From the NCBI GenBank assembly GCA_010093605.1, contig MU004197.1, forward strand, positions 1,550,707 through 1,605,038: DNA of 54,332 nt, written 5' to 3'. The position numbers were made by a program, and so were the translations under genes. Source of the DNA: Lophium mytilinum (Eukaryota). The notes beneath the pieces are model-generated. The model was not told the origin of the DNA and did not search any database. It saw nothing but the letters and a program-made list of their open reading frames with translations. Positions 1 to 54,332 of this stretch are shown here, piece after piece; position 1 is the first letter of the stretch; each line of letters begins with the position of its first letter.

Positions 1-97
1 CTCATTGATATCCGACTTTTCTTTACTCTATCCATTCATTTCTCTACCACCATCCTCCCTCCCTAGCATGACCGCCAGACGTTGACCAACTATCCAG

Positions 98-302
98 CTA
101 CATCCAAATGGCCTTCATGATCGTCGGCTCCGCCGTCGAAGGCGACAAGCGCATGCTCGCCTACGAACACCGGCTGCGGCACCAACGCCGGCAAGCACGG
201 GATCTGGAGCTTTGGAGGCGGTATGAGGCAGGGTTCGAGGAAAGGGGGACGCCGGGGGTGGGTGGGGAGGGAGGCGTGCATCGAGTTGAGGAGGAAAAGT
301 GA
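98..302 (+). CDS. Last exon of a small membrane protein, probably Rcf3-like (mitochondrial); 5' part lies outside the window
   Basis: Branch-like TTGAC and acceptor CAG ending at 97 are followed by the frame YIQMAFMIVGSAVEGDKRMLAYEHRLR...*. This resembles from memory the C-terminal 'IQMS.M..G..IEAD.R...YE' segment of small fungal Rcf3-like proteins; the family assignment is tentative. Confidence 0.55.
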
Positions 303-1290
303 GGGCTGGGAGGGTGGGGGTGGGGGTGGGGCGGGGAAAGCAAGGAGGTCAATTCGAGTATAAGAACTTGGATTCGGAGATTTCTACAGCTCTCGTGATG
401 AAATGAGGGTCTGGGGCGAGGATAGAAGGGTGGCTATGTGTGTTAAGAACGGCGTGTGTTTGTACTGCTTAAGTAACGCTTCATAATTCATACTTTGTTA
501 AGACCTCTCAGATCTTCGCAGTCGAGTCTAACTGCTCGGAGCTCCTGAATTCCTTTCTTCGATCTATGTTACCTTTCAAAGTCTCACGAAATCGTCTTGT
601 ACGGTCAAACTGAAACCTCACCTCACCTCCCACAATCCCTACATAGCCCTTTGACATCTGATGCCAATTCATTCCAAAACCCTAGATTTATATCCAGCCT
701 CTGTCAATCTTAACATTGCCTCGTGAAACCTCGCTACCTGAAGACCGCACATACACCCTCTAAAATCCTACCTCGACATCGCCTGCTATCCCACACGCAC
801 ACTCGCCCCTGGATCCCCCTAGCGCCGAAACCCCGCGTCAAGTCAAGTTATTAGACAAGAACCAGTCCCTCTGCCCTCCCACCCATCCCGGAACGCCTCC
901 CCCCCCCCTATTGGTTCAGACATCGTTTGGGATCGAAATCGTTGCTTGCTATAAGTACATTCATCATCCTCTCTTAACACTTTCCATCCGTCTAAATCAC
1001 TATACAGCGCACAAGTATTCGTTTCAAAACACAACAGTAAACATATTTCCATCTATGATATCCCCACTTCCTCAGGCTTGCTCGTGAAATGTACAAAAGC
1101 CTTGTGTGTATACAAAAAAAGCAAAACCAAGGTATCTCATCTCACACGTACCACCCTTGCATGTAAATACCCAAGAAGCCCTAATCCGGTCCGTTTCCAT
1201 CCCATCATGGTATCCAAAACGCCGTAACCCGCAGATCTAAGAATCCCCCGGCTTTTTCATATTCCAAGCGGCTCCCTTTTCGTTTTTTAG

Positions 1291-4200
1291 TTAGGAGAAG
1301 CGCTTGTGATCCCACCCGCTATGCCCACTCGTCGCCTGCCCACCCGCACCCGGATCCCACCCACCATCCCGATTCCACCCCAGCCCATTCTCGCCAAAAC
1401 TCATCTCCAGCTCCTTCTCAAACGCGCTCGCCTCGCGCACCTGCGCAGGGGACGCTTCAACGACGGACTCCAGATGTTTCCCCGCCCGGTCGCCCATCCC
1501 GCCCCACTCCTCCCCCCTTCCGACCCTTTCATCTTCGTCACCACCAACCAACCACTCCCCCAACTCGAGCTCTTTCTCCGCCGTCGGCGTCCGCTCACTC
1601 CTCACCCTCTCCACTACCCGATTAAGATCCGTCGCTGTATCCGGCCTCTCAAACTCCTCCTCATCAACCTCCAACTCCGTGCTCAGTCCCATCTTAATAT
1701 TATAATTCCGCCCGAGATACTGCTGCAGCCGATACATCTGCCGTCCCCAGCTCTCGTCCACCAACCGTAACGCGGCGTTAATATCCTGGTCGCTGAGCAG
1801 CATACTCGGCGGGGCTTTCGCGCCGTGATGGGAATGCGGATGCGTTTTCGACCCTGACGTTAGTAGTTTCGATTTCGTGTATTTCGACAGCGAGGAGATG
1901 GTGGTGGAGGAGCGACGGGGTGGTTCGATGCCCCCGTCATCGCGCATCTGCTTGACTTGGTCTTCGGTTTGCTTGAGCGCCATTAGGCGGCTTTCTTCCA
2001 TGGTGGGGAGGTACTGCAGCGTCGTGTTGCGGTGCAGCGCGTTGACCAGATCCGTAAACCCTGGCAGCCCGATACCGTTATTCTCGCAGTGCAGCTCCAG
2101 CAGCGTCGCGTTGGTCTTCAGCACATCCGCCAGCGTTGACGCCCCCTGCAGGCCCAATTTCTGGAATTGGATGTTCAAGATCTCGAGCGTGCGGTTGCGC
2201 TCGAGCCCGCGCAAGGCTTTGTTGATCCCAACGCCCAGCTTCGTCGTCTCGAGCCGCGAGTCCTCGCCCGACATATCGAGAAATACAAGCGTCGTGTTCT
2301 CGGCGAACATCATTTCGAGAGCGTGGCAGGTTTCGTCGTCGGCGTCGCAGGGCAGCGAGGCCCGCGAGATGTCGAGGGCGCGGATGGTGCGGTTAGTTGC
2401 GAGCGCGATGATGAGCTGGCGGAACTCGGCTTCTTCTTCGAACTCGATCAGGCGGATCGTGAGGCTGGAAGGCGCGAGGCCGCTGGCGATGGCGGTCGTA
2501 AGTTGGTCGAGGTTTTGCTCGATGTTGTTTTCGCTGACGTCGAGGTGGAGTTCGCGTGCTTGGCCGGGCTTTTCCGTCATCGAGTGCATGAGGTAGGCGA
2601 CGTCTTTGCCGGTGAGGTAGCAGTGGTCCAGGCGGAGCTCGCGGAGGGCTTTGGATTGTTTGTAGTCTAGGAGATAGCTGGAGACTGGTTAGTATTTGCG
2701 CGCTGCTTGGGAGAATATCACACATGGTAGACTTACGATGCAATTGAGTCAACCATTGCGTTGTTGAGCGAAGTGCCGCTAAGTACCAGCTCTTGCAGCC
2801 GCCAAACTCGAAATGTCTCATACGAAATGAGTGGCTCAGATCCTGATGTCCTGGCAACGTGCGCGAGGTTGAGTTTTGTGATGTATGCAAAAGACCCAAT
2901 CTGGGAGTCGAAAATAGCAGGTGACAATCGGAAAGGATTCTGAGAGATGTTGATAGCCTCAAGGGTGATTTCTTGCGGTCGTAGAGAGTCAAGCAGAAGA
3001 GACAATGTTCGATCTGTCAACCCACATCCACTCAACTCAAGTGCGCGGAAATGACAAGCTCGTTCCACAGCTGCCGCAACCAAATAATCGAAATCCGTTT
3101 CGCCCAACTCGATATTGTTCAGGGCTATCCAATCAACGTTCGTCGTCTGGTACTTGCATAACGGGAAGAGTGCTTCCACAATTCCGCATCCAATGTCCCG
3201 GTCTTTGTTTCCCGTATCTTCGTAATTGCGTGGTTTCCTTGATATGCAAGACGAAAAGTCCATTCTTCTTAGCTTCCGGCTAGTGACTGCCATGGCGCGA
3301 ATTTCCTGGACAAGAAGACAGGATCTCTCAAGCTCCTCTACGTCCATCCGGACTAGTGTTCCACGCTTAGTCTTGATACAGACGTGCTCGGTTCCATATC
3401 TATCCTCGAGGCCATTCAAAACATCCAGGTGGACATCTTTGAAACTCAGGCCGCAAAAGGATTCGTTATAGCGTAGGGCTCGCATGACGGAAAGAAGTTC
3501 TAGAGCTGTGTATTCGTTGTTTCGTCGATTGACTGGCGGCATCAACTCAAAACGAGGAGAGTCTTCGTCGGGATACGTAATTTGGTACCGAATGTTTTCC
3601 GGGTTCACGCCGTAGGCAATGCAGTATCCAATAAGCGTACGGTCAAGGGAGTCGCTGTCTATCGGATGTGGACTACTGTTTCGTAGAATATCGCGTTTGA
3701 CATCATCAGGGACGTCAAAAGTGTATGGACGTGACTCCCACTCTGGTCGCATGTTCTCCTCAACATAGCGTAGCCGTACCGCGATATCATGTGAAGCGAG
3801 CGATGCTAGATAAAGTACCTTCGGTCTCTCGAGCGGCTTTCTGCTCAGATATTAACAACGGTCTTGTTCATTAGGCTATAGACTTACCGAAAGGTTAATT
3901 CGAAGCTGTCATCCTTCTCGCTGACTTTGAGCTCCGTGATTGTAAGGATACCATAAGACGACTGGGCGTTCTGAGAGGCTAGAGAAGTACCAGACGGTCG
4001 TTGAGGTCTGAACAATGGGATCAGATGTACCTTGTGAACCCCGATAGCAAGAAAGCACACAGTACTAATAGCCTTGGAAAGATCATCGGAAGAGGACCGT
4101 GACCCAGTCTTTCCAAGCGGGCGCTGAACCACCTTGTATATGGCATAATTTGGCGGCACATAGTCAAACTCCCTTTCCACGACGCGGGCACACAGTTCCG

Positions 4201-5122
4201 AGTTCATGTCGGAGAGGGGGTTTAGGTCTGCGAGTCGGACGCGATTGGCTGCTTCTCGGATAGCGGCTAGCCAGACTTTCATATCTTCAGGATCTCCAAA
4301 TTGAAGTGTCATAGAGGACGCATGGTTAGTCTCGTCGTCAAGATGAGTAACCTCAATTGCAAAATGAGGACGTCCGTCGTCGAGGTCGTAGACAGCCACA
4401 ATTTGCCGCAGAGGCGTGCCCATCTCACGATCACCTGAGGCCTCCGAGGGCGCCGACTTGAACTCATGAGACCCGGCAGAGGGGCTTTGACTGTGACGAA
4501 CATTCACGTTCGAAAGTCCTCGAGATAGGGGGGAAGGAATGCTAAGATAGTGAGCTTTAGGAGATTTGGGAGGGAAGCGAGGGTTAACTTGCGCGTTGAA
4601 AATCTCGGAAGCTTTGTGGTGACTTTTGAAGCGGACTAGATGCGTTTCTGTCAGGACCAGGTACTCTTTCTTCTTCCTGAACATGGAACTGCTCGTCTGA
4701 ACTTCCCCATGGTGCAAAACATGGCGGTTGCGGAATGTGTCGTCCAATTGGCTCATATTCACGGATGGTGTTTTGATCGAGGTGGGCGTCCGGGCTTCTT
4801 CATAATCGTCAAGGGATCTCAAAGATCGAAGTGAGCCAAATCTAGATGTTCGGCCACTGCCCCGGCTTCCCGCAAAAGGTGGCCTGACAGGTGAACTCGG
4901 ACTAGTTCCTCCATCTCCGAAAGGATCCTCTTCTCCAATGTGGACAGACGTTTGGAGGTTGGTCAGGAGCGAGTTTGTCCTCCGCTTCCTGAGCAGGTTC
5001 GCAGGCTCGTCCTTGTCTTTTTCGGCTTTATCGTGAATTGGCGTGAGTGAACTGAGAGCAGTGCGACCAAAGATACTGCGTCGTTTGCGGACATCCTTTC
5101 CCTCTTTCGCGGATTGGGGCAT
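1291..5122 (-). CDS. Large PH-like domain + RNI-type leucine-rich-repeat protein (4 exons)
   Basis: ATG 5122. Introns 4542-4592 (GC-AG), 3841-3887 and 2678-2736 join ORFs 3884-5134, 2733-3752 and 1291-2589 in frame (junctions FNA|IP, FR|KPLE, AS|YLLD). PH-like segment 'KKKEYLVLTETHLVRFK...WLAAIREA'; LRRs such as 'LELSGCGL', 'INISQNPF', 'LDVSENNI', 'LHCENNGIG'. Confidence 0.85.
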
Positions 5123-6116
5123 GGTGGAGGTCACGCCTAAGCTCGCCCGAACTTTGCCAATTATTTCTTATGCTGGGTAGGAAATGTATAGTCAGGATGT
5201 AACTCGGCAAATATCCAAGGGTCGTGAAGAAGCCAATGTCCCGCGGCCTCCCCTTCCGATTGTTCGCGGCAAGGGTACAGGCCCCAGGGAGGATGTAGAT
5301 TTGGTATGCCAATCACGCGGCCGTTTCAAGGTCGTGCAATGGTGGGGTATACGGCGGAAAGAGAGGTCGACTGGCGCGATTGGAAGCGCGGGACACGCAG
5401 GAGAGCAAGCCAGGGAAGGTTGACGGGCACAGGAGCATCAGCAGAAGGTGCAGTACCTGCCAGGTCCATAGTTAGTATTTGAAGCAGCATGGACGGCGGG
5501 GAGGGTGGTGGCGTGAATGGCAAGTTGGGGTGAGGTCGAAAAGGTAGCGTACCTGTACAAAGCTCCCCGGCCGGTTTTCATGCTTGCATCATCAGCAGCT
5601 CGCCGGCAGAGAGCGGTGATGTTCGCGCCCAATCAGCTTGGAGGCGGTGTCGCGGGGGTGAGGCCAAGATGTAGATTGCAGATGGTTTCGGTGTTTATGC
5701 AACCGTGATGCGCCCAGAGCGACGGAAGCGGTGAGCGGCACCAGACACGAGAGAGCAGCAATTCAATACGGGCACGCGGGCAGGGCGCAAGAGCAGCCAC
5801 AGCCGCCGCGATGCCTCTCTTGTTGTGGCCGACACGCGTCGAGCACCGGAACACAGCGGCCTCGACCATCCCAGCCTTCGCGATCTCCCCTGCAGCCAAT
5901 CACCGACTCGGCTTCCCTCTGACGACGGCGCTCGACATCGGCTGTCTGGATATTTCACGTGATCTCCCACCCTCCTTCCGTCGCCGAGATGGACCCCGAC
6001 TGCACGGCCCGACCCTTTCGCCGACCCTTCCCAAAGTTTTCTCGACGACAGGAGTCGGCCTGCGCGTATCTACTCCCTCGACCCAAGACAGCTGTTCCGT
6101 CTCAATATCGGCTGGA

Positions 6117-9092
6117 ATGCTCGGCCGCAGCATCGCACGCGTTTCCCGCTCCTCCAATCCCTACGTCTGCCTCTCCTGCCAGACCAAGCACCTCTCAACA
6201 CGCCACCAGACGCTCCTATACTCCACCACCACCAATGCCGACAGGGACCATGTTGACCTTCCTAGCGCCGTCGCCGGCAGTAGTCAAAGCCAGTCTTTCT
6301 CCAACCGCGCATCGCCGGCCGCTGGTTCGGAGAAGAAGGGAGGGAGACGGTTTCGCAAAGACAATGACTTTTGGAGCGCCACGCTTGATGCCCTGAAACG
6401 ACCTGAGAAGAAGGACACAAAAGCAAACAAGATCGAGTCTAACGAGGATAAGCATTCAAAGGCAGCAGGGAAGAAGTCTCAAGCGACAGAGAGTTCGAAC
6501 GCAGAAAGACAGTCTGAAGAGAGTAAAAGTTCACAGGCCGAAGGGAGGAAGGCAGAAGAGACGGCTAATGCAATGGTCGAGGAGAAAGTGTTAGGGGTCA
6601 GTAAAAGGAGGAACAGGCCGGGCCAGCAAGTTCGGAAAAGGCTATGGTTAAAAGAGGCGGCAAGAAAGGCGACACAAGAGATGGACAGGGCAAAGGCGGC
6701 AGAGGCAGCGAAAGCTCTATCTACAAGGAAAAAGGCCATACCGTCCCGAATACGGCGCGTTGGCTCGGGTCAGAAGAGCGATGTGACGGGCGACGCTACG
6801 ACCCCAGCCCCCAGCATAGACCAACAGAAGACGTCCCTCGACCAGCTCAGCCAGAATCCGTTGCGACGCGGTGAGGGTCGTCTAAGAAAGCGAGTCGGAA
6901 GCGCAGAACGAGAAAAGAAATCGTTAGACACCACTCAAACAGTCAAGGATCTCGTGAACGAGAGGCTTAGAGAGATTATTGCAAAGGACGCGGTCGCTCC
7001 TACAAGAAAGGACAGAAATATAGCAAACGTGGACGGATTCAGCTCTCTTCAGGACGCATTGAAGGGCACAGCGTCACGACGGGGTCCAGTGGACATCAAA
7101 CGGATGTCAGCAGACGAATTGCATTTCACTCCAGTAGATGTTGAAGTCCCTCCTGTACCTACTCTGGCCCATGGACTTGACAGGGTCCTTTTCAACCCGG
7201 GTGTCTATCACCTCCAAGACCCACGATCTCGCGTTTACAACTTCGATCCATATCTTGAAAAGATCATGCCAGCCACCGAGTTCGATTTCGATTCTCTGGA
7301 AAAGTACATGACGTCCTCCAAAGACCAAGGACTCATCAATATGGCGAAAACTCTAGACGCTAAATTCACGGGCTCGACTTCAAGCATGTCTGGCGTCTTG
7401 ACTCACTTCCACTATCTGCTTTCACAATGGCGCAAACTGAACCTCAGCATGCTCTCAAAGGAGTTTCCTGAACTTACAGACAAGTTCAGCAAAATCCAAC
7501 GTTCTCCCACTGCAATATTCTTGCGTTGGAAAGATGGCACGTATGCCATTGATGCCGACAAGGAGTTCGATACCCCGAACATCATGAGCTGGCTTGGCCA
7601 ATCTATGGAAAAGCTTTTGACCAACTCGCCTGATAAGTTTGAGCGCTACCGGAGAAGCAATCCGGAGGAAACACCTGCTGATGATGATGGCAAATGCTTC
7701 CATTACACCCAACAGGGTAAAGTCCTGATGCGATCGCAGCTTGATGCCAAGGATCCAAGATTGCCGGGCACGGGTATTTTTGACTTGAAGACTAGGGCGG
7801 TTGTCTCGGTGCGAATGGAAGCTAGTGAATTCCAGCATCGTTCGGGCTACCAGATTCGCAATCTTCGCGGAGAGTGGGAGTCTTTCGAGCGCGAGTACTT
7901 TGACATGATCAGGGCGACCATGTTGAAGTATTCCTTGCAGGTTCGCATGGGCAGAATGGACGGTATCTTCATTGCTTTCCACAACGTCGAGCGCATTTTT
8001 GGATTCCAGTACGTTAGCAAGGCGGAAATGGACCTGGCCCTTCATGGCCAGGAGGAGGCGTGTCTTGGGGACCAGGAGTTCAAGCTTAGTGTCGAGCTCT
8101 TGAGTGAGATTCTTGAAAAGGCAACGAAGAAGTTCCCTAAGCAGGTAAGTCAGGGATACAAAAAATATACGGACTCGTCCTTACCATCACAGTCCATCCG
8201 ATTGCACTTCGAGACACGCGATGTCCAGGTTCCGTTCATGTACGTTTTCGCCGAGCCTGTATCTGAAGAGCAGGTTGAGGCCATCCAGAACAAAAATCAA
8301 AAGATCATCAAGGAATTTGAAAAGTCCGTTGTTGGCATAGTCAGCGAGGAAGAGGAAATGCAGCAGGAATGGGGTGAGATCAACACCCGCATCGAGGCGG
8401 AGCTTGAGCAAGATCAAGAAGGCAAGGCCGAAGTCGAAGACGAAGAAGCCCCTGTTACCCAACCTGTAGAAGATGTCGAGGCCGAAGAAGATCCCATCAC
8501 AGACGACATAGCGGAAACTGAAGAGAAAGTCGACCCATTGGCGAACGCCGCGTCCATCGTGGAATCTCTCGATGCTTCCTTGCCAGAACCCGCCGAAGAC
8601 ACCGTTCTTGGCCTCACTCTCACCGTTCGCAACAAGGTAAACGGAAATTATGTCAGCCGTCCAACGAACTTGTCCCCGGCCGAAGAATGGGCCATTGAGT
8701 ATAGCCTTAGCGAGATTCCGGCAGAAAACGGACGCGCAGTTCGACTGCTGCAATCACTCAAAGCCCGTCGCCAGAAAGCATTAATTCGCGAGGCGGTTGA
8801 TGAAAACGCAAACAATTATTACAGTAAGATCTTACAAGACTTCAGCAACAAGGGCCGAGCGTGGCGCACCAAGATGGATGAGCGCGATGCCGAACAAGAG
8901 AAGCTGGTGTATACACCGCTTGGTATGGACAAGGAGAACGTCGTGGCGCAAATGGGGCCGTGGCTCCGGAATGATGAGGGCAAGCAGGATTCCACTGTTC
9001 CAGAGGAGCCGGAAGTCAAGGTTGAAAACCCTGAGGAGTACATGGAGTGGCTGTATAGTAATATGGGTAATGTGAAGAATGGAGGGGCATAG
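6117..9092 (+). CDS. PET127: Mitochondrial RNA-processing 5'-3' exonuclease Pet127
   Basis: Conserved Pet127 blocks 'L.HGLDRVLFNPGVYHLQDPRSRVYNFDPYL', 'MRSQLDA.DPRLPGTG.FDLKTRAV', 'MLKYSLQVRMGRMDGIF.AFHN'. The Arg/Ser-rich presequence-like start MLGRSIARVSRSS is at 6117 (the ORF is open from 5811). Probable in-frame intron 8145-8192 (GTAAGT...CAG). Confidence 0.93.
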   Translation: MLGRSIARVSRSSNPYVCLSCQTKHLSTRHQTLLYSTTTNADRDHVDLPSAVAGSSQSQSFSNRASPAAGSEKKGGRRFRKDNDFWSATLDALKRPEKKDTKANKIESNEDKHSKAAGKKSQATESSNAERQSEESKSSQAEGRKAEETANAMVEEKVLGVSKRRNRPGQQVRKRLWLKEAARKATQEMDRAKAAEAAKALSTRKKAIPSRIRRVGSGQKSDVTGDATTPAPSIDQQKTSLDQLSQNPLRRGEGRLRKRVGSAEREKKSLDTTQTVKDLVNERLREIIAKDAVAPTRKDRNIANVDGFSSLQDALKGTASRRGPVDIKRMSADELHFTPVDVEVPPVPTLAHGLDRVLFNPGVYHLQDPRSRVYNFDPYLEKIMPATEFDFDSLEKYMTSSKDQGLINMAKTLDAKFTGSTSSMSGVLTHFHYLLSQWRKLNLSMLSKEFPELTDKFSKIQRSPTAIFLRWKDGTYAIDADKEFDTPNIMSWLGQSMEKLLTNSPDKFERYRRSNPEETPADDDGKCFHYTQQGKVLMRSQLDAKDPRLPGTGIFDLKTRAVVSVRMEASEFQHRSGYQIRNLRGEWESFEREYFDMIRATMLKYSLQVRMGRMDGIFIAFHNVERIFGFQYVSKAEMDLALHGQEEACLGDQEFKLSVELLSEILEKATKKFPKQVSQGYKKYTDSSLPSQSIRLHFETRDVQVPFMYVFAEPVSEEQVEAIQNKNQKIIKEFEKSVVGIVSEEEEMQQEWGEINTRIEAELEQDQEGKAEVEDEEAPVTQPVEDVEAEEDPITDDIAETEEKVDPLANAASIVESLDASLPEPAEDTVLGLTLTVRNKVNGNYVSRPTNLSPAEEWAIEYSLSEIPAENGRAVRLLQSLKARRQKALIREAVDENANNYYSKILQDFSNKGRAWRTKMDERDAEQEKLVYTPLGMDKENVVAQMGPWLRNDEGKQDSTVPEEPEVKVENPEEYMEWLYSNMGNVKNGGA

Positions 9093-9452
9093 ACCTCGGT
9101 ATGACTGGGCATTGGGATTGTTCTGTATAACATCAAAAGGCGGTGCATTGGAACAGGGCTGTACACTACACTTTCGGCATTATCTAGGGCTCCTTCGCAT
9201 TGGGTCACGACGGGCATTCGGCATGTAATTGTATCTGTAGACTACCCAAGTAATTCAAAAGACTGATGTTAGACTATAAACTGTACATGATGTATTTTTC
9301 ATTCGTCTGATTTGAGTCGAGCTCGGACGCTGCTGGAAGAAATATTCGCCGTCTTCCGACCGTGCCGCTCAGGGAAAAGCCACTTCTCACCTCTCTTCTT
9401 GTGCCTCCAGGCTGCTTCGCAGTCCACTCCCACAATCTCTCCACCAGCAACC

Positions 9453-10763
9453 ATGGACGTCTTTTGGACCCTCCCGCCCGTTTCGAGGTCAGTAACCGCT
9501 CCAGTCTGCCTCTCGAACATTCGCATTCTCTAGGCATGCAACCATATCTGATGCTGATCCTAGAACCATCACAGCAGCCACCGTCGCCGTCTCCGCGCTG
9601 GTCTATGGCGGCCTGCTGTCCGCGGAACCGCTCCTCTTCGCTCGGGAGTACCTGTGGCTACTCCCGCCTCAGATATGGCGTATAGCGACCGCTTTCCTTG
9701 TGACGAAGCCGAAGCTATCGATCATACTTGACCCATACTTCTGTACGAAAGCATTGCATCTGCTGCTTATCCGGCCACATAGCTAAATCTGCCAGTGTAC
9801 ACATATGCAAGCTCCCTCGAGACCGAATCTCCCCGCTTCACTGCACCCGGAGATTTCTTCACCTACCTCATCTTCGTAGCCCTTCTCATCGTGGTATGTC
9901 GCGCCGCAACCAGCTTCTCTTTCTCAGCCCCCATTTCACACACTCCCCCAAATCAAGCACCTGTTGTACACGCTACACCGTCCGAAACCTCTAAACTGCC
10001 CGCCCAGCCCACCCTCAGTGGCTGCCGCGGTTCCTGAACAGAGGGAGATTACCCCCGCGCTTCGCACACCCCATCATTCGCAATCATAAAACAAACCGGG
10101 GTTGTGTGCGGCGTGGGCATGGTGGGAAATGCCATTTGAGAAAGCCCCGCGGACCCCGAGTTCCGACGGTGGTGGTGATGGCTCCCTACAAATTATCCCC
10201 TACGCCCCCTTCTCATTACACAAATTATCACGCCCGATCGCATAATATGCATTATTCGGAGTGCGACGAATACGATGCTAATGAAACGGCAACAGGCATC
10301 CTCCGGCCTCGCCCTCCGAGGCTACTTCTTCTTGCAACCCCTCACCCTCGCCCTCGCCTACACCTACTCGCAGGACAACCCACACCGCAAGGTCTCCTTC
10401 TTCATCCTGACCTTCGACGCCATGTACCTGCCGTACAGCATGCTCTTCCTGACCTTCGTGCTCGAGGGGCCGGGTGCCGCGTTGCACCAGTCTATGGGTC
10501 TGTTCGCGGCCCACGCGTTCGATTTCCTGACGAGGATTTGGCCGACTTTTGGTGGTGGGAGGAACTATATCCAGACGCCGATGTTTGTGAAGAGGGCGTT
10601 TGGGGCGGATAGCCCGGCGCCGAGGCAGAGGGGGTATGGTACGGCGGTTCCGGCGAGGGATGCGTCCGCCGCGCCGGGGGCGCAGAGGGCGACGGGGAGG
10701 GCGTTTGGGTTTGGGGGGCAGTGGGATGGGAGGGGGCCGGGGAGGAGGCTGGGTGGGGAGTGA
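9453..10763 (+). CDS. Derlin (Der1/Dfm1 family ERAD rhomboid pseudoprotease), 4 exons
   Basis: Exons 9453-9487, 9564-9742, 9796-9893 and 10296-10763 give MDVFWTLPPVSRT...PPQIWRIATAFL (WR motif)...YLPYSML...GLFAAHAFDFL and a C-terminal SHP-box-like 'GRGPGRRLGGE'. All introns are GT-AG with branch sites. Confidence 0.9.
10025..10152 (+). ncRNA. Candidate structured intronic RNA (possible atypical box C/D-like snoRNA) in derlin intron 3
   Basis: Lies in a 402-nt intron. Closing stem CCGCGG 10025-10030/10147-10152; long internal stem 10054-10072 with 10098-10117; C'-like GAGGGAGA at 10041 and D-like TTGA at 10136. Confidence 0.5.
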
Positions 10764-12061
10764 GGTTGGGTTAGGGGCTAGGATAAGTGGAGTAAAACCC
10801 TTATCTACCACCTCTCACGGCTTTCTCGAAACCACGAATTCTGCTTGTACGTCTGCATGACATAGGGGAGTGGGATCGGGCAGGTGGATTGGGTGGGTGG
10901 GTATAGCATCACGGGGATTTATGATCAGCCTGGATGGCTTGTAAAATACAATTTCCCGAATTACTTCAAAAGCTCACTCATCGTTCTCATGTTCATTCTA
11001 ATCTCTTGCTCCATCTTCGTTCCGCAATCTCTCCGCCGACAACGTCAACATTGCTTCCGAACCTACGCAGGCGGTCGCGAAATGGGCATAGGTCGCTAGC
11101 GGAGCGTATTCGATATTGCCAATATTGAAATCGGAATACTAGGGTTTTGCGCAGAATGCTAGGCGCGCCAACGCTCTGCGGTCTCGATGCTTGCAACCTC
11201 ATTAGGGGCAGATAGTCGGTGGGATCATGGGGAGTCGTAGGTGAAGCAGCGGTCTTAGTGCTATGATTGGGCAAAGAAAGAAGTATAAGCAGATGCTAGA
11301 TCGGAGATGATAGGATGCGGATGGACAAAGGTGAGCGAAGCCTAAATCTGTTGTATAGATAGTGATGAGGTACACTACTAGGTCACAAGCCTAAGCACCC
11401 ATATAGTACTGCTCGAGTCCCGCTTCTGCCAGCTGGACGAGACCTGCAGGGGCGGCCCCATCGCGAGGATGCCTCGTGGTCAAGAGGACGCTCAGATCAC
11501 ACTGTCTGACACTTGACATGACGGCTGCGTTATGGTCACCCTGTGAGGGCGCTCCTGGCAGTGGCGAACAAGTGTGCCCGGAGGTATAGTCAGGTGCTGT
11601 AGCTGGCTTTTGATCAAGATTATGGGACCGTCCATTGGCCGTTGTGTGGAACACCATTTCGGAAAGCTCAAAAGAATACAAGACGGTGAATGGATGCCTC
11701 AGGTCGACCGGCACGATATTCGATCCCTCCAATAATGCTAGCCACGTACCCGATCAGTACCACATTATCAGACCGGCTCCTGCGAGATTTTGGTTTCATC
11801 CAATGAAAAGGCATGGTGGCGCCATTGGAAGTCATGCATGATGTGGCATGCTGGAGAGGCGCATCGACGCTGATTGGCAGATTCCACAATCTCGTGCATC
11901 AGCTCCGCCTTTCAGCCTTGCGTCGCAACTATGAATACCCCACGGCATCCTCAATTTGTGTGGAATCCTTTTGCATCTATTCTACTACATATCCCCTCAG
12001 AACCATACCCCGACTTCGTCACTCTACCGTGTCTACTCTACTTCCCATCAGCTCAACCAGG

Positions 12062-13510
12062 ATGACAGTACCTTGGGAAGACCACAAGGACTTGATACAA
12101 GATCTTTACCTATGGCAAAACCAAACGCTCCAGCATGTCATGGACTTCATGAAAGAGAATCATGACTTTACACCATCGTACGGATCTTCCATATTTGCAT
12201 CTTCATTCATATATTGACCGCGTCCAGGAAGGGTCAATACGAACGCCAACTCAAAAAATGGCAGTTCAAGAAAAACAGCAAGGCCGACGTATGGAAAGCG
12301 GTTACTTACAAAACAGAGAAACGAAAGAGGGAGGGGAAGGAAAGTGATGTGTACATGGAAGGAGAACTAGTTCCGCGGGAGAAGGTCAGGAAAGCAACTG
12401 CCCGACCTCACAGTTATATGTCCACCATCGAACGTCTTCAAGCGGGTAGGCATTCGCTTGGCTTTGATATGCACATTGGCTCATGTTCTGTAGCACCTTC
12501 TCCGCGAACGCCGCCAGGTGTGACTATCTGCACACCACAATCCTTTTCTGACGACATACCCGATACCGACAACATGGAGGGTTTGCCTTGTGTCAAATAT
12601 CAGACTGTGCGCACGTTCGCTTTCCAATTGGGACCCTTTCCTCGTTTCGTGCCTACCACAAATTTGGACAGCAGTCGCACGACCACCTTGGATCGACATA
12701 CTGTCTCGGGATTTCGGCGCTTGTACAACACAACCCTCCAAAATGGCATTGCTGGAATAAGACTCTCAGAAGATTACGACATGAGCCTCGCATCCTTTTC
12801 AACTGATTTATATACCATTATATCGGAACCGACCATAATCCAGAGACTCTCACAGGCTCTCTACGAATTATGGAGCCAGAGGGAATCATCTGATGCCGAG
12901 CGATTTTCGGAACCGACCTTAGCCCAGGTATTCGCATGGGAATTCAACGATTTATCGAACAATGGGAAGGCATCTGATGCCGACCGACTGGTATATCAAT
13001 GGTTCAGCCTCCCCGGCACCCTGGATCCCCTCGATAGACTTCTGCGATCCAAAAAGCCTACCATCGAGGCGTTCGCTGAAGCGATTAAGAGCGTGATCTC
13101 AGCGGGGTTGACATGGAATAAGAATAGACTCCGGACTAGACAATGACGAGCAAGATCTCATGAAACCCTTACTTATCATAATCGCCTTTGAAACAGGCAA
13201 CGTAGAGAGATCGTTCGGTTCCTCCTTCACAGTACTCGGAACTCGTTCCTGCGCCATTCTTAGAACATTTCTCAGACGTTGGTAAAGGCAATAGTATCTG
13301 ACCAAACCAAAACAGCGATCACGTTGTCTCTGAAGGATCTTGGTTGCGGTGACGACTGGAACCGCTCTATAAGCTCTCTGTTTGTGGCTTCGAAAACACT
13401 TCTTTTTGCGGCCATGGAGACAGGGAGTGAGGTTCTTATTCGATGACTCCTCGCATCGGGTTTGAATCTTGACAGTCACGCCTTCATAACTGACATCAAC
13501 AAGGGATGAT
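12062..13510 (+). pseudogene. Clr5-domain protein truncated at 13146, followed by decayed ankyrin-like remnants
   Basis: ATG 12062 'WEDHKDLIQDLYL.QNQTLQHVMDFMKENHDFTPS' + intron 12178-12227 + 'KGQYERQLKKWQFKKN' is a Clr5 domain. Probable intron 12446-12493; stop at 13146. Downstream fragments 'AFETGNVE/EIVRFLL' (frameshifted) and 'AAMETGSEVLIR*LLASGLNLD' look like ankyrin repeats. Confidence 0.65.
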
Positions 13511-14079
13511 TTGTGTTCTATCCAGTGGATGTTGATTAACACCACTGCTAGGAGGGCCACGACGAGCGAGTATTCACTTTCTCAAAATGTAGTCTGATTT
13601 CGACCGTGTTGGCTTTTCCCTTGTTTTCGGTGCTTGGAGGGTCTATTGGGGTAACCCGGGCAGCGCACATATTTATATACTGGTGCTGTAGATGTTATGG
13701 AGAGTGTCTTATCAGGCTTAGGAGGCACGTAAACAACTCAACATTGACATCTGATCAGTACGCCCAAAACGGCCCTATTTTCAATCAAGTCTGTTGTCTT
13801 CACCAGTTCTCCAATGCTTGACTCAGCTTCACACTCGCTCGACAACACCGCCAGCACATGCTTCACGGCCAACACAGCACACCACGATGCGAACAAGTCA
13901 GCTGCCTCGTACGTGATGCTACTTCCTACTCTATACATCTCCCAAGCTCGGCCTCCCTTTACCACGAAATCCCTTTCCTCAGCACTCACAGTTCTCATAC
14001 CCCAGACCAATATATCATACGCCCCTATTCCTCCCCAAGCTCGATACACCAACCCCCTAAACCCCACCAGCCCCCAAAT

Positions 14080-14769
14080 ATGTCCCCCAAGCACCACTCC
14101 TACCCTTCTCACCCCTCCCCCCGCCCCAAATGGCACTGCTGCGCCTGCCAAACCCACATCTTCCGCCACCAACCCACCTGCTGGCGCCTCGAATGCCAGC
14201 ACCCCCGCTGCCCCACCTGCTACACCTTCCACTACCCACCATACCACTACAACGCGCCCCTGCCCGGCATCACAGAAAACATGTTCCTCGCCTCTCCGCC
14301 AACGACACCGCGGATCAGGCTAGACGACCCGAGAATAGCGGGGAGGGTGATGCGGGAGGACTGGCTGTGCCATGTCTGCACCTTTTTTAATCCGGCGTCC
14401 GCGCCGAAGTGTGGGAGAGCGGAGTGTGCGCATCCGCGGTGCGAGAACTGCCATCCTCTGGCCTCGTTCTGCGCACCCGCGTCGCTTTCTGAACCTCCGC
14501 CGCCAATCCCACCGCGGAATCCAGCTCGTTTGCTCCAAGCCATTGAATTTGTCGAAGAGGTAGTCGAGCAGAGCGTGGAGGTGGTACCGATAATCGTCGT
14601 CGAAGACACAGAAGAGGCGGAGATGTCATCGACAGAAACCTTGCTCAACTCTCCGATTAGTATCACCGAGACTCTTACACCCCCTGTAGTAAGATTTCGC
14701 GTGCAGCAACACCTCCCACAGATCCTACATATGCATCGGCCGGCGCTGGTTCCGCGTAGATTTCGTTGA
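14080..14769 (+). CDS. Hypothetical protein with two Cys/His-rich zinc-ribbon motifs
   Basis: ATG 14080, in frame with ORF 13858-14769. Motifs WHCCACQTHIFRHQPTCWRLECQHPRCPTC and WLCHVCTFFNPASAPKCGRAECAHPRCENC, followed by PPPPIPPRNPARL. Confidence 0.65.
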   Translation: MSPKHHSYPSHPSPRPKWHCCACQTHIFRHQPTCWRLECQHPRCPTCYTFHYPPYHYNAPLPGITENMFLASPPTTPRIRLDDPRIAGRVMREDWLCHVCTFFNPASAPKCGRAECAHPRCENCHPLASFCAPASLSEPPPPIPPRNPARLLQAIEFVEEVVEQSVEVVPIIVVEDTEEAEMSSTETLLNSPISITETLTPPVVRFRVQQHLPQILHMHRPALVPRRFR

Positions 14770-15011
14770 GGACTGGGATGCCGGTCGTAAGGGTGAAGTG
14801 GGGGTGGAAGAGGTTTGCAAGTTGCTAAGTTGTTACTGGTTAGTGGGAGAAGGACACTTTAGTTAGATAGACCAAAGTCAAATAGGTCAATTTCAAGCCC
14901 ATGACTCTGTACAAAACTCGACACCAGATCTGTTTTGAAATCTTCATCACATCTTGGTATTCCAACTCTTCGTGTGGATATATAAACAAGCTGTAGGAAA
15001 AAATGAGGTGC

Positions 15012-16795
15012 TTATCCTCGCCGCTTCGGCCCCATAACCCTCTGCTTCGGAAACACCAGCGGGATCCGTAGTTTCGCCATTCGGTGCGCGACCGCCTCCG
15101 CTTTCGATTTTATCTTGTAGCGTTCGCGCTCGGCGTCGGTGGGGGTGGAGTCGCGGGCGCCGATTTCTTTGAATAGGGTCATAAGTCTATAGTTTTGGTG
15201 AGCGAATGAACAGCTACACGGTATTCTTGAACGTAGATTTGTGTTTGGATGAGCAGATCAGAAGTGCACAAAGTGCTGGTTTTGTAGTCAGTTGGCGGGG
15301 TCTTAAGCCGCCTCTTAAACACGGACCATTTATATTCATCATGTGATGGGAGAAATTGGGTTATAAGGGCAAGGGAAAAAGGTTTACATACTCAGGCGTT
15401 GTCATCTTCAAATCGTCTTTCAGATCGTATGTATCAACTACAAAGTCGTCCACGATAAGAGCAGCAGCGCAAACGTGAGAAATGAGGTAGTTAAGGTGCC
15501 ATCGGGTGAGTTCAGCGCTGTGGGACAGATATTAGTCAGAAGTACTAGACGGTAGAAAGGCCAAACTTACTTCTCATTCGCAAACTTCTTTTTCAACGCT
15601 TGCACCAACGGCGCATTTCCTCCCATGGCTTCATTGAATTTGTCCCGCAAGGGGATCGTATAGGGCCCTCTACCACCTTTTTGTCGCAACTGGTCTTTGA
15701 ACGTCATCAGCAGCAGGATAAACCGCAACACTTTCAACTTCTTGATATCCTTCCCAACCGCCAGCGCCTGTATCCGCTTCGCTACGAACCGGCTGTTCAC
15801 TTTGACCGGCACGTTCGCTCCCGCCGCATCCGCCCAGTCTTTCACGTTTATCAAGCCCATAATGTCGTTCCCGATAAGAGAAGAAATGGTGTAGACCTCC
15901 GCGGAGATCTTGGCGTCTAGGTTAGCTTTTGGCCGTGGCTTCCCCTCCTCCATCGCAGCAGTCTGCTCGTCTTTCGTAGGCATTTTCGAGGTGGAGGCTT
16001 CCATGGAGCTGAGCACAGCGGCGGCTACAGTGTCGGAGGGAGGTGGGGGAATAGTGCCACCGGGAGATGCGTGTCGTGGGAGGTCGCGGGTGATGGCATT
16101 GGTGGTGCGGTCGTCAATTGCCTTTCTGGTCTTCTTGTTGCCGAATTCCATGCCTAGGGTTTCGAGTTTGCTTGCGATCTGTTGCAACAGCGTTAATATC
16201 AACACTTCAAGGCAGAGGACGGAGGAGATGGATTGGGGATGTACCGTCGGTCGCTTGAGCTGGGCTGCTGCTTCCCGCTCTTGCCGTAGTTCTTCCTCTT
16301 CGCTCCGTAATGTGCTCCGGACCGTGACTTTATGTGCTTCCATGAGCTTAAGCTCGCCGCTATCCGGGTCATAGATGCCGACGTAGTGCCTAAGCAAGCT
16401 GTCGGCGCTGCCATCTTTCTCTTCTCGGGCTGTGTAGTCTAGCATTGGGTGGTCGGAGGAGTGCAGGATGAGTTTTTGAGGGAGCTTTTTGCCTTTGGGA
16501 AGGACGCCTCCGATAGAGCTGCCGCTCTTGTAAGGCTTGAGTGCGATTTTGGAGGGAAATGAGAGTCCGGGCGTGGATGCTGTACAGGATTAGCTGGCTG
16601 CATACTTCAATTCCCTCTTGAACAAGTAGATGTCCTTGGTATCCACTCTTTCGCGAATTGCATACCTATAACAGGCCCGAGTACATCGTTATCCTCCAGC
16701 AGCTGAACCTTGACCGTCTCGGGCGCATGGAAAGCCACCATCTTCGCAGGCCTATCGCCCTTCTCCGACTCTCTTTTCCTCTTCTTTTCCGACAT
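15012..16795 (-). CDS. RPA49: RNA polymerase I subunit A49 (Rpa49/PAF53), 5 exons
   Basis: ATG 16795; introns 16580-16665, 16179-16244, 15518-15570 and 15187-15391. Motifs 'RHYVGIYDP..GEL.LMEA', 'LGMEFGNKKTRKAI', 'PRPKANLDA....EVY', 'LISHVCAAALIVDDF..DTYDLKDDL', 'FKEIGA', 'AKLRIPLVFP'. Stop at 15012-15014. Confidence 0.92.
15256..15347 (-). ncRNA. snR18: Box C/D snoRNA of the U18/snR18 family, in the last intron of RPA49
   Basis: Box C ATGATGA (15342-15336) and box D CTGA (15261-15258) with a short ATCA/TGAT terminal stem. Guide TGGTCCGTGTTT (15328-15317) is complementary to the conserved LSU rRNA sequence AAACACGGACCA, the known U18/snR18 target. The host intron is 205 nt, against about 50-85 nt for the others. 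Confidence 0.88.
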
Positions 16796-17176
16796 GGTGT
16801 ACAGGTGTGTTGGGTATACAATTGGTGTGGGGATTGTGTATTGAGCGCTGTGAAGGTCGGCGAACAAAATTTCGGTGGAGACTGCCAAGACTTTGTCGGC
16901 CTCACGTCGGCATCCCGTCCCGCGTCCTTAGCGTGCCGCCGATTGCAGTTCGGACGTCATCCCGAGCCGCGTCTGATCACGGCGTTGATGCTTGAAACAC
17001 CAAAAAGTTAGAACCCTGTTTTCCTGCTGATAGAATGAAGTCTACTTAGACTTTGTCCCGTGTCAAACTCTCTAGATACCCTTCCTTCGTTGTTCTCCAG
17101 GCGCATTCAATTCAATTCTCTTCCTAGTATTCCGCATTGCATCTTCCCAACTTCCCAGTCAAGCGACTACACCACC

Positions 17177-17930
17177 ATGTCCGGCATCATGAGCAGCCTC
17201 ACCGGCGTCCTAACCTCCCTGGGCGGCAAGATCCAAGGGGTCGTCGACCGCCTCTTCCCTCCGGAGAAACGTGCCGAATGGATCTCCAGACTCCAAGCCT
17301 TTGCCGTCTCCAACCCAAAACTAGCCGTACGTCTATAACCACACGTTCAAAACGACGTGGATGATAGGTATGCTAACGTATACACAGGGCTTCCTCCTAA
17401 CCAACATCGCCCTGACCGGCCTCCCCCTCCTCATGTTCGTCGTCTTCACCATCACCGTCTTCGTCTTCTCCCTCGTCGTCGCCCTGCTCGTCGGCCTCCT
17501 CGCCGCCCTCCTCTTCACCGTCTTCATGGTCGGCCTCGCCCTCCTACTCATTTTGCCCACTGTCTTCCTCACCACTATGGGTGCTACCTTCCTCTTCCTT
17601 TGGGGGTTGGGCGGGTATTACATTGTGAAATGGTTCAATGAGGGCTCGACGGGCCCGGCGCCGGAGGGAGACGCGATTGGCGATAAGTTGAATAGCTTGA
17701 CGGGCGGGCGGCTGGGGTTCTTGACGGATGGGGCGAGGAAGAAGGAGGCGGGGGAGCTGCCGGAGGTGGGGAGTGCGGGAGACGAGGTCAAAAAGGGGGC
17801 GGGAGAGGTGGGCGACAATGCGAAAAACGAAGTGGCGAAGGGGGCGGACGGAGTGAAGCAGAGGACTGGGAAGAGTGCCAATGGGAAGGCGGCAAATGGG
17901 AAAGCAGATAAGGGAGGGGATGCTGAGTGA
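17177..17930 (+). CDS. Promethin/LDAF1-like lipid-droplet membrane protein (2 exons)
   Basis: ATG 17177; intron 17327-17387 (GTACGT...CTAAC...CAG). 'FAVSNPKLA|GFLLTNIALTGLPLLMF' is followed by about 75 continuous hydrophobic residues (hairpins) and then a charged tail. Confidence 0.8.
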
Positions 17931-18036
17931 ACAGCGGAGCATGAGGGCGAGGACGGGTCGAGTAATGTGGGAGCGAGGATTGTGGATTCTTAGGCTTAAT
18001 TTGATGGCATCGGCTCTGCTTCTTCCCGACAGAGTG

Positions 18037-19314
18037 CTACTCTGAGAACGTGTGAGTCAGACGTACATCCGCGATGTTTATTTGCAGGTCTGGGTATGCA
18101 GTCTCGATACACTCTACCGGGGCCTCGAGAAAATCCGGGTCGCCAGTCCAATGTTTGTTAAGATGCAGCGTGCTCAACGACGGCGGCAAAGTCAAACTCA
18201 GATCCTGGGCTGCTGTTGACCCGAAAAGAAACAGGCAATCGGTATGGAGAAACGTCAACCTCTCAAACGCAATCAGGTCGCAGTGCCAATCGTCAGGGAC
18301 CCATGCTAACTCAGGCCCATTAGGACCAAGGAGTTCCGTCGTGTAGATTGTGAGGCTTTCCAAGGTACTGCTAGAAAGTGCGCGCAGGGGCTTGATGACA
18401 TCGAAAGGGCTTGCCCAATCCTCGTCGTACTCATCATTCCCTATCAGGTGGCGCTCTTCGAAGGTGTAGCTGAACGTTTTTAGCCTGGTGGCCCATCCTA
18501 GTAGCTGTTTTACTGCGCTGTTCCATATAGCGCCTTTTAGTATTTTGATTGATGTCAAATTCGAAAGAGGAGACTTCGGCCAAGAGCTGCAAGCTAGGCC
18601 ATAGCCAGAATGCGATACCTCGAGTTCACTCAGGACAGGCGTCTGTAGCCACTCTGGCACTCCTATTGATCCGAAATACCCCTCGGCGTGATGAGGGCCA
18701 AGATCAATGCTCAATTTGTGGACTTTAGCGAAGTTGTTGGTTCCATGACGGTTGGAAAAAAAATCGGTGGGAAGCATGTCCATGACCTCGGGGAAATAGC
18801 CGTCCGCCAAAATGATATTTAGGGTTTCGATGTTGGGTAGAAGAAGAAGCAGTAAAGTAGGGAACGAGCTTCTTGCTTTGGAATTAACCTCTTTCCAAAG
18901 TTTCGATCCGGAGGGAACCTTGAGCTCATGTGCTTTCTGAAAGATTGGTTGCACTACTGTCTCCCCGAGTGGTTCCCAAGAATAGTCTCCCTTGCCCGGC
19001 AGAAATAGTTGGACGTTTTTGACGTGTTTTGCTAAGCTTAAATGCTCGAGCATAGTCCGGACGAACAGGCAGATGGCGTCCGGGTAGCCATGTTCGCTGC
19101 CTAGAGTAGGCTCATGGATCGTCAGAGTGGAATATAGAATTGGAGTAACAAGATCATGGAATAGGTGTGAAGCAAGTGAAATGTTGCGAAGCGTTTTCAA
19201 AGGCTGATCATGCTCGTGTATGAATGAGAATATTTCAATGAGTAGCTCGTTTGGGAGACTTGGATGTTGTCGTTCCCCTCGACAAAGTTCCTCAGCGGCA
19301 ACGTTTGACGCCAT
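18037..19314 (-). CDS. F-box domain protein with a degenerate LRR-like C-terminus
   Basis: Single 425-aa ORF; N-terminal 'SLPNELLIEIFSFI......LRNISLASHLFHDLVTPILYSTL' is a typical fungal F-box-like motif. Confidence 0.8.
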   Translation of the reverse strand: MASNVAAEELCRGERQHPSLPNELLIEIFSFIHEHDQPLKTLRNISLASHLFHDLVTPILYSTLTIHEPTLGSEHGYPDAICLFVRTMLEHLSLAKHVKNVQLFLPGKGDYSWEPLGETVVQPIFQKAHELKVPSGSKLWKEVNSKARSSFPTLLLLLLPNIETLNIILADGYFPEVMDMLPTDFFSNRHGTNNFAKVHKLSIDLGPHHAEGYFGSIGVPEWLQTPVLSELEVSHSGYGLACSSWPKSPLSNLTSIKILKGAIWNSAVKQLLGWATRLKTFSYTFEERHLIGNDEYDEDWASPFDVIKPLRALSSSTLESLTIYTTELLGPNGPELAWVPDDWHCDLIAFERLTFLHTDCLFLFGSTAAQDLSLTLPPSLSTLHLNKHWTGDPDFLEAPVECIETAYPDLQINIADVRLTHTFSE

Positions 19315-20411
19315 GCCGGCTTGAAATGTGTTTGGTTGGATAAAGTACAGGTTGAGATAAGTTGCACAGAGAAGCGAACACGGCTGAGGGTTGTATTGAG
19401 GTATAAATACACTCTAGCTTACCAGGATCCTTCTCCATCCCCTTTTGAGCACTAGCAAGTCACGCTAGGCAAGGGAGAAGTGGTACACTCCAGCAGTCTA
19501 ACACCATCTGAGGTGGCTCGAAGAGCTTTGCAGCTGGCCAAAACTGATATTTTGAGATTATTGATAGTATATTAGAGGACTTGAAGCATTGCTAAACAGT
19601 GGTATACGAGCACAGAAATAGTGGGTGCACCTTGCGGATTTGTGGACTGCTAATTTCTATTGCCACTCACCTGCCAAGCTATCTTATGTTACCTAGTAAT
19701 CAGGTGCACCTCTCTACCACTGCTTGGAGTGCTTCAGCAAGTTTCTGAATAGCCCAAGGATAACATTTCTGTCTTGTTTGTATATTCAAAAAAGCATTGA
19801 AGCACTACAAAAGTACAAGCAGCGGCAGACAGGAGTACGAAAGGCAGAATGAAATGCCACATTTTCCTTGCCCCGTACGCAGGGGCTGTGACTAAGCGAA
19901 CCTAAGCAGCCTTGCAAATCCCGAGGTCTGCCTTGCTCGATTGTAGCCTACACAAAAAATGGAATCAGGAGATTGTCAACCGCGAATCTGGCTACTTTGG
20001 AGTTTCGAATGCTAAATCTACCTGCCTTATACAACGTCCTAGTAGACTTCTTGGTCGAGCCAACGGTACCAGATCGTAAGTTTGGGCACATGGAAAATCC
20101 AATCTTCGGACTCTACTCTTGCTTGTCCGAAGCCGCTGTGAGGAGTGGCTCGTCTTGTAGGCAGCCGGCCAATCAATAGGCAGCCTAATTCCCATTCAAT
20201 TTCCTTCCGTGTCGTGTTTATACCTTCAAATGCTCTTTAAGGTGCTCCAAGCAATCAACACAGAAATTGTCTGGACTTCATGGCAGAGTATGTCATAGAA
20301 CTTGATTCTAGTGAATGAGCGTTCAATTTCTGATCCTGATTTATATACGAAGAGGTACAGCTATGTTCGAGACAAAGTGCTTTTCCGCACCCTCAATTGG
20401 CCTGAACCAAA

Positions 20412-21527
20412 TCATGGCGCAAAAGACACCAGCTTACCGATGCCGTTGTACTCCGCCGCAACATCCATAGCCTCTTTCCAGTCTTCCAACGCAAAAGTCT
20501 TCGCATCCACCAAATCCTTTCCTTTCGGGTACAGCCCTCTCTCCAGCATCTTCACAAACTGAAACATATCCTCCCTCTCATACATCAACTTCCCCTTCAG
20601 CGTAATATCATCCCCAACAAGCTTCCAGCTCGCAGCAGGAACATCCACAAACCCCATCATACTAACCCTCCCGCCCCGCCTGAGCGCCGCCACCGCACTC
20701 TTCAAATGCGTCGACTTGCCCGCCTCCGGCGGCGAAAGATCCAAAACCGCATCAACCGTCCCAAACGCCATCAACGCTGCGGTATCCGCCTTCTCATCCC
20801 CCGTAATCCTCACCGTCTCAATACTCGCCCCCGGCGCACCCTTCAAAACGTGTTCCTTGAGTGCCGCTAACTTCCCCTCATCCCGCCCCATCGCAATCAC
20901 CCGCGCGCCCAGCGCAACCGCCACCTTCACCGCGGCGCCCCCATAGCCCCCAGTCGCCGGCGACACCACCACCGTCTCGCCCGGCTCGACCTTGATATCC
21001 CTCAACCCCCCAAACGGCACGAGGAGGTGGCACAGATACATCAACTCCTTCACCCCGTACCCCAGTTCCTTACACAACCGCGCCTCATTCAGCGGCACGC
21101 AGTTCTCCAGCGGCATGCGCGCGTACTCGGCCCACACACCATCACGCCATACATCGCGGAACAGCTTCTTGCTGCCCGCGCGGGCGCCCTCGGAGATTGC
21201 AGTGAGGAACAGCTCGCTGGGGTCGTCGCGGCCGCGCACGACGCAGTCCACGAAGACGAGTTGGCCGACGGTGAGTGCGACGGCGTCAGGGCCGAGGGCG
21301 GCGACGCGGGCGATGGCGCTCGAGCCGCCGACGAGGGGCTGTGGGAAGGCGTAGTGGCGCGTGCCGTCGTAGATTTCGCGGTGGTAGGAGATGATGCCGG
21401 CTTGGAGGATTTGGAGGACGGCGCTGCCGGGGGTCGGGAGGGGGGTGGGCACGGTTTGGAGGTGGAAGCCGGCGGTGGTGGATTCGAGGACAAGGGCGCG
21501 GTGGGAGAGTGGGACGGGGGAAGACAT
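20412..21527 (-). CDS. Medium-chain (GroES-like/Rossmann) alcohol dehydrogenase-family oxidoreductase
   Basis: Intronless 371 aa; N-terminal GroES-like region, 'VEPGETVVVSPATGGYGGAAVKVAVALGARVIAMGR' nucleotide-binding motif and 'LRRGGRVSMMG'. Lacks the canonical GHE zinc motif. Confidence 0.88.
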   Translation of the reverse strand: MSSPVPLSHRALVLESTTAGFHLQTVPTPLPTPGSAVLQILQAGIISYHREIYDGTRHYAFPQPLVGGSSAIARVAALGPDAVALTVGQLVFVDCVVRGRDDPSELFLTAISEGARAGSKKLFRDVWRDGVWAEYARMPLENCVPLNEARLCKELGYGVKELMYLCHLLVPFGGLRDIKVEPGETVVVSPATGGYGGAAVKVAVALGARVIAMGRDEGKLAALKEHVLKGAPGASIETVRITGDEKADTAALMAFGTVDAVLDLSPPEAGKSTHLKSAVAALRRGGRVSMMGFVDVPAASWKLVGDDITLKGKLMYEREDMFQFVKMLERGLYPKGKDLVDAKTFALEDWKEAMDVAAEYNGIGKLVSFAP

Positions 21528-21646
21528 CTTGGAGTTTGGGTTTGGAGATTGTGGAGATTGGAGGATTTTGATCTGAAAAAGAGGAAGAGGAGGAGCTTTG
21601 ATTGTTCTGTTGTTCTGGGTGATGGCTTTTGGGGCTTCGGATGCTG

Positions 21647-21684
21647 TTTATATAGGGGGTATTGGTGGTCCTCCCCCGGACCCG
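21647..21684 (-). promoter_or_regulatory. TATA box and CGG-N2-CCG site upstream of the ADH gene
   Basis: TATATAAA on the minus strand at 21654-21647, about 120 bp upstream of the ATG; CGGACCCG at 21677-21684. Confidence 0.5.
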
Positions 21685-22037
21685 TATTGAGCGGGCTTAA
21701 GCTTCTCAACCCCGCTCGCTCCTTGTGAAAGCCGCTTTCGCCCAGCTGTCAAGATGAACGAAGCCTAGGGTTCTCCAGCCAATGCGCCGACTCCCTGGAG
21801 ACGGAGTTAGCGGATTTTATGAATGGCTGAGTTGGGAGCTTTTCGGGCTCTGTGTAAGAGCGATGCTCCGATTTCTATAGAAGGCGTACTATAGGTCTTG
21901 AATCTCTCGGCGCCTGGGGAATCGATGTGAAATTTGACGCGGAAGCTTAGAAAGTGGAAAGAGCACTCCTATCAAATCGGTCTTCTGTCAGGAGAGTTAC
22001 TGAGCCCTCTGCGTACCCTAATCCTAGCTGCACTTGG

Positions 22038-24434
22038 CTAACAAAACGGTAAACCAGGGCCAAATGCCTCATCTATGACAATATCCGCTGTCCCGAGAAT
22101 ATCATGGAACTGAAAACCATCGGCGAAACCCTGGAAGTCATCTTCCCCAGGTGTGAAGATGTTCTCATCGGACTGTGACCACTCCGATGGTGGGCCCGAG
22201 CGTGCCTGTATCATGGCATACGACATTTGTAGACTGTCCTTCGCACTTTGGGCCATATGCCGCTGCAAAGACGTGCCCGCTTCTGTACACTCGGCTTGGC
22301 TCAGCGCAATGCTGAGCTTCATATGCAGTCTCACGTTCGTTTCACCGGATTGCATCCGCAGAGCTAGCTGCCGACGCGCCTCTCTTACGGCATCGACTAG
22401 CATCTTCCGATAGTTTGGGAGAAGTAACTGCGTGGTAGAACTGGCTCCCGGCTCCTCGGCTTCGATGAGAAGTTCGGAGGTCAGGGCCAAAGATGCGTGG
22501 ATGATTCGGGATTTGAAGATGCCACTACCAAGCATGACCAGACGGGAGAATTCCTCGTCTGGAGTGGGGGACAGTAACGCTGTGGCGGCATCGAGGCTTG
22601 TCTTCCTGGAGTAGTAGAACATAGGGTTCGTTCGTGCCCGACTTGCGAAAGGGCGATGTAAGGCAAGCAGGAAGCGACGGACGAAAAGATCTGCGAGGTT
22701 TTGCTTGAAGATTGCGCCATCGACTCCGTTTGATCTTTTTACGCAAGTGCTGCATTCGCGACATGCGCTGTTGATTACGGAGCTTAAGGCGGGGACTTCG
22801 TCGTAGGACGTCTCTGAGCAGATGCCGTTCATACGGCGCAGAATGTTAAGCCGTGCACGTAGGGATCCGAATAAGGAGCGCTGTAGGGAGGTGTCTGTTA
22901 TCGTTGTTTCTGGGCGCTCCTCGAGGACCCGAGTGCACTCATCGATGTCCACGTCGTCAACATTCGATGGGGCAACTGTGTCAAAGTCGTCGAATGGAAG
23001 AGTTGGCGGTACTCCTGCATCTAATGATGCCTGCGCGTTCATCTCCATTATAGTAGCCCAGAGTCTTCTCCGTACTTCGCCTTGTCTGCCTCGGGGAAAG
23101 CCGCACAATTAGCAACGCTCACACTTACTGTCAGGATGTTTCGGAGACTCACAGGACGGACATCTTTACAAAATGTTTTGGATCGCGATGAAGACCCATT
23201 TGCATGGCTGTATTGATGAGGGTACCAATAGCGATCCACGTCAAATCTCCACTTATAGCCAGAGTTTGACGAGCAAGAAACAACAGACACTGTACCTGCA
23301 GTCCGCTAATGCTCACTCGGTCTTTTTCCAGAGGCCCCGATAGCCAGTTCTGTGCGGCGTACACCCACTCACATGCCGCCGAGCGTATCTTAGCTATTTC
23401 ACAAGCCTCACGGTGCAGACTAGATCCGATGGCTATGACAAGCTGGACTTTGAACTGAAGCGCACCAGCTGCCTCTGATGGGTTTCGCCAATACTCTTCG
23501 TACTCATTCCGGAAAGAAGGCATGTGGAGAATGCGGAAAGCTGACTCGAAGCGTGAAGTATACAAGTGCGCCATCTGATCCGCAAGGTCCTTCTCTGTTG
23601 CAGAAAATATTGGCGCGGGAAATGAGAAGCACCTGCTAGGCCGGGTCGTTTTCATGCTTTTGGCAAGAAGTTTGCATTTTTGAAGAGAAGCTCGTATCTC
23701 CGCTTTCAAGCACCTGACAACCTCGTCATCGGTAGAATTACCGCTTTCACTGCTCAGAAACTCTCCTATTTTTTTGAACTTGGATTTTTAGCGGGAGTTT
23801 GCAGTTGGAGTATAGGGGACGCTAGGCTTACTTCATGAGCAGCGTTTGTCCAATGGGTTTGGCCGAACAGTCTAGACTTGTTCAAGGCAAATTGTCTCTT
23901 TTGCGGCGAATGAGCTACATTCCCGAGAGACGAGTTGCTTGGCGGAGGGGATACAAGAGGCGTCTCAATAGCCCTGCCAGTAGCGGTGCTAGAGAATGAT
24001 TGTTCGAGCGGCCGAGCCAGGTGGTTGAGCTCGTTCGACTCGTGTATTTCGTTCAAAGCTGGATCTACAGGTTGTGACAACGATGAGTTTCTCCCGTTGT
24101 CATGATCTCCGCGAGTATTAAGCGATAGTGGCGAAGGCCCCGGTTCGAATTGCTGGATTACATTGATACCCCGACTTGAGCTAGACGATGAAAACTGCAG
24201 GGGCGTAGTATAAGAGGCTGCCAAAGAAGGCGCCGCGTTAGGTTCTCCGAGATGCGCAGCAGTATGCACATGGCCAGGGGTATAGATACAGGTATTCTTT
24301 GACAAGACACAGTGACTGCAGGGCTCTTTTCGATCGCATTTCACCTTACGCCGGCGGCATTCTTGACAGGAACGCGCAGATCGACGACGATATCGCGGAG
24401 TTTTCGGGGTGCTCTCTGGGGCGGAGGATATCAT
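22038..24434 (-). CDS. Zn(II)2Cys6 transcription factor with fungal-specific TF middle-homology domain (3 exons)
   Basis: ATG 24434; 'SCQECRRRKVKCDRKEPCSHCVLSKNTCIY'. Introns 23779-23831 and 23086-23152 restore the frame. MHR motifs 'AMQMGLHRDP' and 'EVRRRLWATIMEM'. Confidence 0.92.
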
Positions 24435-25035
24435 GATCTTGCAAGATTCGGAAGACGGATAGCGTGAAAAGCCCTGCACATGCCTAGGGAACCTGAAATC
24501 CGGATAGCACAGGAAGATGCAAGGTTGGACAGCTTGTGGGTTTGCTCGGCCCCGGGGTGCAGGTGTGGTTCTATCAAGCTTGTCGTTTATTCCGTAGTAT
24601 GTTCTTAACTCCGCTCTAGCCAATCAATCGCTATCCCGTCTAGCAGCCCGGCCCCGAGGACCAGACTAACTCGATTCAGACGCATCCTAGTAAAGTGATC
24701 CTACACGAGTCAGCAGTGGCTTTCAATGAATCTGGTGGAAATATGCGCAGATGTTTCCCCAAAAAGCAGTTTTATACAGTACAGTAGCTAAGACACAAAC
24801 GGCAACGCGAACGATCGTAAAGATAAGACGAAGGTCTCGAATACGGCCGTCTACGATCTGATTGGTGATAATTGCGAACCGAGGATGACGACTTTAACTC
24901 TCTGAATTATGCTATACATACATACCTTAGGCTCGTATATTTATAATCCTCCAAATGCGATAAGACCTACGTGCATTCCTATTCCATTGAACGAATCGTA
25001 TTTTCTATAATTGTCCCTTGAAAAAGATATTTGAT

Positions 25036-26589
25036 ATGCCAGGCGCAACACCTCCCCTCCTCCGCGTCGCCATCGTTGGTGGTGGCCCAGGGGGCTTAAG
25101 CTCCGCAATTGCCCTCTCAAAACTCGAGAATGTTGAAGTGACCATTTACGAGCAAGCAAGGGAGCTTCGCGAAATCGGGGCTGGTATCCAAATCGGGTAT
25201 AATTGCTGGAAAGTCCTGGAATTGCTGGGCGCCGAAGCCGATGTCAAGGGGCACGTGCAAGAGACTATTCTCCAGCGGTAAGACCAAATCCATCTAACGT
25301 TTAAAAAGGACTGTAGATTGACAGCTCCAGTAACGGGCTGAACGGAGATGTACTGGGTGAACGTACCTCTTTCGCAGTCGAACCGCGCTATCGCGGCCAG
25401 CGAGTGAGACGAACGCGCCTCCAAGCTGCGCTCATTGCGAAGGTTCCGCCGGGAGTTATCAAGTTGCGGAAACGGCTTGCGTCATTGCAGAACATCGAAG
25501 GAGGAGGAACTCGGCTTGTCTTCGAGGATGGCGAAGAGGTCGTCGCTGATCTGGTTATCGGAGGAGATGGAATTCGATCAGTGCGCTTTCCTATACACTG
25601 CTGTTTCGTTGCTAATGGTGCAATGCTAGGCCGTTCGTGCGAATGTCTTCCCTGAACATGCGATCAAATTTACCGGTAAGTTCTCTCATTTTCGCCATTG
25701 TGCTACTATTTATGCGCGTGCAAATAGGGAGAACAATATGGAGAGTGATTATCCCAAAATCTCTCATTGTCGACATCCCCGAGATGACTGTCTCGACGGC
25801 CTGGTGGCATGGCCCTGCCGGGCATTTCTACAACTGCTTGGTTGATGATCCTAGCGAAACGCCAGAAGATAAGCAAATGTGGGAGATAGCAGTGCATAAC
25901 GTTGTCCCCGCTGCGACAGTCAAGGAGAAGAGATTTAGCTGGGGCATACCCGCGACTAATGAGAGAGTTGAATCCCATTTCACTGAGTATGATTCAAGAG
26001 TACGGAAAGCGCTCTCTAGGGTGCCAGAGGGACAATGGAAAGAGTTCTCGTCATTTTCGGGACCCAGACTGGAGAAAGTCGTGGCTTGGGATAAGGTTGT
26101 GCTGATCGGCGATGCGAGCCATCCTCTAACTGGTAAGATTTCCTCTCCATTTGTTTACGGTGGAGGCTAAAACGATTGAATCAGGTGCATTTGGATCAGG
26201 CGCAGCGTTCGCCATGCAAGATAGCTGGATCCTGGCTCAAGCCATTGATTACACCCGCTCTTCCTCTCAACCACTTGCCTCTGCGCTTGCGACATTCGAC
26301 TCTATTCGCTCGCCGTACTACCTCAGAATGTTCGTTTTCAATCTCTTTTTCTTCATTATGGTACTCATTCCCTAACTAATATTTGTGGCAATCAAGGTAT
26401 GAACATCTCGACCAGCAAGCAAAGAATGTTCAAGACGCAAAGATCAAGCATCCAGGGCAGACATTTGAAGAAAGTCTGGACGTGAAAGTAAAGACATTCG
26501 GCGGAGGACCAGATAACCTTTCATGGATATATGGTTTAAATATCAAGGAAGTATGGGAAGACTTCGTGAAAACGAGCAAGGGCGAGTAA
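25036..26589 (+). CDS. FAD-dependent monooxygenase (salicylate hydroxylase-like), 6 exons
   Basis: Motifs 'VAIVGGGPGGL', 'EIGAGI', 'DLVIGGDGIRS', 'LIGDASHPLTGAFGSGAAFAMQD'. Introns 25278-25330, 25581-25629, 25676-25727, 26133-26184 and 26330-26396 keep the frame. Confidence 0.92.
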
Positions 26590-27427
26590 CACCGTTTCCA
26601 TGAGACTGGATACAAGAAGAGATTAGACTCGAAGCATGTCGGATGTAGAGTGTTTTGCAAAAAGCTCAAGGAAACTCTCCGAAATTTGAAGGTGAAGGAA
26701 TCAAATAAGTAACGCGTTTTAGGTCGCTTTTGACGGCAACAAGGTTACGGAACTTTGACCTCTGATGCAAAAGTTGTCTGATCAAAAGGTGTTACAGTCT
26801 TACTGCCTCCTCCATCGCTGAGAGTCCCTGTGATGCTGTTCTCAAGCGACGGTAGGAGGCTCGTCGTCGGAAGAAGCCTGACACGGTTTTGCGGCGCTTT
26901 TGCGCCCAGGTTGATGGTACTTCGAAGGGACCCTAATTTGCCGACGCTCCAAGGGCTTGATAGACGCAATAGCGATATTTAGTCTGCTGCATAGTCAGGA
27001 GCATCGATGGATCTCGAGGATGATGGTACCAAGTGCAAGTTGCGCTGTGGACATGATGGGGCGAGGCTGTGGAACCGTAGTTCGCATGCAGTAAGGCCAG
27101 CGTCACCGGAAGCGGTTAGGCTGGGAAGCGTGACTTGTTCTTCGACTTCAGCTCATGCCCACAGCCACAACGGAGTCACCGCGAGGCACAGTAAAGGCAG
27201 GTAGGTAGCAGCAATGATGACTCCAAAAAGTGCGGGAAGCAACCCTCGTCGTGTAGTTGACATTTCTTTGCCTTATTTCTTCAGTGTCATCAAGATTTCA
27301 CCCAAACTTGGCGGCCATTGAAAAGCAGAGTTGAAGCGCTGCAAACTCGACATTCCAACTTATAACACTACTCGCTGCATCACCATTTCACTTTCGCTCT
27401 AAAGTCCGTCAGAACAGAACCTCGACC

Positions 27428-27949
27428 GTGTATATCAAGACCGCCCGACTCGAGATCCGCGAGTTTACTCTCGACGACGTCCGCTCTTACTACAAGCTGG
27501 AATCCATCCCATCCGTCGCCCGCTACCAGTACAATGCCGAGCGCACCATGGAGGAATCCAAAGAACAAGTTGGCAACGCCATCGAAGCCCAAACCGTTAC
27601 GCCGCGGAAGATGTACGAGCTTGCCGTAACGCAAGAGGAGCGCTTTATCGGACGAATCGGCGCTTTCGTAAAGGATGGTCATGCCGACATCTGGTACTCT
27701 TTTATGCCTGCCGTGCAAGGCAAGGGCTTTGCGACGGAAGCCGTGGAGGCGTTTCTTCCCGAGCTAGGGGACGGCCTGACGCTCGAGATTGAATGCGATC
27801 CGCGGAACGAGTTGAGCCGGAAGCTGGGCCTACGGTTGGGATTCAAAGAGATGGGACGGGTCGAAAAGGTTGAGTTCTGCAAGGGGGAGTGGGTGGATTC
27901 GTTGGTGATGCAAAGAGTGATCCCGAAGGCTGAAATGGAGGAAAGATAG
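27428..27949 (+). CDS. GNAT acetyltransferase, RimJ/RimL (Acetyltransf_3)-like; start codon uncertain
   Basis: Motifs 'IKTARLEIREFT', 'QGKGFATEAV', 'CDPRNELSRKLGLRLGF', 'KGEWVDS'. The ORF begins at GTG with no in-frame upstream ATG. Confidence 0.82.
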   Translation: MYIKTARLEIREFTLDDVRSYYKLESIPSVARYQYNAERTMEESKEQVGNAIEAQTVTPRKMYELAVTQEERFIGRIGAFVKDGHADIWYSFMPAVQGKGFATEAVEAFLPELGDGLTLEIECDPRNELSRKLGLRLGFKEMGRVEKVEFCKGEWVDSLVMQRVIPKAEMEER

Positions 27950-30059
27950 CCAAGAAGACGAGCACACTATTAGGCCATAAGCACCCCGGCTGTCACGAAT
28001 TAGCTCCGCCAGAAGTTATTGTAATTGCCACTGTGTCTCTGGCTTTTACATTATATTTAGCGTTTCAAAAGTCTATTAGTGTGTTCCAATACAGTCGCGA
28101 GAAGTACCCATACTTTCTTTTTGGTATTGTAATCTGCACATTTCCATACACAATCATGGAATGTCTCAATCTCGTTGATTCTTCATAAACTGCCTCTACC
28201 GTTCAAGTCTCCGCAACCCCATATCTTCCTCCAATACCCTCGGACGCTCCTAGCAAACTCATTATACCTTCATCGACGTGGCGGGCGATGAGCATGGCCC
28301 GAACGATCATGCAGCAAATCAACAAGCCCACACGCATGCCTGTCTGCCTCTTTATGGTCCTCGACTACGCGCCCGCAGCCGCCGCTCGTCTCATCCACTC
28401 GACACTCCTCCGGGCTTGTCAGAGGCGAAGCGTTGTATCAGACCCTTGAGCTATTTAGAGACGACAAGTCGCCGAGCCCGCACTTAGATTCCAGCAATTC
28501 GCAGAGCCGTCACGGGACTGCCGATAGCAAGGATGGATATCGAACGGGCAATGCCAATCAAGGAAGTCACGTGAAGAACTCGTGATGCGTCTGTGCAACA
28601 GTTTCTCACGTCTGTGGGGTATATAGAAGCCCATTGCGCAGATGCTGCAGTCACAGAGGCGGGCCCAACGGCCAAGGATCAAGAACCAAAAGATGCACAA
28701 ACACACTTTGAATGGTCTGGCGAGACCTTTGTGCAGAAAAGCCGGTATTCAACGCATGATGGAGGAGTGGTGTGTCTGCGGGATAAAAGCTGACGCACCC
28801 GATTGTGCCATGGAGCGGAACGCGTGTGCGGTCCCTTCAGGATATGGGAGTACTGATCATCATCATTTTCCCACAGTGGTGAAGGATTACTGGTGCCTGT
28901 CTTGCTCCACGTAGCACATCCCAGCTCATGAAAAGCAGCACTGCTAGATTCAGATCAGTGGTAGAACAAAAGGAGCACATCTTGAACGATGACTCTCACA
29001 GATCATCCTCAACATCGTAAGTCCTTCGCCAATATCTCCAGATCCATCGTACTCCTGCTGGTATTGTTTTGCAAACGTCCTCCGTCACCACAACGCCGCT
29101 CTGTGGCTCTTGGATGGTGAGGACCGTACTTTTGAACCCCTCCGCCGCTGGAGTTCCGCCATTAAACTCACCAAACGCCGTGGTTTGAGCGCTCCCACAT
29201 GACCAACACCGTAAAGGCGGAGGAGACACGATGTTGATCGCGAATTTCTCCGCCTCTACGCCCGAAGCATCAGTCCTTCGAGCACGGTCGTTGATCCTTC
29301 GGAAAAACTCCTCCAGGTCGCCAGCTTCCCCCTCTGCCGAATGTTCCATGGTTTGTGATGGATCTTTTATAGGTCGACTAAGGGCTGAATCCGAGGTGCA
29401 CGTGGGCTCTGCTGACCTGGCTTCATCCCACCAAGAAGACATAGGGCACGTGGGAGATGTGCTGGAGAAGTAGAGATCTCGGTTCTGATATCTCGTGACT
29501 CCTACGTGAGAGCAGTGATGGGGGAGTATAAGATCCTTCGTCGACTGGAGGGTTTTGGTTTCCTGCAAGGAAGTTGGAACGGAGGTTCAAGAACAGGATT
29601 TAGAGGCCTTTATGTGGTGGCTTGTGAGCAATCATCATCAATACAAACATCGATGGCTGCAGCGGAGTGGATTGGGCTTTCGCCGGATCAACTCTTTACG
29701 GAAGCTAGTGACATGGAGTGTCTGTTCTGGCACCCTTAGCACCCGACTCTCCCATCGCCCCAGGGCCTTCGTTTTGTTGATGATAGAGCGAGTGCACATC
29801 TCTGAAGAAAGGATGTCGAGTTGGACTAGGGCAGTTATATACTGCCCGGAGAACGAGATTTAGGAGGTGTCAGGTGACCATCCGTGAGTCACCTGATTAC
29901 GGCAGCAGTGCTGGCCATGGCGGCCCAGGTTGTGCGCAGAGAGTGCGTGGAGAGTGCGTGTAGACAAAATGGCTGGACATACTCCAAAGTCCGACTTGGT
30001 GCCAGCACAAGACAGCATAGACAGATCAGCGAACGACGATTATGACGCTGTCTTTTAGG

Positions 30060-30398
30060 ATGAGTACACCACGTTCTGCCCGGGGTTCATTCCTCCACCA
30101 TCCCATCTCATACGGAAATCTCCATTGTTTTCCCCTCGTAAAAGCCGATTATCGGATACTATCAAACTCTCAGACTTCTCAGGAATGACCACTCACCCAA
30201 ACAAAAGCCTCCAAGAGATCCCCCCAAAATCCTAACTCTCGCGGCCCCCAGCGTACAAGGGTCTGGGTATGCCATCTCTGCGGAAAAACCATAGGCAAAT
30301 GGAGCCCGTGTCGCCATTGTAGGCATCACCGTTGCCAAGAGTGTGAATGTATAGGCTTGAAGCCTTGGAACTTTCCTTTGGGAGAGGGGGTAAGGTGA
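30060..30398 (+). CDS. Probable small zinc-ribbon protein (about 74 aa if spliced) or its pseudogene
   Basis: Frame from 30252 reads RTRVWVCHLCGKTIGKWSPCRHCRHHRCQECECIGLKPWNFPLGEGVR*. CTAAC branch at 30232 and CAG acceptor at 30251; ATG 30060 and a weak donor GTAAAA at 30138 are in phase. Confidence 0.45.
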
Positions 30399-30551
30399 AA
30401 GCGGGGGGATGATGGATGAAGAGTGAAGGTTATTGTAGCGTAGGGCTAGAATAACTAAGGTTTTAGGAGATACTTATGTCAATTTAGAACGTATAAAGGG
30501 CGTGTACACGTTTGGACGATAAGACAAGGGGAAGCAAAAGAGTAAAAGAAA

Positions 30552-31172
30552 GGCCGGTGCTAGGTGTACAACCCCTTTTTGCTGCTTATACGAAGGATTT
30601 TTGCTGCCCGTACGACCACCCCCCTAGCAGACCTTTCACCGCGTTTTAATTGGCTTGGAGGGCTTAGGGCTTCCTCCAGGCCTTTACTATCTACACGTGC
30701 AGCCTTCCCGTTTTATCTATAGTTTTCCTATCTAGTGTACCTACGTGCCTATTAGCCTAGGGGAATGCCTAATCTATCTATTTTACATCTAATAGTAACC
30801 CTCTTTCTATTACCGCCGGCCTATAAGTACTATATAAAGTTATATACTTATTAAAATCCTTATTAGCTATCTAATAAGCTGCCTTATACTATTAGCCTAT
30901 TAATTGCGCTGTACTTTCTATAACAGGCCGGAAACCCCGTACCTACGCTTCTAGTAGCGTCGCTTAAGGTCTGCCTTAGTATTTAGACGTCCATTCTTAG
31001 TAAGGCCGCGGGTAGTTAAGGTTTTAGGTAAATCTTCTATAGCTTTAGAGGAGTTAGGCCTTTAAGTAAGCTAATTAAAACGCGGTAAAAGGTCTACTAG
31101 AGGGGTAGTTATATAGGTAGTAAAAATCCATTATATAAGTAGTAAAAAGGGGTTATATACCTAGCACCGGCT
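30552..31172. mobile_element. Non-autonomous DNA transposon (MITE-like, about 620 bp) with about 105-bp terminal inverted repeats
   Basis: 30552-30656 (GGCCGGTGCTAGGTGTACAACCCC...) is the reverse complement of 31068-31172 apart from mainly RIP-type transitions. Flanking direct repeat AAAAGAAA at 30544-30551 and 31173-31180. Confidence 0.88.
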
Positions 31173-31214
31173 AAAAGAAAAGGTTAGTTAAGATTTAAAC
31201 CTAATATCTTTTAC

Positions 31215-31369
31215 TCTAGGCCCTAAGATGTAATTACTATAGCGTATATAGTATAGGCGGAGGTTCTATAGACTTCTCTAGAGTATAGTAATATTTTATA
31301 GTCTAGGCCCTAAGATATAATTACTATAGTATATATAGTATAGGCGGAGGTTCTATAGACTTCTCTAGA
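31215..31369. repeat. Direct duplication of about 68 bp (87-bp period)
   Basis: TCTAGGCCCTAAGAT...GACTTCTCTAGA at 31215-31282 and 31302-31369. Confidence 0.9.
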
Positions 31370-31445
31370 CTATAGAAATAGACTAGCTAACTAACTAGAC
31401 TACTTATAGGTTAATTTAATAGTAAGTAAATTAAACTAAAATATA

Positions 31446-34400
31446 GGGGAGAAATAAGTATATACCCTCTAATTTCTCTATATACGCCCTCTAATTCCTC
31501 TATATATACCCCCCTATTATCTAATCTTCTAATTAGCCTAGAGGGCTTAAATTACTACTTTAGCGCTTAAAATAGTAAGGCTATATAGCCTTTCTATTTT
31601 ATTATATATTTTTACTATTTCTATAAGGCTATATATATAGGCTAGCTATATATAAGGCCTTATATAAAGCTATATATAAGGCTATAGTTATAGTAAAACT
31701 ATATAGTATATCTATTTTACTATATATACTTTCTATTTTCTATATATATAGGCTATTATATTACTATATATATATCTATATACCTAGAAGTATACTAAAA
31801 TAGTTAGATTCTTACCTTATTATAGCCTCTCTATATTAAACCTAGCCCCCCTATATTACTACCGCACCTTCTTAGCTATTCTAATCTATTAACCCCTTTA
31901 TATACTAATTATATAATACTATCTAATAATAGAGCTCTTTAATAGAAAGTAGTATAGGCGCTACCTAAGGCTAAGAAGCTAGCTAAGGCTAAGAAGCTAG
32001 CTAAGGCTTAGAATAAGTACTATCTTAGTAATCTATAACTACTCTCTTCTTTCTTAGTACTTTATTCTTTAAACTAAGAGGCCGGCTATACTTCTTAGGT
32101 ATAGTAATAGATGTAGTAATAGATATAGTAATAGATATAGTAATAGGTATAAATATAGAAAAGGGCCTATATATTACTATATACTTAAACTTAAATAGAT
32201 TAGTAAGTAAATTATTAAAATCTATAATAGCTAGTATAGTAGCTAACTAAAAAGTACTCTAAGTAATAGAAGGTAGATAGGGGGCTATAGAATTAGGTAG
32301 TTCTAATAATAGAACTATTAGTATACGTTCTATAAATATATCTATAGATCTAGCTACTATACCTATATCTATAGTAATCTTAAATCTTAATAGATCTCTC
32401 TAGATATTATTATATATATAATAACCTCTTTTTATAATAGTAGGGCGGCCCTAATAATACTTAATAATAGTAGAATTAAGTACCTTATTAAAGGGGCTAA
32501 AAGGAATAGCTAGCTAATATACTCTAGGCTAAATAAACTACTAATAGTAATCTATTTCTTCTAGTTATATATAGAGCACCGAATCTAGAGAGAAAAAAGT
32601 AGCGGCTACTTAGTATAGATAATTATAAAGAGTATAAGTATATAGTATACTATAGATAGAAGTAAAAGTCTAGATATAGTTACATAGGTTATATTTATTT
32701 AATTTTGCCTTTTTAATTTACTTCTTAAGGTAAATAAGTACCTATAGTATTACCTTTCTAATAAGATTATAAAACTTCTTTTTATTAACCTTATAATAAG
32801 TTTAGGCGTGCTATACTACTCTAAGGTTCTTATACTTTACTTTAGTAGTAAGAATAAGGTTCTATATATTAAGGAGAATATTAAATAGATAGCTAGTTAA
32901 TACCTAGAGAAAGCTCTTAAGCTAGCTATACGCACCTTTATTTTATAATATAATACTATAAGAAATTAAATTAGCATTATATACCTCTACTACTTCTTTA
33001 TTTCTTAGTTATTCTTTAAGCTATACTCTTATTCTCTTTAGTACTACTTATTTAGTATATATATAGACCCTATATAAAGTTTAGATATTAAATTTAAATA
33101 TCTTAGTATTAAGAAAAAGTACTTATATAGTACTAAAGTACCGCGCTATATAAGTATAGTAGCTAGCCTAATTCTATCTATATAGCTACTACTTATCCTC
33201 TATATACTTTACTAGGTTAGGGCGCTTTTTATAGTTATTAAGTAGCTTATTCTAAGCCTCTTTAAATTAAGCTAGGACTTCTAGCTTTATTATAGCTATC
33301 TAATAGGTAATAAAGGCGCCCCTTTTCTCTTATTTCTTCTTTTTAATAGCTTTCTTCTCTTTATCTAATATAGGTATAGGCGCAGGCAGCGCGCTACCTA
33401 TAGTATACTTAGGTTTCTTCTTATATACCTTAGCTAGCTTAGTAATAATATTCTTTTTAATATACTATATATAGAGAAGGTATAGAACTCTTAGCTATTA
33501 CTTATATAGTATATTTCTTAGAGTTTATTCTTTATCTATTAGAAAAATATATAGTATAATAGAATAGCGCTTAAAGAGCTTAAAGAGCTACTATACTATC
33601 TAGTTATAGTTTATCTTCTTTTCTTTTAGAAGGAAATAGTAACTAATTTTAAAGTTATTACTTATATAGGTAACGCCTATAATATAGAAAAAGAGTATAC
33701 TAAATCTATTAGTCTTATAGGTATAATCTAATAGTATAATATTATAGTTTAATTAGAGAATTTTAATAGAATCTAGGTATATAAAGAAGAGGTATTTAAT
33801 CTAGTTCTACTTATTCTTTATAAAGTTATATATATACTTTCTATTATAGCTATTAAATACTAGAAATATAGAGGTTTCTAATATATTAAGAAGCGCCTAG
33901 ATAGGTATAAGGCTATTAAGAAGCTTCTTCTACTACTATATACACTTATTTCTAATATCTATTAGAGTAATAGTTACCCCCTTTTTAAGTAGCTTTACGT
34001 GCGTTTCTATAGGCCTTATTCTACTTAATATATTAGCTTAAATAGCTAGTTTATTAATACTAAGTACTTTCTATTACATGTAACTACTATTAATTTAAGT
34101 AGAGTAGAATAGTTATTATAAGAGGTCTTTATTATCTTCTATAGCTATATATATTTACTATTAAAGCTAGAAGGCTACTAAGTAAGTATACTATTTATCT
34201 TATAGTCTACTCTATTAGTAGAGGTACTATATATATAGTTTATAGGCTCTATTATACCTCTAAAGTAGTATTTAAACTATACTTTTTTTACTTCTAGGCC
34301 CTTTTTATTCTTCTTTAAGTAGGTTTTTACTAAGCTATAGCTATACGCCTTTATATACTTTATAAGCGCATACTTAGCTTTCTTTAAAGAGTTATAAAAC

Positions 34401-34486
34401 TACTATAGTAGTAGTAGAAGGTCTATAGTAAGTATATTATAGAGGTATAAAATAAGAATATAGTTATTTATAGCTACGCCGTATAT
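31446..34486 (-). mobile_element. RIP-inactivated Mutator-like (MULE) DNA transposon, interrupted at 34487 by an LTR element
   Basis: De-RIPped minus-strand motifs: HLLCIWHIEKN (about 33450-33483), YIEDKWW...W...YT...HFG (about 33130-33210) and SWIM-like C.C..F....GIPCAH (about 32630-32690). GGGG terminus with about 21-bp subterminal repeats at 31446-31515. Confidence 0.75.
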
Positions 34487-34702
34487 TATTAGATTTATAG
34501 CTAAGAAAAGAGTTATATTTCTATTAATAAGGTTGCGTAGAGAAGAGAGGCTTCGGCCATAAGCCTACTATATAGTTAAGTGCGCGCCGGTAGAACTCTA
34601 GGCGCTAGAAGAACTCTTAGCCTAGAGATTATATAATATCTATATATATAATAACTTCTAACCTTAATAACTACTAAAAGAATACTAAGAAATAATATAA
34701 TA
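34487..34702 (-). repeat. 3' LTR of Gypsy copy A
   Basis: Matches 48614-48849 except for transitions and one missing 19-bp internal repeat unit. Confidence 0.88.
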
Positions 34703-36084
34703 TATACCCTCTCTTTAAAAAACTAAGCTTCTATAAGGACTTATAGAAAAAAGACTTACTATTTAAACTTATATATTAGATAGCTAATATAGATATAGCT
34801 TTATATATAGATAGAGTATGCTAATAAAACTAGTATAGGTAGGCATTCTTAATTAATTCTACTATCTAATAGCGGCGTAGAATCTTAGAGTATATTAGAC
34901 TATTATAATAATATAGTAATATTCTAGAGGTTTTAAGTAGATAGAGTCTAGTCCTTTAGTTTAATAAAGTAAGCGGGCGGTTTAGGTTTCCGCGGGCTAT
35001 AATAGTAGAAGTTAAAGACTTTATAGAGGCAGCCTTTAAAATTTCTAGATAGTTACTAGAATCTATATAGTTATATACTACTAATATAGTAAACTTTATA
35101 CTATATATTATTATTCTTAATATATAAGTTAATAATTTAAGTAACTATAAATTCTTCTATAGGTTTATTATTATCTTTATACTAGATTAGCTCTAGTAGT
35201 AGTATAGGTTCTAGCTAATTCTAGCCTTTAATAGGCTTAGAAGTATCTAGCTATAATAAGAAAGAATAGAAGATATTATAGATCTTAGTATTAGATAGTA
35301 GATCTAATTAGAAAGCTACACCCTAATTAATAACTTTATTAACGCGGAAGGGGCCTATAAACTTATTATCTAGCGCCTTCTTAGCGCGGTCTAGCTTAAT
35401 ATTCTTAGCGTTAAGCTAGACTATATTATTAACGCATATATCCGCCGCGGCCTTCTAGTAGTAGTTAGCTTAGTAAGCCTATTCTTTCTAAGTCTATATA
35501 ATGCAGTTTCTTAGATAGACCTTAATATTCTATAGGCATTAAGCTATATTATTAGCTAGCTTACGCTTAATCTTCTTATTTTTAAATATCTTCTTATTAT
35601 TAGTAGTAGGCGGTTTAAGCTCTAAATAAGAAGTATAGCTATAATTAGTAAAGAATAGTAATAGGCCCGTAGTAGCTAATATATAGGTATTTATAATAAG
35701 TTCTACTAAAAGTAGTAGATTATACTAATTATTCTATATATAGTTAATATAGGCTTATAGATACTTCTTTATATTAGTATTAGTAATTTCTATCTAACTA
35801 TCTATTTCCGGGTAAAAGGCAATAGACGTATTAAGTAATAATTATAACTAATAGTAGAGGTATTACTAGAATTTAGAAGTAAACTATATTTCTAGGTTAC
35901 TAGTAATAGATACTAGTAGCCTATAGAGTTAATAGATCTATTAAAAATAGACCTTAGTAAGCTTATCTACCTCTAGAAAAGTAATAGTAAGAAAGTAATA
36001 TTCTTTTAAGAGTCTATTAATTATAACTAGTATATAATAATACTTGCAGCTATAATACTTATAGATAGATAGATTAACTATATA

Positions 36085-36306
36085 TATTATAGTATAAACC
36101 TAGAATTATAATAATTACGTGCTAAGATTACGTGCCGCCTCTTATATAACCTAAGTAAAACGCTAGCCTAAGGCGCTAGGCTGTAGCCTATACGCCGGCG
36201 TTAAACTATAACCTCTTAAGAGCTTCTAGCTCTCTCTCTTCTTCTTAGCTTAGATTTTTATAATAGTTAATATACCTTATTACTTATATTATATTAGCCC
36301 CCTATA
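36085..36306 (+). repeat. 5' LTR of element B
   Basis: Direct repeat of 43625-43846; the exact end is uncertain by a few bp within a TA run. Confidence 0.9.
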
Positions 36307-39300
36307 TAATCTAAGCTTACTCTTCTATACTTAGAATCTTATTAATTTTTTCTAGAACTCTATTATAAGATCTAGGCATTTTTACTAAAACTAATTAAAT
36401 ACTCTTCTACCGGCCTAGCTATATAGCTACGCGCGGCACCTAAATCTAATCTAGTAGACTATAATCTAGTACCGCCTTCTTTAAATAAGCTAGTTAATCT
36501 AATAGCTAGGCTTTAAGATAATCTAAAGACTCTAGGCACTATAAGTAGTACTAATCTAAATACTTTAGAATATACTTCTATAACTCTATTAACTACTAGT
36601 AATAAGAAAGCCCGCTATACTATGCGCCTTGCGCACTTTTAAGGTGTAGTAAAAGGCTCTTTTATACTAGCTATTATTTCTAGCTCCTAGTATAGAACTA
36701 GAAAACTAATTCTAAATATCTAAAAAGAAACCTAAGCCTTCTTATAGACTATAGATAATACTTAGCGCGCTAATACCTAGCGCGCTAATATCTAGCGCGC
36801 CGATACCTAGTATACTAACGCCTAGCGCGCTAATATCTAGCGCCTAGAATACTTAGTAGATAAATAAGTTAATGCTACTAGAACCTTAAACTAGAATATT
36901 ACTAATAAACTTAATCTAGACTATAACTCTAATAATAAAGGCGGCTTTATAACGCCTAGTATAAATATTCTAGGTAAGCGTGCTATTTAATTTATTATAG
37001 AAGATAATATATATAAACCTTAAGCTAGTACTAGTAAGCTATACGCCTTTTATTACTAAGTCTCTATAGCGGACTAATAAGCCTCTATTCTAGTTATACG
37101 CTATAAGACTAAGTAGGTTCTAGATACTAAACCTAAGTATATAAATATTCTAGAGAAACTATAAGAAACTAACCTATAGCGCTATATATAGCTACTAGTC
37201 TAGCTTCTTAACTATTATAGTAATAGTACTATAACTATTAATACTATAGTTACTAATAAGATAGAGTTTACCGCTATAGTAAATAAGAATAACTTAGTAT
37301 AGTAGAAGTCCTTCTAGAAGCTCTATATAGAGTATAAAGTAGGCTTTAAAAAAGCTAATAAAAAAGATAAGCTCTATAATAACCTCTAGAATAAGTACTA
37401 GAAGTATAAGTAAGATACCTCTAATAATACTACTATAGTAGAATAAGAATTAAAGGCCTATTATACTAAGTAGCTATAGTAAGTTATAAGTAGTTATTAG
37501 GCTAACCTTAAGCTTAACTAGATGCGCCTATACTATAATTACTAGTATAGTAAGTACTAGACTCTTAAAGAGATATATAAGAAGCTTACTACTTAAATTA
37601 AAAAGCTTAAATAGCAGCTTTATTAATAGGCTTACCTATAGCCCTTAGACTCTAACTATAATTTAAATAATAATAATAGTACCCGCTCTTCTATACCTAT
37701 AATACTAGTTTACTATTATTCTATTAGCTAGCCCCTATAGTTTAATCCTATTAAGAGTAAGTCCGCTACTCTATTTATACCTATTTAGGATGCCGGCGCG
37801 TATATAGTAATATCTTACTACTCTAATCTAGATAAGTTTAGTAGTAGTAATAAGAATAAGCTATTCTACTAGTAGTAGTATATATAGATACTTAGTAAGC
37901 TAGATATCTACGCACTACTATATACTACTACTAATTATTATATAGTTTATATCCGTAATAGGCTTAAAGATAAAGTATTTAATATAATCTTCTACCGCGC
38001 TAAATCTAATAATAATAAGCTATACCTCTCTATAGAAGAACTAATTAATAATCTTAATAAGGTTTATAGACCTTTTAATAAAGTAGTAGACGCGCGTACT
38101 AATTTATATAATAGTAAGTTTATATAGAAGAAAGATAAGCGTATTATAACCTAGGTAGAATACTTTAATACTAGTATAGCCTCCCTCTATTTTAAAGACC
38201 TTAAGAAGATCTACTATATATAGCGTAACCTTACTAATAGCCTTAAGTATAAGGCCGCTAATAAATAAGACACTAATATAATAACTTTTATTACATTCCT
38301 CTAGACTTTAGAATTATAACTTAATATTATTAAACTAAATAAAGATACCTAGAAGAATAAGAAGACCTTTAAGTCTATACGCAATAACTATAAAACTATA
38401 GGTAGTAGCTTAACTACGCCTTACTATCTACTACTTACTAACGCTAAGTATATATCTAAGAATAATACTAGTAATACTATCTCTAGTACCGCTACTACTA
38501 CTACCGCAAATAACTCTTCTAGCCCCTTTAGTTGCGACCGCTATACTATTACGCGCCTTAAGTAGCTTAGACGTTACTAGAACTATCTAAAGTATAGATA
38601 TATAGCTAATAGTAATACCCTATATATTAAATAATAGCTAGTTACTATCTATAAGGTTAGCGGTCTTACTAATAAAATTAGCCTTACTAGCGTTAATATT
38701 AGCGCTATAAATACTAGCTCTACCTATAATAAGATAATAGAAAATGCCTAGTTTTTAGTAATAGTTACTACTAAGAACCTCTAATAGCCTTTAATAATAA
38801 GAAATTAAAAGCAGTTATAGATAGAATTACTATTTTAGAATAAGAAATTAAGCCGGTTATTATGCGTATATCTACTCTTACACCGCAGCTAGTTAATAGT
38901 AAATAGTTTAGCTTCTTAGGTAGAATCCTCTAATCTAATTCTATTTCTAACTTTTTTACTACTAAGATTCTTTTTAATATAGAATTAGGCTCTTAATTTC
39001 TTTATTTAAAGACTGTACGCCTTTATAAGATATCTACCTAACTCTTTTTATAACCTATTATTCTTAAGCTTACTAATAGTAAGCCCTCTATTATACTAGA
39101 CTATATAGTAGATATTACCTTCTATATAAATAACTACTATAATACTATTACCTACTATATTACTAATACTAGATAATATAATATAATTCTAGGCATACTC
39201 TAGCTATAGCTTTATAACCCTACTATTAGTTTTAGAAAGATATAACTTATCTTCTAGTCTAACTACTATATATCTAATTACCTCTATTATAGTAGGCTAG

Positions 39301-42300
39301 TTATTATAAAGAGCCTTATCTATTTAAAATATATTAAAATTAAACTATACTAGAATCTAGATAATTTCTATAGCTCTTAATATAACTCTAACTCTAACCC
39401 TAACTCTAACTCTAACTCTAACTCTAACCTTAACTCTATTATTAAAGGGTCTAATAATACTAAAGACTCCCCTTAGCTTAACTATAATAGAAAACCTCTT
39501 CCTCCTAAACTAGTTCTACTAGATAAACTACCTAAATATAATATTTAGTTTATCTCTATATACGCCTATTCTACTATAGTAAAATAAAATAAGAACGTAG
39601 TAATAACTATTACTTTATAAGACTTTAAGTAATTAGACTAGCCTAATAAAATAGATAAGTAACACGCCTATAGGCGCTAGATAGTAAACCTTATAGGCGT
39701 TACTATAGAAGACTACTATTAATTTAAAAAGAAGATAACTAAATTACCTTATACTAAAGATTAGCTATAGTAGAAAGTTCTACCTTTTTTCTACTAGATT
39801 TTAGACGCCTTTAATCTATAAGTAGTAAATAAACTACTACTATATAGGCCTAGTATAGACTATACTATTAACTTTAAAGACCTAAATATAAAACTACTAG
39901 TCCCGCGTTAGTATAGCCTTTCCTATAATAAATTATAGGCTATTAAAGCTTATATTAATAAAATACTTAGTAAAAGCTTTATCTATTCTAGTATATTACT
40001 CTTTATAGCGCTAGTTATTATTATCTATAAACTAGGCGGAGAACTCCGCATCTATATTAATTACTGCTTACTAAATAAAATTATAATTAAGGATAGAAAC
40101 GCTCCCTCTCTTCTATATAATATAATTACGTAACTTTATAAAGCTAAGATATACTCTATCTTTAATATTATCGCCGCCTTTAATAATATCCGCGTTAAGA
40201 ATAGTAATTAACCTAAGATAGCGTTCTATACTTAATATAGCGTCTTTAAGTTTAATATTATACCTTTTAGCTTATATAACGCGCCCGGAATATTCTAATT
40301 CTTTATTAATTTTATACTTTATCTATATCTAGATATCTACTATATAGCCTATATAGATAATATCCTTATATATAGTAATAATAAGAAAGACTATAAGAAA
40401 GACTATATAAATATTCTTACTACCCTATATAATATAGAACTCTATCTTAATATTAATAAGTATTACTTCTTAGTTAAGAAAGTTAAATATCTAGGCCTAA
40501 TTATTACGCCTAATAGAATAGAAATAGACCCCGCTAAAGTTAGCGCTATTTAAAATTAGAAGCTACTCTATACTATTAAGAATATATAATTCTTTCTTAG
40601 CTTCTATAACTTCTATAGGTAATTTATTACTAGCTATTTATAGATTACTACTCTACTTATAGAACTTACTAAGAAAACTATAGAATAAAGTAACTTTCTA
40701 CTACTTACTAATAGCCTAGCAGCTTAAGCCTTTAAGAAGCTTAAAGCCTTATTTCTAATAGCCCTAGTTCTTACCTATTTTAACCTAGACCTAGACTATA
40801 TTTTTAAGACTAACGCCTTAGACTATATTATAGCTGCTATTCTCTTATAATATAGACTAGATAGAATTCTATATTCTATTACCTTCCTCTTAAAGAAGAT
40901 AACCCCTACTAAGTGCAACTATAAGATCTATAATAAGAAACTACTCGCTATTATCTAAGCCTTTAAGAAATAGTAATCTAAGCTTACTAGTATTATTAAA
41001 CCTACGCTTATATAGATAGACTATAAGAATCTAGAATACTTTATATCTTTTAAGTAGTTAAATTACTATTAAGCCTAATAGGCTAAATATCTTTCTTAAT
41101 TTAACTTTATTCTAAACTAGTAACTAGGTAAGTAGTTAACTAAGCCTAATAGCCTTACTTATAGGCCTAGTAATATTCTAGATAATCTAAATAATCCTAG
41201 AATAATGCATTAAATGCAAACTATTTTAAAAAAGAGAAACCTACTAAATAGTATATACTAAGCCCTTTAACTAGCTAGTATACTACTAAATAAATAGAAA
41301 GTTCTAGTTATTAGAATAGCCTAGCTTATATATAAAGTAGCTAAATAGCACCTAACTAATATTTCTTATATTATTCTAGCCACTAATAGAACTAGAGAAA
41401 AGAGACGCTTAACTAAGGCTATAGCTAACTATAGTAAGTTAGATAAAGATCCACGCAACGCTACCCCGGACGTTACTGCGTTAATCGCCCCTAATATTGC
41501 CGCGTTAATTGCCCCTAAACCTGCACCTATAGATTCTACTACTAAAAAAGAAGTACTAAAGGTATCTAAGCCTAGTAATAAGTTAGATAAGGACTTACTA
41601 GGGGACTATACTAATAATACTACTATTTAGTAGATTAATTAAGTATATATAGAAAATAATATTCTCTAGCATATTATATATATAAAGGAAATAGATAAAT
41701 AATATATTCTACTTAAACTTATTTAGAAATAAGAAATTAAAATTAAGCTTAGTAACTATAAGATCTATAAAAATAGGCTATTTATTAATAGCCGCTTATA
41801 TATTCTATATAATATAAAGCTCTATATATAGTTAATTAAGAAAGCCTATAACTCTCTTTCTAGAGGCTATACTAGAAGAAACTCCCTCTACTATTACCTC
41901 TTCTTCTAGTACTACTAGCCTAGTATTATAAACTCTATAGCTATATATATTAATACCTATTTTATATATAGATATATAAAGATTTATAAAGAAGGTAAAT
42001 ATAGCTTACTTAAGCCGCTGCCTATTCTAAACTAATACTAGATAGATATATCTATTAATTTTATTACTAAGTTACCCTCTTATATAGTTAAGGGCTATAT
42101 ATACTAATATATTATAGTAGTTATTAACTAGCTATCTAAGAAGTATAAGTTTATTCCTCTAGACTCTATAGAGCTAGAAGACGTCGCGTAAGCCTTTATT
42201 AACTAGATTTAGCGTAAAGAAGGCTATCTAGACTATATTATATCTAACTATAGAGTATAGTTTATATTTTTCTTTTAGAAATACCTATATAAATGCGTAG

Positions 42301-43624
42301 AAATATATCTAAAGCTATCTACTATAGCCTACTTAGAAACTAATAGATAGATAGAGATTATTAATATAGGCCTTAAGTAGTACCTATATGCTTATATCTA
42401 TTACCTATAGAATAATTAGGTAAACCTTATTACCTTTACTAAGTTTAAAGCTAACGCAGATATTAACTAATCTACTAGCGTCTCCCTCTTTAAGGCTACT
42501 AAAGAATACATGCTAAGAAGTAGCCTTAAACCCTCTTTATAAGGAATTATTATACTAGAGCCCTAAAAATAAGGTATAGACGCTACTAAGAAGCTTATTA
42601 TATAAATTTATAACCTACGTAAGTTTCTTAAAGATAAACTATATTAGAACTAATCTAAAATAAAGAAACTAGCTAACTAGAACTGCTTACTAGCCTCTAA
42701 GTTTAAAGTTAATAATATAGTTATACTTAATACTAAGAATATCTATACTATATAACTAAGTAAGTCTTTTAACTATAAGAATTTTAGTTTCTTCTATATA
42801 ACACGTGTTATTAATAATATAGTATATAAGCTAGAACTTTCTAAGTCTATAAAAGAAATCTTTTCTATATTCTACCTATAGCTACTCTATTAAATTAATA
42901 AGAATCTGCCCCTTCTAGAATAATATCTAGAACCTCTATCTATACTTAAGATAGAAGAAGATAGCTTTATAGGGTAGTACTATATTAATAAAGTCCTTAA
43001 TTCTAGATTTAACAGCCGCTAACTAGATCTATATATAGGTAAGAAACTATACCTTATATATAAGATAGCCTAGACTAGTTATAATAATACCTAGCCTAAA
43101 TAGAAATCTTACTAGAATATAGATAGCTATAATAAACTCCTTATAGAGTATTATAATAAGTATAGCCTTAAAGTAGAACCTTATTTAATATTTAGCACAT
43201 CTAAATAGAAAGTTATAAAGATAATAAATAAGAGTATAAGCGCTACTGCGGCAATAGTAGGCCTATAGAATATTCTTAGTACTAGCCTAAGTAAGTATAA
43301 ATAGCAACCTTATTAGGTAGCTAAGTTATTTTATAAGAAGGCTATTCTATATAGGCAACCTAAAGTAGAACTCTAATAGATAGAAGCTAATAATAGGCCT
43401 TAGGTTAATTTATATAGCCCGCTTGCAGCGCTTAAAAATAAATATAAGAATAAATATAATAATAGAAATAATAGAAATAATAAATATAGTAAGACTATAG
43501 ATAATAGTAGGTATATAAATAGTAAGGCTATATAAGCGGCTTAATAGAAATAGAATAGAAAGAATAGAGAAGCTATAATATATTATAAGTCTTATAGAAC
43601 TTTAGCTTTTAAAGGGGGAGATAG

Positions 43625-43846
43625 TATTATAGTATAAACCTAGAATTATAATAATTATATACTAAGGTTATATACCGCCCCTTATATAACCTAAGTAAAA
43701 CGCTAGCCTAAAGCGCTAGGCTATAGCCCGTGCGCCGGCGTTAAACTATAACCTCTTAAGAGCTTCTAGCTCTTTCTCTTCTCCTTAGCTTAGATTTTTA
43801 TAATAGTTAATATACCTTATTACTTATATTATATTAGCCCCCTATA
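43625..43846 (+). repeat. 3' LTR of element B
   Basis: Follows the PPT; direct repeat of 36085-36306. Confidence 0.9.
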
Positions 43847-46800
43847 TATAGTCTATAGTAATATTACACTAGTAATAGAAAGAAATAAGTAAGGGGTATA
43901 GAAAGCCCTACTTAGTAAAGTTAGAGGGCTTAATATTATAGTAACGCTAATAGGTATTAATATATATTATAATTAATTTAGTAAACCTAGGCTAGTAGTA
44001 GCTAGGGTAAATCTATTATAGATAATTAGCGTAGCCCCTATATTCTGCGCTAGTATAGTTATAGTCTAGCTATAAGATTCTTAGCTATAGTGTAGCTAAT
44101 TATAGTATAAATAGTTATCTAGATTTCTTATAGAGGACCTATAGCTTATTATTAGCAACCTCTAGCTTACTTATTAATAGCTAGACGCGCTTATCTTTTA
44201 AAATATCGCGTGGCAGCTTTTAATTACCGCGCTACTTAAGCGCTATAATGCGGTAGACTAGGTAGTTATCTAACTTATTATTAGAATTATTACCCTATTC
44301 TTAGAAAGTATTTTTATCTATATTATAGGCCTCTTTAATAAGTTTATATAGGGGCCGGGTATAATTTATAATGCCTATAGTATAAATATAGAGTTTCTTT
44401 AATACTTTAGAGGTAAGGTTCTTTATCTTAATTATAGTTTACTACTAAAATAGAAATTATTTATTATTATTAGATTATAGAAGGTTCTAGCTATAACGCG
44501 TAAGACTATCTAGTTTAGTTTCTAGGCGGCCAGGCCGGTATATTAGAACGTAATTAATTTCTAAAAGAATCTATAGCTAGTATATCTATTACTAATTAAG
44601 CTATTACATAGTTATAAAGTATAGTAGATTTTAGTAATCTATTAGTACTTAGATAGGGTTCTAGTATCTATTACCTTAGTACTATAGTTTCTATTCTTTA
44701 AAGGTAAGAATAATAGTAAGTAACTTCTTATTATAGATTTTATAGTTATACTCTACTAGTATTATCTTATAGAAGTAAAAGGCAACTAGATACTATATAC
44801 TATTATTATATAGCTATAAGAATACGCCCGCGGCTATATAGTTAGATGCATCTATTTTAATATATAATTTTCTATTTAGATTAAAGTATTTAAAATAGGG
44901 CGTAGTAGTAAATACTATTTTAAGGTTATTAAAGGCCTTTTAGCAGCTTAATATTTATTTAAAATAGATACGCCCGTTTAGTTCCTTCTATAAGAGGTTA
45001 GTAAGCGGCTTATATAGTTATAAGAAGCCTTAAATAAATTACCTATAGAAGTTAGCTAAGTCTAAAAAGGCCTAAACATCCTTAAGGTATATAGAAGTAG
45101 CCTATTTAGTAATAGCTTTAACTTTCTCTAGATCTATCTTAATGCCCTTAGTTATAATAATAAGGCTAAGATATTTAATACGCTTAATAAGGAATTTACA
45201 CTTATTAATATTAAGAAAGAGGCCTATCTTATATAGTTAGTTAAGGACTTTCTATATATAGGTAATATAGTTCTTTTTAGTTTTATTTATAAATACTAGT
45301 ATATTATCTATATAAGCTAAATAGAAGTTATCTAGATATTTATATAATATATTATTAATAAATATTTAAAAGGTGCTAGGCCTATTATATATACTAAATT
45401 TTAAGACTTTAGATTAGAATATTCTATACTATATAATAAACACTATTTTCTATTTATTACTAGGCTTAATATATATATAATTAAAGGCGGAAATAATATT
45501 TAATTTAGTATACTATTTAGCTTTATAGAGGCAGTTAAGCGTCTTCTAGATAATTAGAATTAAGTATTAATTCTTTATAGTAATAGTATTAAGGCCGCGA
45601 TAGTTAATATAAAACTAGTAGGTTCTATCTAGTTTCTTAATAAGAAGTACAGGCGCGTGTATAGAAAAGTTGCTATTCTTAATAAAACTATTATCTAGTA
45701 GCTTCTAGAGTTTATTATAGATAATACGGTTTTTTTCCTCTAATACTGCTCGGGTCTTATATTTAGGCAGTAGCGCGTCTAGCTATAGAAGAATTATATA
45801 GTTATAGTTATAGTATAGGGGTAGATTTTCTACTTCTTATTATAACTATATATTAATCTAAGAATAGAAATGCTTATCTAACTATTTCTATAGTTTATTA
45901 GATAAATACATTCTTTACTTCTTTATAAACTTATTATATTTATTAACTAATAAGGCGTAGAGCTTAAGTATACTATCCCCTTCTAGAACGCTTATAATAT
46001 ATTCTATTATAGGTATATTAAATAAGAAGTTATCTAGTATAGGGATAAACTCTAGCCTATAGATCTAAATAAGGTCTTTAGGCTTAGTATAGTAAATATA
46101 GCGTTCTATAGAACTAATAGATATTATAAATAGAAATATAGACTAAAGTTTAACTAGCCTAGCGGGTTATATAGCGCCCTTATAGAAAATCTTTATAGAT
46201 ATACTATTACTATAGTAGTATAGATTATAGCATTATAATTAATAGAAGTAAAAGCTTTTCTTAATAAAGTTAATTTCTAGATTATAGGTTTTATACTAAT
46301 CTATTCTAAAAACTATAGGTATATAGCCTAGGTCTATAATATAGTAGACTAGTTACTCTATATAAAAGCCTATAGTAATATTAATAATTACCGCGTGTAT
46401 AATAGATTATAAGGAGTTAGAATTATTAATATATATTAAGTAGTAAGGGGAATTAAGAGAGATATAATAGATTTTATATTTACGCGTAAATAATTAATTA
46501 ATAAAAGAGAATATTATACTATTATTAGAGAGAGAGTAAGTATAAATAATTTAATTACTATCTAAGGCTATAGAATAAGAAAGTAAGTACTAACTACCTT
46601 TCTTTAGCTAGAGCTTTATAATATTATACTAAGTATATATAATAGCTATAGCGGAAATATAAAGTTCTAGCTAGCTCTTATTATTTTTAATATACTCTAG
46701 CACCTCTTATAGCTAGAAATAGGTATTAAGCTAGGGTAGAGGTTCTACTACCTTCTTTATTTAGTACTTTTTAGGTATCCTATATTTAGTATTCTTATAG

Positions 46801-48613
46801 CGGCTTTTATATAGTTTCTAGTTCTTTCTTTATAGTTCTAGAAGGTTATTAGTAGAAACTAAGTTACTATATTTAAAGAAAGTTAGTATAGAATAGAGGG
46901 AGGATAATAGGGTTAATAATAGGCTAGGTTTATAATTAATTATAATAGGTCCTTAGGCGCAACTATACTTAAGAACTACTTATTTTTCTAGCTAGAAAAT
47001 ATAGTATTAGTAGCGCGTAGAGGAAGGCTACTAGTTATCTAAATAGAGAAGTTTTAAAGAGGGTAATTATTATTAATAGCGCAGTAACTAATATAGTAGT
47101 AATAGTTATATACGCCTACTACGCGTATTCTCTCTTTATTAGCTTTAGTAAGTTTACTAATACTCTAGATATATACTAGTTTATTAGCCGGATTTATAGC
47201 GCGCAAGCGTTATTCTATACTAGCTGCAGCTATAATAGTAGAGGCGTATAGAGTACTTATAGTAGTTATAGAAGAAGTTATTATAGTTATAGTTATTATA
47301 TTAGTATCTATAGCGGGCGTAGATAAGTAGCCGCTATAGCTACGGCCCCGGCTATAAGTAGATTAAGTAGTTATTATAAAGGTTATTATAGCCTAATAAG
47401 GCTAGAAGATAAGAGTATTATATTTCTTAGCCTACTAGAAGGCTATATTCTATATATCTATAGTATAAATATATTATATAAAGTTATTAAAGTAATTATA
47501 TATTATACTATTAACTAGTTTAAATTATAGGTAGGGCGTAAGGCGTGTCTTAAATTAGTAGATAAGCTTAGCTAGCCCTTAATTAAGGTTACTAGTAATA
47601 TCTAAGAAATAGTTATAGAATATAGTAAATAAATTATTATCTATATAGAGGGTTTCTAGCTATATTAGTACTTTAGCCTTAATATTATATTTACTATAGC
47701 TATTATCTAAAGAATAGAGGGCGTTAATATTATTATAGATAATCTAATTATAGTAGTATACCTAAATGCGCTTAAAGGGTCTACCTAAGAGAACGCTCTT
47801 AATATAATTAAGCTTATAGTTATCTATCTTCTTAGGAAAAGTATAGCGGATCTTAGCTAGAACCTTACTACGCTAGATTAGATATATATCTAGATTCTCT
47901 CTATTAAATATAACTAGGTCTAGCTAGTAGTAGTTACACTAGTAGAATATTAATAATAGTAGCTAGGTATATAGTAGAGTATAGCTATTATAGTAGCTAT
48001 TATTATAATATTAATTATCTAAACGCTTATTATATAGAGAGGTAGAGTAGCGGGCTTAGTTACTACTACCGCGGATATTTATATTTAAAGTAGAAGAAGT
48101 ATATCTAGGCTCTATATAGCTATTATAGCTATTATAACTATAGTTATTAGGCCTATCTAGTAGTTATTCTCTAGTCCTGCTATTTATCTACTAATAGTTA
48201 ATATTATTATTGCGCCGCTTATTATTATTAAAATAAACGGGCCCTTTAGATATTATCTTAGCAGGCTTAAACTACTATTATTATTATTAGAGCTTATATA
48301 TATAAGCCTAGGTAGCCTAGAGGCTAAGCTTAAAATTATTAAGCTAGATCTTTAGGTCTATAATAATCTTATTTATATTATTAAACTACTTATAAAGGTT
48401 TATAGATATATTCTTCTATTTCTCTAGGCCGGCGCTATAGTTATTAATATAGATATTAGTACTCTTAACTAGAGCGCGTAGTAGTTTAAAGGCTTCTAAT
48501 AGCTTAGAATTTACCTATTAATAAAACTTAAATAAGCTCTAGAATATAGTGCCTTCTAGCTTTATAGTTAGGTTCTTAATATTATATAAGTCTAGAAGAA
48601 GATTAAAGGTAAT

Positions 48614-48849
48614 TATTAGATTTATAGCTAAGAAAAGAGTTATATTTCTATTAATAAGGTTATATAGAGAGGAAAGAGGCTCTAGCTATAAGCTTACTAT
48701 ATAGTTAAGTATATGCTAGTAGAACTCTAGGCGCCGGTAGAACCTTAGGCGCTGGAAGAACTCTTAGCCTAGAGATTATATAACATCTGTGTATATAATA
48801 ACTTCTAACCTTAATAACTACTAAAAGAATACTAAGAAATAATATAATA
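48614..48849 (-). repeat. LTR shared by copy A (as 5' LTR) and copy A' (as 3' LTR)
   Basis: The gag start of A lies on its left and a PPT (TATGCCCCCCCTTTT on +) of a second internal region lies on its right. Confidence 0.88.
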
Positions 48850-51800
48850 TATGCCCCCCCTTTTAAAAACTAAGCTTCTATAAGAACTATAGAAAGACTT
48901 ACTATTAAACTTATATATTAGATAGCTAATATAGGCGTAGCTCTATATATAGATAGAGCGTGCTAATAAAATTATGCGGGTAGGCGTTCTTAGTTAAAAT
49001 AATTCTACTATTTAATAACGGCGCAGAATCTTAGGTTATACTAGACTATTATAATAATATAGTAATATTCTAGAGGTTCTACTATATAGATAGAGTCTAG
49101 TCCTTTAGTTTAATAAAGTAAGCGGGCGGTTTAGGCTTTTATAGGCTATAATAATAGAAGTTAAAGACTTTATAGAGGTAGCCTTTAAGATTTCTAGATA
49201 GTTACTAGAACCTATATAGTTATATACTACTAATATAGTAAACTTTATACTATATATTATTATTCTTAACGCGTAAGTTAATAATTTAAGCGACTGTAAA
49301 TTCTTCTATAGGTTTATTATTATCTTTGCGTTAGATTAGCTCTAGCAGTAGTATAGATTCCGGCTAATTCTAGCCTTTAATAGGTTTAGAAGTATCTAGC
49401 TATAGTAGTAATAGGTGGAAAATATTATAGATCTTAGTCTTAGGCGGCAGGTCTAATTAGAAAGTAGTACTGTAATTAATAACTTTATTAATATAGAAAG
49501 GTTCTATAAACTTATTATCTAGTACCTTCTTAGCGCGGTCTAGCTTAATATTCTTAGTATTAAGCTATACTATATTATTAACGCGTATATCTATAGCTGC
49601 ATTATAGTAGTAATTAGCTTAGTAAGCTTATTTCTCTTAAGCCTATATAATATAATTCTATAGATAGACCTTAATATTCTTTAGGCGTTAAGTAATATTA
49701 TTAGCTAGCTTGCGCTTAATCTTCTTATTTTTAGATATCTTCTTATTATTAGTAGTTAGTAGTTTAAGCTTTAAGTAAGGAGTGTAGCTATAATTAGTAA
49801 AGAATAGTAATAGGCCTGTAGTAGCTAATATATAGGTATTTATAATAAGTTCTACTAAAAATAGTAGGTTATACTAGTTATTCTATATATAGTTAATATA
49901 GGCTTATAGGTACTTCTTTATATTAGCGTTAGTAATTTCTATCTAACTATCTATTTCCGGGTAGAAAGCAGTAGATATATTAAGTAATAATTATAACTAA
50001 TAATAGAGGTATTACTAGAACTTAAAAGTAAATTATATACTAAGGTTACTAGTAATAGACGCTAGTAGTCTATAGAGTTAATAAATCTATTAGAAATAGA
50101 CTTTAGTAAGCTTATCTACTTCTAGTAAGGTAATAGTAAGAAAGTAGTATTCCTTAGATAACTAGTTAATTATAATAAGTATATAGCGGTACTTATAGCT
50201 GTAATATTTATAAATAGGTAAGTTAACTATATAGTTTAATGTAATATTACGCTAGCGGTAGAGAGAAATAGATAAGGGATAGAGAAAGCCTTACTTAGTA
50301 AAGTTAGATAGTTTAATATTATAGTAGCGTTAGCACGCGTTAATATACTTTATAATTAATTTTATAAACCTAGGCTAGTAGTAGTTTAGGTAAATATGCT
50401 AGAGATAGTCTATATAGCCCCCGTAGCCTACACTAGTATAATTATAGCCTAGTTATATAATTCTAAGCTAGAGTATAGCTAATTATAGTATAAATAGTTA
50501 TTAAGAGTTCTTATAGAGGACCTATAGCTTATTATTACTAACTTCTAACTTACTTATAGATAGCTAGACGCGCTTATTCTTAAGGATATTACGGGGTAGC
50601 TTATAATTACCGTGTTACTTTAGCGCTATAACTTAGTAGACTAGATAGTTATCTAACTAGTTATCTAGATTACTACTACCTTTCTAGAATACTACTTTAT
50701 TAGTATTATACACCTTCTTAATAAGCTTATAGAGGGGTTTAGTATAAGTAGCGTCTATAATACCTATAGTATATAGATAAAGATTCTTTAATACCTCTAA
50801 GATAAGATTCTTTATCTTAATTATAGTTTACTATTAAAATAGAAATTATTTATTATTATTAGATTATAGTAGGTCCTAGCTATAACGCATAAGACTATCT
50901 AGTTTAGTTTTAAGGCGGCTAGGTTAGTATATTAGGACGTAGTTAATTTCTAAGAGAATCTAAAGCTATTATATTTATTACTAGTTAAGCTATTATATAG
51001 TTATAAAATATAGTAGATTTTAGTAATCTATTAATACTTAAATAGGGTTCTAGTATCTATTACCCTAGTACTATAGTTTCTACTCCTTAAAAGTAAGAAT
51101 AATAGTAAGTAACTCTTTATTATAGATTTTATAGTTATATTCCGCCGGTATTATCTTATAAGAGTAGAAAGTAACTAGGTGCTATATTCTATTATTATAG
51201 AGCTGTAAGAATACGCCTATAGTAATATAATTTAATACGTCTATTTTAATACATAATTTCTAGTTAGAATTAAAGTACTTAAGGCAGGGTGTAGTAGTAA
51301 ATGCTGTCTTAAAGTTATTAAAGGCTTTCTAATAGCTTAATATCTATTTAAAATAGATATATCTATCTAGTTTTTTTCTAGAGAGATTAGTAAGTAGCTT
51401 ATATAGTTATAAGAAACCTTATATAAAGCGTCTATAGAAGTTAGCTAGGCCTAAAAAGGTCTAGATATTTTTAAGGTAGATAGAAGTAGCCTATTCTATA
51501 ATAGCTTTAACTTTCTCTAGGTCTATCTTAATACTATTAGTAGTAATAATAAGTCTAAGGTATTTAATACACTTAATAAGGAATTTATATTTATTAATAT
51601 TAAGATATAGGCCGGCCTTATATAGCTAATTTAGAACTTTCTATATATATGTAACGTGCTCTTCTTCTATACTATCTATAAATACTAATATATTATCTAT
51701 ATATACTAAGTAGAAGTTATCTAGATACTTATAGAAGATATTATTAATAAATATCTAGAAGGTGCTAGGGCCGTTATATATACTAAATTCTAAGACTTTA

Positions 51801-54332
51801 GATTAGAATATTCTATAGCGTGTAATAAAAGCTATTTTCTATTTATTGCCTAGTTTAATATATACGCGATTAAAAGTAGAAATAATATCTAATTTAGTAT
51901 ACTATTTAGCTTTATAGAGACGGTTAAGCGTCTTCTAGATAATTAGAATTAGGTATTAATTCTTTATAGTAATAGTGTTAAGGCTATAGTAGTTAATATA
52001 GAACTAGTAAGTTCTATCTAGTTTCTTAATAAGTAGCACGGGTGCGTATATAGAAGAATTACTATTCTTAATAAACCTATTACTAAGTAGCTTCTAAAGC
52101 TTATTATAGATAATATAGTTCTTTTCCTTTAAGACGGCTTAGGTTTTATATTTAGGTAGTAGAGCGTCTAGCTATAGAAGAATAGTATAGTTATAGTCCC
52201 GGTATAAAGGTAGATTTTCTACTTTCTATTATAACTATAAGTTAATCTAAGGGTAGAAGTATTTATCTAATTACTTCTATAGTTTATTAGATAAATATAT
52301 TCTACGCTCCTTTATAAACTTATTATATTTATTAATAGAAAGGGCGTAGAGCTTAAGTATACTATTATTCTCCGGGACGCTAATAACGTGCCTAATTACG
52401 GGCGTATTAAATAAAGAGTTGTCCAGTTTAGGTATAAACTCTAGTCCGTGGATCTAAATAAGGTTCTTAGGCTTAGCGCGTTAAATATAGTATTCTATTA
52501 AACTAATAGATATTATAAATAAAAACGTAGACTAAAGCTTATTAGGTCTAGCGGTGTATAATAGAGCTCCCTTATAGTAGATCTTAGCTAGTACGCTATT
52601 ATAATAATAATGTAGATTATAGCATTATAATTAGTAGAAGTAGAAGCTCTTTTTAATAAAGTTAATTTCTAGATTATAGGTTTTATACTAATTAGTTCTA
52701 AGAACTATAGGTATATATTCTAGGTCTACTATATAGTAGACTAGTTACTCTATATAGAAGCCTATAGTAATATTAATAATTACTACGTATAAAATAGATT
52801 AAGTAGAATTAGAATTATTAATATATATTAGGTGGCGAGGTAAATTAAGGGGAATATAATGTATTTTATATTTACGCGTAAATAATTAATTAATAAAAGA
52901 GAATATTATACTATTATTAGATAGAGAGTAAGTATAAATAATTTAATTACTATCTAATACTATAGAATAAGAAAGTAAGTACTAACTACCTTTCTTTAGC
53001 TAGAGCTTTATAATATTATACTAAGTACGCGTAATAGCTATAGTAGAAATATAAAGTTCTAGCTAGTTCTTATTATTCTTAATATACTTAAGAACCTTCT
53101 ATAGCTAAAAGAGGGTATTAAATTAGGGTAGAGGTTCTACTACCTTCTTTATTTAGTACTTTTTAGGCGTTTTATATTTAGTGCCTCTATAATAGCTTTT
53201 ATATAGTTTCTAGGCTTTTCTTTATAGTTTTAGAAGGCTATTAGTAGAAATAAAGTTACTATACTTAGAGAAAGTTAGTATAGAATAGGGGGTAGATAAT
53301 AGGGTTAATAATAGGGTATATTCTAGTTTATAATTAATTATAATAGATTCTTAGGCGCGACTATACTTAAGAACTACTTATTTTCCTAGCCGGAAAATGT
53401 AGTATTAGTAGCGCGGAGAGAAAGGCCGGTAGTTATCTAGATAGAGAAGTTCTAAAGAGGATAGTTATTATTAACCGCATAATAACTAATATAGCGGCAG
53501 CAGTTATAAGCGCCTACTATACGTATTCTCTCTTTATTAGCTTTAGTAAGCTTACTAATACTCTAGATATATGCTAGTTTATCTACTAGAGTTATAGCGC
53601 GCAAGTATTATTCTATACTAGCCGCGGCTATAATAGTAGGGGCGCGCGGAGTACTTAATAAAGTTATTAAAGAAGTTATTATAGTTATAGTTATAGTATT
53701 AGTACCTATAGCAGGCGTAGATAAGTAGCTACTATAGCTATAGCTACGGCCATATATTAACTAAGTAGTTATAGTTAATATAGTTACCTAATAGAATTAA
53801 AAGATAAGGGTATTATACTTCTTAGCTTACTAGAAGGCTATATTCTATATATCTATAGTATAGATATATTATATAAAGTTATTAAAATAGTTATATATTA
53901 CTCTATTAATAAGCTTAGATTATAGGTATAGTATAAGATATATTCTAAACTAATAGATAAGCTTAGTAGGCCTCTAATTAAGGTTACTAGTAATGTCTAA
54001 GAAATAGTTATAGAATATAGTAAATAAATTATTACCTATATAAAGGGTTTCTAGCTATATTAGCACTTTAGCCTTAATATTATATTTACTATAGCTATTA
54101 TCTAAAGAATAGAGGGCGTTAATATTATTATAGATAATCTAATTGCAGCGGTATACCTAAATGCGCTTAAAGGGTCTACCTAAAAGAACGCTCTTAATAT
54201 AATTAAGCTTATAGTTATCTATCTTCTTAGAAAAAGTATAGCGGATCTTAGCTAGAACCTTACTACGCTAGATTAGATATATATCTAGATTCTCTCTATT
54301 AAATATAACTAGGTCTAGCTAGTAGTAGTTAC
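48614..54332 (-). mobile_element. Second tandem Gypsy copy A' (same family as A), truncated by the window end within gag
   Basis: 48850-54332 is colinear with 34703-36084 + 43847-47937 and shows the empty B-insertion site at about 50225-50235. RT motif at about 51685-51730. Confidence 0.9.

Follow-up and report, generated by a model that had tools for sequence, protein, structure and literature searches.

A predicted intron-hosted box H/ACA snoRNA of the snR43 family in a derlin gene of Lophium mytilinum

Why does a derlin gene in the 54,332-nucleotide stretch of Lophium mytilinum DNA analysed here (the window) carry an intron several times longer than the gene's other introns, and what is the structured RNA that seems to lie inside it? 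A preliminary description of the locus placed a GC-rich structured core in this intron and offered it as an uncharacterised ncRNA, which might be an atypical chaperone-type snoRNA or a cis-element regulating derlin splicing under ER stress. Our analysis indicates that the element at 9986-10193 on the forward strand is very probably a box H/ACA snoRNA, about 208 nt long and hosted by the intron, and the ortholog of Nc ACA9 of Neurospora crassa; its first pocket (pocket I) is predicted to guide pseudouridylation of the LSU 966-equivalent and of 5.8S 73. By its sequence features it is an ordinary box H/ACA snoRNA, probably of the snR43 family, and a predicted guide for an LSU rRNA pseudouridine.

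The derlin gene and its long intron

The gene and its host intron, both as the preliminary description had them, are arranged as follows.

9453-9487, 9564-9742, 9796-9893 and 10296-10763, + strand: derlin coding sequence, an open frame of 259 aa
9894-10295, + strand: third intron of the derlin gene, which hosts the snoRNA; phase 0, with GT..AG ends and 402 nt that spliced contigs skip

The derlin identity is confirmed by a Pfam DER1 match on exon 4 (E 2e-17), and the intron is real, since spliced contigs of the runs X3, X9 and X7 (assembled contigs, the label of these runs as RNA being a guess) join 9892/3 to 10295/6. It is also long relative to the remaining two introns of the gene, which measure 76 and 53 nt. 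Intron sequence flanks the snoRNA on both sides, 92 nt towards the 5' splice site and 102 nt towards the 3' splice site, and the intron is long and its position is kept because this structured snoRNA is hosted inside. A coding reading of the intron core was rejected, as stop codons occur in all six frames, and a tRNA scan gave 0 genes. In the contigs of the runs guessed to be RNA, the cover of the intron core amounts to 1-9% of the exon depth, and record 2 of X3 (9865-10267) runs unspliced through the 5' splice site, with a depth about 1.4% that of the exons. In X9 and X7 no contig covers the intron outside the core; nothing is concluded from these uncovered flanks, because the termini of an RNA are not visible in contigs.

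Between related species the intron core has diverged less than the coding exons: in X9 the core has 9 differences in 207 nt and the exons 19 in 170, 9 in 97 and 66 in 467, and in X7 the core has 2 differences and 1 gap in 166 nt and the exons from 4 in 181 to 15 in 234. In X5 the segment 10199-10283 is swapped for an unlike sequence, and the flanks near the splice sites are not conserved. Furthermore, 80 derlin loci were gathered from metagenomes using the exon-4 protein alone, and for 73 of them a covariance model locates the snoRNA in this derlin intron, each time as one copy, on the strand of the gene and just upstream of exon 4. Among the seven loci that lack the element, four are on contigs that begin at exon 4 or no more than 48 nt from it, one is on a contig beginning inside the final 25 nt of the RNA, and two are intron-less. 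On the metagenome contigs L006, L008, L019 and L037 intron 1 is absent and the snoRNA intron is kept; the near-identical contigs L005 and L012 retain intron 1.

Architecture and relatives of the element

The predicted RNA is built of hairpin I, an H box, an extra middle hairpin, hairpin II and an ACA box 3 nt from the end, with the parts given below.

9986-10193, + strand: predicted mature box H/ACA snoRNA, about 208 nt (cmsearch with the covariance model R1, 160.5 bits, E 1e-45, model positions 1-206, the window itself being in the model seed)
9988-9992, + strand: hairpin I lower stem, 5' strand CCTCT, pairing with AGAGG at 10040-10044
9993-9999, + strand: pocket I 5' guide strand AAACTGC, with CTGC invariant and pairing with GCAG(T) 3' of LSU U945
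10000-10030, + strand: hairpin I upper stem and loop, with 10000-10003 paired to 10027-10030 and 10005-10008 to 10021-10024
10031-10039, + strand: pocket I 3' guide strand TTCCTGAAC, with TTCCT invariant and pairing with CTCAGGA 5' of LSU U945
10040-10044, + strand: hairpin I lower stem, 3' strand AGAGG (helix 1)
10046-10051, + strand: H box AGATTA (consensus ANANNA), given as such in the Nc ACA9 drawing too
10051-10123, + strand: middle (third) hairpin, helices 4-6, whose apical loop 10073-10097 carries the conserved ATCATTCGCA
10124-10134, + strand: hairpin II lower stem, 5' strand, with 10124-10127 paired to 10183-10186 and 10131-10134 to 10179-10182
10135-10143, + strand: pocket II 5' strand TTTGAGAAA, kept by most orthologs and replaced in about five lineages and in Nc ACA9
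10144-10173, + strand: hairpin II upper stem and loop (helix 9, compensatory changes in 8 of 8 pairs)
10174-10178, + strand: pocket II 3' strand GGTGA, consensus GGTGT or GGTTT
10179-10186, + strand: hairpin II lower stem, 3' strand TGGCTCCC
10188-10190, + strand: ACA box, followed by the 3-nt tail 10191-10193

In a structure-blind MAFFT alignment of the orthologs 88.1% of cells pair, against 36.6-48.1% when the partners are slid by 1-3 columns, and 30 of 52 pairs show compensatory changes, the observed values being attained by 0 of 500 shuffles; in the alignment fitted to the model 91.0% of cells pair and the compensatory changes reach 33 of 52 pairs. This covariation supports the three-hairpin structure. 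Helix 1 pairs in 92.9% of cells, its two inner pairs covarying in 13 and 15 cells, and in the upper stem of hairpin I helix 2 pairs in 95.7% and helix 3 in 98.9% of cells, with compensatory changes that include CCGC/GCGG to CCAC/GTGG and CAGC/GCTG to CGGC/GCCG. The middle hairpin contains the long stem 10054-72/10098-117 already noticed in the single sequence, which is present in both the MFE and the centroid folds and covaries across the orthologs (helices 5-6); helix 5 alone has compensatory changes in 10 of 13 pairs and pairs in 96.5% of cells. In the lower stem of hairpin II, helix 7 pairs in 99.5% and helix 8 in 87.8% of cells. An RNAalifold alternative, in which a UUCCU/AGGRA hairpin replaces the lower stem of hairpin I, was discarded, as it has no compensatory change and the lower stem has such changes. 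The single-sequence fold is not more stable than that of shuffles, whether for the core on the + strand (z -1.56, with 13 of 200 shuffles as stable), for the core on the - strand (z -0.61) or for the whole intron (z -0.65).

The H box reads ANANNA in 38 of 46 orthologs and ends in G in the other eight, and 48 of 49 distinct orthologs carry the ACA, one having AAA. In the H/ACA class the H or ACA box follows the target position at a distance of 14-16 nt. Here 42 orthologs have 16 nt, and four have 15 nt, between the H box and the base of the upper stem of hairpin I, and 49 of 49 have 14 nt between the ACA and the base of the upper stem of hairpin II. The fold with pockets, both boxes, the 14-16-nt spacing and, for pocket I, a bipartite rRNA complementarity are the features of the class that are present. 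As in generic intron-encoded H/ACA snoRNAs of fungi and animals, the intron holds a single snoRNA in sense orientation, with the hairpin-hinge-hairpin-tail order, the boxes, the 14-16 nt rule and a bipartite guide; unlike in those, a third hairpin supported by covariation follows the H box and precedes the 3' hairpin, and its loop is nearly invariant. The conserved block starts at ACCTC and stops 1-3 nt past the ACA; the element begins about 40 nt upstream and ends about 40 nt downstream of the GC-rich core to which it had been confined; its 3' end was set from this stop of conservation and from the Nc ACA9 cDNA.

No Rfam model matches the window at the gathering score, and searches of 9700-10500 and 9980-10200 at E up to 10 give chance-level matches only, the sole H/ACA match, to a trypanosomatid model, scoring 12.4 bits where the gathering score is 35. 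Among the checks proposed with the preliminary description, the Rfam search finds no family, and the comparison of orthologous introns finds the element conserved and covarying. The proposal that the long intron hosts a structured ncRNA is borne out by the covariation, the boxes and the 73 of 80 loci, the RNA being a snoRNA, and the claim that this RNA is uncharacterised is superseded by its probable N. crassa ortholog, which was cloned and seen on northern blots in 2009 (PMC2780460).

That RNA, Nc ACA9 (EU780988; Liu et al. 2009, PMC2780460), is listed in Table 2 as 'Orphan' and 'Intron', with 201 nt and with cDNA and northern evidence. The sequence in Additional file 2 of the paper allows a comparison by eye, in which the blocks CCUCGGAAUAUCUGCCCGC, GCGGUUCCUGGAACCGAGGAAGAUUACC, CAUCAUUCGCAA, CAUGGUGGGAAUGC and CCCUACAUCU are common to Nc ACA9 and the element, and the element is visibly its predicted ortholog. 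The two are similar in length (201 against about 208 nt), both are intronic, and the termini of Nc ACA9 (AUCCUCGG... and ...CCCUACAUCU) coincide with those of the element. They are the same in the pocket I strands (AAUAUCUGC and UUCCUGGAA), the H box AGAUUA and the loop CAUCAUUCGCAA, and share the CAUGGUGGGAAUGC junction and the ACA plus 3 nt; the published drawing has the same three hairpins, H box AGAUUA and ACA-UCU. The upper stem of hairpin I is unlike in the two, through compensatory changes, and so is the pocket II 5' strand (UUUGGAUGA / UUUGAGAAA). H/ACA snoRNAs in N. crassa are mostly intergenic (16 of 20), only two being intronic. Moreover, PMC5824354 (Canzler et al. 2018) names 'AJ632018 (HACA_9)' and states that 'AJ632018 matches snR43', AJ632018 being from S. 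pombe. This paper thus appears to place Nc ACA9 in the snR43 family, if its numbering is read with HACA_9 as Nc_HACA_9. The target pair listed for S. cerevisiae snR43, 25S-966 with 5.8S-73, equals the predictions for pocket I, and at the sequence level the element has no match to any Rfam model. Yeast snR43 is an independent gene, whereas the element here is intronic.

Predicted rRNA targets and alternative readings

The target rRNA was a eukaryotic rDNA (L130) from an unrelated contaminant fungus, delimited with Rfam, which was met in an ITS3 primer scan of genome contigs (the same scan of viral contigs gave 0 matches); its LSU reaches model position 2260 of 3401, and the searches cover the SSU, the 5.8S and LSU 1-2260. 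Among all the U's of these, the best site for pocket I is LSU U945 in 44 of 45 orthologs, with 6+4 to 6+5 bp and a single U left unpaired where the pocket closes at its top. The target score is only modestly above chance: its best value is reached somewhere in the rRNA by 54 of 500 guides shuffled from the consensus and by 14 of 500 shuffled from the window. Positions 939, 945, 965, 969 and 983 of this LSU are all U, at a constant offset of 21 from the yeast positions 960, 966, 986, 990 and 1004, and by this offset, without alignment, LSU U945 corresponds to yeast 25S-966. The second fit of pocket I, with 3+5 bp only, is in 5.8S at U72, in the context GTGAA-T-T-GCAGA, and snR43 is listed for both 25S-966 and 5.8S-73 in published tables (PMC8307265, PMC5699541). 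From the complementarity and the known role of the family we infer that pocket I would guide modification of the LSU 966-equivalent and the 5.8S 73-equivalent. For pocket II, no consistent or convincing target was found in the SSU, the 5.8S and LSU 1-2260; its best site, SSU U32, is shared by just 19 of 45 orthologs, with 121 of 500 shuffles as good. A yeast LSU site considered for pocket II was dropped, there being no U at that place in the fungal LSU used here.

The middle-hairpin loop was examined in the same rRNA. The preliminary description had suggested that the exposed loop 10073-81 (ATCATTCGC) could pair with LSU. Across the orthologs the loop is nearly invariant (TCATTCGC or a one-base variant in 47 of 48 loops) and is complementary to GCGAATGAT at LSU 978-986 of the contaminant rDNA. 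Its partner at LSU 978-985 lies 33-40 nt 3' of U945, a nearness to the guided uridine that is unusual (6 of 300 shuffled loops), and in the window's own loop the complementarity to LSU reaches 9+9 bp at -20.2 kcal/mol. The duplex energy itself is not above chance, 111 of 300 shuffled loops being equal or better. A second LSU pairing that had been suggested, by GGGCATGGTGGGAA, is unsupported: this segment is not free, being taken up by helices 4 and 7 within the RNA itself. It is unlikely, in our estimate, that the RNA has a second, undescribed function beyond its role as the ortholog of snR43 and Nc ACA9. The loop UCAUUCGCA could pair with the LSU helix-38 sequence or with the 18S 5' domain, and the third hairpin could act as an auxiliary tether or as a pre-rRNA folding chaperone.

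A related reading gives up guiding altogether and takes the RNA as an H/ACA-shaped orphan or chaperone-type RNA, like snR30 or snR10, which docks on pre-rRNA via the middle-hairpin loop. It would fit the listing of Nc ACA9 as an orphan by the 2009 authors (PMC2780460), the lack of a consistent target for pocket II, the near-invariance of the loop UCAUUCGC and its complementarity close to U945. We hold it to be quite improbable, since the strands of pocket I are invariant and their top site is a known modified uridine, the yeast target of the same family, while the energy of the loop duplex is readily matched by shuffled loops, the second half of the 9+9 pairing in the window is not conserved, and 18S 86-95 is a better partner for the loop's G-variants (-16.0 kcal/mol). 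The atypical chaperone-type snoRNA first envisaged accordingly gives way to a box H/ACA snoRNA, by the boxes, the spacings and the covariation.

Two further readings depart from the H/ACA class. If the element acted in cis within the intron, as a regulator of derlin splicing or expression (during ER stress, for instance), and not as a trans-acting RNA, this would be consistent with the X3 record unspliced at the 5' splice site and with the four contigs that lost intron 1 and kept the snoRNA intron; any long intron is expected to give unspliced molecules, however, and the canonical boxes and spacings, the covarying hairpins, the unconserved flanks beside the splice sites (as in X5) and the sharp ends of the conserved block, which coincide with those of the cloned 201-nt N. 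crassa RNA, make this reading very improbable, and nothing supports a role in ER-stress splicing. A box C/D or U3-like snoRNA, closed by CCGCGG/CCGCGG and bearing degenerate C' and D-like boxes, is scarcely credible. The motifs quoted for it are all where they had been placed in this single sequence, and the closing stem is in its fold, but that stem pairs in only 50.9% of ortholog cells and the small GGCAT/ATGCC hairpin in 59.7%, with 284 of 500 shuffles as good. The box-like motifs are not conserved as boxes, GAGGGAGA being the 3' strand of the lower stem of hairpin I plus the start of the H box and TTGA lying within the pocket II guide strand; neither strand has a conserved RUGAUGA...CUGA pair with a terminal stem, and no Rfam C/D or U3 model matches inside the element. 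CTGA (10034-37) and GTGATGG (10175-81), also tried as boxes, read CTGG and GTGTTGG in the orthologs.

Proposed mechanism and significance

By analogy with intronic snoRNAs, the predicted box H/ACA snoRNA would be transcribed within the derlin pre-mRNA, Cbf5, Nhp2, Nop10 and Gar1 would assemble on it, and after splicing and debranching the intron would be trimmed by exonucleases to the protected RNA. The pocket I strands (..CUGC and UUCCUG..) would then pair on both sides of the 25S-966-equivalent uridine, in CUCAGGA-U-A-GCAG, which would be converted to pseudouridine, and the same pocket may additionally accommodate 5.8S U73 (GAA-U-U-GCAGA). Within the second function held above to be unlikely, the fixed place in derlin intron 3 across many lineages could tie the output of an ERAD component to ribosome modification; alternatively, this position could make the intron retention-prone.

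With this finding, the Dothideomycete studied here and its metagenomic relatives, more than 70 in number, gain a predicted snoRNA gene that is unannotated. Rfam 15 misses the family in Pezizomycotina, and the covariance model R1 would detect it. Furthermore, the conservation lends independent support to a predicted function, at the LSU 966- and 5.8S 73-equivalents, for a published orphan of N. crassa, and the snoRNA and its derlin host gene remain linked across distant lineages.

The derlin gene and conservation of its third intron

The derlin assignment of the host gene comes from exon 4, which matches Pfam DER1 (E 2e-17) and is 94% identical over its length to a DER1-domain protein of Mytilinidion resinicola, the nearest named relative. 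Contigs from three public sequencing runs have 76, 53 and 402 nt precisely spliced out at GT..AG borders; because exactly 402 nt are skipped, the intron at 9894-10295, which far exceeds the other two, is real.

Features of the derlin gene and of the RNA in its intron 3
9453-9487, 9564-9742, 9796-9893, 10296-10763, +: derlin exons, open 259-codon frame
9894-10295, +: derlin intron 3, 402 nt, host of the element, GT..AG, spliced contigs
9988-92/10040-44, +: hairpin I, lower stem
9993-99 and 10031-39, +: pocket I strands
10000-08/10021-30, +: hairpin I, upper stem
10046-51, +: H box AGATTA
10051-10123, +: middle hairpin, loop carrying ATCATTCGCA
10124-34/10179-86, +: hairpin II, lower stem
10135-43 and 10174-78, +: pocket II strands
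10144-73, +: hairpin II, upper stem
10188-90, +: ACA box, followed by three more nucleotides

The decisive signal for the intron RNA is conservation. Between species, similarity is higher in mid-intron than in the coding exons in two runs: the contigs of X9 have 9 differences in 207 nt of intron core (10014-10220), compared with 19/170, 9/97 and 66/467 in exons, and those of X7 have 2 differences and 1 gap in 166 nt (10005-10170), compared with 4/181 to 15/234. In X5, a DNA run, unlike sequence stands in place of the intron tail (10199-10283). Derlin loci were also retrieved from metagenome contigs using only an exon-4 protein alignment as query, so that their choice was independent of the intron. 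Nearly all of the 80 loci obtained (47-72% protein identity) have, by blastn with the intron, a 63-75% identical block directly upstream of exon 4, equivalent to about 9985/9996 to 10190 of the window, and in alignments the conserved stretch starts at ACCTC (9986) and stops 1-3 nt past the ACA (10188-10190). A covariance model (R1), built from a MAFFT alignment of the element, has a single match in the window (9986-10193, 160.5 bits) and matches 73 of the 80 loci, once each and always on the strand of the gene; 38 seed sequences match by construction, and 11 more distinct sequences lie outside the seed. The other seven are uninformative about absence of the element: the contig starts at exon 4 or no more than 48 nt from it in L017, L063, L069 and L077 and inside the RNA's final 25 nt in L050, while L030 and L052 are intron-less with an uninterrupted reading frame. 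No locus among the 80 keeps the genomic intron without the element.

In four other loci (L006, L008, L019 and L037), derlin intron 1 is exactly missing and the snoRNA-hosting intron 3 is retained; comparison with 96-98% identical sister contigs (L005, L012) puts the absence at 104 nt and 46 nt. The alternative for these loci is that close strains differ by intron loss. The four contigs look like assembled partly spliced transcripts, as L030 and L052 look like fully spliced ones, and from partly spliced transcripts it would follow that splicing of intron 3 comes late or often fails to occur.

Structure of the intron RNA

The conserved block is laid out as a box H/ACA snoRNA that carries one additional hairpin; its fold is conserved and covarying, with canonical boxes, on the sense strand of the spliced intron. 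The 52 pairs of this structure were tested on the structure-blind MAFFT alignment (38 distinct sequences), where 88.1% of cells are paired (slid controls 36.6-48.1%), with compensatory changes at 30 pairs and 0 of 500 shuffles reaching the observed value. A model-fitted alignment (49 distinct rows), which is biased towards the structure because of that fitting, gave 91.0% (36.3-48.4% in controls), compensatory changes at 33 pairs and again 0/500 shuffles. Of 46 orthologs, 38 have an H box that conforms to ANANNA and 8 have one with a final G; 48 of 49 carry the ACA, and pocket and box lie 15-16 nt apart in hairpin I and 14 nt apart in hairpin II. RNAalifold alone recovered the upper stem of hairpin I, the middle hairpin and hairpin II; the small invariant hairpin that it placed instead of lower stem I has 0 covarying pairs, compared with 2 in that stem, and was rejected. 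Single-sequence fold stability is not above chance: the + strand of 10020-10160 gives z -1.56 and its - strand -0.61, and the intron in full gives -0.65.

The preliminary description had proposed a structured RNA in this long intron, and the spliced contigs and the covariation in orthologous introns (30-33 of 52 pairs compensatory) bear it out. The sequence features that it listed are present, and its long stem is part of the supported structure as the middle hairpin, with the exposed loop conserved. Its CCGCGG/CCGCGG closing stem and GGCAT/ATGCC hairpin are paired in just 50.9% and 59.7% of cells across orthologs, a joint share reached by 284 of 500 shuffles, and their bases are assigned instead to the upper stems of hairpins I and II and to the point where the middle hairpin joins hairpin II. 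The box-like GAGGGAGA is made up of lower-stem-I and H-box bases, TTGA sits within a guide strand, and the C- and D-like motifs are unconserved in orthologs.

In a search against Rfam, which had been suggested as a check, no family reached its gathering score in any part of the window, and nothing meaningful turned up around the intron at E up to 10. The sole H/ACA match (9983-10048; E 4.6, 12.4 bits where the gathering score is 35), far below threshold, is to a trypanosomatid single-hairpin model and is probably chance; its span, exactly hairpin I and the first three bases (AGA) of the H box, does agree with the register of the structure. Another long intron had been described as hosting a snoRNA; since the whole 54 kb is without any Rfam family at gathering score, that RNA, if real, is likewise beyond the reach of Rfam.

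Guide pockets and the middle-hairpin loop

Targets were sought in rDNA from eukaryotic contigs found with the ITS3 primer in prokaryote genome assemblies, with 18S, 5.8S and LSU delimited by Rfam and LSU scanned up to model position 2260 of 3401. This primer alone matched at least 59 rDNA stretches in prokaryote genome contigs; they are short, eukaryotic (mostly fungal-like) and spread over many bacterial assemblies and MAGs (L081-L139), and such rDNA in public prokaryote assemblies is contamination. The H/ACA rule applied has the 3' pocket strand pairing with rRNA 5' of the U, and the 5' pocket strand with rRNA 3' of U-N. Over SSU, 5.8S and LSU to 2260, the best site for pocket I is U945 in the LSU of locus L130, CTCAGGA-T-A-GCAG(T), where the consensus forms 6+4 bp and the window 6+5 bp. 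It ranks first in 44 of 45 orthologs, and of the 7 rDNA loci covering it, 5 share its context; next comes 5.8S U72 (GAA-T-T-GCAGA, 3+5 bp). By itself the score is only modestly unusual: among 500 shuffled guides of each kind, 54 made from the consensus and 14 made from the window reach it somewhere in rRNA. Positions 939, 945, 965, 969 and 983 of this LSU are all U and lie at a constant offset of 21 from yeast pseudouridines 960, 966, 986, 990 and 1004. Pocket I is invariant and complementary to a uridine modified in yeast. In two review tables, snR43 is given as guide for both 25S-966 and 5.8S-73 (PMC8307265; PMC5699541), and because the site corresponds by offset to this snR43 target, the 25S-966 equivalent is a credible predicted target.

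For pocket II, no consistent target was found in SSU, 5.8S and LSU up to 2260: the best site, SSU U32, holds in just 19 of 45 orthologs and is equalled by 121 of 500 shuffles, and about five lineages have another sequence in place of its 5' strand. The middle-hairpin loop is complementary to LSU 978-986 (GCGAATGAT), 33-41 nt 3' of the pocket I target, and window positions 10073-10095 could form a two-part 9+9 bp duplex (-20.2 kcal/mol) with L130 LSU 962-986, a stretch including the equivalents of yeast 986, 990 and 1004. This pairing is weakened by the second half of the duplex (TCATAAAAC), which occurs in few orthologs (the L040, L045, L057 group) and is unconserved overall, by the energy of the conserved part, equalled by 111 of 300 shuffled loops, and by the G-variants of the loop, which fit 18S 86-95 better. 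Its only unusual feature is nearness to the target, matched by the best sites of 6 of 300 shuffled loops.

Known relatives and proposed function

Table 2 of Liu et al. 2009 lists the N. crassa snoRNA Nc ACA9 as a 201-nt 'Orphan' RNA from an 'Intron', detected by cDNA cloning and northern blot (PMC2780460). Its sequence in Additional file 2 starts with AUCCUCGGAAUAUCUGCCCGC, ends with CCCUACAUCU and includes GCGGUUCCUGGAACCGAGGAAGAUUACC, CAUCAUUCGCAA and CAUGGUGGGAAUGC, and the drawing in Additional file 3 has three hairpins, an H box AGAUUA and ACA-UCU-3' (PMC2780460). Compared by eye with these sources, the element shares the blocks in the same order and has the same ends; upper stem I is altered compensatorily and the 5' strand of pocket II differs. 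The fungal snoRNAome paper gives 'AJ632018 (HACA_9)' and 'AJ632018 matches snR43' (PMC5824354). Because low family numbers there track N. crassa numbering (CD_17, 26, 29, 32, 49, 53-55), we infer that HACA_9 is the family of Nc_HACA_9, which agrees with the independent prediction for pocket I. The element is very probably an unannotated ortholog of an already described, experimentally detected H/ACA snoRNA family, and the novelty claimed for it is lost.

Exonucleolytic trimming of the excised intron would free the snoRNA, which would assemble with Cbf5, Nhp2, Nop10 and Gar1, and the LSU 966-equivalent would then be isomerised, probably along with the 5.8S 73-equivalent. Evidence for expression in Lophium mytilinum is weak: spliced derlin mRNA is seen in contigs of runs whose RNA label is a guess, with an unspliced exon 3-intron contig in X3 (~1.4% of exon depth) and separate intron-core contigs in X9 (3%) and X7 (9%), from which small-RNA ends or level are not readable. 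Still mildly interesting are the strict linkage of the snoRNA to derlin intron 3 over many lineages, the conserved third hairpin with its loop, and a family that goes undetected by Rfam.
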